Source of the DNA: a virus
Taxonomy: Duplodnaviria; Caudoviricetes
Strand: one strand, 5' to 3'
Length of the DNA stretch: 58,890 nucleotides
IMG/VR virus record: IMGVR_UViG_3300032236_000503
Coordinates: 1-58,890 of that record
This document shows positions 1-58,890 of this stretch, in pieces; position 1 is the first letter of the stretch, and every line of letters begins with the position of its first letter. Made by a program: the position numbers and the translations under genes. The notes below the pieces were generated by a model. It was not told the DNA's origin and searched no databases. It saw nothing but the letters and a program-made list of their open reading frames with translations.

Positions 1-197
1 GCCATTAGCTGTGTGGCATGAGCTAGTTCAACATCTCCTACTGACTTAGGAAGGTTTCCACTTGAAAGCATTCCCTGCATAGCCAGCCCCGCATACCATT
101 GGTGCAGGGTCATGTCCTTGGCATAGCCGCCGGTTTTGCTCATCCAATTGGGGTCAACCATCTCTACTGGATTTGTAATTGGTACGTTCTCTTTCAT
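1..197 (-). CDS. partial small phage protein (3' end outside window)
   Basis: ATGA overlap with the upstream ORF stop; manual translation MKENVP...DMTLHQWYAGLAMQGML resembles the common phage 'MTLRDYFAAxAMQG' peptides. Confidence 0.6.
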   Translation of the reverse strand, partial: MKENVPITNPVEMVDPNWMSKTGGYAKDMTLHQWYAGLAMQGMLSSGNLPKSVGDVELAHATQLM

Positions 198-418
198 GCT
201 TGCTCCTTTGTTTCAACTATTGCTTGCGTTTCAATCCACACCCTTGCCCCGCAAGACAAAGGTTTGTCGGGGCTGTAAACAACCCTGCTAGGGCCTAGTA
301 CCGATACAGCGTTGCAGCGCGTATTGGACTTGTACGTTTTAACGGTAAGCACAGGCAGGTTTGCACCTTTTGCATTAGCCCTGACGTTGTGCTGGTTTAC
401 ATGAATGATTGTTTTCAT
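194..418 (-). CDS. hypothetical phage protein
   Basis: 74 aa; ATGA-coupled to both neighbours. Confidence 0.75.
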   Translation of the reverse strand: MKTIIHVNQHNVRANAKGANLPVLTVKTYKSNTRCNAVSVLGPSRVVYSPDKPLSCGARVWIETQAIVETKEQA

Positions 419-810
419 TCCGGAGCCTTTTCAACTGCCGCCTCCTCCTTACGGTCTTTGCGTTTTTTGAAGTTCAGTGTGCGTTTGGCTTCCGATACCA
501 GCGGCTTGTTCGCCGCTTTGCGGTAGTAATACTCCCGCGCATATGTACGTGCGTGGGCTTTCTTTTCATCGGCAAGCTTCTTCAGTACCTTGCTTACATC
601 GGATCCTTCACTATGAGTTTGCGCACTTTGCTTGCTTTCCAGCTCCTTTACACGCAGTTCAAGTAGACGGTGCGCCCGCAAAGCATCTGCCCACACCTTA
701 CGCATGGACTCAATGTCACGCTGATTTTGCGTGGAATACGCATGATGCAGATCAACACGCTCTGCCAACATTGCAACAGCGGATGTACGTTTAAATGGGT
801 TCCAGTTCAT
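415..810 (-). CDS. hypothetical protein, coiled-coil with basic C-terminus
   Basis: start moved to 810 by ATGA overlap. Confidence 0.65.
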   Translation of the reverse strand: MNWNPFKRTSAVAMLAERVDLHHAYSTQNQRDIESMRKVWADALRAHRLLELRVKELESKQSAQTHSEGSDVSKVLKKLADEKKAHARTYAREYYYRKAANKPLVSEAKRTLNFKKRKDRKEEAAVEKAPE

Positions 811-944
811 TTGCATTCCTTTGTAAATAAAGCACCAACGGTGTGGCACTTGGGGGTTAAAGTTACGTATCCAATGTAAAAACCAACCGCAATAACGGTC
901 GCTACCAATCCAACTAGAGCAAAGAAGTCCGCCACATATTTCAT
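807..944 (-). CDS. small single-TM membrane protein
   Basis: FFALVGLVATVIAVGFYIGYV hydrophobic stretch; ATGA overlaps at both ends. Confidence 0.6.
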   Translation of the reverse strand: MKYVADFFALVGLVATVIAVGFYIGYVTLTPKCHTVGALFTKECK

Positions 945-1156
945 TTGAGTCTCTCCAAATATGCTGGGTTCATCTTTTTGGTGATCCAAAATCCATCAGC
1001 GTTCAAGCTCATTCCTTTCTTCATCATCTCCTCCGGGGTTCTGCAACGACGGTCAATCCCGTGGTCGCCTGTCCGGTGTTTGTCAAACGCACCGCCGCTG
1101 TTGAAGTACTGCTTGCAGCCTTGGCACTGGTTACGGTCGCCCGACAACACTTTCAT
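941..1156 (-). CDS. FDxHR-type zinc-binding protein
   Basis: CQGC...AFDKHRTG...RRC motif. Confidence 0.7.
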   Translation of the reverse strand: MKVLSGDRNQCQGCKQYFNSGGAFDKHRTGDHGIDRRCRTPEEMMKKGMSLNADGFWITKKMNPAYLERLK

Positions 1157-1449
1157 TTCTGCACCCTCATGTAGTGTTTAAATAGTTCATTGGCAATGAG
1201 TTCTCCAAAGGAGAGTCCGCTGGGGAATTTCATTTCGGATGCAGCGTTGTTACGCATTACATCCTCCGCCCTTTGCAGCCCATCGTTGAATCCCGCGATG
1301 TAGGGGCTATCTCCGGAGAGGCGGATAAGAACACCCTCTCGGATCACCTTCGCCATAGTCATGTCCTGCGACTTGGCAAACTTCTTCAGTCGGGCGTGGT
1401 CTTCCTCGTTGAGGTAGGTGATGAATGCTTTCAGTTTGTTAGAAGGCAT
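1153..1449 (-). CDS. putative ribbon-helix-helix DNA-binding protein
   Basis: FITYLNEEDHARLKKFAKSQDMTMAKVIRE fits an RHH pattern. Confidence 0.55.
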   Translation of the reverse strand: MPSNKLKAFITYLNEEDHARLKKFAKSQDMTMAKVIREGVLIRLSGDSPYIAGFNDGLQRAEDVMRNNAASEMKFPSGLSFGELIANELFKHYMRVQK

Positions 1450-1849
1450 GTAGTTTCCATTCGTTATATTCAAGCATCAGGTCGTCAAATAGTTGCTTGG
1501 CGTTTACATCTCCGTTTAGCTGCGTGCGTGACTCAATGTCGCAGAGCCTGCACAGTAAAGCTGCGGTCTCGTCTTCGGTTAGTGGCAGTTCATTTGCCGC
1601 ATAACTCTCCTGCATGAACCGTTGAAAGTCGGGGTGACGGCAAAGCATCCCCGCCTGTTTAACGCGATTGCTGTAGTCGGTCGGGGACTCGTCATCCTTA
1701 ATCCGAACCAACGCGCAGCCATATCGTGACCCAACAAAATCCCGCAGCAGCTCTTCGGGGATCTCGTCGGGGTGTAGAGCCAACGTCAAAACAAAGCCGG
1801 TACGGTCTTGCTTCAACGCTATCTTCCTGCACTCAAACTGCAAGGCCAT
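1439..1849 (-). CDS. hypothetical phage protein
   Basis: start at MALQFE directly after the upstream stop. Confidence 0.7.
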   Translation of the reverse strand: MALQFECRKIALKQDRTGFVLTLALHPDEIPEELLRDFVGSRYGCALVRIKDDESPTDYSNRVKQAGMLCRHPDFQRFMQESYAANELPLTEDETAALLCRLCDIESRTQLNGDVNAKQLFDDLMLEYNEWKLHAF

Positions 1850-1850
1850 A

Positions 1851-2147
1851 TCAGAAGGGCAGATCTTCTTCGGGGAAGTCGGGAGCCTGCTGACGCTGTG
1901 GTTCAGGCGACTCGTTCTTCGGCACATAGCGGCTCACCGCCAGCGACAGGTAGGTCTTGCCGCTCTTCGACACCTTCTTCCATCCGCCAAGCTTAAAGAT
2001 GGTCAGTCCATCCTCCACCCGAACGGCGGTCATGTCCTTGAGGTTGATTGCGATCTCGCCAAAGTAGTCGGCAGACTTGGGGTTGGTCTTTGTTGGCGAT
2101 GCAAATAGCTGACCGCCGTCGGGGTATGGTTTAAATTCTGTTGCCAT
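1851..2147 (-). CDS. putative ssDNA-binding protein (DUF736-like)
   Basis: GWKKVSKSGKTYLSL motif, acidic EEDLPF tail, adjacent to the annealase. Confidence 0.7.
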   Translation of the reverse strand: MATEFKPYPDGGQLFASPTKTNPKSADYFGEIAINLKDMTAVRVEDGLTIFKLGGWKKVSKSGKTYLSLAVSRYVPKNESPEPQRQQAPDFPEEDLPF

Positions 2148-2150
2148 GAT

Positions 2151-2804
2151 TTATCCTTGAAATGATTTCTTCAACTCGGAGAACTTTGTTAGCACCCTCT
2201 CATACAGCGCGGGGTGTGTGCGCTTTAACGAATCAAGCTGCAAATGGTTCGATGACCAATAGCCGCTCAAATCGGTAAGTGACTTGCAGGTGTTGGTGTA
2301 CTGGATCATTCCATCTGCAAATAATTCGCGTGAGGCATCACTGTTGTCCCACTCTGTGACCTCATTGATGCGTGTGCGGTGTTCCTTCTTTGGCTCCACC
2401 TTCACCTCAACCTTTACCTCAGCCTCCTCTACATCGGGAGGGGTATCCTCTCCGGCGTAGATGTATAGACCGAGTCCATGCATGGCGATAGCCTTTACAA
2501 GGCAGCGCATGATGGATGTGTTTACATCAAATGCATTGGGCGTAGAAATTGGTTTGTTGCGGTAGTCAAGCACGGGCAGCATGCAGGTGACTGGTTTACC
2601 AAACATGGTGACGGTCACCCACACCATAAAAGAACCACCAACTGGCATCAATGGAGATCCATCAAACATCTCCACCTTGAAGTTGGCCTTGGGGTCGGCC
2701 TTCAGCACCTCCGCCCACGCCCACGCCCACGACAGGTAGGTGAGGCCGTTTTTCTTCTCCGTATGCTCGTTAACGTTAATCTTCAACAGATCAGACTGAT
2801 TCAT
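2151..2804 (-). CDS. Sak3-like ssDNA annealing protein (DUF1071)
   Basis: NVNEHTEKKNGLTYLSWAWAW and RCLVKAIAMHGLGLYIYAGED signatures; AAGGAG RBS before MNQS. Confidence 0.85.
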   Translation of the reverse strand: MNQSDLLKINVNEHTEKKNGLTYLSWAWAWAEVLKADPKANFKVEMFDGSPLMPVGGSFMVWVTVTMFGKPVTCMLPVLDYRNKPISTPNAFDVNTSIMRCLVKAIAMHGLGLYIYAGEDTPPDVEEAEVKVEVKVEPKKEHRTRINEVTEWDNSDASRELFADGMIQYTNTCKSLTDLSGYWSSNHLQLDSLKRTHPALYERVLTKFSELKKSFQG

Positions 2805-3660
2805 TTTTTTCTCCTTGATATTGTTTACACCACTGAGCAACTCCGCAATAATTTCCCGCGCATCGTCGGGGTTCACCAAGTCGGACTTCGACATATCCGT
2901 TTTCCTTTAATGCCATCTCTTTGGCTTCATCTGCATCGGTTAATACACGGATCGCAGTTTTGCGACCCTCTCTCTTTACGGCGAATGTCGTCTCCGACAT
3001 CCAGCGTTCCGCATCGGTGCAAGGCGGTAGCTCGTCACCAAAATCCTGTGTCATCTGAGCAAACTTGTGTGCATTTAAACGATCACGGATGAACGTCTCC
3101 GCCTGCGTTGAAGTCCACATCGGGATATCAACAATGACGATGGAGGATTCGGGGTAGTCCTCACCGCGCCCGTTGCCGCTCCAATCCCGCAGGAAAGCAC
3201 ATATCTTGAGACCGCAGACCTTCTCCTTCTTCACGGTCTCCACGAACCACTTGTACATATTGAGTTGTTCGATCCATTCGGTCTTCTCCCGCATGACCGA
3301 CCACACCGAGGTGACCTTGTAGTCCCACACCACAGTTCCCTGCGGGGTCTTCTCCTGTATGTCAATCGCACCGCTGATAGATGTTCCATCCACGGTTGCG
3401 AACAAACGCTCTTCGTAGGTGCAGTTCACGGGCATCGGGGTCTTTTCCAATGCGTTGTGCAGTGCCGTGCCAAGGAACGTGTACATCTTTTCGGATACGT
3501 CCATCTCCATCTCATCTTGGTAACGTTCGCGCAACAGTGCCACCTTGGGCGGGGTCAGCAGACCCGTAACACTATAATCGCTGCTGCCCTTGGTGTACTC
3601 GTCTCTCGACAATGCTCTCACTAGGGCTTCGGGCAATCCGTACTTGTTGGTAACTTTCAT
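2791..3660 (-). CDS. PD-(D/E)XK exonuclease (RecB/Cas4-like)
   Basis: GTALH...E...SGAID...WDYKVT...QLNMY motifs; C-terminal Cys cluster. Confidence 0.8.
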   Translation of the reverse strand: MKVTNKYGLPEALVRALSRDEYTKGSSDYSVTGLLTPPKVALLRERYQDEMEMDVSEKMYTFLGTALHNALEKTPMPVNCTYEERLFATVDGTSISGAIDIQEKTPQGTVVWDYKVTSVWSVMREKTEWIEQLNMYKWFVETVKKEKVCGLKICAFLRDWSGNGRGEDYPESSIVIVDIPMWTSTQAETFIRDRLNAHKFAQMTQDFGDELPPCTDAERWMSETTFAVKREGRKTAIRVLTDADEAKEMALKENGYVEVRLGEPRRCAGNYCGVAQWCKQYQGEKNESV

Positions 3661-3680
3661 CGCTTCTCCAAAGGTTATAT

Positions 3681-4082
3681 ATGATCCCTGAAACTGATGA
3701 TATTGATTGTACACCAAAAAATCAACCGATATCTTTTTTTATTTTGGGGGAGCCAGCGAGCAAGGCAAACAGCAGGAGGGTTGTCAGGTTCGGGGGCGTT
3801 TCCCGCCTCATCAAGAGTGAAAAGGCGCTGAGCTACAGTGAGATGTTTCGCCAACAATGCCCCGTAATAACCCCACTACTTGAAGGGGATTTATGTGTAA
3901 CCTTGCACATTCACTACGCATCGCGCAGACCCGACTTGGATGAGAGCCTCATCTTGGACTTGATGCAGGGTTGTATATACAAGAACGACCGTCAGGTGAA
4001 AGAGCGTCACTGTTACTGGCACTTGGACAAAACCAATCCAAGAGCAGAAATTACCGTGCATGCAATAGGTGTAAACCCCTAG
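3681..4082 (+). CDS. rusA: RusA-like Holliday junction resolvase
   Basis: GEPASKAN...RPDLDESLILDLMQGCIYKNDRQV...PRAEITV. Confidence 0.8.
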   Translation: MIPETDDIDCTPKNQPISFFILGEPASKANSRRVVRFGGVSRLIKSEKALSYSEMFRQQCPVITPLLEGDLCVTLHIHYASRRPDLDESLILDLMQGCIYKNDRQVKERHCYWHLDKTNPRAEITVHAIGVNP

Positions 4083-4296
4083 TCCAACTGTTCGCATTTT
4101 GTAGTATCATTGCTGCGTTGGGAAAGCGGATGCTGGGCGGTTTCGCCCGTGAACGCCAACAGTAAAGCGTTGGATACCCAGTGCAGCGAGTACCAACAAC
4201 CTAAACGCATGGGGACTGTGCAACGGGTTAGCGCCGTTGCTGGGTTGGTACACCATGAGGACACACTGCTTTATGTGAGCAGTCCCCAGCCGTGTT

Positions 4297-4401
4297 GGTA
4301 GCTGTGACCGAGTTGGCCTATGGTTGATGTAGCTAGAGGGATTTGAGTGCCGCTATGGGCAATACTTGGGTCTCCGTGAGTTCAAATTTCACCAGCCACC
4401 G
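4297..4401 (+). tRNA. tRNA-like element lacking a canonical anticodon arm (pseudo-tRNA)
   Basis: acceptor GGTAGCTG/CAGCCACC, D arm ACC-GAGTTGGCCTAT-GGT, T arm GTGAG-TTCAAAT-TTCAC. Confidence 0.6.
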
Positions 4402-4512
4402 ACAGTTTAAACGCATGGGGATTGTGGTTCGCCGTTACTAGAACCATCCTTGCAAGGCAGTCCCCAGCCGTTTATGTTATAGTGCAATCGTTGCTGTCGA
4501 ACGCAACTGTTG

Positions 4513-4592
4513 AAAGCCGTTACTCATGCATTGGCCTCCGGGGATTCTCGGGGGGTTCGACCCAGTGCAGTAGTAACGGCTTTTTTCGTTTT
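4513..4592 (+). terminator. long terminator-like hairpin (possible attenuator)
   Basis: AAAGCCGTTACT (4513-4524) pairs with AGTAACGGCTTT (4572-4583); T-rich tail follows. Confidence 0.55.
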
Positions 4593-4826
4593 CGACGCAG
4601 CCGTACTCCATACGATAGCAAGAGTTCAACCTGACGGCGTGGAAGAAAAGGGTTACACGGTAAGCGTAAAGGCGCGGGGCAACTACCCTCAACAGTCCGT
4701 GGTGCTGGTCGAATCTGCAAGCACAGGGGTTAAGGCAACTTAACATGCAGATGCCGTGAGGCGGTGAAACCAATCCCTCCCAACCCCTTCAGTGGGGAAG
4801 GGGGGTCTTTGGGTGAAATTATTTAA

Positions 4827-5336
4827 ATGCCCCCCAACGGGGGCTATGTAACGGTGCTGAAAGGACAAACAGTGATTCAAATGTCTCCCGCCGAATCCGC
4901 CATCGCGCTGATGCTGGCGGTTATGCGGAACACTACAGCGAGGCAGAACAGTGTCGGGGATAAACAAATGGGAAACCAAGACCCGATACAGATCGACCGC
5001 GACGGGATCCTTGCTGAGATGGCCTTTGGAAAACAGTTCAACCTGTACCCTGATTTTTCAGTTCACCCCCGCAAAGGTGGTGCAGATTTAATCACCAAAA
5101 CTGGTTTGAAGATTGATGTGAAAGCAACCCGATATAAGACTGGTAGACTGCTTATCCACGTTGACAAGCCGGTCACCGAGGTGGACATTTATGTACTGGG
5201 TATCGTTGATGGTGACACCGTTGACTTCATCGGGTATGTCAGATCGGAAGAGGCAATTCAATCGCAGAATTTAAAAGACCTTGGGCATGGCACTGGCTAT
5301 GTCATTGAGCAAGATGCTTTAAGGAAGTTCAAATGA
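4827..5336 (+). CDS. putative PD-(D/E)XK-type endonuclease (start uncertain)
   Basis: AEMAF...GADL...IDVKAT motif pattern. Confidence 0.55.
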   Translation: MPPNGGYVTVLKGQTVIQMSPAESAIALMLAVMRNTTARQNSVGDKQMGNQDPIQIDRDGILAEMAFGKQFNLYPDFSVHPRKGGADLITKTGLKIDVKATRYKTGRLLIHVDKPVTEVDIYVLGIVDGDTVDFIGYVRSEEAIQSQNLKDLGHGTGYVIEQDALRKFK

Positions 5337-5461
5337 AAAACTGCACCCACTGCGGGGTTTTGTTTAAACCTATTCGTAATGCACAGCAGTTCTGCTGCAC
5401 CGAATGCTTCGTTGTTTTTTGTCAGTCAATTGCAAAACGTAAGAAGGCAGATCATGGCTAG
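5333..5461 (+). CDS. 42-aa zinc-finger peptide
   Basis: manual translation MKNCTHCGVLFKPIRNAQQFCCTEC...; ATGA overlap. Confidence 0.5.
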   Translation: MKNCTHCGVLFKPIRNAQQFCCTECFVVFCQSIAKRKKADHG

Positions 5462-5693
5462 AGATTACAAACAGGAATACAAAACACAGGTTGCGCGGGG
5501 CGAACACCCCGACCGCATGGAGCGTCAAAGGGCAAGACGTAAATTAGACGCAGAGGGGGTTTCCCGCAAAGGCAAGGACGTAGCCCACGTTAAAGCTTTA
5601 AGCAAGGGAGGGTCAAACGCTACTGGCATCAAGTTGCAGTCCCCCAGCAAGAATCGGTCATTTAAACGAAACCCCGATGGCAGCATGAAATGA
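5454..5693 (+). CDS. small HNH-like protein
   Basis: GKDVAHVKALSKGGSN...NRS pattern; ATGA-coupled to the primase. Confidence 0.65.
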   Translation: MARDYKQEYKTQVARGEHPDRMERQRARRKLDAEGVSRKGKDVAHVKALSKGGSNATGIKLQSPSKNRSFKRNPDGSMK

Positions 5694-7357
5694 TCGATGC
5701 AGTCCCGAAGGGCGGCAGGATGGTTTGCCCATACTGCTCCCCCGAACGTAAAAAATCCCGTGCAAAAGATATGAAGGTGTCGATGACACCGGATGGTGCA
5801 ATTGTTTACCACTGCCACCATTGCTCTGCGCATGGATCCACTCAACCAAAAAAGCTTACCCTTGTTAAGGAGCGCACAGTGCCTCAAGCCATCAGAGTCG
5901 AACAGTCCAACTTGGGACATGATCATTATCAGTACTTGTTGCAACGGGGTATATCCCCCACCACCGCTGATTCAATGAAGCTGTTCGCGGCGAATAAATT
6001 TTTTGCAAAGCTTGACCGCAACTCCGACGCTATCGGGTTCCCCTACTACCGCGAAGGTAAATTGGTTGCAGTGAAATACAGAAGCTTTCCAGAGAAAGCG
6101 TTTACACAAGATGCAGGCGGGGCGCATGATTTCTTTGGGCTTGATCTGTTGGAAAAGGGGAAGCCCATCATCATCGTGGAAGGCGAGATCGACTGCCTTA
6201 CATTGATGGAGGCAGGAATAAAGAACGTAGTTTCAGTTCCATCCGGTGCGCCGATTAAGGTTGCAGACGGTCGCGTCAAGCCGGAGGAGGACAAGCGTTT
6301 CAGCTATGTTTGGAATGCCGAAGAGTTCCTTGTTGCTGCACCATATGTAATTCTCGCCACAGACCAAGACGAAGCTGGGCAAGCGTTGGCGGAGGAGCTG
6401 GCTCGACGCATTGGGAAAGACAAGTGCCGCCTCGCCAAGTTCTCAACCAAAGATTTAAATGAGCTGTACCTCAGCAACCCGAATGAAGTTCAATCAGTCC
6501 TTGTTGCTGCACAACCTTATCCCATCGCGGGGCTGAGCGAGGCGTCCAGCTACGCAGACCGTTTAAACAGCCTGTACGCACGCGGAACCGGCAAAGGAAC
6601 CAGCACCGGGTACGCTTCGGTGGATGGCATTTACACGGTAGCCCCCTCTCAGCTTACGGTGGTGACCGGATACCCATCGCACGGAAAATCCAACTTCGTC
6701 GATCAACTGATGGTTAACCTCGCCCGCGACAACGAATGGACATTCGCCGTTTGCAGCTTCGAGAACCAACCGGAGATCCACATCTCCCGACTGATGGAGA
6801 TTTACACAAAGAAACGATTCTTCGATGGCAAAAACCGCATGACCCAATTGGAGGCGGACGAAGCGTTTAAATGGGTGAATGACCATTTCATCTTCATTGA
6901 CACGCAGGGCGAAGAACCCTCTACCCTTGACTCAATACTGGATCGGGTGAAGATCGCCGTAAAGCGTATGGGTGTGCGTGGGCTGGTGATCGATCCCTAC
7001 AACTACATAGACCTGCACCGCGAGACCACTGAGACCGATGCAATCTCGCAGATGCTGACACGGGTACAGAAGTTCGTTAAGACCTACGACCTGCACTGTT
7101 GGTTTGTGGCTCACCCTGCGAAGATCAACCGAGCAGGCGTGGAGCAGCCGCGACCGGATGGCATGAGCATTTCCGGATCGATGGCGTGGTGGGCAAAGAC
7201 CGACAACGGCATCACCGTGCATCGGAATATGCAGGCAGGGTATGTGGAGATTGCGGTTTGGAAGTGCCGCCATCGGTGGGTAGGCACTCAGGGGGAGACA
7301 ACCCTGCTATACGACAAGATCAGCGGAACCTATCAGGAAAACCTCGACGCCTTTTAG
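5690..7357 (+). CDS. DNA primase-helicase (T7 gp4/Twinkle-like)
   Basis: CPYC/CHHC zinc finger, TOPRIM EGEID and DQD, Walker A GYPSHGKS, LVIDPYN, VAHPAK. Confidence 0.92.
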   Translation: MIDAVPKGGRMVCPYCSPERKKSRAKDMKVSMTPDGAIVYHCHHCSAHGSTQPKKLTLVKERTVPQAIRVEQSNLGHDHYQYLLQRGISPTTADSMKLFAANKFFAKLDRNSDAIGFPYYREGKLVAVKYRSFPEKAFTQDAGGAHDFFGLDLLEKGKPIIIVEGEIDCLTLMEAGIKNVVSVPSGAPIKVADGRVKPEEDKRFSYVWNAEEFLVAAPYVILATDQDEAGQALAEELARRIGKDKCRLAKFSTKDLNELYLSNPNEVQSVLVAAQPYPIAGLSEASSYADRLNSLYARGTGKGTSTGYASVDGIYTVAPSQLTVVTGYPSHGKSNFVDQLMVNLARDNEWTFAVCSFENQPEIHISRLMEIYTKKRFFDGKNRMTQLEADEAFKWVNDHFIFIDTQGEEPSTLDSILDRVKIAVKRMGVRGLVIDPYNYIDLHRETTETDAISQMLTRVQKFVKTYDLHCWFVAHPAKINRAGVEQPRPDGMSISGSMAWWAKTDNGITVHRNMQAGYVEIAVWKCRHRWVGTQGETTLLYDKISGTYQENLDAF

Positions 7358-7367
7358 CGTTTAAATG

Positions 7368-7396
7368 AAAAAAGGGTAGCCGTTAAGCTACCCCTT
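7368..7396 (-). terminator. intrinsic terminator between convergent operons
   Basis: GGGTAGC/GCTACCC stem with a T-run on the minus strand. Confidence 0.7.
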
Positions 7397-7606
7397 CCGT
7401 GCGTTGTATACCGCGCTGTGTAGGCTGGTGAATGCCCCTCTGTGCCGAGGGTATCCATCCTTTCCCATCTTTGCGACCTTCCACATCCCGTCAAAAAATA
7501 TGTAGATCCCCGTTGGTTTGTCTACCAGTTCAACCAGCATGGGATATTTTTTGACCGCCTCGACAAACCCCCACTCATCCGACCGCAGGGCGGGTACTTT
7601 GTACAT
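7388..7606 (-). CDS. hypothetical protein
   Basis: 72 aa, last gene of the minus-strand operon. Confidence 0.6.
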   Translation of the reverse strand: MYKVPALRSDEWGFVEAVKKYPMLVELVDKPTGIYIFFDGMWKVAKMGKDGYPRHRGAFTSLHSAVYNARKG

Positions 7607-7847
7607 GGATGCGATCTGATATTTCGCGGAACCTCATTTGGTGTTCCGGTTCAAGGTGCAGGTATGCATCCTCCAACAGTTCCAACAGATCATGCGCAGC
7701 CGCGCATATCCTCGCATTCCTTCTTTGGGCGGTCAGCGTCAGCGATTCGCTGGTGCAGTCCGCAACTATCACCGCCCCGAATGAAGTGTCAGTCCAAACG
7801 GTAGTCCCCTTCGACCCCGTCACCTGCGTGGTATACCAATTACTCAT
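7575..7847 (-). CDS. hypothetical phage protein
   Basis: MSNWYT...NARICAAAHDLLE resembles the common 'ANARLIAAAPDLL' phage motif; GGAGG RBS. Confidence 0.65.
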   Translation of the reverse strand: MSNWYTTQVTGSKGTTVWTDTSFGAVIVADCTSESLTLTAQRRNARICAAAHDLLELLEDAYLHLEPEHQMRFREISDRIHVQSTRPAVG

Positions 7848-8082
7848 GGCAGGCACCTCCCACAACACGATCAAAGTGGCGGCGGGTATCCTCGATAAAC
7901 TCTGCGACCTGCGACAAGGGGAAGTTCTCGACAACCTCCCACACCGAAATGTCCTCGTGCGACCAGTCATCCTCCCGCAGCAGTTCCAAAATGTCAGCGT
8001 AGGCCATATTTTCAGGGTAGTAGGTCAGCCACTGATCGAGGGCAAACTGCTCACCGTAGGTCAGGTGTGGTATCTGTTTCAT
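7840..8082 (-). CDS. acidic hypothetical protein
   Basis: 80 aa, overlap-coupled. Confidence 0.65.
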   Translation of the reverse strand: MKQIPHLTYGEQFALDQWLTYYPENMAYADILELLREDDWSHEDISVWEVVENFPLSQVAEFIEDTRRHFDRVVGGACHE

Positions 8083-8414
8083 AGCAACTCCAAAGGCACA
8101 TCAACTTCATCGCCAAATTTGCTGGCTACATAGCAGCGCATGGCTGCAATCAGGGGGGTTGGGCCGTAAAAGCGGCAATCGCAATCTATTTGCGCTCGCC
8201 ACTCGATTCCGAATGTACTGGGTTCAAGCCGACAAAGTTCAAAGCCCTCCCTCTCAATAATCGGCCCGCCTTGCGCCCAATCGGTTGAGAATGTTAGGAA
8301 CCAGTCGGTGTCATCGCCGAACATGATGTTCATCGCAGCGGTATCGTGGTCAATACCTTCGCACATTGCGACCGCCCAATCAAGGGCGTGGCCTGTCAGT
8401 TCACCTGTCTTCAT
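8079..8414 (-). CDS. NinX/DUF2591 family protein
   Basis: LTGHALDWAVA...STDWAQGGPIIERE...GPTPLIAAMRCYVASKFG. Confidence 0.85.
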   Translation of the reverse strand: MKTGELTGHALDWAVAMCEGIDHDTAAMNIMFGDDTDWFLTFSTDWAQGGPIIEREGFELCRLEPSTFGIEWRAQIDCDCRFYGPTPLIAAMRCYVASKFGDEVDVPLELL

Positions 8415-8575
8415 TTGCTTTCTCCTTCGTTCATTACTTCAGCCATCAATACACCAAAGAACACGCCGCCCATTACCAGCGCAGCGTTGCCCATCCAACT
8501 ATCATTACCCCATCCAAAATAGATGCAGGTCTGCGCTGCTAATGCAGCCAACACATAGAAAAATTTATCAGTCAT
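8411..8575 (-). CDS. 54-aa two-TM membrane protein
   Basis: manual translation MTDKFFYVLAALAAQTCIYFGW...ALVMGGVFFGVLMAE; fills the gap with overlaps. Confidence 0.55.
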   Translation of the reverse strand: MTDKFFYVLAALAAQTCIYFGWGNDSWMGNAALVMGGVFFGVLMAEVMNEGESK

Positions 8576-8816
8576 CTTCGCTCTCCTCGCGTTCGTATTT
8601 CACAAAGTCTTCCGGTTGCAGGGGCGGGTTCTCCATCGCGTGTTGCATCATCTCCCACACCTCGCGCATACCCTCCATAGTTTCAGACCCCACGCAAGCA
8701 CTGCTGTACCCGTTGGGTTGTCCTGCTTTGTTGTAAGTAACCTCTTGCAGAACGTACCAGTCCTCACCGCCATTGCCCCGTTTGTCGTTGACGATTCTGT
8801 AATTCCAAGTAAACAT
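8568..8816 (-). CDS. hypothetical phage protein
   Basis: MFTWNYRIV... preceded by an AGGAG RBS. Confidence 0.7.
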   Translation of the reverse strand: MFTWNYRIVNDKRGNGGEDWYVLQEVTYNKAGQPNGYSSACVGSETMEGMREVWEMMQHAMENPPLQPEDFVKYEREESEDD

Positions 8817-8836
8817 TTTGATTCTCCTAAGGCGGC

Positions 8837-10444
8837 TCACGCCGCCAGTTTGATTTGTTTAAATGCAACCTCGCCGATGTTCGCGCCGTTGACGCGCACC
8901 GCCTTGGGGTATGCGTGGGAGATATCCAACTGGATACCCACACCGATGGTTGTGATCCCCAAAGCCTCGCCTGATAGGCACTGCGCCTTCACCGACTCGC
9001 CATCGCCTTCGCCGTCAGTGATCACAAACACTACCTTGCGCGACTCAGGGCGACCATGCAGCAACTCATGGGCATAGCGCAGCGCAGCGTAGTCGTTGGT
9101 ATCGCCGCCATCATCAACCCGCGCAACCCGCTGCAAACCCTTAGCTACTGGCATCTCGAACGGTTTCAGCACCGATACGCTGCTGCCGAATGTCAGCACC
9201 GCCGTCTTGACCTGCGCACGGTTCAACGTGTCCAGCATTGCCGCCGTGGTTTTCACTGCGTGGTTGATGTAGCAGGTAGGGATAACCTCCCCATTTTTGT
9301 CAAGCCGAATATTCCCGTTCGCGTCTTCTTCGTAACTCATGGAGAACATAGAACCCGAAACATCCAGCAGGATCACCACGGCGGAATCGATCCCCTCCGA
9401 TTCAAGACGGCGTTTAAACAAACGATCCGATAAATCAACCTTATGCAGCGACCGCACATCCAGCGATCCAGCGCGGCGGTTGTTTTGGAATTCTTCAGTC
9501 GCTGAATTCTCAAATAATTTCTTCACCTCATAGCGCATACGCGCTGGCACGTTTACCGTCAGGTCTCGGGCTGTCCTGTTGTCCGAATGGTGGTAAGCCT
9601 CTTTCCGCACCGCCGCCTTTGTGTAGGTGCCGCCTGCCGAATTGCCCGATGGTTTGAGGGATGGCTCGACCTCACGGGCGCGCATTTTTTCGGTTGGTGC
9701 AGTGGCCTTGCCTGCCTGCTGCCCTGCCTGCTGGCCGTCCTGCTGACCCGCCTGCTGGCCGTTTTTCCCATCGCCTGCACCCTTACCCTTACCCTGCCCC
9801 TGATCGCCGCTCTGAGACCCCTTAGAACCCTTTGGCGGGGCATCATCAAGCTTCTGCAACTGATCCCAAACCCACTTAGCAAGAGCCAGCGTGTCGGTGC
9901 TGTTGTAGCAGCCATCGATTCGGCGCTTAGCCTCAGCGAAGATCGGCTCAAGCCCATCTGCCAGCGGTACGCGCTTGCAGAATCCCCGCGCGTAGACCGC
10001 CAGCGAAAAGGGATATTGACGTGGATCTGCCCAATCCTTCACCTCAACAATTGCTTTATCGACCATGCCATCGACCAGCGTGGTCAGCAGTCCGGAGATA
10101 TTCCCCGTTAACTGGTTGGCAATGCCCGTGCGTTCGATCCATGCATCCTCGATTGCGTTGTGTAATTGCTTCAGGTATTGGGTGCTGCCGTTCGCATCGA
10201 AGTCGGTGTACTTTGCGTGAAGCAACTCATGCACCACAAAACCTGTATACCGTTCGACCAGTGCCTGATTGACCACAGCATCATCTGCGACATTCGCCAA
10301 ATAGACATCACCGTGTTGGTTGATCCCCGCCGTGGTGATATTGGAATCCCAGCGCAGCGTGATGCGGCGACCGAAGTCACTGGCGATCTTATGTGCAGCG
10401 GCCTCAACCCCTGCCCGAAATTGGATACCGTTTAAACGTTTCAT
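8837..10444 (-). CDS. CobT-like VWA protein with N-terminal HExxH metallopeptidase-like domain
   Basis: HELLH...NAIEDAWIE, MIDAS DVSGSM, VITDGEG. Confidence 0.85.
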   Translation of the reverse strand: MKRLNGIQFRAGVEAAAHKIASDFGRRITLRWDSNITTAGINQHGDVYLANVADDAVVNQALVERYTGFVVHELLHAKYTDFDANGSTQYLKQLHNAIEDAWIERTGIANQLTGNISGLLTTLVDGMVDKAIVEVKDWADPRQYPFSLAVYARGFCKRVPLADGLEPIFAEAKRRIDGCYNSTDTLALAKWVWDQLQKLDDAPPKGSKGSQSGDQGQGKGKGAGDGKNGQQAGQQDGQQAGQQAGKATAPTEKMRAREVEPSLKPSGNSAGGTYTKAAVRKEAYHHSDNRTARDLTVNVPARMRYEVKKLFENSATEEFQNNRRAGSLDVRSLHKVDLSDRLFKRRLESEGIDSAVVILLDVSGSMFSMSYEEDANGNIRLDKNGEVIPTCYINHAVKTTAAMLDTLNRAQVKTAVLTFGSSVSVLKPFEMPVAKGLQRVARVDDGGDTNDYAALRYAHELLHGRPESRKVVFVITDGEGDGESVKAQCLSGEALGITTIGVGIQLDISHAYPKAVRVNGANIGEVAFKQIKLAA

Positions 10445-10454
10445 TTGCAGCCCC

Positions 10455-11930
10455 TTACAGGTTGGAAAGAATGAATGCTGGATCGATGTATGCGGCCTTG
10501 ATGGCCTCGATGGCGGTGGCGGATTCCGATGGCTGGCGGTGACCGATGGACGCAGCCCAAGCCTCATCAACACCCAGCACAGCGACCGACCGCACAAACG
10601 CCATCACCGATCGGATCGATGGTGCGTCAATAATGTCGCCCGATGTAACCTTGGCGCGGCAGGCGTGGACGGCCTTTAAGACGTGTTCAGCCACTGCGTA
10701 GGTGCAGCCAGTGTGACGCACGACCGCCTCGATCTCCACGGCTGGTTCCATATGTTTAAACGCCACAACCCGTGCAAAGCGGTCAGCCAGTGCGCTGTTC
10801 ATAGTGCGAGTGCCTGCATAGCGTCCGCTCTCATCACCGTTTGTCATGGTGTTGTCAGCGGCGAACACCAGCACATCAGCAGCCCTGCGCCACACCTGAC
10901 CGCCATATGAGACCGCGCTGTTCGACTCTAGGAAACCGTTCAGCACAGCCAGCGCAGCAGGATCTGCGTTCGTTATCTCATCCAACAGAATGACGCTGGC
11001 AGGTGTGGTGAATGCGCGGAGGAAGTCGCCCATCTTGAAAACCGTTGCGCCGTTCTCCAGCCCGACCGATCCGACAAAGTCCTCCGCCGTGGTGAATTTA
11101 TTGAAGTTGATTCGGCAATACCCGCGCCCCGTACGGGCGGCAAACTGGCGGACGGTTTCCGATTTACCCGTGCCTTTTTCCCCGCCAAACCACAGGTTCT
11201 CGCCCGTTGATTGACTCAGCAGCAGATGGCGCAGGATCGAATCCGACCACACAAAGTGCGGATCAATCGCAGGGGCGCAACTATCATCAAAATGATGCAC
11301 CAGCATCTCGCCGCCCATCGCGTTCGAGACCGAAACCCCGAAGGTATTGATGGCTGGATGGGTGCCGACACGTTGCACCGAAACCATCTGCCCGACCACG
11401 GCCTGCGCACCAGCCGCCTGCACCGCCTGCTCGAATGGTTTAAACGCACGGGCGACCGCATCGGTCACCGCCTGCGATACCTTGATGTCATCGACCAGCG
11501 GCTCCGACTTGATGGCCTGCACCTCACGAATGAGCGTGTCTTGCAGGGTTGCGTTTGTCAGTACCGCCGTGCGCAGATCGGACAATGCCAAAGTGATCGA
11601 GGTGAACCCATCATGCATATGCTGCTCGACCGACCGCGCCTTATCCAGCGCGACCAGTGCATCCTGCGCAGCGTTATCGGCGACCTGCACAACTGGTTTC
11701 AAAGCAATGTTAAAAGCATCGGGGGACGCAACGGGTTGCGCTACGGGTTGCGTAGGGATTACCGCCCGCACATCGGCGACTGTGATGCGGCCTTGGTTGA
11801 TCATGGCCGCAAGCTTTCCGACCGCCGCCGTTTTGCCAGCCCATGCATCGGCACCGATCCAGCGATCCGATGCAGTGCGGATAACAGCCAACGGTATATT
11901 GGCTAAATCTATTGTGATGTCGTTTGCCAT
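10455..11930 (-). CDS. MoxR/CobS-like AAA+ ATPase
   Basis: Walker A GEKGTGKS, Walker B ILLDE, NSALADRF. Confidence 0.88.
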   Translation of the reverse strand: MANDITIDLANIPLAVIRTASDRWIGADAWAGKTAAVGKLAAMINQGRITVADVRAVIPTQPVAQPVASPDAFNIALKPVVQVADNAAQDALVALDKARSVEQHMHDGFTSITLALSDLRTAVLTNATLQDTLIREVQAIKSEPLVDDIKVSQAVTDAVARAFKPFEQAVQAAGAQAVVGQMVSVQRVGTHPAINTFGVSVSNAMGGEMLVHHFDDSCAPAIDPHFVWSDSILRHLLLSQSTGENLWFGGEKGTGKSETVRQFAARTGRGYCRINFNKFTTAEDFVGSVGLENGATVFKMGDFLRAFTTPASVILLDEITNADPAALAVLNGFLESNSAVSYGGQVWRRAADVLVFAADNTMTNGDESGRYAGTRTMNSALADRFARVVAFKHMEPAVEIEAVVRHTGCTYAVAEHVLKAVHACRAKVTSGDIIDAPSIRSVMAFVRSVAVLGVDEAWAASIGHRQPSESATAIEAIKAAYIDPAFILSNL

Positions 11931-11932
11931 AG

Positions 11933-12532
11933 TTATTCTCCAGCGGTTAATGCGAAAGTGTCACCATCGAGGTGGCAGGTGGGCAGACCTTGCGCCGCCC
12001 ATTTTTGGGTAAGGCGGATGGTGTATCCGCAGGTTGGGCAGACCGCCTTAAGCATTCGGGTGGCCTGCACCTTGCGGGTGGTCATGGATAGTTGGGCGTG
12101 AGGGTATTCACCAAGCCCATCGATAATCGCCCCGAAGGCGGCGCGGAAAGCGTCCCCGCCTGTTGTGGCCTTGTAGCCCTTGGTTGCGGACGGGATCAGA
12201 TGCATGGCATCGGCGACCTTCTGAAACGACACGCCATGATTCATTGCGCCGGAGGTGGTGTGGCACAACTCATGCACCAGCACATCGGCAACACGGTACG
12301 GATCAGCCAGCACTGGCGAGATCATGATCTCCATTGACTTGTCCGCGCTGGCAGTGTCAGCCCAGCATTCCCCGATAGCACCGGAGCGTTTTGCGGTGGA
12401 GGGAAACCCGCAGGACACCCGCACCTTAAGGGGGATCGGTGCAGCCTGAGCGGCGAACACGGCGCGGAATTCTTCGACCGCAGCGGTCAACCATTCCTCG
12501 CGGGTTGCGTAAATTTTAAGCAGTGCGGTCAT
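11933..12532 (-). CDS. SprT-like zinc metalloprotease
   Basis: VLVHELCH...HGVSF plus a C-terminal CPTC zinc ribbon. Confidence 0.75.
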   Translation of the reverse strand: MTALLKIYATREEWLTAAVEEFRAVFAAQAAPIPLKVRVSCGFPSTAKRSGAIGECWADTASADKSMEIMISPVLADPYRVADVLVHELCHTTSGAMNHGVSFQKVADAMHLIPSATKGYKATTGGDAFRAAFGAIIDGLGEYPHAQLSMTTRKVQATRMLKAVCPTCGYTIRLTQKWAAQGLPTCHLDGDTFALTAGE

Positions 12533-12663
12533 ACAGCACCCCGCACTTTGATGGCAAGGCACTCGGCGTATGAGCCGACAAAAATAATGCGGTAGCTATT
12601 CCGCACGGTATCGCCTTTGCAGACAATGACATTACCGTGGGCGTTGGCCTGAGCGGTATACAT
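12529..12663 (-). CDS. 44-aa hypothetical protein
   Basis: GGAG RBS within a repeated leader element. Confidence 0.6.
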   Translation of the reverse strand: MYTAQANAHGNVIVCKGDTVRNSYRIIFVGSYAECLAIKVRGAV

Positions 12664-12733
12664 GGATAGGTTCTCCGGTTGCAGTGCGACATTGCACTGG
12701 CAAGCCCCGCAAGCGAGGCAAGCCGCTGAAATG

Positions 12734-12949
12734 TCAGGCGGTCTCAAGGGTTCCCGCTTTAATACGGCGGGAGACGGCCTTGGCAATTGAACGGTTGCGC
12801 ATCTGCACGTCCCGTATGGCATCTATCTCAGCCCACAGCTTGCGCCCGTAGGGATGGTCAGCCTCATATTTGCCAGCCTCCAGTGCAGCGTAGCAATCAG
12901 CCAGCGCGTAGGCCAGCATCGGTGCGGTGTAGTGTTCAAACTTGTTCAT
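12734..12949 (-). CDS. hypothetical protein
   Basis: 71-aa ORF in the operon. Confidence 0.6.
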   Translation of the reverse strand: MNKFEHYTAPMLAYALADCYAALEAGKYEADHPYGRKLWAEIDAIRDVQMRNRSIAKAVSRRIKAGTLETA

Positions 12950-12952
12950 GGC

Positions 12953-13120
12953 TCAGCGTCCCAGCAGTCGGTCAGCGTCTAGTGCTGCCTGCTCTAGCAG
13001 CTTGGCATCTGCACTGGTCAGTAGCAGGGCGGCGAAGGGGTGTTTGTATTCATAGGCCAGCAGACGGGCGGCGGTCTTAGCGTTGGGGTTTGCTTTGTAG
13101 GCATCGATCAGCTTCTGCAT
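12953..13120 (-). CDS. 55-aa hypothetical protein, first gene of the minus-strand operon
   Basis: manual translation MQKLIDAYKANPNAKTAARLLAY...; GGAG RBS in the repeated leader. Confidence 0.6.
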   Translation of the reverse strand: MQKLIDAYKANPNAKTAARLLAYEYKHPFAALLLTSADAKLLEQAALDADRLLGR

Positions 13121-13469
13121 CTCATTCTCCGGTTGTCAGTGCGATATTGCACTGGACGCGATCTTAATATCGTTTACACCATCGATTTCGCCAGCCCATG
13201 CAAATCGCAACCAGAGTTGTAGTTATTTTGGTCTATCAATGTCTACCCATGTATAACCCCAAATAGCTATAACTGACTGAATCGCGCGATGCGCGCGCGT
13301 AGCACAGGCCATGCCATGCAAGCAAAGTGCATAACAATGAATGCAAACTGTTGTCTTTCAAAACGCCTTTAAACGGCCTCAGAGCGTTTTTTTGGGGTTC
13401 AAGCACCCTACCCCTTAACCCTTCCCTGAAAACCTCACCAGCGCGTTTTCGAAACTTAAGTTGGAAAAT

Positions 13470-13546
13470 CTATCCACAGAATGCGGTGGATAACTTTACT
13501 TATCCACAACCCTGTGGATAACTTGATGTGGAAAAAATGTGGATAA
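13470..13546. promoter_or_regulatory. cluster of six DnaA boxes
   Basis: TTATCCACA 13500, TGTGGATAA 13513 and 13538, TGTGGAAAA 13527, one-mismatch copies at 13470 and 13485. Confidence 0.8.
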
Positions 13547-13561
13547 CTTATAATGGTTCAA

Positions 13562-13595
13562 CTGTTGGTTTAAACAGTACTGAGTTTATGTACAG
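13562..13595. promoter_or_regulatory. tandem SOS (LexA) box-like sites
   Basis: CTGT-N8-ACAG at 13562-13577 and CTGA-N8-ACAG at 13580-13595. Confidence 0.6.
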
Positions 13596-13610
13596 GAATA
13601 GGGGCAAGCT

Positions 13611-14165
13611 ATGGTGAATCGCACTGCAATAGAGCAACTCGAATCAATGGACGATCCAGAAGTGGAACAGGGGCAGGATCAACCATCGGATACTGATTTT
13701 GAAAACCCCGCGAACCCCAGCGAAGCGGAACGGTCTGCTCCAGTACGCATACGAGACATGACCCACGCAATGAGGACATTCGTTGCAGCCAAGCTTTCAG
13801 GTAAGAGCAGCAAGGACTCTTATAGGCAGGCATACCCAAACGACACCAGCACAGACCAAACCATCAGCAGCAACGCCTACAAACTCACCAAGCATCCATT
13901 AGTGGCAAAGGCGCTTCAAGATGCATGGGGGCAGACCGAGGAGGCGCTGGTAGACGATCTGGCGGCGAGCAAACGATATGTGATCCAAAGCTTGATTGCG
14001 ATGTCCAAATCCGCCAAGCAGGAAGGCAGTCGTTTAAAAGCACTGGAGCTACTCGGCAAAGCATCAGGCGCATTCGCAGCGGCAGCACCAGCAACTGAAG
14101 CACCACTGACAGCAGCGGAACTGAAGGCGCAACTCAGCGGACACCTGAAACTGCTGAAAGGTTAG
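13611..14165 (+). CDS. terS: terminase small subunit
   Basis: SYRQAY...AYKL HTH-like region and RLKALELLGK motif; upstream of TerL. Confidence 0.75.
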   Translation: MVNRTAIEQLESMDDPEVEQGQDQPSDTDFENPANPSEAERSAPVRIRDMTHAMRTFVAAKLSGKSSKDSYRQAYPNDTSTDQTISSNAYKLTKHPLVAKALQDAWGQTEEALVDDLAASKRYVIQSLIAMSKSAKQEGSRLKALELLGKASGAFAAAAPATEAPLTAAELKAQLSGHLKLLKG

Positions 14166-14351
14166 CGTTTACACAGCGGTGGTTTACACGGTGGTGGGTA
14201 CGGTGTGACCCACTGGCCCCCCACCCCCCTCTTTTGCCGTGGTCGCGCCCGTCTGCGGTTACGCTCTAATCCATTCAAACGATTACAAGCTACCCACCCC
14301 CTTGTCCTCCATTTTCCATCCCCCCGGGGGTATATATATTTTGTATATACA

Positions 14352-14399
14352 TTGCGAACGTTCTCTTCCCTTGCGAACGTTCTCAAATGTGTTTACACT
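14352..14399 (+). promoter_or_regulatory. sigma70 promoter with duplicated operator
   Basis: TTGCGA-17-TACACT; TTGCGAACGTTCTC repeated at 14352 and 14371. Confidence 0.65.
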
Positions 14400-14406
14400 A
14401 CCCCGC

Positions 14407-14637
14407 ATGACTAAACGTAGGCAACTTGTTTTGGACTTCATACGAACGTATATGAAGCAGCATGGTGTGTCTCCAAGTTATGACACGATAGCGAAGGGAT
14501 TGGGCATGAGTTCCAAATCCAACATTCACCGCATCATTCACCGTTTAAAGCAAGATGGGCATTTGGAGTTGAAGCCATACAAGTTTCATTCGATTAAGTT
14601 GGTTGACCAAACAGCAAAGATGTTGGCAAAGCTATGA
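14407..14637 (+). CDS. LexA-type winged-helix DNA-binding protein (no peptidase domain)
   Basis: MTKRRQLVLDFI...PSYDTIAKGLGMSSKSNIHRIIHRLKQDGHL. Confidence 0.85.
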   Translation: MTKRRQLVLDFIRTYMKQHGVSPSYDTIAKGLGMSSKSNIHRIIHRLKQDGHLELKPYKFHSIKLVDQTAKMLAKL

Positions 14638-16133
14638 CTCTTCTTACGCAGCAAGAGATATCGGATTACTTAAAGATAGTGGACAAAGTCCCGGAGTCGG
14701 AGCGGGTAAAGATTAGGACCCTGTTGGAAATGGATAGGGTTGAGCGGTGCAAGGAGTCATTCCTACCATTTGTAAAAGAGATGTGGCCTGTGTTTATATC
14801 GGGCAAGCACCATCAAATCATGGCAGATGCCTTTGAGAGGGTTGCACATGGTGAGTTGAAGAGATTGATTATCAACATGCCGCCCCGTCATACAAAGAGT
14901 GAGTTTGCTTCGTATTTGTTGCCTGCATGGTTTTTGGGCAAGTTCCCGCAAAAGAAGATCATCCAAACTGCTCACACCGCAGAACTCTCAACGGGGTTTG
15001 GTCGTAAGGTTCGTAATCTTGTGTCATCCGATACATACCAGAAGGTGTTTGATGTAAAGCTATCAAGTGACAGCAAAGCTGCTGGAAGATGGAACACTAG
15101 CGCTGGAGGTGATTACTTTGCTATTGGTGTAGGCGGAGCTGTGACTGGTAAGGGTGCAGATTTGTTAATTATTGACGATCCCCACTCGGAACAGGAAGCA
15201 AAGCAAAACAATCCCGCAGTGTTTGATCAGGTGTATGAGTGGTACACATCTGGCCCGCGTCAGCGTTTGCAGCCTAACGGGGCGATTATTATTGTGATGA
15301 CCCGGTGGGCAAAGAGAGACCTCACCGGGCAGATTCTTAAGAAGTCGGGCGGAGATGGTGTTGACAATTGGGAGGTGATTGAGTTCCCCGCAATCCTCCC
15401 ATCCGGAACGCCGCTATGGCCTGCGTTTTGGTCAAAGACTGAACTGGAAGCTATTAAAGCGGAGATCCCCGTATCCAAATGGGAAGCGCAGTATCAGCAA
15501 AACCCAACCGGCAATGAAGGCGCAATCATCAAGCGGGATCATTGGAAAATATGGGAGGAGAAGCGTCCCCCTATGTGTGACTACATCATTCAGTCGTGGG
15601 ATACCGCGTTTGAAAAGAACAACCGCGCTGACTACTCCGCATGCACTACATGGGGTGTTTTTGATCATCCCGACTCACATGGAAATGAAAAGACCAACAT
15701 CATCTTGTTGGATGCGTTTAAATCCCGTATGGAGTTTCCGGAACTGAAGGCTAAGGCTTTGCAAATGTACAAAGAGTACGAGCCGGATATGTTAATTGTG
15801 GAAAAGAAGGCAGCAGGCGCTCCTCTTATCTATGAGATGAGGCAGATGGGCATTCCGTTATCGGAGTACACCCCCGGCAAAGGGAACGACAAGATAGCGC
15901 GTGTAAACTCTATTGCAGACCTGTTTGCCTCCGGAGTTGTTTGGTGTCCGGAAACAAGATGGGCCGAAGAGGTTATGGATGAGTTAGCGTCATTCCCCAA
16001 TGGCGAACATGATGATTTGGTTGACTCAAGCAGTCAAGCATTGATGAAATTTCGACAGGGCGGATTCATCCGGTTGGAATCCGATGAAAAAGATGAACCG
16101 TTTTTTACCAAACGTAAATTTGAATACTATTAA
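14634..16133 (+). CDS. terL: terminase large subunit
   Basis: INMPPRHTKS, LIIDDPH, SWDTA, HDDLVD. Confidence 0.95.
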   Translation: MTLLTQQEISDYLKIVDKVPESERVKIRTLLEMDRVERCKESFLPFVKEMWPVFISGKHHQIMADAFERVAHGELKRLIINMPPRHTKSEFASYLLPAWFLGKFPQKKIIQTAHTAELSTGFGRKVRNLVSSDTYQKVFDVKLSSDSKAAGRWNTSAGGDYFAIGVGGAVTGKGADLLIIDDPHSEQEAKQNNPAVFDQVYEWYTSGPRQRLQPNGAIIIVMTRWAKRDLTGQILKKSGGDGVDNWEVIEFPAILPSGTPLWPAFWSKTELEAIKAEIPVSKWEAQYQQNPTGNEGAIIKRDHWKIWEEKRPPMCDYIIQSWDTAFEKNNRADYSACTTWGVFDHPDSHGNEKTNIILLDAFKSRMEFPELKAKALQMYKEYEPDMLIVEKKAAGAPLIYEMRQMGIPLSEYTPGKGNDKIARVNSIADLFASGVVWCPETRWAEEVMDELASFPNGEHDDLVDSSSQALMKFRQGGFIRLESDEKDEPFFTKRKFEYY

Positions 16134-16141
16134 GGAACCGT

Positions 16142-18838
16142 ATGGCTACTAACATGGATAAGAGTTTGTATCAGGCCCCGCAAGGGATTGAGCAGGGTGA
16201 GCCTATTGAGATTGAGGTAGTAAACCCCGAGGAGCTACATATCCATGCAGGGCCATTGGATATTCATTTGGGTAAAGAAGAAGAAGATAATTTTGATGCT
16301 AACTTGGCAGATGAAATCCCGGAAAACCAATTGCAGACCATTGCAAGTGATTTGTCAAGCGATATTGACAACGACAAAGGTAGCCGTGCGGATTGGGAGA
16401 AAGCTTACACCGAGGGTTTAAAGCTAATGGGTCTTCAGTACGAAGAACGCACGGAGCCGTGGAATGGAGCATCCGGTGTATTTCACCCAATGATTACTGA
16501 AGCAGTTGTAAGGTTCCAGTCAGAAACCATTACGGAGATGTTCCCTGCTGCGGGGCCTGTACGTACAAAAATTATTGGAATAGAGACCCCGGAGAAGAAG
16601 CAAGCAGCTCAGCGTGTTGAAGAAGACATGAACTATGAGCTGACTGAGGTCATGCGTGAGTTTCGCCCCGAGCAAGAGCGGATGCTGTGGAGCCTGCCTG
16701 CTACCGGCTCTGCATTCAAAAAGGTTTACTTCGATCCCAATTTAAACCGCCAAGTGTCCATGTTTATCCCCGCAGAGGATATTCTTCTTCCCTACGGAGC
16801 AACGGATTTGGATACGTGTCACCGCATTACCCATGTGATGCGTAAGACAAAGAACGAAATTATCAAGTTGCAGAACGCTGGGTTTTACATTGAGTGCGAC
16901 TTACCAGATCCGCAGCGTGAAACCACCAACATCCAAAAAGCAAAAGACAGCGAGACCGGCTTTCGGGACATGAATGATGACCGCTACACGCTGTATGAAA
17001 CGCACGTGGATTTGGACATTGAAGGCTATGAAGATGAAGACAGCGAAGGGGTGACCGGCATTGCGTTACCTTATGTAGTCACAATGATTAAGGGAACCAA
17101 CACCGTATTGTCCATTCGCAGGAATTGGCTGCAAGACGATAAGCTGAAGTTGAAGCGCCAGCACTTTGTTCACTACCAATACATCCCCGGTTTTGGTGCT
17201 TACGGGTTTGGTTTGTTCCACCTTATTGGTGGGTTTGCAAAATCTGCCACAAGCATCATGCGTCAATTGGTTGATGCAGGTACGCTGTCCAACCTTCCGG
17301 GCGGTTTGAAATCCCGTGGTCTGCGTATTAAAGGTGATGACACCCCAATCGCTCCCGGAGAATTCCGCGATGTAGACATTGGATCCGGCGCATTGCGGGA
17401 CAACATCTTACCGCTACCTTACAAAGAGCCAAGCCAAGTTTTGTACACCCTGCTCAACAACATTGTTGAGGAAGGTCGCCGCTTTGCTGCTACCGCTGAT
17501 ATGCAGATCAGTGACATGTCCAGCCAAGCGCCGGTAGGCACTACCCTTGCTCTGTTGGAGCGTCAGCTTAAAGTTATGTCCGCCGTGCAAGCTCGGCTGC
17601 ATTACTCATTTAAACAAGAGCTGCGTTTGCTCGCGGAAATCATTCGGGATGATTCACCATCCGACTATGATTACGACCCCGATACAGCAGACCGCAGCGC
17701 CAAGAAAAGTGATTATCAACATGTAGACATCATCCCAGTTAGCGACCCCAATGCAGCAACATTGAGCCAAAGGGTCGTTCAGTACCAAGCGGTTATGCAG
17801 ATGGCTCAATCTGCGCCCAATATTTATAACATGCCGCAGTTACACCGGAACATGTTGGAGATTTTGGGCATTAAAAACCCCGACAAGCTTGTTCCTCTGC
17901 CAGAAGATGAGACCGTAACCGACCCCGTTACGGAAAACATGAACGTGTTGAAAGGGGTTCCGTTAAAGGCATTCCTTAACCAAGATCATCAATCTCATAT
18001 TGCTGTGCATATGGGACTGCTGAAAGACCCAATTGTCCAGCAACTCATTGGACAAAACCCGCAAGCACAAGCTATTCAGGCCGCGCTTATGGCTCACATT
18101 GCAGAGCATACGGGTTATCAGTACCGCAAACAAATTGAAACCCAGTTGGGTATGTCTTTGCCAGCGGACGATGATGATCTTGATCCGCAGATTGAATATG
18201 CACTGTCCGGCATGTTGGCACAGGCCAGCCAACAGGCGCTGCAAATTAACCAACAGCAAGCCCAACAGCAGCAGGCCCAACAGCAAGCCCAAGATCCAAT
18301 GGTGCAAATGCAGCAGCAACAGCTTCAAATGCAACAGCAGGAACTGCAACTCAAAGCCCAGCAAATGCAGCAGGAATTCCAGCTTGAGCAGCAAAAATTG
18401 CAGCTTGAGGCGCAAAAAATCCAGCTAAATGACCGTTTAAACAATCAAAAATTGTCTCTTACGGCGCAGGAAAAAGCCAAAGATGCGCAGTTAAAAGAGG
18501 CGGAATTGCGGGCAAAAATGCAGTTGGAAGGAACAAAACTGGGCAATAACGTGCGCCGGGATCAGTCTCAGCATGATATGCAACGCAACCAAATGAAATC
18601 ACAAACCGCATTGCAGATTGCAAAACAAAAAGCTGAACAGCAACGTGAAGGCATGAAGATGGGAATTGATGTTGCCCGTAGCAAAGCCGAGCATGAGCAT
18701 GAAAAAGCCAAAACGATGATTGACATCGCAAAACACCGCGCAACACAAGAGCAAGGCGTTGCAGACAAAGAACATGAGTTTAAACAATCACTCATGCAAT
18801 CAGCACAAAAGATTGTTCCACCAAAGGATGAAGAATGA
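16142..18838 (+). CDS. portal protein with long Q-rich coiled-coil C-terminus
   Basis: position after TerL; size and Q-rich barrel typical of P22-like portals. Confidence 0.85.
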   Translation: MATNMDKSLYQAPQGIEQGEPIEIEVVNPEELHIHAGPLDIHLGKEEEDNFDANLADEIPENQLQTIASDLSSDIDNDKGSRADWEKAYTEGLKLMGLQYEERTEPWNGASGVFHPMITEAVVRFQSETITEMFPAAGPVRTKIIGIETPEKKQAAQRVEEDMNYELTEVMREFRPEQERMLWSLPATGSAFKKVYFDPNLNRQVSMFIPAEDILLPYGATDLDTCHRITHVMRKTKNEIIKLQNAGFYIECDLPDPQRETTNIQKAKDSETGFRDMNDDRYTLYETHVDLDIEGYEDEDSEGVTGIALPYVVTMIKGTNTVLSIRRNWLQDDKLKLKRQHFVHYQYIPGFGAYGFGLFHLIGGFAKSATSIMRQLVDAGTLSNLPGGLKSRGLRIKGDDTPIAPGEFRDVDIGSGALRDNILPLPYKEPSQVLYTLLNNIVEEGRRFAATADMQISDMSSQAPVGTTLALLERQLKVMSAVQARLHYSFKQELRLLAEIIRDDSPSDYDYDPDTADRSAKKSDYQHVDIIPVSDPNAATLSQRVVQYQAVMQMAQSAPNIYNMPQLHRNMLEILGIKNPDKLVPLPEDETVTDPVTENMNVLKGVPLKAFLNQDHQSHIAVHMGLLKDPIVQQLIGQNPQAQAIQAALMAHIAEHTGYQYRKQIETQLGMSLPADDDDLDPQIEYALSGMLAQASQQALQINQQQAQQQQAQQQAQDPMVQMQQQQLQMQQQELQLKAQQMQQEFQLEQQKLQLEAQKIQLNDRLNNQKLSLTAQEKAKDAQLKEAELRAKMQLEGTKLGNNVRRDQSQHDMQRNQMKSQTALQIAKQKAEQQREGMKMGIDVARSKAEHEHEKAKTMIDIAKHRATQEQGVADKEHEFKQSLMQSAQKIVPPKDEE

Positions 18839-19029
18839 TTCAAGATTTTGCTCGCGTGTTAAGGGAACAAATCCGTGCAGACATGAACAACTATGCCGAT
18901 GACATGGCTGGTGGTGCTTGCAGGAGTTACGACGAGTATCAAAAACTTTGCGGTGTTATTCAGGGCCTAGCTACCGCAGAGTCTTACTTACTGGCCCTGC
19001 TGAAGAAAGTTGAAAATGAAGATGACTAA
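18835..19029 (+). CDS. hypothetical protein
   Basis: 64 aa, ATGA overlap. Confidence 0.7.
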   Translation: MIQDFARVLREQIRADMNNYADDMAGGACRSYDEYQKLCGVIQGLATAESYLLALLKKVENEDD

Positions 19030-19456
19030 CCTTATCCTGCCACCGGGGTTAACCCTACCCCCGCAAATCCAACCCACGGAAGTTCCGCCAGAAGCAGAGA
19101 CCCCAGAGGAGAAGGCGACGCTGTTGCCCGAACCCGCAGGCTATCGGTTGCTGTGCGTGGTTCCGGACGTATCGGACAAAATTTCAGGAACAAAACTGGA
19201 ATTGCTTAAAACTTCCGAAATGATTCGTTCGGAAGAACATAGCACCACCGTGCTGTTCGTAATGAAAGTAGGAGCTGATGCGTTTAAAGACGCAGCCAAG
19301 TTTCCCACCGGAGCTTGGGCAAAGGCTGGAGATTTTGTAATTGTGCGCGCTTACGCTGGCACACGTTTCAAAATTTATGGCAAGGAGTTTCGCTTGATTA
19401 ACGATGATCAAGTGGAAGCAGTTGTTGACGACCCCCGTGGCATTACCCGCGCATAA
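19022..19456 (+). CDS. GroES-like co-chaperonin
   Basis: PAGYRLL...VGADA...GDFV...YAGT...EFRLINDDQVEAVV. Confidence 0.8.
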   Translation: MTNLILPPGLTLPPQIQPTEVPPEAETPEEKATLLPEPAGYRLLCVVPDVSDKISGTKLELLKTSEMIRSEEHSTTVLFVMKVGADAFKDAAKFPTGAWAKAGDFVIVRAYAGTRFKIYGKEFRLINDDQVEAVVDDPRGITRA

Positions 19457-19465
19457 GGAGACATC

Positions 19466-20389
19466 ATGGACGAATTTAAATTCCCGGATGAAATTGAAGA
19501 CAAAAAACACAAGGGCGGTGAAGAAGAGTTTGAGATTGATATTGTTGATGACACCCCCGCACCCGACCAAGGCCGCAAGCCTTTGGACAAAGAGGTGGCA
19601 GACCCCACTGACGATGAGCTGGAGTCATATTCCGACAACGTAAAGAAACGTATTAAAGAGCTGACCCACTCTCGCCACGACGAACGCCGAGCAAAGGAAG
19701 CAACCCTGCGTGAAAAGCAGGAACTTGAGCGCCTTGCCCAGCAGCTTTTGGAAGAAAACAAAACGCTGAAAGGTTATGTAAATGAAGGCACAAAAAACTT
19801 GGCTAACACGGCTCTCAGTGCTGCTCAGGCGGAACTGGAGAAAGCTCGTAAGGAATATAAGGTAGCCCAAGAAGCATTTGATGCAGATGCTATTTTGGCT
19901 GCGCAGGAAGCACTTACGGACGCAAAATGGAAACTGGAAAGTATTAAGAACTACCGGCCTGTCCCTTTACAGACCGCAAGTGATGTGATACAACCACAAC
20001 AATTCGTTCAACAACCATCTTCACCAGACGAAAAATCCCTGCGCTGGCAGGCAAAAAACCAGTGGTTTGGAGCAGATGGGTTTGAAGAAGTTACCAGCTA
20101 TTCACTAGGGCTGCATCAAAAGCTAGTTAATTCGGGAATTGACCCGCGAAGTGATGAGTATTACGAGCAAATTGACGCTCGCGTTCGGAAAACGTTTCCC
20201 GAAATATTCGGTAAACCCGCTGTTGACAAGGTTGCAAGACCGGCTTCAGTTGTAGCTCCCGCATCGCGGTCTACGGGTTCCAAAAGAATCCAAATGACAA
20301 CGACGCAGATAGCTTTAGCACGTAAGTTTGGTTTAACCCCGCAGCAATATGCTGCACAAGTTGCAAAATTGGAGAACAACAATGGCTGA
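19466..20389 (+). CDS. probable scaffolding protein
   Basis: acidic N-terminus, coiled coil, position before the capsid genes. Confidence 0.65.
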   Translation: MDEFKFPDEIEDKKHKGGEEEFEIDIVDDTPAPDQGRKPLDKEVADPTDDELESYSDNVKKRIKELTHSRHDERRAKEATLREKQELERLAQQLLEENKTLKGYVNEGTKNLANTALSAAQAELEKARKEYKVAQEAFDADAILAAQEALTDAKWKLESIKNYRPVPLQTASDVIQPQQFVQQPSSPDEKSLRWQAKNQWFGADGFEEVTSYSLGLHQKLVNSGIDPRSDEYYEQIDARVRKTFPEIFGKPAVDKVARPASVVAPASRSTGSKRIQMTTTQIALARKFGLTPQQYAAQVAKLENNNG

Positions 20390-20831
20390 TACACGTACAT
20401 CGAGAGAAATGGTTTCCCGTGAGAAGACAGTGCGCTATGAATACAAACCTTCAAGTACATTGCCCGATCCAAATCCTATACCGGGGGTGAAGTTTCGCTG
20501 GGTAGCAACTCACATCCTTGGTCAGGCAGACCCCACCAATGTGTCCCGCAAAATGCGTGACGGGTGGGAACCGGTTAAAGCGAGCGACCATCCCGAACTG
20601 ATGGTGCAAGGCAACGCAAGTGGTAACGTTGAAATTGGAGGATTGATGCTATGCAGAAACTCCGACGAACAAGTTAATGCTATTGGCGCATATTATGCTA
20701 AGCAAAACAACGCTCAAATGGAGTCAGTAGATAACAACTTCATGCGGGACAATGACCCCCGTATGTCGAAGTTTTCGGAACGTAAATCGTCCAGTACCAA
20801 AGGAACTGTCTTTGGTAGTGGTGGTAATTAA
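20382..20831 (+). CDS. head-module hypothetical protein
   Basis: GGAG RBS; FRWV...GWEPV motif. Confidence 0.7.
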   Translation: MADTRTSREMVSREKTVRYEYKPSSTLPDPNPIPGVKFRWVATHILGQADPTNVSRKMRDGWEPVKASDHPELMVQGNASGNVEIGGLMLCRNSDEQVNAIGAYYAKQNNAQMESVDNNFMRDNDPRMSKFSERKSSSTKGTVFGSGGN

Positions 20832-20845
20832 ACATAGGAGTTTTT

Positions 20846-21688
20846 ATGGCATATCCTACGGTCTCGGCCCCCTACGGTCTAAAGCCAATCAATTTGATTG
20901 GTGGGCAGGTATTTGCGGGTTCCACTCGCAATATTCCTATTCAATATGGTGAAGCTACAGCTATCTATTACGGAGATTTCGTAAAGGTAGCCCAAGGTTT
21001 TGCTCAACGTCTGTCGGTTTCTACCGGTGGTGGCGCGGCAGGTATGGTCGGGGTTTTCCTTGGCTGTTCCTACACCAACCCAAGCACTGGCCAGAAAATT
21101 TTCTCGCAGTATTGGCCCGCTTCGACGCTGGCAGGTGACGCACAAGCTATCGTTTGTGATGACCCTGACACCGTGTTTAAAGCGGTTGTTTGCTCGTCCG
21201 GCACCACTGTGGCTTCGGGCAGCTATGCAATGGTTGGTCAAAACTACCAGATGATTAACACCACTGGCAGCAACACCACCGGCAATTCGTCCAACGCTCT
21301 GTTGTACTCTGCAACTTTGACCACCAGCACCTTCCCGATGCGTGTGGTTGGCGTGGTTCCTGATACTGCAAGCGCTGTTTCCGCAACCGGTAGCTCTAGC
21401 TCCACGACCATTACCTTGACCGGTTCTGGCCTGCCTAGCGCTATTGTTGCTGGTACTGACGTGTCGTATATCGCTTCCAACGGTCAAACTGTCCGTACCG
21501 GTTCGTTTGTAACCACCGCAGCTTCTGCCGGTGCTACCAGCGTCACCATCAACGTGGCAACGACTTCGTTGGGATTGACTGCAACGACTATCCCGTCTAG
21601 CTCAACCATTGTGTTTACTCAAATTCCGGAAATGTTGGTGAAAATCAACTTCGGTATCCATGAGTATTACACCGCAACCGCCGTATAA
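20846..21688 (+). CDS. putative capsid decoration/minor head protein
   Basis: PYGLKP N-terminus, beta-rich, immediately before MCP. Confidence 0.6.
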   Translation: MAYPTVSAPYGLKPINLIGGQVFAGSTRNIPIQYGEATAIYYGDFVKVAQGFAQRLSVSTGGGAAGMVGVFLGCSYTNPSTGQKIFSQYWPASTLAGDAQAIVCDDPDTVFKAVVCSSGTTVASGSYAMVGQNYQMINTTGSNTTGNSSNALLYSATLTTSTFPMRVVGVVPDTASAVSATGSSSSTTITLTGSGLPSAIVAGTDVSYIASNGQTVRTGSFVTTAASAGATSVTINVATTSLGLTATTIPSSSTIVFTQIPEMLVKINFGIHEYYTATAV

Positions 21689-21701
21689 GGAGTAACATAC
21701 T

Positions 21702-22613
21702 ATGGCTATTTCACGCGCCCAGCTACTCAAAGAGTTGCTCCCCGGACTTAACGCTTTGTTTGGTCTGGAATATGCCCGCTACGGCGAAGAGCATAAAGAA
21801 ATCTACGAAACCGAAACTTCGGAACGTAGCTTTGAAGAAGAAACCAAACTGTCCGGTTTCTCTGCTGCACCTGTTAAGAACGAGGGTTCTGCCCTTGCTT
21901 ATGACAATGCGCAGGAAGCATGGACTGCCCGCTATAACCACGAAACCATCGCTTTGGGTTTTTCGATTACCGAAGAGGCAATTGAAGATAACCTGTACGA
22001 CAGCCTGTCTGCTCGCTACACCAAAGGTTTGGCCCGTGCTATGGCATATACCAAGCAAGTTAAAGCAGCTTCCATTTTGAACAATGGTTTCTCTGCTGGC
22101 TATGTTGGTGGTGATGGCGTTTCTTTGTTCAACACTGCTCACCCGCTGGTAAACGGTGGAACCAACGGCAATACACCTTCTACGCAGACTGACCTTAACG
22201 AGACTTCCTTGGAAGCCGCCGTTATTGCCATCGCTGCTTGGACGGACGAGCGTGGCCTGCTGATTGCAGCTAAGCCCCGCAAGCTGATTGTTCCCCCGTC
22301 ACTGATGTTCGTTGCTACTCGTTTGCTGGAAACCGAACTGCGCGTCGGCACCAACAACAACGATATCAACGCACTGAAGAACAACGGTTCGATTCCTGAA
22401 GGCTACACCGTCAATCACTTCTTGACCGACGTTAACGGCTGGTTCTTGACCACCGACGTTCCCAACGGCTTGAAGCACTTTGAGCGTGTCCCCCTCCAGA
22501 ACTCGATGGACGGCGACTTTGATACCGGCAACGTCCGTTACAAGTCCCGCGAGCGTTATAGCTTTGGTTGGTCGGATCCTCTGGGCATCTACGGAAGCTC
22601 CGGAGCCTACTAA
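21702..22613 (+). CDS. major capsid protein
   Basis: MAISRAQLLKELLPGLNALFG...RERYSFGWSDP; strong RBS; terminator follows. Confidence 0.88.
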   Translation: MAISRAQLLKELLPGLNALFGLEYARYGEEHKEIYETETSERSFEEETKLSGFSAAPVKNEGSALAYDNAQEAWTARYNHETIALGFSITEEAIEDNLYDSLSARYTKGLARAMAYTKQVKAASILNNGFSAGYVGGDGVSLFNTAHPLVNGGTNGNTPSTQTDLNETSLEAAVIAIAAWTDERGLLIAAKPRKLIVPPSLMFVATRLLETELRVGTNNNDINALKNNGSIPEGYTVNHFLTDVNGWFLTTDVPNGLKHFERVPLQNSMDGDFDTGNVRYKSRERYSFGWSDPLGIYGSSGAY

Positions 22614-22628
22614 GCACTAGCTTGAAAG

Positions 22629-22651
22629 AGGCCCCTTCGGGGGCCTTTTTT
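22629..22651 (+). terminator. intrinsic terminator
   Basis: AGGCCCC-TTCG-GGGGCCT plus T-run. Confidence 0.9.
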
Positions 22652-22656
22652 ATTGG

Positions 22657-22771
22657 TTGCATGTAGTTTAAATACATGCTATATTGCCTGCATCTGGGTG
22701 ATTGTTTTTACCGCCACTGCCCCAGCAGACGATGCAACGATTGGTAAAAACGCTTTTGCATAAGGACTTAT
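22657..22771 (+). promoter_or_regulatory. sigma70 promoter plus structured 5' leader
   Basis: TTGCAT-17-TATATT; leader helices described in findings. Confidence 0.6.
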
Positions 22772-23470
22772 ATGGCACGTTCCACTTTTGAAGGCCCCGT
22801 ACTTGCGGGCGACCAACGTTTTGGCGCACTTCGTAACGTAGGTTACGCTGGGCTTGTTCAAGACGCTTACATTGATCTTTCCAATACCACTTTGGGAACT
22901 AACGGTTATTCCGGCGGTTCGGGGCAGTATGTTTTTGCCAACGGTATCCCTAACGTAGCAGGACAACTGTATACCCCTTCGACAAGCTATCCTGCAACTA
23001 CTACAACTCCTCCCACGGACGTTAGCACACAGGTTTATCGCGGCGTAATTTTTTATCTGCCCGTTGGCTCCACAATTCAAGATGTCACCATTGACTATTT
23101 GAGCGCAATTACCGGCGAGAGCGGAGCAACTCTGTCCGACGTGAGCGTGTTTGTTTCTAACGCAACCACTGCTGCTGGTGGAACTCCTGTGTATGCATCT
23201 ACGCAGTTGGGAACCACGACTGTTGGTACTGCTGGCCGTAAAACCACCAGCTACACTGCAACTAACTTGATTAACATGCTGGCTACTACAACTGACGTTG
23301 TAATTGGCGGAAATCAACCTGCTGTGTCACAAGTAGTGTTTACACTGTCAATCACCGGCACTTCTGTGGCGGCCCCGACTGGCGGCAAGTTCAACTTCAC
23401 TCTGCGCTATACCCAGCCGGACAATAACATCGGTTCTACTACGACTTACCCCTACGGTAACTTCGACTGA
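22772..23470 (+). CDS. putative virion structural protein
   Basis: T/G/S-rich beta protein after MCP; AAGGA RBS. Confidence 0.7.
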   Translation: MARSTFEGPVLAGDQRFGALRNVGYAGLVQDAYIDLSNTTLGTNGYSGGSGQYVFANGIPNVAGQLYTPSTSYPATTTTPPTDVSTQVYRGVIFYLPVGSTIQDVTIDYLSAITGESGATLSDVSVFVSNATTAAGGTPVYASTQLGTTTVGTAGRKTTSYTATNLINMLATTTDVVIGGNQPAVSQVVFTLSITGTSVAAPTGGKFNFTLRYTQPDNNIGSTTTYPYGNFD

Positions 23471-23476
23471 TTGAAC

Positions 23477-23498
23477 GGGGGCTTCGGCCCCCTCTTTT
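23477..23498 (+). terminator. intrinsic terminator
   Basis: GGGGGC-TTCG-GCCCCC-TCTTTT. Confidence 0.8.
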
Positions 23499-23512
23499 AA
23501 GGAGCAATCATT

Positions 23513-23806
23513 ATGATGCAGACCGATGTCAAGTCAGCCCATCTAAGTGCAGCAGGTTCTTATTATGCTGGGCGCACAAGATTACGTGGGTTTATTGTTA
23601 GCCCCAAAGCAAGCACAGCAGCAACATTTGAAATAAGAGACGGCAGTTCTACAGGGGCCGTTTTGTACACAATGGATATTGCAAGCCTTGGAACGCCCAA
23701 TACTTTTTCTGTTTATGTTCCTGGTGAAGGCATCGTAGCTTCTACAGGGTTGTATCTCACGCTAAGTGCGGGTTCAGTGACAGGAATTACGGTGTTTTAT
23801 GGCTAA
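23513..23806 (+). CDS. small structural/hypothetical protein
   Basis: AAGGAG RBS, 97 aa. Confidence 0.75.
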   Translation: MMQTDVKSAHLSAAGSYYAGRTRLRGFIVSPKASTAATFEIRDGSSTGAVLYTMDIASLGTPNTFSVYVPGEGIVASTGLYLTLSAGSVTGITVFYG

Positions 23807-24044
23807 GTCTCCAGCATGGACTCGCAAGGAAGGCAAAAACCCCGAGGGTGGCTTAAACGCCAAGGGGCGCGCGTCAGCCAAAAAACAAGGGATGAATTTG
23901 AAGCCTCCCCAGCCGGAAGGCGGAAGCAGGCGCGACTCCTTTTGCGCAAGGATGAGTGGTATGAAGAAGAAGCTTACCAGCGAGAAGACGGCGAAAGATC
24001 CAAATTCCCGTATCAATAAATCGCTGAAAGCGTGGAACTGCTGA
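23799..24044 (+). CDS. small basic phage protein
   Basis: GGLNAKGRAS...RRDSFCARM...AWNC. Confidence 0.75.
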   Translation: MAKSPAWTRKEGKNPEGGLNAKGRASAKKQGMNLKPPQPEGGSRRDSFCARMSGMKKKLTSEKTAKDPNSRINKSLKAWNC

Positions 24045-24045
24045 C

Positions 24046-24294
24046 ATGGAAAATGTACATCTTTTATGGTCTTCCGGCCTTACAATGGCAACAGCAGTAA
24101 TTGGGTTTTTGCTCAAAGAAAAACTTAATGAGCTGACCCGGATTAACTTGTTGCTTAATAAAACCCGTGAGGAAATTGCCCGTGATTACACTACTAATGC
24201 AGAAGTTCAACGAATTACTGACCACATTGACCAACGCTTTAACAAGCTGGAAGCAAAAATTGATGAGCTACTTAAAGGGCAAAGGACAGCCTGA
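24046..24294 (+). CDS. small TM plus coiled-coil protein
   Basis: N-terminal hydrophobic segment. Confidence 0.65.
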   Translation: MENVHLLWSSGLTMATAVIGFLLKEKLNELTRINLLLNKTREEIARDYTTNAEVQRITDHIDQRFNKLEAKIDELLKGQRTA

Positions 24295-24707
24295 TGCCAA
24301 GCAGTAGCGCTAAACAACACAATTTCATGGCTGCGATAGCCCATTCGCCATCGTTTGCTAAGAAAGTAGGAGTCCCGCAATCGGTGGGCAAAGACTTTAA
24401 CGCGGCAGACAAGGGCCGTACTTTTTCAAAAGGAAACGATATGATGAAGAAAATGGCAAAAGGTGGAGACACTATCCACCATCACTTGGCTGCACACCAT
24501 ATGAAAGAAGCAGCCAAGCATATGAAGATGGCTGGTGGCGGTGAAACTATGGGGCCAAAATCAATGTCTTCGGACGTTGAAAAAGGCTCTAACGTCAAGC
24601 GTTCGCATGGTGAACACGGAATTCAAAAGAGCGGTCATACTCGCGCTCTGGAAGAGAAGATGCCCGGTAGCACTACCGGTGTGCGTCGTGGCGGTAAGGT
24701 TAAATAA
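24294..24707 (+). CDS. basic His/Lys-rich protein
   Basis: MPSSSAKQHNFMAA...; GG motifs. Confidence 0.7.
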   Translation: MPSSSAKQHNFMAAIAHSPSFAKKVGVPQSVGKDFNAADKGRTFSKGNDMMKKMAKGGDTIHHHLAAHHMKEAAKHMKMAGGGETMGPKSMSSDVEKGSNVKRSHGEHGIQKSGHTRALEEKMPGSTTGVRRGGKVK

Positions 24708-24716
24708 GGAGCTATT

Positions 24717-24908
24717 ATGAAAATGGATCACCCTCCCCTTATGAAGGAAGAATCTCCTTCGCATCGTATCCATCCAGAGCATATCGAACACCACCACGGT
24801 GGCGATGGACACAAGCAGCACCATGAGCATTACAAGGCTCACTCTGCTGGTCACAAACTCCACCACGAGCATGTCAAAACCATGTGCGGTGGCGGCAAAG
24901 TTAAATAA
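24717..24908 (+). CDS. His-rich small protein
   Basis: AAGGAG RBS; 16 His in 63 aa. Confidence 0.7.
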   Translation: MKMDHPPLMKEESPSHRIHPEHIEHHHGGDGHKQHHEHYKAHSAGHKLHHEHVKTMCGGGKVK

Positions 24909-24917
24909 GGAGTCAAT

Positions 24918-25163
24918 ATGCCCCGCGTAGATCCCCGTGTAGCAGCAATGCTTGCAGCCAAAATGGCTGGCCCCCGTCGCCCAATGCCTCCGGGTATGGC
25001 CGCTCCCGCAATGCCTCCCGGCGCTATGCCTCCTCCCGGAGGTATGCCTCCCCCGGGCATGAAGCGTGGTGGCAAAACCAAAAAAATGGCTGCTGGTGGC
25101 TCTGCTTCCGCCCGCGCCGATGGTATTGCTGCACGCGGAAAAACAGTCGGCAAGATTTGCTAA
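24918..25163 (+). CDS. Pro/Met-rich basic small protein
   Basis: AAGGAG RBS; RADGIAARGKT C-terminus. Confidence 0.7.
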   Translation: MPRVDPRVAAMLAAKMAGPRRPMPPGMAAPAMPPGAMPPPGGMPPPGMKRGGKTKKMAAGGSASARADGIAARGKTVGKIC

Positions 25164-25166
25164 GCC

Positions 25167-25442
25167 ATGATGGCGAGCCGTGGCATGGGGGATATTTCCC
25201 CCAGCAAAATGCCGGGTGGCGTTAAGAAAAAACGCCGCGACGATACTGACTTCACGCAATATGCTGAAGGCGGTAAAGTAAATGCTGCGGGAAACTACAC
25301 CAAGCCCAGTTTGCGTAAGCGAATTGTGGCTCAGGTAAAAGCTGAGGCAACGCAAGGAACAGGAGCGGGACAGTGGTCAGCGCGTAAAGCACAGCTTGTA
25401 GCTAAGAAGTACAAGGCTGCTGGAGGAGGCTATCGTGATTGA
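25167..25442 (+). CDS. small basic protein
   Basis: NYTKP...GQWSARKAQL...GGGY. Confidence 0.7.
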   Translation: MMASRGMGDISPSKMPGGVKKKRRDDTDFTQYAEGGKVNAAGNYTKPSLRKRIVAQVKAEATQGTGAGQWSARKAQLVAKKYKAAGGGYRD

Positions 25443-25551
25443 ACACACCAAAGATTGCCTGCTTGAAGAAGCAGGACAGTGTACTTGCGACGCAATGACA
25501 GACGAAGAAATTGATGCTGAATTGCTCGACAAAGAGGATGCGGAAAAGTGA
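25435..25551 (+). CDS. 38-aa acidic Cys-containing peptide
   Basis: manual translation from GTG; overlaps both neighbours. Confidence 0.45.
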   Translation: MIEHTKDCLLEEAGQCTCDAMTDEEIDAELLDKEDAEK

Positions 25552-25781
25552 AAGCACCGCAGCAATCCCTAAAAGCTTGGGGTGACCAAAAATGGCGCAC
25601 TAAGTCGGGAAAGCCATCGTCAAAAACAGGTGAGCGATACCTCCCTGAAGCTGCCATAAAGTTTTTGTCCCCTGCCGAGTATGCTGCAACCACCAAAGCC
25701 AAACGCGCAGGTAAAGCGGCAGGTAAACAATTTGTAGCCCAACCCAAAAGCATTGCAAGTAAAACCGCGAGGTACAGATAA
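25548..25781 (+). CDS. small basic protein
   Basis: QQSLKAWGDQKWRTKSG...ERYLP. Confidence 0.7.
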   Translation: MKAPQQSLKAWGDQKWRTKSGKPSSKTGERYLPEAAIKFLSPAEYAATTKAKRAGKAAGKQFVAQPKSIASKTARYR

Positions 25782-25957
25782 TGGCTGAAAAATGGATTCA
25801 AAAGGCGATTAAAAAACCCGGCGCATTACGTGCATCTCTGGGCGTAAAAGGCGACCAGCCCATCCCCGCTAAAAAACTTGCTAAAGCTGCGCAGGCTCCG
25901 GGTAAGATGGGGCAACGCGCACGTCTGGCTCAGACCCTAAAAAGCCTTAAAAAATAA
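25781..25957 (+). CDS. 58-aa basic protein
   Basis: manual translation MAEKWIQKAIKKPGALR...RARLAQTLK; TAATG overlaps at both ends. Confidence 0.7.
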   Translation: MAEKWIQKAIKKPGALRASLGVKGDQPIPAKKLAKAAQAPGKMGQRARLAQTLKSLKK

Positions 25958-26895
25958 TGGCAACCTTAACCACCTCCGGTGTAACCACATTCAATCCCGA
26001 TCTTACGGAGATTGTTGAGGAGGCATATGAACGCGCCGGAAGTGAACTCCGTTCAGGCTATGACCTACGCACAGCCCGCAGATCTTTAAACATCCTGTTT
26101 GCAGATTGGGCAAACCGTGGTGTAAACATGTGGACAATTGACCAAGGCACAATCACCCTTGCGCAAGGTCAATCTACATATGCTCTGCCATCCGACACCG
26201 TGGATCTGCTTGAGCATGTAATTCGCACGCAGGCTAACAGCACTACAGGTCAGGCTGACCTAACAATTACCCGCATCAGCGTATCCACCTACGCAACCCT
26301 TCCCAATAAGCTACAACAGGCTCGACCCATACAGGTGTGGGTACAGCGCCAAGATGCGCAAAATTCGCCTACAGGCTACACGGTAGCATCTGCGGTAGCT
26401 GCTACAGATACAACCATCACCCTTAGCTCGACTGTTGGTTTGGCCGCTTCGGGGTTTGTGCTTATTGATAGTGAAACAATCTTTTATCAATACATCAGCG
26501 GCAACACCCTTAACACCTGCGCCCGGGGACAAAATAACACCACCGCATCCACTCACAGCGTAGGTGCAGCGGTTACCGTTCAGCGGCTACCGGCGGTAAC
26601 GGTATGGCCTATTCCCGATGGATCTCAGCAATATGTATTTGCATATTGGAGACTGCGCCGATCGCAAGATGCTGGAACCGGTGTAAACGTGGCAGATGTT
26701 CCGTTCCGCTTTTACCCCGCAATGATTGCAGGGTTGGCGTATTACTTGGCATTGAAAGTTCCCGAAGGCGCACAGCGCCTGCCAATTCTCAAAGAGCAAT
26801 ACGACGAAGCTTGGCAATTAGCATCAGATGAGGATAGAGAGAAGGCTGCTGTACGGTTTGTTCCGCGCCAGCAGTTCATCGGCAGGAGCTACTAA
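25957..26895 (+). CDS. putative head-tail adaptor with inserted beta domain
   Basis: helical termini, internal Thr-rich insertion, structural context. Confidence 0.6.
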   Translation: MATLTTSGVTTFNPDLTEIVEEAYERAGSELRSGYDLRTARRSLNILFADWANRGVNMWTIDQGTITLAQGQSTYALPSDTVDLLEHVIRTQANSTTGQADLTITRISVSTYATLPNKLQQARPIQVWVQRQDAQNSPTGYTVASAVAATDTTITLSSTVGLAASGFVLIDSETIFYQYISGNTLNTCARGQNNTTASTHSVGAAVTVQRLPAVTVWPIPDGSQQYVFAYWRLRRSQDAGTGVNVADVPFRFYPAMIAGLAYYLALKVPEGAQRLPILKEQYDEAWQLASDEDREKAAVRFVPRQQFIGRSY

Positions 26896-27284
26896 TGGGC
26901 AATCGGTTTTCTTCCGGCAAGAATTCCATTGCAGAGTGTGACCGCTGCGGATTTCGATTTAAACTGACGGAGCTAAAGCGAGAGGTCATCAAAACCAAAA
27001 ACTATGAGTTGCTGGTTTGTGATCAATGCTGGGATCCGGATCAGCCTCAGTTGCAGTTGGGCATGTATCCCGTTGATGACCCGCAAGGCGTGAGGAATCC
27101 AAGGCCAGACCGTAGTTACTACACATCCGGACTTGATACATTGGGATACCCCGCAGGAGGTTCACGGGATATACAATGGGGCTGGGGGCCAATTGGCGGG
27201 GCCAGCAGTTTTGATAGCAAACTAACGCCCAATTATTTGCAAACTACAGCAAGTCTGGGTACAGTCACGGTGACTACATCATAG
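26895..27284 (+). CDS. zinc-binding virion-module protein
   Basis: CDRC...CDQC...PQ...PRPD. Confidence 0.7.
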   Translation: MGNRFSSGKNSIAECDRCGFRFKLTELKREVIKTKNYELLVCDQCWDPDQPQLQLGMYPVDDPQGVRNPRPDRSYYTSGLDTLGYPAGGSRDIQWGWGPIGGASSFDSKLTPNYLQTTASLGTVTVTTS

Positions 27285-27292
27285 GAGTTTAT

Positions 27293-27523
27293 ATGGCAAA
27301 GAAAGAAATGGGCGAGTCCAAAGCCGAACAAAAGCGCGAAGCCGCTGAAGACAAAAAGCAGGACGTTGCAATGATCAAAAAGGCTTTCAAAGAGCATGAC
27401 AAGCAAGAGCATAAAGGCGGCAAAGGTACAAAGATTACGCTGAAAAAAGGCGGAGTCACCGGTGCGGCTATGAAAGCTATGGGCCGTAACATGGCGCGTG
27501 TTGCCAACCAGCGGAGCAAATAA
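27293..27523 (+). CDS. small Lys-rich protein
   Basis: AGGAG RBS. Confidence 0.7.
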   Translation: MAKKEMGESKAEQKREAAEDKKQDVAMIKKAFKEHDKQEHKGGKGTKITLKKGGVTGAAMKAMGRNMARVANQRSK

Positions 27524-27795
27524 TGGCTAAATTCAGTTCCAAAAGCATGGGCAAAGAGAACGGGCCAGCGTCCGTTTATGCTGCACCGCACAATTCCAAA
27601 GGTAAAGCTGTTGACGGTCAAATTCCCCGTAAGGAATACATGACCAAGAAGGTGGCCGACCAAGTCAGCTTGGAAGACCCTGTACCTAACGGTATGAGCA
27701 TTGGTATCAATGATGATGTGGAAACCACCGGAATCAAAATCCGTGGAACTGGCGCGGCAACTAAAGGCGTGATGGCTCGGGGGCCGATGGCATGA
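27523..27795 (+). CDS. small basic protein
   Basis: RGTGAATKG C-terminus; TAATG overlap. Confidence 0.7.
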   Translation: MAKFSSKSMGKENGPASVYAAPHNSKGKAVDGQIPRKEYMTKKVADQVSLEDPVPNGMSIGINDDVETTGIKIRGTGAATKGVMARGPMA

Positions 27796-28700
27796 ACTAC
27801 GGCGAGCTTGTCTCAACGATACAAGATTACACGGAGAACACGTTCTCCAGCACAGATGTAAACACGTTCATTGAGCAGGCTGAGCTACGCATCTACAACG
27901 AGATTCAGTTCCCGTCACTGCGTAAGAATGTCACTGGAGCGGTCACCGCATCCAACCCGTACCTGTCCGCCCCGAATGACTACCTGTCCACCTACTCGAT
28001 GGCAGTGATTGATTCCAGCGGCGGGTACAACTATCTTCTAAACAAGGATGTTAATTACATCCGCGAGGCGTACCCATATCCTGCCGCGACCGGCCAGCCC
28101 AAGTGCTACGCCATCTTTGGCCCGCAGTACTCCAACCCCAATGAACTTTCGTTTTTGGTTGGCCCGACACCCGACACCGCTTACACCGTAGAGTTGCATT
28201 ACTTCTTCTACCCGCCGTCCATCATCCAAGGACAGATAAGCAGCCTGTACAACACCACGTTTACAGCAGGCAGTGGGTATGTAAACGGAACCTATTACAA
28301 CGTAGCGCTGACTGGCGGAACTGGCTCTGGAGCAACTGCACAAATTGTGGTGTCAAGCGGCGCTGTGTCATCGGTAACCCTTGGTGCTTTTGGTAGCGGA
28401 TACGCTGTAAACGACGTGCTGTCTGTTGCGTCTTTGGGCGGTACAGGCTCCGGTTTTGCCGTAACGGTGAACACCATCAACAACAGCACCGGTCGGACTT
28501 GGCTGGGCGACAACTTTGATACCACCCTGCTGTACGGTGCGTTGGTTGAGGCATACACATTTATGAAGGGTGAGCCTGATTTGCTGGCGCAGTACACCAA
28601 GCAGTACATGGAAGCCCTTGCACAAGCCAAACGTCTGGGTGACGGTCTGGAGCGTCAGGACGCATATCGTTCTGGTCAGTATCGTCAGAAGGTGACCTAA
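27792..28700 (+). CDS. tail adaptor/tubular protein A-like with inserted beta domain
   Basis: FIEQAELRI...GPTPD...LLYGALVEAY. Confidence 0.7.
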   Translation: MNYGELVSTIQDYTENTFSSTDVNTFIEQAELRIYNEIQFPSLRKNVTGAVTASNPYLSAPNDYLSTYSMAVIDSSGGYNYLLNKDVNYIREAYPYPAATGQPKCYAIFGPQYSNPNELSFLVGPTPDTAYTVELHYFFYPPSIIQGQISSLYNTTFTAGSGYVNGTYYNVALTGGTGSGATAQIVVSSGAVSSVTLGAFGSGYAVNDVLSVASLGGTGSGFAVTVNTINNSTGRTWLGDNFDTTLLYGALVEAYTFMKGEPDLLAQYTKQYMEALAQAKRLGDGLERQDAYRSGQYRQKVT

Positions 28701-28701
28701 C

Positions 28702-29124
28702 GTGTCCATTCTTCAAGGCCAAACCACCAGCTTCAAGTACCAGCTATTTGAGGGTGTACACAACTTCCTTACCAACTCCTTTTACATGGCGTTGTACACC
28801 GGCAATGCTGATTTAAACCAATCCACAACTGCGTACACAACCACCGCAGAGGTTACAGGGACAGGGTACACCGCCGGGGGCCAGCTTCTTACTGGCGTAA
28901 CGGTCAACTTTGACACAACCAATAGCGTGGCCTATGTCAACTTCAGCAACGTGGTTTGGACTCCAGCAGCGTTTACAACAAGGTGTGCGCTCATCTATAA
29001 TGCCAGCGCAAGCAATGCATCGGTTGCAGTGATTGACTTTGGGTCTGATAAGACTTGCAATGGGACATTTACCGTTACGATGCCCGCAAACACCTACTCA
29101 ACTGCACTTATCAGGAGCGCGTAA
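28702..29124 (+). CDS. tail-associated protein
   Basis: ALYT...EVTGTGYTAGG; paralog of 29328-29804. Confidence 0.7.
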   Translation: MSILQGQTTSFKYQLFEGVHNFLTNSFYMALYTGNADLNQSTTAYTTTAEVTGTGYTAGGQLLTGVTVNFDTTNSVAYVNFSNVVWTPAAFTTRCALIYNASASNASVAVIDFGSDKTCNGTFTVTMPANTYSTALIRSA

Positions 29125-29318
29125 TGGCCCTTATCAACACCACCCAAGGTGAGATGGATGATTCCTTTTTGGAGCATCGCACCGGCACGATTGACAACGA
29201 GAACGAGTTGACTGTGTGGGATGAATATTGGTTTAACGGTGAGCTGGTTCATCGTTCCGCTCATGTGACTTTGAAACAAATGCCCAGCTTTGCTGGCGGC
29301 GAAACTGCAACCTTCTAA
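29124..29318 (+). CDS. hypothetical protein
   Basis: TAATG overlap; GELVHRSAHV. Confidence 0.65.
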   Translation: MALINTTQGEMDDSFLEHRTGTIDNENELTVWDEYWFNGELVHRSAHVTLKQMPSFAGGETATF

Positions 29319-29327
29319 GGAAATATC

Positions 29328-29804
29328 GTGGCAAACCAACAATCAATGTGTACTTCGTTCCTTGGGGAACTATTAACCGGCACGCACAATTTTGGCGTTG
29401 CCCCTATTCGCGCAGCCACTACGGCAGACACGTTCAAAGCGGCCCTGTATCTTGCTTCTGCAACTATTAACGCCAGCACTACGGTATATACAACAACCGG
29501 CGAAGTCAGTGGAACCAACTACACGGCTGGTGGTATTACGGTTACCAATGCAACAGCTCCATCATCTACCAACTCCTCAACAACGGCTGGTGTTGGTTAT
29601 TGGACTCCTTCTGCAAGTTTGGTTTACACGACTGTTACGCTTTCTACGGCTTTTGATACGGTGTTGATTTACAACTCCACCCAGAGCAACAAAGCCGTTA
29701 GCGTTCACACGTTCTCTTCGCAGACCATCACTGCTGGAACTTTGACGTTGACAATGCCGTCTAATACCACAACGACTGCACTGCTGCGTTTGGCTACAAC
29801 CTAA
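29328..29804 (+). CDS. tail-associated protein
   Basis: ALYL...EVSGTNYTAGG. Confidence 0.7.
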   Translation: MANQQSMCTSFLGELLTGTHNFGVAPIRAATTADTFKAALYLASATINASTTVYTTTGEVSGTNYTAGGITVTNATAPSSTNSSTTAGVGYWTPSASLVYTTVTLSTAFDTVLIYNSTQSNKAVSVHTFSSQTITAGTLTLTMPSNTTTTALLRLATT

Positions 29805-29835
29805 TAGCGGGGCGCGGCTATACGCCGTGTAGACC

Positions 29836-31209
29836 ATGTTTGGTATAAACCCGTTTTCCGCTGCGCCGTTTGGAGCCACGGCTGCGGGCGGGTTGTCTGG
29901 TGTCCAATCCACAGGTTCTGTTGGAACCGTAACAACAACTTCGACTTCTAATGTAGCTCTTACAGGAGTTCAATCTACAGGAGCGGTTAACTCGGTTGGT
30001 GCGCCAGTATTTGTTGCACTTACTGGCGTTACTGCCAACGGTTCTGTAGGTTTTGGGTGGGGCGCTGGCGGGTGGGGTGTTTATGGTTGGGGAGGTTTTG
30101 CCAACTCCCTGTCTGCCAGCATATCTGTCAACCTGTCTGGCGTATTTGCTACAGGTTCGGTTGGCTCAGTAGCCACTAACAAAACTTTTGCACTTACCGG
30201 CGTTCAAGCAAACGGAGCTACAGGAACTGAATCTCCGGTAGATACATTTGCACTCACTGGAGTAGCCGCAGCAGGATTGGTTGGAACGGTTACTACCAGC
30301 AGAGCGCTTTCTCTTTCCGGGGTATCTGCAACAGGGTTTGTAGGCTCAGTAACCTATAACTCATCACTTGCCATAAGCGGTGTTCAAGCCACCGGTAATA
30401 TCGGCACGGTAGCACCTAGTGTAACCATTGCGCTAAGCGGTGTATTTGCTACAGGCGCAACGGGAACGGAATCCCCAACAGACACACTGGCTCTAACAGG
30501 GGTGCAGGCTTCTGGTTTTGTAGGCACGGTAACCCCACTTAAATCGTATGCGCTTACTGGAAACTCTGCCGCTGGCTCCGTAGGTTCTGTTACCTACAGC
30601 ACATCCATAGCTTTAACAGGGGTAATTGCCGCAGGGCTTACTGGAGTTACAACAGCAAATATTGTTGCGACTCTTAGCGGCGTATCTGCTGCGGGTTCTG
30701 TTGGCACAGTAACGCAAGGTTTTGTAATTGCTTTGACCGGTGTGTCTGCTTCTGGACTTACCGGTACTGAATCCGAAAGCACAACACTTGCAATCACAGG
30801 CGTATCGGCAACAGGCGATGTTGGAACCATAGTACGAAATGCCATAGTTGATCTGTCTGGTGTTAGTGCAACAGGTTTAATTTCCGGTCTTATCCCTCCG
30901 TTATTGCTTCAGCCAGTAATTGGAAATGGTCAAGTTGGCTCAATAAGCTCGGTCAACAAAACTTTTGCACTGTCCGGGGTTTCTGCTTCGGGCGCGGTTG
31001 GAATTACCATACCGATTTCATGGCAGCAAATAGATGACAGCCAAACGGTAGTGTGGCAAAATGTGGCAGACGACCAGACCGTTACGTGGTCTGCTGTAAA
31101 TGTTTCCCAAGCCACGGGATGGAATACTGTTGACGTAACACAGACATCTTTGTGGAATACAATTGGAAATAACCAGACGACCGACTGGGAATTGGTCGAA
31201 ACAACATAG
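29836..31209 (+). CDS. repetitive fibre-like protein
   Basis: many ~21-aa ALTGVxAxGxVGxV repeats; Trp-periodic C-terminus. Confidence 0.7.
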   Translation: MFGINPFSAAPFGATAAGGLSGVQSTGSVGTVTTTSTSNVALTGVQSTGAVNSVGAPVFVALTGVTANGSVGFGWGAGGWGVYGWGGFANSLSASISVNLSGVFATGSVGSVATNKTFALTGVQANGATGTESPVDTFALTGVAAAGLVGTVTTSRALSLSGVSATGFVGSVTYNSSLAISGVQATGNIGTVAPSVTIALSGVFATGATGTESPTDTLALTGVQASGFVGTVTPLKSYALTGNSAAGSVGSVTYSTSIALTGVIAAGLTGVTTANIVATLSGVSAAGSVGTVTQGFVIALTGVSASGLTGTESESTTLAITGVSATGDVGTIVRNAIVDLSGVSATGLISGLIPPLLLQPVIGNGQVGSISSVNKTFALSGVSASGAVGITIPISWQQIDDSQTVVWQNVADDQTVTWSAVNVSQATGWNTVDVTQTSLWNTIGNNQTTDWELVETT

Positions 31210-31217
31210 GTTTATAA

Positions 31218-31562
31218 ATGGCACTTGTTTTAGCCGACCGCGTACAGGTAGCAGCGACAGCCAACACGACTGTCAGCTTTACGTTAGGTACGACCTCTAC
31301 TGGCTATCAAAGCTTTGCTGTTGTCGGTGATACCAACACCACCTACTACTCCGCCACGGACGGAACCAACTGGGAAGTGGGAATTGGCACATACGCCACC
31401 TCCGGCCCGACGTTAACCCGTACAACGATCATTTCATCCAGCAACAGCAACGCCGCAGTCAGCACATTTGGGGCGACCGTCACAGTATTTTTGACCTACC
31501 CCGCAGCCCGCGCAACCACCAACGGCAGGGCGCTTGTAATGAACATGGTCTTTGCGATATAA
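31218..31562 (+). CDS. tail-fibre-associated protein
   Basis: MALVLADRV...WEVGIGTY. Confidence 0.7.
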   Translation: MALVLADRVQVAATANTTVSFTLGTTSTGYQSFAVVGDTNTTYYSATDGTNWEVGIGTYATSGPTLTRTTIISSSNSNAAVSTFGATVTVFLTYPAARATTNGRALVMNMVFAI

Positions 31563-31571
31563 GGAACCCCT

Positions 31572-31943
31572 ATGGCAAACCCGAATATGGTCAACGTGTC
31601 CTCCATTCTTGGAGCGACCACCTATCTTGTGCCGACCACCACGACTGCTACCACATGGACTGCGTTGACCCCCGCAACAGGAACCGTCAACAAGATTGAC
31701 ACCATGATGGCAACTAACGTCACAACAAGTGCGGCAACCATTACGGTTTCTATTAACAGCGCAACAGGCGGTGGTGGAACGGCATATCGACTTGCTTATC
31801 AAATTACTGTACCCGCAAACGCCGTTTTAAATATTGTCGATAAAAGTACCATGATTTACGTTGGCGAGTCGCAGTCCATCGTAGTGACATCAGGAACGAC
31901 CAATGCAATCGAAATGGTTGCCGCCTATGAGGCTATTAGCTAA
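31572..31943 (+). CDS. tail-associated beta protein
   Basis: MANPN start, AAGGA RBS. Confidence 0.7.
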   Translation: MANPNMVNVSSILGATTYLVPTTTTATTWTALTPATGTVNKIDTMMATNVTTSAATITVSINSATGGGGTAYRLAYQITVPANAVLNIVDKSTMIYVGESQSIVVTSGTTNAIEMVAAYEAIS

Positions 31944-32896
31944 TGAATAGATTTAAAGGTTCTATTCGCTCTGCCACAGCAGCTACCACAAGTAGCTCTG
32001 CTGCCGTTGGAATTTGGAACCAAACTGAAGTTTTACAAGCAAAACAAGCAAACGCTTGGCCCAATGCTTTGGCGTTATTCGACTATTTAATAGTTGGCGG
32101 TGGCGGTGGCGGTGGCGGCGGCGGTGACAACGGGAATACAGGTTCACGCGCTGCGGGTGGTGGTGGCGGTGGATACTTAACGGCAACTGGAGTAAATTTT
32201 GTTACGGGTGTAACGTATACCGTAACCGTAGGCGCAGGCGGCACATCTCCAACTACGGAGGGGACTGTAGGAAATCAAGGCGGCACGTCATCTATTACCG
32301 GTGGTTCTTTGTCTGGAATTACGATTGCAGGAGGTGGTGGCGGCGGTACTAAATCTACAACAGATGGAGGTGCTGTAGGCGGAAATGGAGCAAATGGTGG
32401 CGGTGGCGGTTGGAATGTTAATGCCGTTTCTGGTGCTACTCGTACTTACGCCGGTGGCACAGGTACTTTTGCTGGAGGCACGGGCGCACACAACCCTGGC
32501 GTATTTGCTGCTTCAGGCGGCGGCGCTGGAGCAGGTGCTGTAGGTGGCAGCTATTCTGGAACTACCGGTGGCAGCGGCGGAATCGGGATTACTTCGTCCA
32601 TGTCAGGGACATCTACGCAATACGCGGGTGGCGGTAGCGGACGAGGTGACGGTGGCGCTGGAACTGCGTCTTATGGTGGCGCGGTAGCCGGTTCTGCTGG
32701 AACTGTAAACACAGGTGGCGGGGGTGGTGGCGGTGGTGGCGCAACTACATCTGCTCGCGCAGGCGGCTCTGGGGTTGCAATAATTCGAGTTCCTATTTCG
32801 GTAACAGCCGCATCTACAACAGGAACTCCAACGGTCACGACTGACGCTACTTACCGTTATTACGCATTTACCGGCAACGGCACAATCACCTTCTAA
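31943..32896 (+). CDS. glycine-rich tail/receptor-binding protein
   Basis: YLIVGGGGGG...GGSGVAIIR polyglycine domain. Confidence 0.75.
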   Translation: MNRFKGSIRSATAATTSSSAAVGIWNQTEVLQAKQANAWPNALALFDYLIVGGGGGGGGGGDNGNTGSRAAGGGGGGYLTATGVNFVTGVTYTVTVGAGGTSPTTEGTVGNQGGTSSITGGSLSGITIAGGGGGGTKSTTDGGAVGGNGANGGGGGWNVNAVSGATRTYAGGTGTFAGGTGAHNPGVFAASGGGAGAGAVGGSYSGTTGGSGGIGITSSMSGTSTQYAGGGSGRGDGGAGTASYGGAVAGSAGTVNTGGGGGGGGGATTSARAGGSGVAIIRVPISVTAASTTGTPTVTTDATYRYYAFTGNGTITF

Positions 32897-32898
32897 TC

Positions 32899-33261
32899 AT
32901 GGCGCACTTTGCAAAACTTGATGAGAACAACGTAGTGCTGGAAGTGCATTGCGTGCATAACAACGAGCTATTGGTCAACGGCGTTGAAATGGAAGCCAAA
33001 GGCGTTGCGTTTTTGGTTCAATGGAGTGGTGGCTATCCTTTTTGGAAACAGACTTCCTACAACAATAAAATCCGCAAAAACTACGCTGGGGTAGGGTTTA
33101 CCTATGATTCCCAAAGGGATGCGTTTATACCGCCAAAGCCCTACAATAGCTGGGTATTGGATGAGGACACCTGCTTGTGGCAAGCGCCCGTGGCGCGGCC
33201 TGTGGACGACAATATGTACGACTGGGATGAAGAGTCCCTCTCTTGGAGAATGATTACATGA
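32899..33261 (+). CDS. protein accompanying the Gly-rich fibre (chaperone-like)
   Basis: MAHFAKLD...WKQTSYN...RKNYAG...DAFIPPKP. Confidence 0.7.
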   Translation: MAHFAKLDENNVVLEVHCVHNNELLVNGVEMEAKGVAFLVQWSGGYPFWKQTSYNNKIRKNYAGVGFTYDSQRDAFIPPKPYNSWVLDEDTCLWQAPVARPVDDNMYDWDEESLSWRMIT

Positions 33262-34262
33262 CGATCAATTACACAACCAACCTTGCGCTTGCGCAGCCGG
33301 TAACCGGAACGGAGTCGGGGACTTGGGGTGATGATGTAAACAATGGCATCACAGCCTACTTGGACATCGCCATCGCGGGCGGTTTGGCCGTCACCGTCAC
33401 CACGGCTGACGTTACCCTCACCAACACGCAGGGTTCTAGCTCCGGCACAAACATTGGTTCATCCACCGCGCAGTACGCTATCTTGAACGTCAGCGGAGCA
33501 ATGACCGGGGCGCGTAACTTAATTGTTCCAAGCAGCAGCAAGTGGTACGTCATTAACAACTCCACGACCGGCGGCTATGCGCTAACGGTCAAAGGCTCTG
33601 CAACCACCGGGGTTTCATTGGTAAACGGTGAGCGTGCGCTTATTGCTTGGAATGGCTCGGACTACGTCAAGATTGCTAATAGCTCCGGCCCGGGCGTATT
33701 CACCAGCATTACAGCTACCGCAGATTCAACGTTCTCCTCCACAGGTGCGCTGGCAATTAGCAAGGGAACCACCGCTCAGCAACCGGCCAGCCCCATCACG
33801 GGCATGCTGCGGTACAACACCACAACCAATTTATTTGAGGGCTACAGCGGCTCTTCCCCAACATGGGCCTCCGTTGGCGGCGGCGCTACAGGCGGAGCAA
33901 CCGACCAAGTGTTTTGGCAAAACGGCCAAACTATCAACGCAAGCTACAGTATTACCAGCGGTAGCAACGCAGGCACATTTGGCCCCGTCACTGTGGCAAG
34001 CGGAGCGTCGTTTACAGGCGCAACCTCCGGGGTTAGCGCGTCCTTGACCACATCGTCGGTGACTGGAACCATTCTTGTCGGTCAAACCATATCGGGGACA
34101 AACATCACAGCCGGTACAGTTATCACTGCATTTGTAAGCGGTGTATCTGGTGGAGCAGGTGTTTACACAATCAGCCCCGCATCTACAGGAACCGTAAGCG
34201 GTACAGTGACATCCAGCACCATCGTGACCGTGCCGAGCGGCTCTGTCTGGTCTATCGTTTAA
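33258..34262 (+). CDS. tail fibre protein
   Basis: GTWG N-terminus, GMLRYNTTTNLFEGY module. Confidence 0.7.
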   Translation: MTINYTTNLALAQPVTGTESGTWGDDVNNGITAYLDIAIAGGLAVTVTTADVTLTNTQGSSSGTNIGSSTAQYAILNVSGAMTGARNLIVPSSSKWYVINNSTTGGYALTVKGSATTGVSLVNGERALIAWNGSDYVKIANSSGPGVFTSITATADSTFSSTGALAISKGTTAQQPASPITGMLRYNTTTNLFEGYSGSSPTWASVGGGATGGATDQVFWQNGQTINASYSITSGSNAGTFGPVTVASGASFTGATSGVSASLTTSSVTGTILVGQTISGTNITAGTVITAFVSGVSGGAGVYTISPASTGTVSGTVTSSTIVTVPSGSVWSIV

Positions 34263-34271
34263 GGAGAACCC

Positions 34272-35144
34272 ATGAGTTCAGTCGCAATCCAAGGCAATGC
34301 AAGCGGGGCTGGTGTATTCACCATCGCTTCGCCCAACAGCGCCAGCAGCTACACGTTAACACTACCTACAGCCACAGGAACTTTAAGCCTAGGGCCACAA
34401 ATCCAGCCAATCTCTGCTTCGGTTGCGGCAAGTGCGTTGACCATTTCTGCATCTGCTCTTTCGCTTGATTTTCGCTCTACTACGTTGGGAAGTGGCACAG
34501 TCACAACGGTCACTGGAACCCCCGCCAACTTGGTCATCTCAAGCGGTTCAACCCTTGGAACTGTATCGGCTACGCAGTCTCGCATCGTTGTGATTGCGAT
34601 GAACAATGCCGGTACATTGGAATTGGCGGCGGTCAATATCAGTGGTGGCAATCAACTTGATGAAACCAACCTTATCAGCACGACTGCCGAAGGGGGCGCA
34701 GGCGCGGCGGATAGCGCAAACGTAATCTACTCGACTACAGCCCGCACATCGCTTGCATATCGTGTGATTGGATATATTGAGTCCACCCAAGCAACCGCTG
34801 GCACATGGGCCACTGCGCCATCAACCATCCAAGGCCAAGGCGGTCAGGCTTTAAACGCCATGAGTTCGCTTGGGTATGGGCAGACTTGGCAAGCCGTAAC
34901 GGGTTCACGGGCGCTTGGTACAACTTACTACAACACAACGGGAAAGCCGATAAGTATTCATGTAAGTTGCACAATGGGGGATGCGGTGAACAATGTTCAG
35001 TTAACGATCGCTGGGCTTACATTGGCAGGTAACGTAGGAAATAGCACAAACAAGGCGTACAACACAGCTATCGTGCCAGCAGGCGCAAGTTATTCCGCAG
35101 CAGCAACTAATGCCACTTTGTCAGCTTGGAATGAGTTGAGGTAA
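34272..35144 (+). CDS. tail fibre-related protein
   Basis: LGYGQTWQ...YYNTTGKPI C-terminal domain. Confidence 0.7.
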   Translation: MSSVAIQGNASGAGVFTIASPNSASSYTLTLPTATGTLSLGPQIQPISASVAASALTISASALSLDFRSTTLGSGTVTTVTGTPANLVISSGSTLGTVSATQSRIVVIAMNNAGTLELAAVNISGGNQLDETNLISTTAEGGAGAADSANVIYSTTARTSLAYRVIGYIESTQATAGTWATAPSTIQGQGGQALNAMSSLGYGQTWQAVTGSRALGTTYYNTTGKPISIHVSCTMGDAVNNVQLTIAGLTLAGNVGNSTNKAYNTAIVPAGASYSAAATNATLSAWNELR

Positions 35145-35149
35145 ACAAA

Positions 35150-35419
35150 ATGCAATACTACAAAGACACTGAAAACAAACTGCACTGGTTGGATTCCACC
35201 GAGTATGAATTCTATCTGCCCGCAGGCTGCGTTCAAATTACTGATGAAGAAGCTGAGTCGCTTCGCCCTAAAGTAGAACTAACCTACGCGCAAAAACGCG
35301 CTAATGAGTATCCGCCCATGACCGACTACCTTGATGGTGTTGTAAAGGGTGACCAAGCGCAGATTGACAAGTACATTACCGACTGCTTGGCAGTCAAAGC
35401 CAAATACCCGAAGGTGTAA
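35150..35419 (+). CDS. putative tail-fibre assembly protein
   Basis: RANEYPP...AVKAKYPK. Confidence 0.65.
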   Translation: MQYYKDTENKLHWLDSTEYEFYLPAGCVQITDEEAESLRPKVELTYAQKRANEYPPMTDYLDGVVKGDQAQIDKYITDCLAVKAKYPKV

Positions 35420-35422
35420 ACC

Positions 35423-36280
35423 ATGACCGCTGTACTATCAGGAACCAATGGGCTGCTTCAGTCCTACGACTATCAAGCCTTTGCCACGGGCTTTGACTAC
35501 ACCTTCAGTCCGGCCTCAACAGGCACTGTTCTGGTGATGAACCCTGCCGGTACGCTGGCAACGGGAACTATTCGGTTTCCCACCGCGCCGGTGGACGGCA
35601 TGACCATCACGTTTAGCAGCAGCCAGCAGATTACGGCGCTTACGTTAAATGGTAGTGGCGCAAACATCAACAATGCCGTGACACTGCTCCCAGCCAAAAC
35701 TGCGGTGTCTTACGTTTATCGCGCAACGGGGACTACATGGTGGCCTACACAGACCGTGCCGGGAGTGCTGACCAATGGAATGCAGTTGTACCGTTTGAAT
35801 GCTGACCTTGTTGGGGCTAATGTCACCACTGCTCAAAGCATTTTGGGTGTAGGCGTGACGCTTGCTGCTAGTACGGTGTACGCATTTGAAATGGTTGCAG
35901 CTTTCTCAAAAACTGCTGGCGCAACTTCTCATGCATTCCAAATTGGGTTTGGCGGAACTGCAACAGTGACTAACATTGCTTATGATATTTTGCTTAATAA
36001 CAGCGCCACATCATTTGTGCAATTCACTTCAGGTAATGGGTCAAATGGTTTTATTCAAACCGCAAGTGCAACTACGCTAACCACAAATGCAAGTGCAACT
36101 TTGTACAACAGCATTTTTTGCGCAGGTATGGTTTCCATTAATACTGGTGGCACGTTCATCCCGCAATACACCCTGTCTGTAGCCCCCGGCGGTGCGTATA
36201 CCACTGCTACCAATAGCTACATGAAAATTTACCCAATTGGCGCATCTGGCAGCGCCACCAATATTGGCTCATGGGCCTAA
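35423..36280 (+). CDS. tail-associated beta protein
   Basis: T/S/A/G-rich, in the fibre cluster. Confidence 0.65.
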   Translation: MTAVLSGTNGLLQSYDYQAFATGFDYTFSPASTGTVLVMNPAGTLATGTIRFPTAPVDGMTITFSSSQQITALTLNGSGANINNAVTLLPAKTAVSYVYRATGTTWWPTQTVPGVLTNGMQLYRLNADLVGANVTTAQSILGVGVTLAASTVYAFEMVAAFSKTAGATSHAFQIGFGGTATVTNIAYDILLNNSATSFVQFTSGNGSNGFIQTASATTLTTNASATLYNSIFCAGMVSINTGGTFIPQYTLSVAPGGAYTTATNSYMKIYPIGASGSATNIGSWA

Positions 36281-36289
36281 AGGATAACT

Positions 36290-36787
36290 ATGGCAACCAC
36301 AATTAGCGGAAGCACCGGGGTCACATACCCCAACGGCGGTGTAGACAACGTAGCTGGTGCAGGCGTCGGTACAACTGATACGCAGACGCTGACCAATAAG
36401 ACGCTTACTTCAAGCGGCAGCATTTTAATTTCTGTGGCTTCTTCTACATTGGGTTATTCAACTGGTGTCGGTGGTGCTGTTACTCAGTTAACAAACAAGT
36501 CAACAGCAGTAACGCTAAACACTTCAACAGGTCAAATTACGATGAACAATGCGGCGTTAGCTGCAACTACCAACGTTCGATTTCAAGTAAATAATTCACT
36601 CATAGCAGCGACCGATACGATAATCGTCAATCTGTCTGGTGGGTTTGCTACAGGTTCTACCTATCAAGCATGGGTCGATGGAATAGCGGCAGGCTCATTT
36701 TTAATTACGCTTCGTAATATCAGCGCAGGCTCGTTATCGGAAGCAGTTGTTATAAATTTTTCAATCATTAAAGGCGTTTCCGCCTAA
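36290..36787 (+). CDS. tail-associated protein
   Basis: VTQLTNKSTAVTLN...GQITMNNAAL. Confidence 0.65.
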   Translation: MATTISGSTGVTYPNGGVDNVAGAGVGTTDTQTLTNKTLTSSGSILISVASSTLGYSTGVGGAVTQLTNKSTAVTLNTSTGQITMNNAALAATTNVRFQVNNSLIAATDTIIVNLSGGFATGSTYQAWVDGIAAGSFLITLRNISAGSLSEAVVINFSIIKGVSA

Positions 36788-36793
36788 TTGAAT

Positions 36794-37264
36794 ATGCTTG
36801 ACCCTATTACCGCTTTTGCAGCCGCTCAGGCAGCGGTAAAGGGAATCCAAGCCGCTATCAAGCTGGGCAAGGATGTCCAAGGCATTGCGGCGGACTTGGG
36901 CAAATTCTTTGAGGCCAAGGACGTTGTTCAGCAGGCGGCGAACAACCCCAAGAAGTTCAAGAGCGACACCGCGCAGGCATTGGAAACGGTGATGCAAGCC
37001 AAGCAGTTGGCTACCGCCGAGACCGACTTGAAGAACATGCTGATATGGTCAGGCAATGCGGATGTATGGGAAGGTGTTCTACAGGAGCGCAACAACATCA
37101 TCCAGAAGCGCAAACGGGCTGAAATGGATGCAGCATTGGCGAAGGAAAAGAAACGCCAGCAGATAATGGAAGCCCTCAGCACGTTGTTTTGGGTTTTCCT
37201 TTTTGTCGCATCCATTGGCCTGAGCTACTTTTTAACAACCTTGTTTTTGAAATGGAGAGCATGA
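36794..37264 (+). CDS. membrane-anchored protein in the lysis region
   Basis: MLDPIT start, C-terminal TM segment. Confidence 0.65.
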   Translation: MLDPITAFAAAQAAVKGIQAAIKLGKDVQGIAADLGKFFEAKDVVQQAANNPKKFKSDTAQALETVMQAKQLATAETDLKNMLIWSGNADVWEGVLQERNNIIQKRKRAEMDAALAKEKKRQQIMEALSTLFWVFLFVASIGLSYFLTTLFLKWRA

Positions 37265-37758
37265 TGGATTGGCTTAAAACTGTTGCCCCTACTATTGCCA
37301 CGGCGCTTGGTGGCCCGCTGGCTGGAATGGCTGTATCTGCTGTTGCCAAGGCTATTGGCTGCGAACCGGACGAGGTGCAGGGCATCATCAGCAGCAACAA
37401 GCTGACCGCCGAGCAGGTGGCATCCATCCAGCTTGCAGAGTTGGAGTTGAAGAAGCAAGCCCAGTCAATGAACCTTGACTTCGCTAAGTTGGGCGCGGAG
37501 GACAAGAAGTCTGCACGCGATATGCAGATTGCCACCAAGTCTTGGATTCCCCCCGTCATGGCACTGGGTGTAACACTGGGGTTTTTTGGCATTCTTGCCG
37601 GGTTGATGTACGGTCAAATTCAACACGCACCACAGATTGACATCATGCTTGGTTCGCTGGGTACTGCATGGACAGGCATCATCTCCTTCTATTTTGGTTC
37701 CAGCGCCGGTAGCCAAGCCAAGACCGAACTACTTGCTCAAGCGGAGCCAGCAAAATGA
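37261..37758 (+). CDS. putative holin
   Basis: two C-terminal TM segments ending FYFGSS; directly upstream of the endolysin. Confidence 0.7.
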   Translation: MMDWLKTVAPTIATALGGPLAGMAVSAVAKAIGCEPDEVQGIISSNKLTAEQVASIQLAELELKKQAQSMNLDFAKLGAEDKKSARDMQIATKSWIPPVMALGVTLGFFGILAGLMYGQIQHAPQIDIMLGSLGTAWTGIISFYFGSSAGSQAKTELLAQAEPAK

Positions 37759-38279
37759 AAGAAAACTTTGATGATTGTTTTGCCAAAGTCTTGCAGTCCG
37801 AGGGCGGATACGTTTGGGACAAAGACGACGCTGGCGGTGAGACAAACCTTGGCGTGACCGCAGGTGCTTGGGCTGCTTACACTGGTAAGCCGGTTGTGTC
37901 GGGCGAAATGAAAGCCCTGACAAAAGACGTAGTCAAGCCATTCTATAAGCAAATGTATTGGGATAAAGTGAAGGGTGATGACTTGCCCGCCGGTGTGGAC
38001 TACGCTATATTTGACTTTGCAGTGAATGCTGGTGTTGCCCGTGCTGCCAAATTTTTGCAACGTTCTATCGGCGCGGTGGATGATGGGGTGATTGGCTCCG
38101 GTACGCTGGGTTTGGTCGCCAAGGCTGACCCGCAAAAGTTGCTAAATAGTTTTGCAGACCAGAAGCAAGGCTTCTACAATGGCCTTGCCACGACCAATCC
38201 ATCGCAGCAAAAGTTTCTTAAGGGGTGGTTGGCCCGTGTAGACAAAGTACAAGATGTTGCCGAATCAATGTTAGCCTGA
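37755..38279 (+). CDS. glycoside hydrolase family 108 endolysin
   Basis: EGGY...[28 protein letters not shown]. Confidence 0.9.
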
Positions 38280-38280
38280 T

Positions 38281-40719
38281 ATGCCACTCGTTAAGTTCCA
38301 GTTTAAACCCGGTATCAACAAGGAAGTAACTACTCTTGCGGGTAAGGGTGGCTGGTATTCGTGCAACAACGTCCGTTTCCGCTCTGGCTACCCTGAAAAG
38401 CTGGGTGGTTGGGTGCTTGACACCGGAACAACTGCTGCTACGTTAAAGCCCACTGCGGGCAACTTCTGGGGGATTGCCACTGCGCTATTTGATTGGTCTG
38501 CTTTAAACGGAGCCAACTACCTTTCAGTTGGCACAAACCTCAAGTACCTCATCCAGTCCGGCAACGGTGGAAACTTTACCGACATCACCCCACTGCGCAC
38601 TACCAGCGCATACGGCGGAACAACCTTTGCTGCATCCAACGGCTCCAAGACAATCACCGTCACCACGGTTAACCCTAACTTTGCAACACTCAATGATTTT
38701 GTGACCTTCAGCGGGGCAACCAGCTTGGGTGGAACCATTACCGCCAGCGTCCTCAACGCCGAGTTCAAAATAACCAGCGTAAAGAACTCCAACCAATACA
38801 CCATTCAGGCTTCCGTTGCAGCCAACTCCAGCGACTCGGGTAGCGGCGGTGGGTCGGTTGTCGGTGCGTACCAGATCGTAACCGGCGGTGCTATATACAA
38901 CTACGGCACTGGATGGGGTGCGGGTGGATGGAGCGGACAAACGGCGGGCCAAGCAATCTATTCCAGCTTTACAGGTTCTATCAGCGGAACAACGCTTACC
39001 GTCTCTGCGGTAGCTTCCGGCACTATTGCTGTCGGTCAAGCCATATCAGGTGTTGGTGTAACTTCCGGAACGGTTGTCACTGCGCTGGGTTCAGGCTCGG
39101 GTGGAGCGGGAACCTATACCGTTAACCAATCGCAGACCGTAGGGTCGGTAGCAATGACCGGCGTGTCCACCACCTCATGGGGTCAGTCATCCTCTGCAAG
39201 TTTGACGTTTGCTTACCAAATCCGTCTTTGGAGTCAAAGCAACTACGGCCAAAACTTGGTGTTTAACGCACGGGGTAGCAACCTGTATTACTGGGTTTAC
39301 TCTGCTAACGGGACATACCGTGCGCAGCCCCTCAGCGCAACCAACTACAGCACCCAAGACGGCACGCAGTATTGGCTAACAGACCCATCGAGCTTTTCGT
39401 TTACAGGCGCAATTTCAGGTACAACACTTACAGTCAGTGTGGCTGGCTCTGGAACGCTGGCGGTCGGACAAATAATCTCTGGCACAACCAACCCAGTCAC
39501 TGCCGGAACCACCATCACGGCGCTAGGCACAGGCACTGGCGGGGTTGGTACGTACACGGTAAGCGCAAGCCAGACGGTCAACTCGTCCACCTTAAACGCA
39601 ACATCAGGTAATGCGGGATGCCCAACTATTGCCAATACGGTACTGGTATCAAATTCATCTCGCTTTGTGATTGCCTACGGAACCGACAACAACGGCAACG
39701 GCGTACAAGACCCCATGCTCATATCTTGGTCTGACCAAGAAAACATTACCACATGGATTCCCGCTTCATCCAATCAAGCTGGTAACTACCGGCTGAGCTA
39801 CGGATCCAGCATCATCACGGCTATCCAAACCCGGCAAGAGATTTTGGTTTTCACAGATTCTGCGGTTTACTCACAGCAGTACTTGGGGCCACCGTATGTG
39901 TGGGGTTTCCAACAAATGGCTGCGGACATTTCCATCATCAGCCCTAATGCAGTGGTGGTCGCAAACAACACCATCTTTTGGATGGGGATTGACAAGTTTT
40001 ACTTCTACAACGGTACAGCCCAAACCCTGCCAAGCGCCCTGCGTAAGTACATCTACGAGAACATCAACTTGTCGCAGGCTTTCCAAGTGTTTGGTGGTTT
40101 AAACGAAGGGTTCAGTGAGATCTGGTGGTTCTATTGCTCCGCCTCATCCAGCACCATCGACAGCTACATTATCTATAACTACCTCGATCAGTCATGGGCA
40201 TATGGTTCGATGGCGCGTACCGCTTGGTGCTATAGCCCACTGCGCCAGTATCCTATGGCTGCGGGGTATGCCTCGGACAAAACTGACGGCACATTGATTT
40301 ACCACGAGAACGGGGTGGATGACGGAACCACAAGCCCTGCCTCTCCAATCAGCGCGTTTATACAGTCATCCGACATGGATATTGTCGACGGAGATCAGTA
40401 CGGCTACGCATGGCGGATGATTCCAGACGTTACGTTTAACTCATCTACTGTGGCAAACCCATTGGTAACAATGACTCTGTGGCCCCGCAAAAACCCCGGA
40501 TCGGCTTACACGGTCAACGTAACCGCACCAACAGTTACAAGTACGCAGACCTACTCCAGCACCACCCCGTATTACGACACGCAGCAATTTACACAGCAGG
40601 TCAATATCCGTGTGCGGGGTCGTGAAGTAGCTATGCGGATTGCATCCGATACCCTTGGTGTGGCGTGGCAGCTTGGTGTACCCCGTGTGGATACAAAGCC
40701 TGATGGGCGCAGAGCATGA
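38281..40719 (+). CDS. tail nozzle/tubular protein B-like
   Basis: beta-propeller-like, WSDQEN motif, position before the ejection proteins. Confidence 0.7.
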
Positions 40720-41354
40720 ATACCCGGTACAGAAGTTTTGTAGCCCCTCGCCTGCCGGAGGCCCCGGCTGAATACAGCGCGGAAGAGATGAATAAATTTG
40801 CCAATGTGCTGCGCTTGTATTTCAATCAAATTGACGCTTGGAACACCACCCTCATGCAGGATACGGGCGGTAGATTTATTGGTCTTCCTTATGGTTCATG
40901 GCATGACAGCACAACTCAAACCGCTGCGGCAAATACTGTCACCTTAATAACTTTGAATGCTACTGATTATTCCCAAGGAACTTCATTAGTTAGTAACTCC
41001 AAAATAACAGCGCAATACCCCGGTATATACAACATTCAATTTAGTATTCAGCTAAGCAACCCCGGAACGGCGGACGATAATGTCACTATTTGGTACAAAC
41101 AAAATGGGGTTGATGTACCTAACTCTGCGGGCATAGCCACCGTCAATGGAAAACATGGCTCAACTCCCGGAGCCACGGTGTTTGGCTGGAATGAATTTTT
41201 TGACCTTAATACCAACGACTACCTCCAGCTATACTGGACTACTGACAGTGGAAACACTACACTTGCAACATACGCAGCAGGTACAAGCCCAGCGCACCCA
41301 GCTTCGCCGTCGGTCGCCGTAACAGCCCAATATGTGTCAGCCCAACCTACGTAA
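40716..41354 (+). CDS. tail-associated protein with C1q/BclA-like beta domain
   Basis: [11 protein letters not shown]...DYLQLYW. Confidence 0.6.
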
Positions 41355-41359
41355 ATACT

Positions 41360-43345
41360 ATGAGCCTTCACCAATTAGCACGCCATATTGCCGCCCAAGG
41401 CCGGGACGGTGACACCACGCTCGTTCACATGACCCCCAATGAAGTTGCTCAAATGCAGCAACTTGCACAACAGCGCGGTGGATCATTGACTACCAACCCG
41501 CACACCGGTTTGCCAGAGGCAAACTTCTTGGATGACATTGGGCTTGGTAGTTTAAACAAAGTTGCAGCGCCGCTGATTGGTGCTGGTGCAGCTTATTTTG
41601 GTATGGATCCAATCACCGCCGGTATGCTTGCTGGTGGTGCAAGCGCTCTAGGTACGGGTGATCTTAGCAAGGGATTGAAAGATGGACTAGGAGTTTGGGG
41701 TGGAGCTAGTTTGACATCTGGCTTGATGGACGCGGGATCTAGTGCCGCCGCAAGAGAGGCCGCAAGAGAGGCCGGAGAAAAGGGGCTTGAAGGAGATGCA
41801 TACAAACAAGCGGTTGAGGATAAAGTAGCAAGTACATCAAGCTGGGACAAGCTATCCTCTGGTGCATCTATTGCAAAAAATGCGCCAATGGATTTTCTTA
41901 AAAATCAACTTGGCAATGGAAGCTATTTGACTGGAGCGTTGCCATTGGCGGCGGCTGGGTTGCCTTTCCTTATGAATCAACCTTCTGTTGGAGTTCCAAC
42001 CGCAGCTACTGCGCCCGGATACATCCGTCAATCCCGATATGACCCCCGCACAAAACGATACATTGATTTAGCCCCAGTCAAAGCAAATGAATTCACTAAT
42101 TTTTATGCAGATGGCGGATTAACAAAAGGTTATGCAGATGGAGGCCCAACGCCCGACTCCGTATCTGCTTATGATTACCTCACCGGTAAAACAAATTACA
42201 ACCCGTTTACACAAGCAAATTTAAATCCTGTGGATTACACAAGCTCCATAACCCCGACCGGGCTTAAAGAGGGTGATGTGTATTTTGACAAACAAACTGG
42301 CACGTACAAGACGTACCATGATCCTTCCACGCCATTTTCCGCTCCAGCAGCTAGCCCAGCTAATGGAGCAAATGCACAAGCCGATAAAGGTGGCAATAGT
42401 GGCTACGGTAACAGTCCGGAGGGCCGAGCAGAAAGAGAAGCGCAAATGGACAAACTTCGCGCAGACCTTGGCGAGGAAGGGTATGCACACCGTAATGATT
42501 GGATTGGAAATACTTTAGAAACACTTGGCTCTTTGGTTATGCCGGGCGCACTGGCTATGAAAGCGTACGAAGCTTTTACAGCTCCGCCCAGTAGCGTAGG
42601 GCGGGTAAATTCAGGCTACCAAGCACCTTCAGTAGTTCCCACGCCAAGTCTTAGTGATATAGGCAAAGAAGCCAATCCTATGGGTCTTGATCCCGCACAG
42701 CGAGCCGCTGCTGGAGAAGGTGTTGGCAGAACCCCCGGAGCAGGTGTAAATCTTGGTTCTGGTATTGGCGCGGAAGGAATTGGAAGAACGCCGGGAGAAG
42801 GCGTAAGTATGGGGCCTGCTCCTGTTTCCGCTCCAGACCAACCTACTGCGGATCAAAATGCAGATCGTGAATCTCAAGGAGCTGACCGTTCTCCTGATCC
42901 AAGAGATGCGAATGGCTATGGGGCGGCCAAAAAAGGTGGACTTGCAGATTTGCATGGATTTAAACGCATGGCAGCAGGTGGCAAAGGCACATCTTTGCGT
43001 AATGTTGTTGGAACCATGCATGGCGTAGAGCATCTTATGACCTATGCCAATGGTGGATATAACCTTGGCTCTTACTCCGATGGCGGTCGCCTTTTGAAAG
43101 GCCCCGGCGACGGTGTTTCGGATTCCATCCCAGCCGTAATAGGCCGTAATCAACCTGCCCGACTCGCAGAAGGGGAATTTGTGGTTCCCGCCCGAATTGT
43201 GTCGGAATTAGGTAATGGATCAACAGACGCTGGCGCAAAACAACTTTATGCAATGATGGATAGAATACAAAAAAATCGAGCAAAAACAATAGGTAAAAAT
43301 AAAGTTGCGTTTGATGCAAAAGCAAGAAATCACTTACCCGCATAA
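41360..43345 (+). CDS. internal virion protein
   Basis: GRDGDTTLVH...NPHTGLPE N-terminus; GPGDGVSDSIPA...EGEFVVPA C-terminus. Confidence 0.7.
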   Translation: MSLHQLARHIAAQGRDGDTTLVHMTPNEVAQMQQLAQQRGGSLTTNPHTGLPEANFLDDIGLGSLNKVAAPLIGAGAAYFGMDPITAGMLAGGASALGTGDLSKGLKDGLGVWGGASLTSGLMDAGSSAAAREAAREAGEKGLEGDAYKQAVEDKVASTSSWDKLSSGASIAKNAPMDFLKNQLGNGSYLTGALPLAAAGLPFLMNQPSVGVPTAATAPGYIRQSRYDPRTKRYIDLAPVKANEFTNFYADGGLTKGYADGGPTPDSVSAYDYLTGKTNYNPFTQANLNPVDYTSSITPTGLKEGDVYFDKQTGTYKTYHDPSTPFSAPAASPANGANAQADKGGNSGYGNSPEGRAEREAQMDKLRADLGEEGYAHRNDWIGNTLETLGSLVMPGALAMKAYEAFTAPPSSVGRVNSGYQAPSVVPTPSLSDIGKEANPMGLDPAQRAAAGEGVGRTPGAGVNLGSGIGAEGIGRTPGEGVSMGPAPVSAPDQPTADQNADRESQGADRSPDPRDANGYGAAKKGGLADLHGFKRMAAGGKGTSLRNVVGTMHGVEHLMTYANGGYNLGSYSDGGRLLKGPGDGVSDSIPAVIGRNQPARLAEGEFVVPARIVSELGNGSTDAGAKQLYAMMDRIQKNRAKTIGKNKVAFDAKARNHLPA

Positions 43346-43354
43346 GGAACAGTC

Positions 43355-44323
43355 ATGGCGAATGATCCAACCGCAGTCTATCAAACACAGGTAGGCTTTG
43401 CTCCGGAGGTTGCCCCTTATGGGCAGCAGTTGCTTGGTCGCGCCCAAGCCCTTACCGATGTAAACCAAAATCCATATCAAAGCTATTCCGACTGGGCGCG
43501 GCAACATGGTTTGAGTGGTGATCAGGTAGCCCAATTCAGCGGTTTGCAAAACCAAGCGTTTCAACAGACTGGTAACCTTGGTTACAACCCTTACTCGCAG
43601 ATGGCTGCGCAGGGTCTTGCCAATACATCGTTTACACCAACGACCGAAAAATTTACAGATCCCGGCGCGGCTCAGTCGTACATGAATCCGTACTTGCAGA
43701 CTGCGCTTGCCCCGCAGATGCAACTGCTCCGCGAACAGCAAGGCATTCAAGGAGCGCAACAACATGCGCAGGCCACACAGGCCGGAGCTTTTGGTGGATC
43801 CCGCATGGGTGTGCAAGATGCACAGCAAAACCAAGCCAATCAATTGGCAATGAGCAACCTTGTCGGCCAAGGTTACAACACTGCATTTGGGCAGGCGCAG
43901 AATCAATACAACGCAGATCTCGCCCGCCAACAGCAATCTGCACAGTTTGGTGCGGGGTTGGGTGTACAAGCTTTGGGAGCGTTGGGTTCGGCGGGGCAAA
44001 ACCTGTACGGCCAAAATGTAAGCAACATCAACTTGCAAAACCAACTGGGAACCCAGCAGCAGCAGCAGGCTCAAAACATGATGAATGTGAGCCAGCAGAA
44101 CTACTTGGCTCAGCAAAATGATCCCTACAACAAGCTGAACTTCATGTCCAACATTGTTCGTGGCCTTCCAACAACCACGCTGGGTAGTCAGGTGTACCAA
44201 GCTCCTCCCGCACTATTGGGACAGGTTGCCGGTATCGGTGCGGCGGCAAAAGCGTTTGGATTGAAAAAAGGTGGTAATGTTAAGGGCGGACTGCCGCATC
44301 TGCTTGCCAGCACCATCGGATAA
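43355..44323 (+). CDS. Q-rich internal virion/DNA pilot protein
   Basis: YMNPY...AGAFGGSR motifs. Confidence 0.7.
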   Translation: MANDPTAVYQTQVGFAPEVAPYGQQLLGRAQALTDVNQNPYQSYSDWARQHGLSGDQVAQFSGLQNQAFQQTGNLGYNPYSQMAAQGLANTSFTPTTEKFTDPGAAQSYMNPYLQTALAPQMQLLREQQGIQGAQQHAQATQAGAFGGSRMGVQDAQQNQANQLAMSNLVGQGYNTAFGQAQNQYNADLARQQQSAQFGAGLGVQALGALGSAGQNLYGQNVSNINLQNQLGTQQQQQAQNMMNVSQQNYLAQQNDPYNKLNFMSNIVRGLPTTTLGSQVYQAPPALLGQVAGIGAAAKAFGLKKGGNVKGGLPHLLASTIG

Positions 44324-44332
44324 GGAACAAAC

Positions 44333-47029
44333 ATGTCTCTCGGATCAATGCCTTTCCCGAGCATCAGTAAGGTGGGGCAACCCATGAATGTTGATGCAAT
44401 GATTGCTCAACTGGTGAAGATGACACCGGAGCAGCGCCAGCAGTTTGCTCAAGAGCATATGGATGATCCCATCTCTCTTTCCGCTGCGAAGTACGTTGAC
44501 AATCAAATCAAAGATCAAGCGCAGAAGATGGTTCAGCCGCAGGGGCCTATGCCCCCGGTCAATCAACAAACCGCTCGCTCTATTGGTCAGGCAGCGCCAC
44601 CTACTCAACCGTTGATGACGCTGGCTCCGACCCCGCAACAACAGCCTATGCAGGCGCAGATGCAGGCTCAAATGCAGCCGCAGCAAACTGCAATCGCTCA
44701 GCAGGCGCAAGAGGCAGCAAAAGGTGGCGTTATGTACAGCCTTCCGGAAAACTCCGGCATTGCAAATCTACCTACAAAGATGAACTTTGCCGATGGCGGC
44801 ATCGTGGGATATGCTGGCGGAGGCTCAAGCGAGTACGACCCGGCAAACATCCAACAAGCTGTTTACAAATCATATGCAGCTCAGCAGGCTCAGCAATATG
44901 GTTTAAACCCAGATTTTGCTTTGGGTATTTTCAACCAAGAGAATCCCGATTGGGATCCAAGTCGCCTTGGCCCTGTCACCAAATATGGCGATCGGGCAAT
45001 TGGCCTTGGGCAGGTGATGCCCAATACCGGAAAGGGGATGGGCTATAGCGTTTCCGATCTTAAGGATCCATACAAAAACATAGATGCGTCAATTAAAACA
45101 ATGGCGCAGATATCGAAGAAATACGACGGAGACCCCACAAAGACTGCCGCTGCATACAACTGGGGGCCGGGAAATTTGGATAAGCATCTTTCAAACAACG
45201 ACAACAAAGTGGTTGTTGATAAGTTGCCAAATGAAACCCAAAACTATCTCGCCAACGTTTTTACAAATTTAGCACCGGGCAGCACAGCCCATGCTGCAAC
45301 TTCGCCCGCCACTAAAGTCTCTCCTGTTGTACCCGCCGTAACACCCGGAGAAAGAGTTGTAAATGGTATGGTTGTGGACAGCTTTGGTATTCCTTTGCGC
45401 CCAGCAAACATTGCAGCAGGTAGTTCCCCGGACGCTCCGGATACTCGGTCAATCTTTGAAAAGGCTGCTGATTACATGGGTTTTTCAAAAGATTTTCAAA
45501 ATAATTTTTCCACTAATTTAAATGCTTTAGCTGGCCCTGAACTTGGTGCATTAAGATATGGATCTAAAGTAGTAAAAGGATTGCCAGCGCTAATAGAAAC
45601 ACCAGCGGAAGTGAGTGCGGTTGAGGCGGCGGCAGCGGCAAAAAGAGCAAGAAACTTGGAAGCTGCTACCGTAACAGCGCGGAATGAAATGGCCGCAGGT
45701 CAAGAGGCAAACGCAGCTACTAACTGGGCAGCAAGAGCTAACGCAAATGCTGGTGTAAATATGGCTACCGGCAGAGGCGCTGGCGGTATTTACGAACTAA
45801 CGCAAGAAGCTCAAACAGCCCGGAAGGTCGCGCAGGATGCTGCTCGTGCTAGGGCTGCATTAGCGGCAGAAGAAGGCACTGCTGGTGTACAGGGCGGAGC
45901 TAACGCCGCAAGGGTTGCAGATGAAGCCGCTGCTGGTGCGAGAACCGGCTCTAATGCTGCAAGAGCGGCAGATGAAGCCGCAGCCGCAGCAAAAGCCGCA
46001 GATGAAGCGGCAGCTACAACAAGTAACGCCTCAAAGGCAAGTAATATTGCAAATGCAGCAAGAGCGGCATCTACCGTAAACGCTGCCGCCAATACACTGG
46101 CAAGAAATTACCCATCGGCTCCAACTGACTCCACGCCAGCAGCCGCTGAATTTGCCCCATTTAATTACGATGTGCGTGAAAGCGCAGCAGAAGCCCCAGC
46201 CAAAGAGGTAACCCAAGGCGGCGGTTTGCCCCAAATACTTTCCCGTAATCCTTATGAAATTGACCGCAATGCTGAAGAACAGCAAGGCCCTCCAATTTCC
46301 GCAATGAACAGGCCGGATGCTTCATCCGTAAACATTCCAGAAAAGGCCACAAAAGAACCATCCATGATGTCATCGGATGATTGGCTGGCGCTTGCCGCAG
46401 GTTTGCTAAGCAACAAATCGCAATATGCATCGGAAGCGTTTGGGTCTGGCTTGAGTTCGTTGGTGCAAGGACGTGCTGCACGTAAGGCTGCTGAGTCCCA
46501 GCAAGCTCTGCAAGCTGCGCAAGCCAAAGAGGCTGTGGGCAAAGGCGGTTACTACGACCAACTTGCATCCACCGTTGGGCCGGAGACTGCTGCAAAAATT
46601 GCTTATCAAGGAAGCGAGACTGCCCGCATTAATTTGCTTAATCAAGCATTCCCGCAGAAAAATGCAGCCGAAATTCGGCAAATTGATGCCAACATACAAA
46701 GAGAGCTGCAATCGGCTAATTACATTAATCAACAGGCCAGATACTATGGCCCGGAAGCAACATCAAAAATTAACTTGCAAAACGCTGCTGCGGCTTTGGA
46801 TGTATCCCGTAGGAATATGTTTGAAGGCAAGAATGATGTTCAGTCAGTGAGAGAGATGATTGATGCGCTTAAGCCTATTGCCCATGCAACGCCGGATATA
46901 ACAAATCCGGAATCTGCGCGGCAAATCTTGGAGGCAAGAAATCATTTGCAGTATTATTCCGAGCAGCTTGCTAAGAAAACTGGTATTGGAGTACCTGATA
47001 ACGCAATCCCCGGTTTCGTAGTCCATTGA
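44333..47029 (+). CDS. internal virion protein with lytic transglycosylase (SLT) domain
   Basis: QEN...AIGLGQVMP.T...AAAYNWGPG...ETQNY. Confidence 0.85.
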   Translation: MSLGSMPFPSISKVGQPMNVDAMIAQLVKMTPEQRQQFAQEHMDDPISLSAAKYVDNQIKDQAQKMVQPQGPMPPVNQQTARSIGQAAPPTQPLMTLAPTPQQQPMQAQMQAQMQPQQTAIAQQAQEAAKGGVMYSLPENSGIANLPTKMNFADGGIVGYAGGGSSEYDPANIQQAVYKSYAAQQAQQYGLNPDFALGIFNQENPDWDPSRLGPVTKYGDRAIGLGQVMPNTGKGMGYSVSDLKDPYKNIDASIKTMAQISKKYDGDPTKTAAAYNWGPGNLDKHLSNNDNKVVVDKLPNETQNYLANVFTNLAPGSTAHAATSPATKVSPVVPAVTPGERVVNGMVVDSFGIPLRPANIAAGSSPDAPDTRSIFEKAADYMGFSKDFQNNFSTNLNALAGPELGALRYGSKVVKGLPALIETPAEVSAVEAAAAAKRARNLEAATVTARNEMAAGQEANAATNWAARANANAGVNMATGRGAGGIYELTQEAQTARKVAQDAARARAALAAEEGTAGVQGGANAARVADEAAAGARTGSNAARAADEAAAAAKAADEAAATTSNASKASNIANAARAASTVNAAANTLARNYPSAPTDSTPAAAEFAPFNYDVRESAAEAPAKEVTQGGGLPQILSRNPYEIDRNAEEQQGPPISAMNRPDASSVNIPEKATKEPSMMSSDDWLALAAGLLSNKSQYASEAFGSGLSSLVQGRAARKAAESQQALQAAQAKEAVGKGGYYDQLASTVGPETAAKIAYQGSETARINLLNQAFPQKNAAEIRQIDANIQRELQSANYINQQARYYGPEATSKINLQNAAAALDVSRRNMFEGKNDVQSVREMIDALKPIAHATPDITNPESARQILEARNHLQYYSEQLAKKTGIGVPDNAIPGFVVH

Positions 47030-47047
47030 CCAAAATAGTAAACAATT

Positions 47048-50000
47048 ATGCCAACCTATGAAGTTACGGCTCCAGATGGCAAGACATATCAAATTGATGG
47101 CCCTCCCAATGCGGCACAGCGTGATATTGTCGGCGCTCTTTTGTCAAAATACCCGGAAGCGGCAACGCCGTTCAAACCAGATACTGGATTAGTTTCTGCG
47201 TTTACATCATCTGCGCGGGCGGGGCTTGGTTCTGCCGCTGAAGGTGCTGGTGAATTTGCTGGACTGCCGGGGCTTGCTGAATTTGGAAAGCAGCAACAAG
47301 CTGCTGCGGCCCGTTCCTTTGCTCCTGTATCCGAAGAGGATGTAGCGGCAGCAGATAAGCGCGGCCTTATTTCTGGAGCCACCACCCGCGCTTCACGGTT
47401 TTTGGAGCCAATAGTACAAGATGTAGGCAACATTGTTGGGCGATTTGGTGGGCCGTTAGCTGTTGGAACAGTTGCTGAAGCCGCATTGCCTGTAGAGCTT
47501 GCAACAGCACCATTTTTGGGCGGAGTGTTAGAGGCTACTGGACTTGGAACAATAGGTAAAGCAGTTTCCATAGGCGCTGTAGGTATTTCGGATATCCCTT
47601 TAGAGGCCGGTCAAAGAAAGGTGGCAAGGGAAAAACTTGGCCTTCCACCCGATCCGGTAGCGGATTTGGTTGGAGGCATAGCTTCTGCTGCTTGGCTTGC
47701 TTTGTCTCCGGGGCTGTTATCTGCTCCATTAAAAGCCCCAATGGCCTCTTTGCTTGGGAAAAGCGCAGTACAACAAGCAGAGCGTCTCGCCCCGAAGGTG
47801 TTGGCTGGAGAGCTAACCGCAGCAGAGGCATCAACCCAAGTATCCGGTTATCTCACCAATGCGTTAAAAGGCACTATTGAAAACGCCGTTGTAGGTAGCG
47901 GAATGATGGTTGGTAGTACAGCCATTGAGCGTGCAACACTGGGACAAGATCTCACCTCTCCGGAGGCTCTTGGGCAGTATGGCGAAGCAATAAAAGGCGC
48001 TGTTGGTCTATCCCCCGTATTTGGACTTGCTCACGGCATTGGAGCTAAGGGCGAGGCTGTAGCAAGGCTAAAAGAAAACGAGGCTGAGCGCACCGCAGCG
48101 ATTGCTGACATCAACTCGCAAAAGGCAGCGCAAGCTCAAACTTTGCGTGAACGAGATCTTGCACAGGCTGAACTGGACAAACAAAAGCCCGAATACGCCG
48201 AAAAGGTGATGGATCAGTACCGCGCTGCGGAGCAAGAGAAGCTCGACCTCCTCGGCCAAAAGCGAACTGTGGAATCTGGCTCCGTCACAGAGACGGCAGA
48301 TCGTTTACACAACAAATCCATTGACGAGCAGATTAAAGCTTTGCAGCCAAACATTGAGGCGTTGGCTGCTGAGTACAACAAATACTACAAACCACCGCAG
48401 GCCGCTGAGGCTGCTGAAACTCCTGCCGCTGCACAGCCAGCTTCGGGGATGGCTTTTGTAGCTCCAGAGCCAACAGGGCCAACCGCTATGGAGCCTGTTG
48501 ACACCACCGGGCTGGATAAAACGAGTGATTACGTCACCAGCCTTACCAGTGATTTAAACCTTACAACCCAGCAGATGGACGCGGTTAAGGGGACCAACCT
48601 TCTGGGCATGGTTGGCAAGCTGCGTTTAAATCAAAGTGATTGGGCTGACATTGGTAGCCTACCAACCTTTGCTCGCGGCAAGGGTGGTGAAGGTGTATCC
48701 ATATCCGACCGAGTCGCTGACGGGGCGTTCGACCGCTGGCTCCCGTTTAACCTGCGATCCGAAGTTATCGAAGGTAACTTGGACAGGCAGTTGGAGGCTG
48801 AGGAGTACATCAAGGAGGCGCTCCGCCAGCACGGAATGGGCAAGCCCTTCTACGACTACGAAACCCGCATGTCTTTGGCTGAGCATGAAGCGCAGATCCG
48901 TGATTTAGAGAAGGAAATTGATCGTGAAAACAACCTCGAAGCAGTCAACGGAGAAATCCAAAGCATTGCAGATGAACTCGCAGCCGAAGAGCATGGCAAT
49001 CGAGAGCCTGAAGAATTCGGGGCTGAGCCGGAAGGTGCAACTCGCGGTGCTGCTGAGGGCGAAAGAGAAGCTGCTCCAGAGAAGCTAACCTCGCCGGAGG
49101 AGGGGCAACTATCATCAGCGGAGCCAACAGCCCCAGAACCTGAAGCCCCGCTAAAGCCAATTGATACAAGCAAGCTGCAAGCGGTGCTGACCAAGGCGCT
49201 GTTGCCAACCCTGCAAAAGTTTGGCTTGAAAGATGTTGGCTTAAAGCTAATTGAGGATGCGGGCAACTACGAGGGCCAGTACACACAGAAGCTGATCAGC
49301 ATTGCTTTGGACGCAGCCAAACCCTTGCAGGCTCTGCGTCACGAAGTCATTCACGCGCTGAAAGACATGGGCTTCTTCACCAAGGGCCAGTGGGCTTTGC
49401 TGGAGAAGCAGGCCGACAAGGTGTGGATTGATAAGTACCTGAAAGAGCGTAACGTTGACGGTCGCCCCATCAAGGAGGGGGAGGAGTCCCGCTTTGATGC
49501 GTACATGAAGTTGTACAAGGGTGACATGGATGCAATCCGGGAAGAGGCTATCGCAGATGCCTTTGCTGACTTTGATGCCCACGGCGCACCCAAGGGGATC
49601 ATGTCCACCCTGCTGGAGAAGATGCGTAACTTCTTTGCCAAGGTGAAGGACGCGCTAACCGGTAACGGTTACACCACCGCAGAGGATGTATTTAAACAAG
49701 TAGAGTCCGGGAAACTTACCGCAAGTGCGGCAAAGGCTACCGCAAGTGCGGCAAAACCAAGCCTGCGTAACGACAGAAGCTCGGGCAAGTTTAAAAGTGA
49801 TGAAGAAACCATCAGCACCCGCAAGCCAACATCTGTTAAGCCGCTGGAAAATCATCTCACGGACAAGCTGAATGTCGGTATTGGCGTTGTCAAGGAAGAC
49901 CCCAAGCTACTGGCAAAACATGCACAGCTTGTTAAAGATGACCCATTGATGGGTAACTTTAAGTCAGATTCCCCTGAAGCAACTCTTAATCATTTTATAG

Positions 50001-53000
50001 ATGCACTGAAGGATAACCTTCTAAGCCTGTGGAATGCCACGCCAGAGAAGATTCGTGACCGCAGCAGGAATTGGTACAAGGGCGCAAACCGTATTGCAAA
50101 CAATCTTGCAGATGGAGCAGGAATTTCAGAACGCGCATCATCTGGAGTGCTTGCCGCGCTTAGTCCGCAAACCCCTTGGGATGTAAATGTCAGCCAAGCG
50201 GCACGGGTTATTACCATTTGGAAAAACCATCAAAATACCATTACAGATCCATCCATGACGGATTGGTTCGATTCCAAGATAAAAGAATTAAGCAAGAAAG
50301 GGCCTCCGGTTGTGATGACTCGCATCCGAGATGCGATCCAAGGCAAATCATTCAAAGAGCTTGAAGGCACAGGTCTTCAGCCGTGGTGGCTACGCGCATA
50401 TGATGAGGTCCATCACAGCCGTGAGTACCACTTGGTAGCCCCCGAAGGTGAGTCCGCCGGGCTGATGACCAAAAAGGATGGATCACCAGCCAACATGCCT
50501 TGGGGCAACACTGGAAACATTGAAAAGGCGCTGTCTATTTTGCGCGACGATTCAATGAAAAATATTAGTGAGCAGATGGGCGATGCACACAAAGTTCGCT
50601 CTTTCTACAATAATATCGTGTACCCTGACTCACCCGACGAGCATGTGACGATTGATACCCATGCTGTTGCTGCGGCTCGCTTTGAGCCTTTGAGCGGCAA
50701 TTCTCCGGAGGTGGTACAGGCTTGGGGCGGAGAAGGCTCCAGTTCTATCCACGGGCAGAATGGTTTGTATGGAGAATACGCAGAAGCTTACCGCCGCGCA
50801 GCCAAAGAGCTTGGTGTTCTGCCACGAGAAGTGCAATCGGTTACATGGGAAAAAGTACGGGGATTATTCCCTGATACATTTAAAACAGAGAAGGCTGCAA
50901 ACAATGTTAAATCCATTTGGCAAAAATACAAAACCGGCGACATCACAATCGATGAAGCCCGCAAGCAAATCACAGCAAGCTCACCCAACCAAGACCCCAA
51001 CTGGTCAGGCGTACCCCTTGAATCTGCTGAAGACGCTGGGGCTACCCCCCACGAAGTGGAACCAGCAGGTGGCGCTGTACGGGGAGAAGGAACCTCCGAA
51101 GGAACCAAGCTTAGCTTAAGAGCAGCTCCGGATACGCCGGAGTTCAAGCGGTGGTTTGGCGATAGCAAGGTGGTAGATACCAATGGAAATCCATTGATTA
51201 TGTATCATGCAACTTCAAATTTTAAAGGCAATGAATTTAAGCCTTCTCCAAAAGTAAACAGGACAGGCAATCCTGATGGCTATTATTTTACCTACGATAT
51301 TCGAGATGCAAACAATTACGCGGGAGAAAAGGAAGGCTCACAGATTATTCCCGTATATTTAAGCATTAAAGACCCATATTTTTATGGGAAAAGTTTTCAC
51401 AGTTCAAAAATGGTTGCAGCATTTGAAAAAGAGCTAAGAAAGGACAACCCAAGACTTGGTGATGATTGGATTGAAGAAAAAGTAGATACGTTTAAAAACG
51501 GCAGGTTCCCAAATATTTCTTTTCCAACAGATGCTATGACAAGAGTTATACAGGCTGGTGGATACGATGGTATGAAAGATGGCAGAGATTTTGTGGCGTT
51601 TAATTCATCACAAATAAAGTCTGCTATTGGTAATCGCGGAACATACGACCCCACTAACCCCGACATCCGCGCCAGTCTACGCACTGCTCCAGACTGGGTT
51701 CCTCAAAACATTTGGGATCTGCATGAAAAAGTAAACCGTGCAGAAAATTTGGCTTCTGGTCGTATTGCTAGTGATTTGCGTCCGCAAGATCTAAAGCGTG
51801 AACAAACAATGTCATTCCGCAGATTAAACAAAGCTGTAGAAGATTACGTTGGCAAAGACTTTAACAAAGTAAATGCACTAATGGTGCGGATGAACGAAGA
51901 AACTGGTCGGCGGGAACGTGAACAAGAAAGCCGCGAGCCAGCCCGCTACAGCTTCCGCACTGCTCCCAATACACCGGAGTTCAAGCAGTTCTTTGGTGAC
52001 AGCAAAATTGTTGATGCAAAGGGCGAGCCAAAGGTTATGTACCACGGCACTGCCCGGGACATAACCACGTTTAAACCAAAGCAAGCTGGAGCTATCTTCC
52101 TCACGGAGGATCCAGATTTTGCAAACGTTTTCTCCAAAGATAGCCTTGCATGGATGTCCGCGCATCCCGATCAATTCCTTACGCAAAAGCAAATTGACGA
52201 AGGCAAGGCCCGAGCTATTGCTGCCATCCGCAAGGATTACGGAACAAGGCCCGAAGGTAAAACAATGATTGACAGCATTAAGAGTGGCGGATACAACGAT
52301 GCCACCGCTGAAGGTCAAGAATACTTACGCAAAGCTTACAAAGAAATGATGCCTTCGGGGCCAAACATTGTGCCTGCATATGTGCGTGCAGAGAAGCCGT
52401 TTGATTATGCAAACTCCGAGCATATGAAAGTTATTGAAGATTACGAAAAAGAAAATCGATACACTGACCGCAGCATCAGCAATTATGTTAATGATGTTGC
52501 TCGTGGTAATTGGGAGGCTATTGAAAATCGCAAAATTCAAAAAGCAATTAAGCAAGCAGGGTTTGATGGGTTTTACGTACTTGAGGGCGGCAGGAAAAAC
52601 CTTGCCGTGTATGACCCCGCTCAAATCAAATCTGCTACCGGAAACATTGGTACATATGGGCAGCGCCCCGTAAGCGAGGCAGACGCAGAACGCTTTGGCA
52701 TGACACAAGAGCAAGCCCAAGCAGCGCAAGATGCTGGAGATATGCGGTTCAGCCTGCGTAAGGTTCAAAGCACAATCCAAAACATGCCCAACGGGGCAAA
52801 CATATTGGATGCTTTAAACAGGCGTACAACAACCCGGGAGGAGAAAGGTTACGCTGAGCGCCTCATCGGTGGACTTGGCCCCGAACCATTCTCATACCTG
52901 CGTCAAAAGTTCATCTACCAATACAACCAACTCAGCGTCTATGGCAAGCGCATAGCTGCGCAGATGGGTGGCATTGAGCGTCTTGCAGATATCAGCGCTG

Positions 53001-55318
53001 AAGCTGCTGCGTTGGAATCAGATCGTGCCGCAGGGTACACCGCATCCGCGCTGGGTGTTGGCAACCGTATGGGCGGCATCCCCAAGTACGAAAACGGATT
53101 TACTATCATCTCCAACGAGGGTGGAACCATCAAAGGTGCTGTTGAAATATTTGCCCCGCTTGCCAAGTACGCAGATCCAAAGATCTATCAGGCGTATCAG
53201 TTCTGGGCGATGGCAAAGCGCGGTGAGCGTTTAACCGCAGAGGGCCGCGAAAAGTTTACCCCCGACGAGCTTGCATATGCCAAACAGTTGGAGCAGGAGT
53301 TCCCCGAGTTTGTGGACATCCAAAAGGATTGGATTAAGTACAACGACGGTCTGGTTAAGTACATGGTGGACACCGGTGTGCTGTCCAAGGAGATGGGTGC
53401 GGAGTGGACAAAACATTCCGACTACATTCCCTTCTACCGTCAGCTTGAGGGTGAACAAACCATCGGGCCAAAGATCATGCAAAACCTCACGGGCGTTAAA
53501 CCCCCGAAGAAGCTGAAAGGATCCGAAGCCCCCGCCGCCGACTTCTTGGAGACAATCACCCGCAACACACAGGCTGCGATTACATCGGGGCTGAAGAATG
53601 TTGCAGCGCAAAAGGCGCTTGACGAGGCTCTGTTCCTTGGCGAAGCTGAGAAGGTGGAGCATGCCCCGTCAGCGCCCAACATTGTTTCGGTGCTGCGTGA
53701 TGGCAAGGTTGAGAGCTACCGCTGCGCAGATCCGCTGTTCCTTGATGCGGTAAGAAGTTTAAACCTGCCAGAGCTGCCCGGGCTTAGCTTTCTTTCCAAG
53801 CCAGCGGATGTGCTGCGGTCAATGGTTACTAAAGACCCCGCATTCATCATTGCCAACATGATGAAGCACTCGCTGTACACCTACGCAACCAGCGGGGCGG
53901 ACATCAGCCCCATCACCGGCACACTGAAGAACTTCACCGACGTGATGCGGAACAAGTCTCCCGAGTACCAAAAGCTTTTAAACGCAGGTGTGATTGGCGG
54001 GTACGAGTTCTCCAGAAACATTGAAGCAAGCGCCGAAGCTGTTGCAAGAGATCTCCGCCAGAAGACTGGCACGCAGGAGGGGATGGAGAAAACGTTTAAA
54101 CCTGTCACAGGCATTTGGAAGTATTTGGAACATGCAACCGAGGCCCACGACGCGGCAGTCCGTATCAGCGTTTACAAGGATGTGCTGGCAAAGACTGGCA
54201 ACGAGGCGGAAGCTTTGTTTCGCGCAAACGAGGTTCTCAACTTCAACCGCAAGGGCAACTCTGCGTTGGTTCGTGTCATCACCGCAGGTATCCCATTCTT
54301 GAATGCGAAGCTGCAAGGTCTTGACCTGATGTACAGGGGACTGGTTCAGCCATCACTTGGCGGTGATGTGAGCGCCCGCCAGCGGCAGGTTCAAAAGACC
54401 GCACTGATCCGCGCAGGAACGATGGTTGGACTAAGCGTTATGTACGCCGCGCTGGTGACAAACGACCCCGACTACGAGGCGCAGCAGCAGGAGGTGAAGG
54501 ATAACAACTGGATCATCCCCGGCCTTGGTGTACGCATCCCAATCCCGTTTGAGATTGGCACGCTGTTTAAAACCATGCCGGAGCATATCTATCGCTACTT
54601 CTACGGCAAGGAAGATTTAAAGGAGCTGCAAGCTGCGGGCAAAAAAGCTCTGGGCGATGCACTTACATTTACACCAATACCGCAGATAGCCCTGCCAATT
54701 GTTGAGGCGGAGTCAAACTATTCCTATTTCACCGGTCGCCCCATTGTGGGAACCCACATGCAAGGCATTGATCCAAAGTTTCAAGTGGAACCCAACACAT
54801 CAATCATTGCAAAAGAGCTGGGGCAGATTACCGGAAAGTCGCCGCTTTTGATTGACCACATCTACCAAGGCTACACCGGCACGATGGGGATGTATTTTTC
54901 CGACCTGATGGATGCTGCGTTTGGCATGGCTGGATCTACAAGCAAACCAAGTTTGCGATTGGAACAGATGCCAGTAATTAAGCGCTTCCTTATTGACAAC
55001 CAAGCCACCGGGCAGGTCAGTCAGTTCTACGAGCTGAAAGATTCGGTGGAGACTGCGGTACGAACCATCAACGATTTAAAGAGCAGGGGAAGCCCCGAGC
55101 TAACAAGCTACGCACAGGAGCATGCAAAGGAATACGCAGTGCGTGGTAGCGTGGAACAGATAGCCAAACAGTTACAGGCGCTGAAGAAGCAGGCGCTGGC
55201 AATCCGTGACATGGATATCAGCCGCGATGAAAAGCGTGACAGGCTGCTGGAAAATGTGAAGGCGCAGAACGCGACAGTGGCAAGTATCGGGCGGATCAAA
55301 GAATATTTAAACGAGTAA
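47048..55318 (+). CDS. giant polyvalent ejection protein (zincin, glycosylase-like, two ART-like domains, LPD38-like C-terminus)
   Basis: HEVIH; VTIDTHA; two TPEFKxxFGDSK...MYH modules; IPIPFEIG. Confidence 0.8.
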   Translation: MPTYEVTAPDGKTYQIDGPPNAAQRDIVGALLSKYPEAATPFKPDTGLVSAFTSSARAGLGSAAEGAGEFAGLPGLAEFGKQQQAAAARSFAPVSEEDVAAADKRGLISGATTRASRFLEPIVQDVGNIVGRFGGPLAVGTVAEAALPVELATAPFLGGVLEATGLGTIGKAVSIGAVGISDIPLEAGQRKVAREKLGLPPDPVADLVGGIASAAWLALSPGLLSAPLKAPMASLLGKSAVQQAERLAPKVLAGELTAAEASTQVSGYLTNALKGTIENAVVGSGMMVGSTAIERATLGQDLTSPEALGQYGEAIKGAVGLSPVFGLAHGIGAKGEAVARLKENEAERTAAIADINSQKAAQAQTLRERDLAQAELDKQKPEYAEKVMDQYRAAEQEKLDLLGQKRTVESGSVTETADRLHNKSIDEQIKALQPNIEALAAEYNKYYKPPQAAEAAETPAAAQPASGMAFVAPEPTGPTAMEPVDTTGLDKTSDYVTSLTSDLNLTTQQMDAVKGTNLLGMVGKLRLNQSDWADIGSLPTFARGKGGEGVSISDRVADGAFDRWLPFNLRSEVIEGNLDRQLEAEEYIKEALRQHGMGKPFYDYETRMSLAEHEAQIRDLEKEIDRENNLEAVNGEIQSIADELAAEEHGNREPEEFGAEPEGATRGAAEGEREAAPEKLTSPEEGQLSSAEPTAPEPEAPLKPIDTSKLQAVLTKALLPTLQKFGLKDVGLKLIEDAGNYEGQYTQKLISIALDAAKPLQALRHEVIHALKDMGFFTKGQWALLEKQADKVWIDKYLKERNVDGRPIKEGEESRFDAYMKLYKGDMDAIREEAIADAFADFDAHGAPKGIMSTLLEKMRNFFAKVKDALTGNGYTTAEDVFKQVESGKLTASAAKATASAAKPSLRNDRSSGKFKSDEETISTRKPTSVKPLENHLTDKLNVGIGVVKEDPKLLAKHAQLVKDDPLMGNFKSDSPEATLNHFIDALKDNLLSLWNATPEKIRDRSRNWYKGANRIANNLADGAGISERASSGVLAALSPQTPWDVNVSQAARVITIWKNHQNTITDPSMTDWFDSKIKELSKKGPPVVMTRIRDAIQGKSFKELEGTGLQPWWLRAYDEVHHSREYHLVAPEGESAGLMTKKDGSPANMPWGNTGNIEKALSILRDDSMKNISEQMGDAHKVRSFYNNIVYPDSPDEHVTIDTHAVAAARFEPLSGNSPEVVQAWGGEGSSSIHGQNGLYGEYAEAYRRAAKELGVLPREVQSVTWEKVRGLFPDTFKTEKAANNVKSIWQKYKTGDITIDEARKQITASSPNQDPNWSGVPLESAEDAGATPHEVEPAGGAVRGEGTSEGTKLSLRAAPDTPEFKRWFGDSKVVDTNGNPLIMYHATSNFKGNEFKPSPKVNRTGNPDGYYFTYDIRDANNYAGEKEGSQIIPVYLSIKDPYFYGKSFHSSKMVAAFEKELRKDNPRLGDDWIEEKVDTFKNGRFPNISFPTDAMTRVIQAGGYDGMKDGRDFVAFNSSQIKSAIGNRGTYDPTNPDIRASLRTAPDWVPQNIWDLHEKVNRAENLASGRIASDLRPQDLKREQTMSFRRLNKAVEDYVGKDFNKVNALMVRMNEETGRREREQESREPARYSFRTAPNTPEFKQFFGDSKIVDAKGEPKVMYHGTARDITTFKPKQAGAIFLTEDPDFANVFSKDSLAWMSAHPDQFLTQKQIDEGKARAIAAIRKDYGTRPEGKTMIDSIKSGGYNDATAEGQEYLRKAYKEMMPSGPNIVPAYVRAEKPFDYANSEHMKVIEDYEKENRYTDRSISNYVNDVARGNWEAIENRKIQKAIKQAGFDGFYVLEGGRKNLAVYDPAQIKSATGNIGTYGQRPVSEADAERFGMTQEQAQAAQDAGDMRFSLRKVQSTIQNMPNGANILDALNRRTTTREEKGYAERLIGGLGPEPFSYLRQKFIYQYNQLSVYGKRIAAQMGGIERLADISAEAAALESDRAAGYTASALGVGNRMGGIPKYENGFTIISNEGGTIKGAVEIFAPLAKYADPKIYQAYQFWAMAKRGERLTAEGREKFTPDELAYAKQLEQEFPEFVDIQKDWIKYNDGLVKYMVDTGVLSKEMGAEWTKHSDYIPFYRQLEGEQTIGPKIMQNLTGVKPPKKLKGSEAPAADFLETITRNTQAAITSGLKNVAAQKALDEALFLGEAEKVEHAPSAPNIVSVLRDGKVESYRCADPLFLDAVRSLNLPELPGLSFLSKPADVLRSMVTKDPAFIIANMMKHSLYTYATSGADISPITGTLKNFTDVMRNKSPEYQKLLNAGVIGGYEFSRNIEASAEAVARDLRQKTGTQEGMEKTFKPVTGIWKYLEHATEAHDAAVRISVYKDVLAKTGNEAEALFRANEVLNFNRKGNSALVRVITAGIPFLNAKLQGLDLMYRGLVQPSLGGDVSARQRQVQKTALIRAGTMVGLSVMYAALVTNDPDYEAQQQEVKDNNWIIPGLGVRIPIPFEIGTLFKTMPEHIYRYFYGKEDLKELQAAGKKALGDALTFTPIPQIALPIVEAESNYSYFTGRPIVGTHMQGIDPKFQVEPNTSIIAKELGQITGKSPLLIDHIYQGYTGTMGMYFSDLMDAAFGMAGSTSKPSLRLEQMPVIKRFLIDNQATGQVSQFYELKDSVETAVRTINDLKSRGSPELTSYAQEHAKEYAVRGSVEQIAKQLQALKKQALAIRDMDISRDEKRDRLLENVKAQNATVASIGRIKEYLNE

Positions 55319-55588
55319 GGATGCGACCTCTTTAAGCAGATCGTCTTCGTCGTACCCATAGTGTTTGACGAACCCTTTCGTACCAAGCCCGTGTATTCCG
55401 GTCTTCCCTCTGTGGTGTTCCGGACATAGCGGGATCACATCCATGTTGCTTGCCCTGCGTCCCCCGCCAGTGCCTGCCCGCTTGTGATGTATCTCCGCCG
55501 GAGTGTTGTGATAGCCCATACGTCTACACACTATGCAGCCCAAATCTGCAACGGCAGACATGTGTTTTTTCTCAGCTATTGTTGACAT
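55307..55588 (-). CDS. Ref-like HNH/zinc nuclease
   Basis: GCIVC...EIHH...IPLCPEHHR. Confidence 0.75.
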   Translation of the reverse strand: MSTIAEKKHMSAVADLGCIVCRRMGYHNTPAEIHHKRAGTGGGRRASNMDVIPLCPEHHRGKTGIHGLGTKGFVKHYGYDEDDLLKEVASLLV

Positions 55589-55610
55589 AGTGTGGCAATA
55601 GTTATATGTT
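55582..55610 (+). promoter_or_regulatory. sigma70 promoter
   Basis: TTGACA-17-TATGTT upstream of 55638. Confidence 0.65.
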
Positions 55611-55637
55611 AGATTCGCGCAACTTTGCGAGGTCAAT

Positions 55638-56606
55638 ATGCAAGCAAGAGTCTCAAGGCAGGAATTTTTGGATGCGTGGAGCAAATACGGTTCCGCTGTC
55701 AAAGTGGCAAAGTATTTAAATCTTGATGAACGTTCAGTTCATCGCCGCAGACGCAGGATTGAGGCAAGCTTCAATCAACCGCTCCCCAACTTGCATGATA
55801 ACTCAAAGCAGTATGCCCACATTCAACCCATTAGAACATCCATCAACCGGATTGACTTAGGCATACTTGACCAAACCGTAATCGTTTTCTCCGACGCTCA
55901 TTTTTGGCCCAACGAATACACCACCGCATACAAGGGGCTGCTGTGGGCTATCAAGGAATTGAAACCTCATGTGGTCATTTCCAATGGAGATGCATTTGAT
56001 GGAGCAACAATCTCCCGCCACCCTCCCCTTGGTTGGGCGCACACACCTTCGGTTATGGAGGAGCTTAAAGCTGTGCAGACCTGCCTCGGCGAAATTGAAG
56101 AGACCGCCAAAGCTGCCCGACACAACGCAAAGCTTCTGTTTACATGGGGCAACCACGACACCCGCTTTGCCAACAAACTGGTTAGTCAGGCTCCCCAGTA
56201 CCGCGAAGTGCATGGATTTAAGTTGCAAGATCACTTGCCAGCTTGGGAGTTTGCATGGTCAGTATGGCCTACAAAGGAATGCGTTATTAAGCACCGCTAC
56301 AAAAATGGTGTACACGCAACACACAACAATACTGTAAACGCAGGCACAAGCATAGTCACCGGACATCTGCATAGCTTAAAGGTGACCCCCTTCTCCGACT
56401 ACAATGGTAATCGCTACGGTGTGGACACAGGCACATTGGCTGAGCCACACGGCCCGCAGTTCGACTACGGTGAGGGCAACCCCCTCAATCACCGGAGCGG
56501 GTTTGCGGTGCTGACATTCAAAGGTGGTAAGCTTTTATGGCCTGAGTTGGTTCACAAGTGGAGCGACGATCAGGTTGAGTTTCGCGGTCAAATCATTAAC
56601 GTTTAG
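55638..56606 (+). CDS. calcineurin-like metallophosphoesterase with N-terminal HTH
   Basis: SDAH, NGDAFD, GNHD, GHLH motifs. Confidence 0.88.
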   Translation: MQARVSRQEFLDAWSKYGSAVKVAKYLNLDERSVHRRRRRIEASFNQPLPNLHDNSKQYAHIQPIRTSINRIDLGILDQTVIVFSDAHFWPNEYTTAYKGLLWAIKELKPHVVISNGDAFDGATISRHPPLGWAHTPSVMEELKAVQTCLGEIEETAKAARHNAKLLFTWGNHDTRFANKLVSQAPQYREVHGFKLQDHLPAWEFAWSVWPTKECVIKHRYKNGVHATHNNTVNAGTSIVTGHLHSLKVTPFSDYNGNRYGVDTGTLAEPHGPQFDYGEGNPLNHRSGFAVLTFKGGKLLWPELVHKWSDDQVEFRGQIINV

Positions 56607-56615
56607 GAGTTCGAT

Positions 56616-56885
56616 ATGTTTGGATGGACATTTATTATTTCGGGTGATTGGGAAGAGGACAACGAAGAGATGGAAGCGTTTACAGACCTCTTCGCGGAAG
56701 ATGAAGAGTACGAGTATGACCACGAAGCTGGATGTTTCTGCTGGTACGACGAAGAGTACGACGCTTGGTACTGGTTGAACGAAGACACCGGCGAGTGGCT
56801 CTTGGTCGAAGACGACGAAGCCGATTGGGGTGACGACGAGGAAGAGTACGAAGAAGACGAAGAAGAAGAAGAAGAGACTGCCTAA
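56616..56885 (+). CDS. hyper-acidic aromatic-rich small protein
   Basis: AGGAG RBS; no Lys or Arg; nearly half Asp/Glu. Confidence 0.7.
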   Translation: MFGWTFIISGDWEEDNEEMEAFTDLFAEDEEYEYDHEAGCFCWYDEEYDAWYWLNEDTGEWLLVEDDEADWGDDEEEYEEDEEEEEETA

Positions 56886-57076
56886 CCCGGGTAGATCATT
56901 GCAAGTGCATCTTGAACAGATGCCTGTATCCTAAGCACGGCTTGCTCACAAGGTAGGTCGTGCTTTTTTTGTTGGCGCAAAATATCGTTAATCTCATGCA
57001 GTGTCTGCCAAGCGTAGCCCGAGTGGATGGCTTTGATTGCCTCCTCCTCATCGTTAAATGATGCTGTGATTTTCAT
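56882..57076 (-). CDS. hypothetical protein
   Basis: MKITASFN start directly after the upstream stop. Confidence 0.6.
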   Translation of the reverse strand: MKITASFNDEEEAIKAIHSGYAWQTLHEINDILRQQKKHDLPCEQAVLRIQASVQDALAMIYPG

Positions 57077-57077
57077 A

Positions 57078-57278
57078 TCAATGCTTTCGTACATGTTCAT
57101 TTTGAATGTCCCACGCCATCGCAATGGGGAATAAGATGACGGACAGGAAGTCTTCCTTGCTCCGCCCCGAGTAAACAAATCCCATACTGCCCAGTATGTA
57201 TGAGGCAGCGGCCATAATATCCTCCGGTGGGTAACTCCGGAGCATCTCCTCCATAGCCTCTATAGGTTCATTGTTCAC
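57078..57278 (-). CDS. hypothetical protein
   Basis: GTG start with AGGAG RBS. Confidence 0.55.
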   Translation of the reverse strand: MNNEPIEAMEEMLRSYPPEDIMAAASYILGSMGFVYSGRSKEDFLSVILFPIAMAWDIQNEHVRKH

Positions 57279-57453
57279 GTTTCTCCTTTGTGTGGCGCAG
57301 TGCCGCATACATCAACCGTATATCGATCAGCGCGTCCATAGCGCGGGTCAACGCCAAGTCCATGTTTTGTTCAAGGAATGCGTTATGCACATCCTTCAAA
57401 GCTTTTTCAGCATTCATGCAGGGTAGTGCGTAGTCAATAATTTGTTCAGTCAT
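57268..57453 (-). CDS. hypothetical protein
   Basis: IIDYALPCMNAEKALK. Confidence 0.6.
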   Translation of the reverse strand: MTEQIIDYALPCMNAEKALKDVHNAFLEQNMDLALTRAMDALIDIRLMYAALRHTKEKREQ

Positions 57454-57457
57454 AGTG

Positions 57458-57652
57458 TCATAGCGGTAATAGCCCATCCCAGTTCGTTGACCTTCGGGGT
57501 TTTTTGTTAAGAATTTTCACTGCCTTTGCGTAGTCCGCCTTGTACTGCACGGCCTGTTGGTAGCTACCATTGACCACCGCAATCGGAACACGCCTCATGG
57601 CCTCATCCAGTGTGCGTTTCAGTTTTTCAATTTGCTCCTTGTCATCATTCAT
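57458..57652 (-). CDS. hypothetical protein
   Basis: ATGA overlap. Confidence 0.6.
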   Translation of the reverse strand: MNDDKEQIEKLKRTLDEAMRRVPIAVVNGSYQQAVQYKADYAKAVKILNKKPRRSTNWDGLLPL

Positions 57653-58005
57653 TTGCGTTTCACCTTCTGTTTAAATTCAGTTGGAAACCATTCGATAGCC
57701 CCGCCTTCGTATTTAACCGACATTGTTTGTTCGGGGGGTAGCCATTTTACAGGCGCTGCCTTGGCTTTCTTCATCACATACTTCTCATACTCCGGCACAT
57801 AACCAAAGACAAGACCGTCCTCATCAAGTCCAAATTTGACGGATGGTTCGGTACATCGCTCTTGCAGCAGCATCTCCGCTTTGTACTCGGGGGTACAGTC
57901 GGTGCAGACCCCCGATGAAATCCCGCCGGTAGTTAGCCCAGCAAGCTTCCATAATTCATATTGGTTCCTGCTGTCAAAGCAAAGTGGGTATGGTTTGTTA
58001 GCCAT
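57649..58005 (-). CDS. Cys-containing hypothetical protein
   Basis: PLCF...CTDCTPEY...RC. Confidence 0.65.
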   Translation of the reverse strand: MANKPYPLCFDSRNQYELWKLAGLTTGGISSGVCTDCTPEYKAEMLLQERCTEPSVKFGLDEDGLVFGYVPEYEKYVMKKAKAAPVKWLPPEQTMSVKYEGGAIEWFPTEFKQKVKRK

Positions 58006-58222
58006 TTAAATCCTTCAATTTATTTTTCAGCTCCACATTCTCCCGAAGCAAATATTCAATTATCTTCAGGTGGTCACTGCGGCGATCTTCCATAACGGAC
58101 AATACCCGTTTAAACTCATGTTTAAAATCGTCCAACCTTTTGGATAGCACCTCCATTTGATACCACGCATAATCATCGGTAATGCCCTGTGATATCACTT
58201 CGTCTTTAATTGGTTTATCCAT
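57998..58222 (-). CDS. hypothetical protein
   Basis: overlap-coupled ORF. Confidence 0.6.
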   Translation of the reverse strand: MDKPIKDEVISQGITDDYAWYQMEVLSKRLDDFKHEFKRVLSVMEDRRSDHLKIIEYLLRENVELKNKLKDLNG

Positions 58223-58400
58223 TTTTCTTCTCCTTCGATATTTCGTTTAAAGCTATATCAACCTCAGCTTGAGCCACCATCCCATCTTCATAGCCCCGCG
58301 CATATGAAGACTCCTCCATAGCAATCAGTTGGTTGATCAGCTTCTGCTGGATCTCGCATATCCGGGTAAGGCTGTCCAATGCTAGGTCTCTTTTGCTCAT
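58215..58400 (-). CDS. hypothetical protein
   Basis: overlap-coupled ORF. Confidence 0.6.
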   Translation of the reverse strand: MSKRDLALDSLTRICEIQQKLINQLIAMEESSYARGYEDGMVAQAEVDIALNEISKEKKNG

Positions 58401-58657
58401 GTGTTCCGCTCCTTTAATTTAGCGTTTATCAGGCGTGTAAAAATTCGGGTGAACTCCCTGCTGCCGTGACCAATCATGTGCCGCTGCGTTTCAACAAACA
58501 GGTCATCGGCATCTGCATCAGTGAGGTCTACCCATTTGCGTTTTGGCTTTCGTACCTTCCCCACCACATGACCATCAAGGTCAAGTACAAGCTTCTGCGC
58601 TGGGGCTGTATATTCCTTGGGAAAGGCATCACGGTATTTGATGGTCTCTTCTTTCAT
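58397..58657 (-). CDS. hypothetical phage protein
   Basis: WVDLTD...AKLKERNT motif. Confidence 0.65.
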   Translation of the reverse strand: MKEETIKYRDAFPKEYTAPAQKLVLDLDGHVVGKVRKPKRKWVDLTDADADDLFVETQRHMIGHGSREFTRIFTRLINAKLKERNT

Positions 58658-58818
58658 TTAACCTCCTCTATAGACACTTCTTCCCAAGCAGCAATGTGGT
58701 ACACATTGTTTTCACTGTCCGTGCAGTAGCTATACATACCATCAATATGATGGAACTTAAGTTTTATTCCATCGCTTAAAACAATTTGAGTGTTATTAGG
58801 AACTTCATATAGTTTCAT
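58654..58818 (-). CDS. 54-aa hypothetical protein
   Basis: manual translation MKLYEVPNN...FHHIDGMYSYC; ATGA overlap. Confidence 0.6.
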   Translation of the reverse strand: MKLYEVPNNTQIVLSDGIKLKFHHIDGMYSYCTDSENNVYHIAAWEEVSIEEVK

Positions 58819-58890
58819 GCGTTCTTCTCCAAAACAATGCGCTCAAGCACCGTCATGGCATTGGCGAGGTCTTCCACCAAGTAGTCGGGA

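What the first reader, a model, noticed from the sequence alone, without database searches (positions are those of the whole stretch)
4117..4845. Tandem array of interlocking structured RNA modules upstream of the replication genes
Seen: about 730 nt between rusA and the nuclease/primase genes has no credible ORF but is tiled by at least six folded units: A (4117-4197), B (4203-4296), a tRNA-like unit (4297-4401), C (4409-4473), D (4490-4592) and E (4591-4845). The units share motifs (CCCAGTGCAG in A and D; CATG...CAG in B, C and D; GTTGG...CC(A/G)AC flanks) and carry short segments complementary to neighbouring units. Established: phage P4 CI, P1 c4 and N15 CA RNAs are processed small RNAs that control downstream termination or translation by short antisense pairing. 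Inference: this is a polycistronic ncRNA precursor or multi-switch controlling replication genes, more elaborate than those systems. It is the best candidate here for an undescribed system.
Basis: partly seen in the sequence, partly recalled or inferred. Interest (0 to 1): 0.85.

Follow-up and report, generated by a model that had tools for sequence, protein, structure and literature searches.

The report
Modular phage leader RNAs before replication genes
The gap between rusA and the replication genes of this uncultured freshwater phage holds a chain of real structured RNA modules, two of which (a pseudoknotted terminator leader and a large multi-pseudoknot RNA) recur in many related phages and match no catalogued RNA family.

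Summary
Window 4083-4871 is non-coding and is made of separable structured modules, all on the + strand.

**Unit E (4601-4822)** is about 222 nt and folds into 14 helices with three pseudoknots. On a plain MAFFT alignment of 40 relatives, 93.6% of cells are paired against 35-45% when partners are slid, and 34 of 57 pairs show compensatory changes. A model of E hits 55 of 79 RusA-anchored loci, 76 of 80 motif-anchored viral loci and two betaproteobacterial MAG contigs.

**Unit D (4487-4592)** follows an extended -10 sigma-70 promoter. It contains a hairpin whose loop forms a 7-bp pseudoknot next to an intrinsic terminator (98.8% paired on a model-fitted alignment). A model of D hits 71 of 79 RusA loci.

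**The other units:**
- B and C are copies of one hairpin type.
- The "tRNA-like" unit is tRNA-derived but is not a callable tRNA.
- A is a frame that carries different inserts in different phages.

No Rfam 15 family matches, and no GenBank phage matches.

Most likely, D plus E form the cis-acting leader of the nuclease/primase-helicase operon, and A to C are swappable cargo. The P4/P1-like antisense reading is not supported, because no complementary partner was found. Function is inferred, not shown.

The parts
4097..4107 (+). possible promoter of the A-C array (TG then TAGTAT-like -10)
   Evidence: Read from the sequence. It resembles the D promoter block and the stretch before unit A in L026. 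Weak: the two-hexamer scan did not find it.
4117..4196 (+). unit A: a frame, GTTGGGAAAGCGGATGCTG ... CAGTGCAGCGAGTACCAAC, around a variable insert
   Evidence: The exact 5' frame also occurs in L026, L126 and L175. In L026 the frame encloses the tRNA-like element instead. Its own fold is not better than shuffles.
4192..4300 (+). unit B: hairpin with a conserved base and a hypervariable top
   Evidence: Direct repeat with C and an inverted repeat. Aligned with 5 relatives. The base motif occurs in 27 other loci of 252. z = -2.25.
4298..4400 (+). tRNA-derived element: acceptor-like stem (6 of 7 pairs), D arm with GG, T arm GTGAG-TTCAAAT-TTCAC; anticodon arm replaced by a long irregular arm
   Evidence: Read from the sequence. 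The L026 homologue keeps the D and T stems through changes on both sides. Not called by ARAGORN or by Rfam. True tRNA-Met genes sit in the same gap in L068 and L107.
4398..4478 (+). unit C: second copy of the B-type hairpin
   Evidence: z = -2.9.
4475..4483 (+). extended -10 promoter of D (TG-n-TATAGT)
   Evidence: The same block, mostly with a TTGACA/TTGCAC -35 about 17 nt upstream, stands before D in the 26 aligned relatives. L091 has TTGACA-17-TATAAT. The window itself lacks a good -35.
4490..4507 (+). D hairpin 1; loop bases 4496-4502 (GTCGAAC) are the 5' strand of the D pseudoknot
4513..4592 (+). D long stem (4513-4534 with 4562-4583), pseudoknot 3' strand 4555-4561 (GTTCGAC), T run 4581-4586 and CGTTTT: an intrinsic terminator
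   Evidence: Arms 86% complementary. 12 of 12 alifold pairs carry compensatory changes. T run present in 25 of 26. Pseudoknot 98.8% paired with 6 of 7 pairs compensatory.
4601..4762 (+). E core. H1 4602-4604/4612-4614; PK1 4607-4611/4639-4643; H3 4623-4626/4633-4636; PK2 4628-4632/4650-4654; H5 4656-4660/4697-4701 enclosing two hairpins; H8 4702-4705/4721-4724; PK3 4714-4718/4747-4751; GNRA hairpin 4753-4762
   Evidence: MAFFT alignment, slid controls; model R1.
4763..4770 (+). direct repeat copy 1 (GGTGAAAC)
   Evidence: Shares at least 6 consecutive bases with copy 2 in 40 of 40 aligned relatives, although the word itself takes at least 8 forms (read by eye).
4770..4812 (+). pyrimidine-rich strand paired with the invariant G run GGGGWAGGGGGG, then TCTWTGG
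   Evidence: Helices 13 and 14 change on one side only (C-G to U-G). The 19-mer occurs in more than 119 viral stretches and 16 genome stretches.
4812..4819 (+). direct repeat copy 2 (GGTGAAAT), which begins right after a possible TTG start at 4809
   Evidence: W is A or T in all 40, giving ATG or TTG.
4829..4844 (+). GC hairpin before the ribosome-binding site of the next gene
   Evidence: Present in most of the 40 relatives with changing stems. Loops are often GNNAA or GNRA (by eye).

Best explanation
The region holds two things.

**(1) A conserved cis-acting leader of the replication operon.**
- A strong host-type promoter starts an RNA whose first 100-135 nt (D) fold into a hairpin-loop pseudoknot packed against an intrinsic terminator.
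- Transcripts that read through continue into E. E is a roughly 222-nt RNA with three pseudoknots and conserved unpaired bases.
- E's 3' end is a hairpin in which a variable pyrimidine strand (anti-Shine-Dalgarno-like) covers an invariant G run plus a UUG/AUG.
- I infer that D sets how many polymerases pass, acting as an attenuator or a ligand- or factor-sensing switch.
- I infer that E sets translation or transcript fate at the entry to the nuclease and primase-helicase genes, by opening or closing that hairpin.

**(2) Upstream of the D promoter, a variable slot holds cargo RNAs.** These are A, B, the tRNA-derived element and C, and they differ from phage to phage.

Shown: the structures, their conservation, their order and their strand. 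Inferred: every functional step.
For: **E structure**
- 57 pairs, 93.6% paired against 35-45% when slid, and 34 pairs with compensatory changes.
- U-G pairs appear only when read on the + strand, and GNRA and UUCG loops occur. This points to RNA of the + strand.
- Insertions of about 150 nt are tolerated in one peripheral hairpin.

**D structure**
-.

**Order and placement**
- In 22 of 26 relatives, D's terminator arm and T run lie 7-30 nt before E, with no room for a separate promoter.
- E always lies on rusA's strand, 240-1500 nt after it.
- E is followed by a ribosome-binding site and an operon that ends in the primase-helicase.

**Modularity**
- D is found in 71 of 79 RusA-anchored loci and E in 55 of 79, so they are separate modules.

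**Possible sequestered ribosome-binding site**
- In TCTWTGG, W is only A or T in 40 of 40.
- In Rhizobiales loci the same WTG opens a 24-27 aa frame.
- An invariant G strand facing a freely varying pyrimidine strand fits a sequestered ribosome-binding site.

**Weak hint of transcription**
- Contigs of a metatranscriptome run cover D and E, and one bridges D's T run into E. DNA carry-over is not excluded.
Against: - No ligand, no factor and no alternative (switching) helix was identified.
- A sensor normally lies before the terminator it controls, but E lies after D's terminator.
- The small frame after the WTG has no conserved length or peptide (2 to more than 20 codons, by eye). Its translation is unproven.
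- The covarying direct repeats flanking the 3' hairpin are not explained by this model.
- The D pseudoknot count rests on a model-fitted alignment. On the plain MAFFT alignment the register shifts, giving 57% paired at slide 0 and 81% at slide +1.
- RNA evidence comes from contigs of a single run.
Confidence: 0.5

Rival explanations
1. P4/P1-like RNA immunity. D is a stable small RNA released at its terminator. It pairs in trans with the two direct repeats in E, causing termination or blocking translation of the replication genes.
For: - D has its own promoter and terminator.
- E carries two identical words flanking a hairpin, as seqA and seqC do in P4 (recalled).
- In 3 of 3 relatives with the GGTGGAA word (L099, L094, L116), D's junction carries the exact complement TTCCACC (by eye).
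- The operon ends in a primase-helicase, as in P4 (recalled).
Against: - That junction is already paired within D's own pseudoknot in all relatives.
- It does not follow the repeat word in the other types: the window has GTTCGAC against GGTGAAA, and L062 has TTTCCACC against GATGGCA.
- No complement of the repeats is present in L114 or L062, or on E's strand in three near-complete genomes.
- No Rfam match.
Confidence: 0.15
2. Transcription-primed origin. The E transcript stops or forms an R-loop at the G run and provides the primer. The repeats and the A+T-rich stretch after them act as iteron and unwinding elements.
For: - E lies next to the replication genes and downstream of a strong promoter.
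- The G4-W-A-G6 run followed by UCUUUGG and an A+T-rich stretch resembles mitochondrial CSB II. The CSB II motif and its flank are printed in PMC4176368 (passages read; abstract of PMC3488243). In L116 even the following UGGAAAU matches.
- Covarying direct repeats are typical of protein-bound iterons.
- P4 alpha binds octamer iterons similar to the reverse complement of the repeat (recalled, not checked).
Against: - About 14 relatives keep D and the same replication genes but lack E, so E is dispensable for the module.
- The G run is paired with a pyrimidine strand in the RNA, which competes with a quadruplex.
- The UGGAAAU match holds for one repeat type only.
- GC skew follows gene strand and is uninformative.
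- Three pseudoknots and GNRA loops are not needed for a primer.
Confidence: 0.12
3. E is a stand-alone functional RNA cut out of the leader, such as a ribozyme, a protein scaffold or an anti-defence decoy. It sits here only because this is an early, strongly transcribed slot.
For: - Its size, pseudoknots, many invariant unpaired bases and tolerated peripheral insertions resemble the large ornate RNAs of unknown function.
- The slot also collects tRNA and tRNA-like cargo.
- E is optional.
Against: - E has a fixed orientation and always directly abuts a ribosome-binding site and gene.
- Its 3' end looks like an expression platform.
- No processing signals were identified.
Confidence: 0.13
4. The conserved features act as DNA, for example single-strand initiation or protein-binding sites, not as RNA.
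For: - The direct repeats covary without any RNA partner being found.
- Structured plasmid replication motifs that may act as ssDNA are known (PMC5737381, passages read).
Against: - Strand-specific U-G pairs, GNRA/UUCG loops and pseudoknots.
- A promoter and terminator frame the region on the same strand.
Confidence: 0.05

Closest known systems
Riboswitch-type and attenuator 5' leaders (a promoter-proximal structured aptamer with a terminator or a ribosome-binding-site hairpin)
   Same: Position in the 5' leader, a pseudoknotted conserved core, a terminator (D), and a hairpin covering a Shine-Dalgarno-like G run plus a start codon (E).
   Different: No ligand and no switching helix is known. 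Two large structured domains lie in series, with the terminator before the larger one. Covarying direct repeats flank the 3' hairpin. No Rfam family matches.
P4 CI / P1-P7 c4 / N15 CA immunity RNAs
   Same: A small RNA region upstream of phage replication genes. Two identical short words lie on the target transcript.
   Different: No complementary word was found and there is no Rfam match. D and E are much larger and pseudoknotted. Processing was not examined.
Lambdoid nut sites and HK022 put RNAs (processive antitermination)
   Same: Early-operon leader RNA. A U-rich UCUUUGG word is followed about 15 nt later by a GC hairpin, often with GNNAA loops reminiscent of boxA and boxB (recalled).
   Different: The word is a poor boxA. 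The hairpin loop is not conserved, and the hairpin is absent in 4 of 40. The site lies after D's terminator, not before it. No N-like gene was identified.
Mitochondrial CSB II and ColE1 RNA II primer-forming transcripts
   Same: Two G runs separated by one or two bases and followed by U-rich sequence, next to a T7 gp4-type primase-helicase gene. This is the family of mitochondrial TWINKLE (recalled).
   Different: The G run is base-paired in the RNA. E is dispensable in relatives. No evidence of RNA 3' ends or of an origin here.
Catalogued phage structured-RNA candidates (10,006 csRNAs from IMG/VR and RNA viruses, PMC10690425)
   Same: The same data source and the same kind of object.
   Different: I read only passages of the text, which do not mention primase or helicase leaders. 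The lists are in supplements that were closed, so E or D may already be among the unnamed candidates.

Membership tests
Any Rfam 15 family (including C4 antisense RNA, tRNA, tmRNA, RNase P, riboswitches, HEARO, GOLLD, ROOL, ARRPOF/GEBRO/PAGEV) | Covariance-model match at the family's gathering score | tested here: not met
   - 0 matches in the whole window at gathering score.
- In 3900-5000 at E <= 10, only 4 chance-level matches, the best 23.6 bits against a threshold of 39.
- No match over the E-like loci L120, L133, L123 and L126 other than an unrelated tRNA.
tRNA | Cloverleaf with an anticodon arm, callable by ARAGORN or Rfam RF00005 | tested here: not met
   - ARAGORN: 0 genes in the window.
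- No RF00005 match at E <= 10.
- Acceptor, D and T arms are present, but there is no 5-bp/7-nt anticodon arm.
P4 CI / P1 c4-type antisense control | A short word in the small RNA complementary to two repeated words on the target transcript | tested here: not met
   - The repeated words exist.
- No complement with at most 1 mismatch was found in L114 or L062.
- No complement with at most 2 mismatches of 12 lies on E's strand in three genomes.
- The 11-nt complement at window 16478-16488 has no counterpart in those genomes.
Intrinsic (rho-independent) terminator, for unit D | GC-rich stem directly followed by a U run | tested here: met
   - Stem 4513-4534 with 4562-4583, then T6.
- T run in 25 of 26 relatives.
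- 12 of 12 pairs compensatory.
- The simple scan missed it because its loop limit is 3-8 nt.
Riboswitch | Conserved aptamer plus mutually exclusive expression-platform helices, and a ligand | tested here: inconclusive
   An aptamer-like conserved core and a platform-like hairpin were found. No alternative helix was identified, and a ligand cannot be tested here.
Lambdoid nut site | boxA consensus, boxB hairpin with a GNRA-like pentaloop, and a cognate N protein | tested here: inconclusive
   Only UCUUU is shared with boxA (consensus recalled). Hairpin loops vary among GCAAA, GACAA, GCCAA, CCAA and CAAC, among others. N was not searched for.
CSB II-type primer element | G-run-dependent transcript 3' ends and an R-loop at an origin | not testable with these tools
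   Only a sequence resemblance to the motif printed in PMC4176368.

The most novel reading that the evidence does not exclude
E and D are two undescribed classes of phage regulatory RNA. D is a ligand- or factor-sensing pseudoknot-terminator switch. E is a large sensor RNA whose 3' hairpin, flanked by covarying direct repeats, works by a mechanism with no precedent. One example would be the upstream repeat replacing the downstream repeat in the RNA-DNA hybrid or on the ribosome. Together they gate phage DNA replication.
Probability: 0.2. Interest if true: 0.85.

Novelty: new variant of a known kind. Interest (0 to 1): 0.66.

Why it matters
- Large, pseudoknot-rich RNAs with this much covariation are rare, and they usually turn out to be ribozymes, riboswitches or ribonucleoprotein cores.
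- Two such motifs sit in series at the entry to the replication genes of a widespread group of uncultured freshwater (betaproteobacterial) phages. This gives a concrete, testable handle on how these phages time replication.
- The covarying direct repeats are a puzzle that known leader mechanisms do not explain.
- The variable slot also shows how tRNA-derived and hairpin modules are shuffled as cassettes.

Tried and rejected
- **Coding.** E's alignment has single-base indels and paired compensatory changes, and the ORFs of 63-98 aa in the gap are not conserved.
- **Cis partner for the direct repeats.** The searches found only the repeats themselves.
- **Partner elsewhere in the genome.** The exact hits are the repeats seen from the other strand, because those loci are reversed. 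The window's 11-nt complement at 16478 is therefore taken as chance.
- **Closing helix.** A helix between E's 5' flank and copy 1 is inconsistent across 26 flanks.
- **D junction pairing with E repeats.** Only 3 of 24 match fully (by eye).
- **Conserved peptide.** The frame through the 3' hairpin has no fixed length or reading frame.
- **GC skew as an origin marker.** Uninformative.
- **GenBank phages.** No blastn match to 4083-4826.
- **Rhizobiales and other genome hits of the G-run 19-mer.** These are not E. They score 5-12 bits with filters off, though they share the 3' hairpin and a GCUGGUC...GCAAGC...GGGG core.
- **HDV-like theta ribozymes next to phage tRNAs** (PMC10879173, listing only). 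Considered for B/C, but there is no Rfam support.
- **Parts of the window without cover in the RNA run**. These say nothing.

Full report
**Setting.** The window is a 58.9-kb IMG/VR virus record, estimated 96% complete.
- Sak-type annealing protein and PD-(D/E)XK exonuclease genes lie on the minus strand up to 3717.
- On the plus strand come rusA (3681-4082), then the gap, then a 169-aa PD-(D/E)XK-like ORF, two small ORFs, and a Toprim plus DnaB-type primase-helicase at 5690-7357.
- Homology of the 169-aa ORF to its relatives starts at residues 13-16. Its real start is therefore probably GTG 4872 behind AAAGGA, and the non-coding gap is 4083-4871.
- No polymerase genes were recognised among the ten larger ORFs tested.

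**The observation.**
- The gap folds much better than shuffled sequence.
- No tRNA is called, and no Rfam 15 family is matched, even at E <= 10.
- blastn finds nothing among 50,697 GenBank phage records.
- Relatives are plentiful in IMG/VR: 38 loci through the nuclease and at least 596 through RusA, of which 80 were kept.

**Unit E (4601-4822).**
- blastn against the loci showed that this is the most conserved stretch of the gap.
- A MAFFT alignment of 40 relatives let me draw 14 helices, three of them pseudoknots:
  - loop of H1 with 4639-4643;
  - loop of H3 with 4650-4654;
  - loop of H8 with 4747-4751.
- On that alignment 93.6% of 2155 cells pair. When the 3' partners are slid by 1-3 columns, only 35-45% pair.
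- 34 of 57 pairs change on both sides, and 0 of 500 column shuffles reach the observed covariation score.
- I derived the structure by eye from these same sequences, which favours slide 0 somewhat. The margin is large.
- Many pairs are U-G only when read on the + strand. Three hairpins carry GNRA or UUCG loops. Indels are not in threes. So this is an RNA of the + strand, not a gene.
- One peripheral hairpin (window 4664-4674) carries insertions of about 150 nt in some relatives.
- A covariance model of E finds it in:
  - 55 of 79 RusA-anchored loci, always on rusA's strand;
  - 76 of 80 viral loci picked by the G-run 19-mer;
  - 2 of 16 genome loci, both betaproteobacterial or Burkholderiales MAG contigs.

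**E's 3' end.**
- A pyrimidine-rich strand of variable sequence and length pairs with an invariant GGGGWAGGGGGG. The change is only between C-G and U-G (helices 13 and 14).
- TCTWTGG follows, with W equal to A or T in 40 of 40. That gives UUG or AUG three bases after the G run.
- I read this as a sequestered Shine-Dalgarno-like element plus a start codon. This would explain why the G strand is invariant across hosts while its partner drifts.
- In Rhizobiales and Methylococcaceae loci the same 19-mer sits behind a different upstream domain, and in L120 and L133 it opens a 24-27-aa frame.
- In E the frame is only 2 to about 20 codons and is not conserved, so this reading remains an inference.
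- A GC hairpin follows (4829-4844), and then the ribosome-binding site of the first gene.

**An unexplained feature: the direct repeats.**
- The eight bases just before the 3' hairpin (4763-4770) and just after it (4812-4819) form a direct repeat.
- The repeat word changes among relatives, and the two copies change together in 40 of 40 (by eye). Forms seen include GGTGAAA, GGGTGAA, GGTGGAA, GGTTGAAA, GGTGAC, GATGGCATA and GGACGATCC.
- A shared complementary partner would explain this, but none was found in cis or in three near-complete genomes.

**Unit D.**
- Aligning the 130-165 nt before E in 26 relatives shows a sigma-70 promoter with an extended -10 element. The window has TG-T-TATAGT at 4475-4483, and L091 has a perfect TTGACA-17-TATAAT.
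- After the promoter come a small hairpin, a long stem and a T run (25 of 26).
- All 12 alifold pairs of the long stem show compensatory changes.
- The 7-nt loop of the small hairpin is complementary to the 7 nt just before the 3' arm of the long stem, in every sequence and with many different words.
- After re-alignment with a model built on that pairing, 98.8% of 490 cells pair, 6 of 7 pairs are compensatory, and slid controls give 27-68%.
- That alignment leans towards the structure. On plain MAFFT the register drifts, giving 57% at slide 0 and 81% at slide +1.
- D occurs in 71 of 79 RusA loci, including about 14 that lack E. In one of these, L101, the first gene follows D directly.
- In 22 of 26 relatives, E starts 7-30 nt after D's T run. 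E can therefore only be made by read-through.

**Units A, B, C and the tRNA-like element.**
- B and C share an invariant stem base with a 3x3 internal loop and have unrelated tops.
- The B/C base motif occurs in 27 further loci, at up to two copies each.
- The tRNA-like element has acceptor, D and T arms. Its L026 homologue keeps the D and T stems by double changes. It has no anticodon arm and is not called as a tRNA.
- Two relatives carry a true tRNA-Met in the same gap.
- In L026 the element sits inside the frame of unit A. In the window it is free-standing.
- Contigs from a sister sample join across single modules. These units are therefore exchangeable cargo, probably transcribed from a promoter-like site before A.

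**Expression.** Contigs of one peat metatranscriptome run cover D and E of a close relative, and one contig crosses from D's T run into E. This is a weak hint only.

**What is in print.**
- A catalogue of 10,006 candidate structured RNAs from IMG/VR exists (PMC10690425). I read passages only, and its supplementary lists were closed.
- The 224-motif paper describes replication-associated plasmid motifs (PMC5737381, passages), and these are in Rfam.
- Two further searches listed nothing that describes these RNAs.

**Verdict.**
- The array is real.
- D and E are well-supported, widespread structured RNAs with no catalogued family.
- The best reading is a two-stage cis-acting leader of the replication operon, with variable cargo modules upstream.
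- The P4-like antisense reading and an origin-primer reading remain possible but have less support.

Noticed in passing
L120 3860-4050; L133 6540-6740; L119, L122, L124, L131, L134, L123: Alphaproteobacterial (Rhizobiales) and Methylococcaceae genomes carry the same pyrimidine/G-run hairpin and TCTWTGG behind a different conserved upstream domain (GCGCGGGGGTCGWAAGTCCTACGG...). There is no Rfam match. L120 lies near an S24-type repressor gene, so this is probably a prophage. It may be a sister RNA family.
   Followed up: partly
L101 3560-3815; L091 3540-3590; L099 3510-3525; L107 3535-3550; window 4403-4416: GTTTAAACGCAT words recur between rusA and the D promoter, in L101 as a perfect 16-bp palindrome (ATGCGTTTAAACGCAT). 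They look like operator sites for a repressor.
   Followed up: no
L148 4776-4876, L152 3388-3485, L166 10911-11008: Three loci have a second, partial match to the E model 130-180 nt upstream of the full E.
   Followed up: no
L111 4215-4364, L089, L101 4200-4225: A conserved hairpin CYGGAGATCAGYACCRG followed by CCACCA, resembling a tRNA 3' end, appears in several relatives. In L111 it sits next to a T-arm-like GGCAG-TTCAAAT-CTGCC.
   Followed up: no
window 3995-4001, 4387-4393, 4763-4769, 4812-4818: Four of the window's nine GGTGAAA/TTTCACC words lie within 820 nt around the gap. One of them is in the T arm of the tRNA-like element.
   Followed up: partly
window 8837-11930 (minus strand): A MoxR-type AAA+ ATPase and a von Willebrand A protein pair, followed by a SprT-like metallopeptidase, are encoded in the phage.
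   Followed up: no
L107 4265-4405: In this relative D is followed not by E but by another non-coding-looking stretch (CTCGGAATCCATGCGGTACG...). It may be a different leader module.
   Followed up: no
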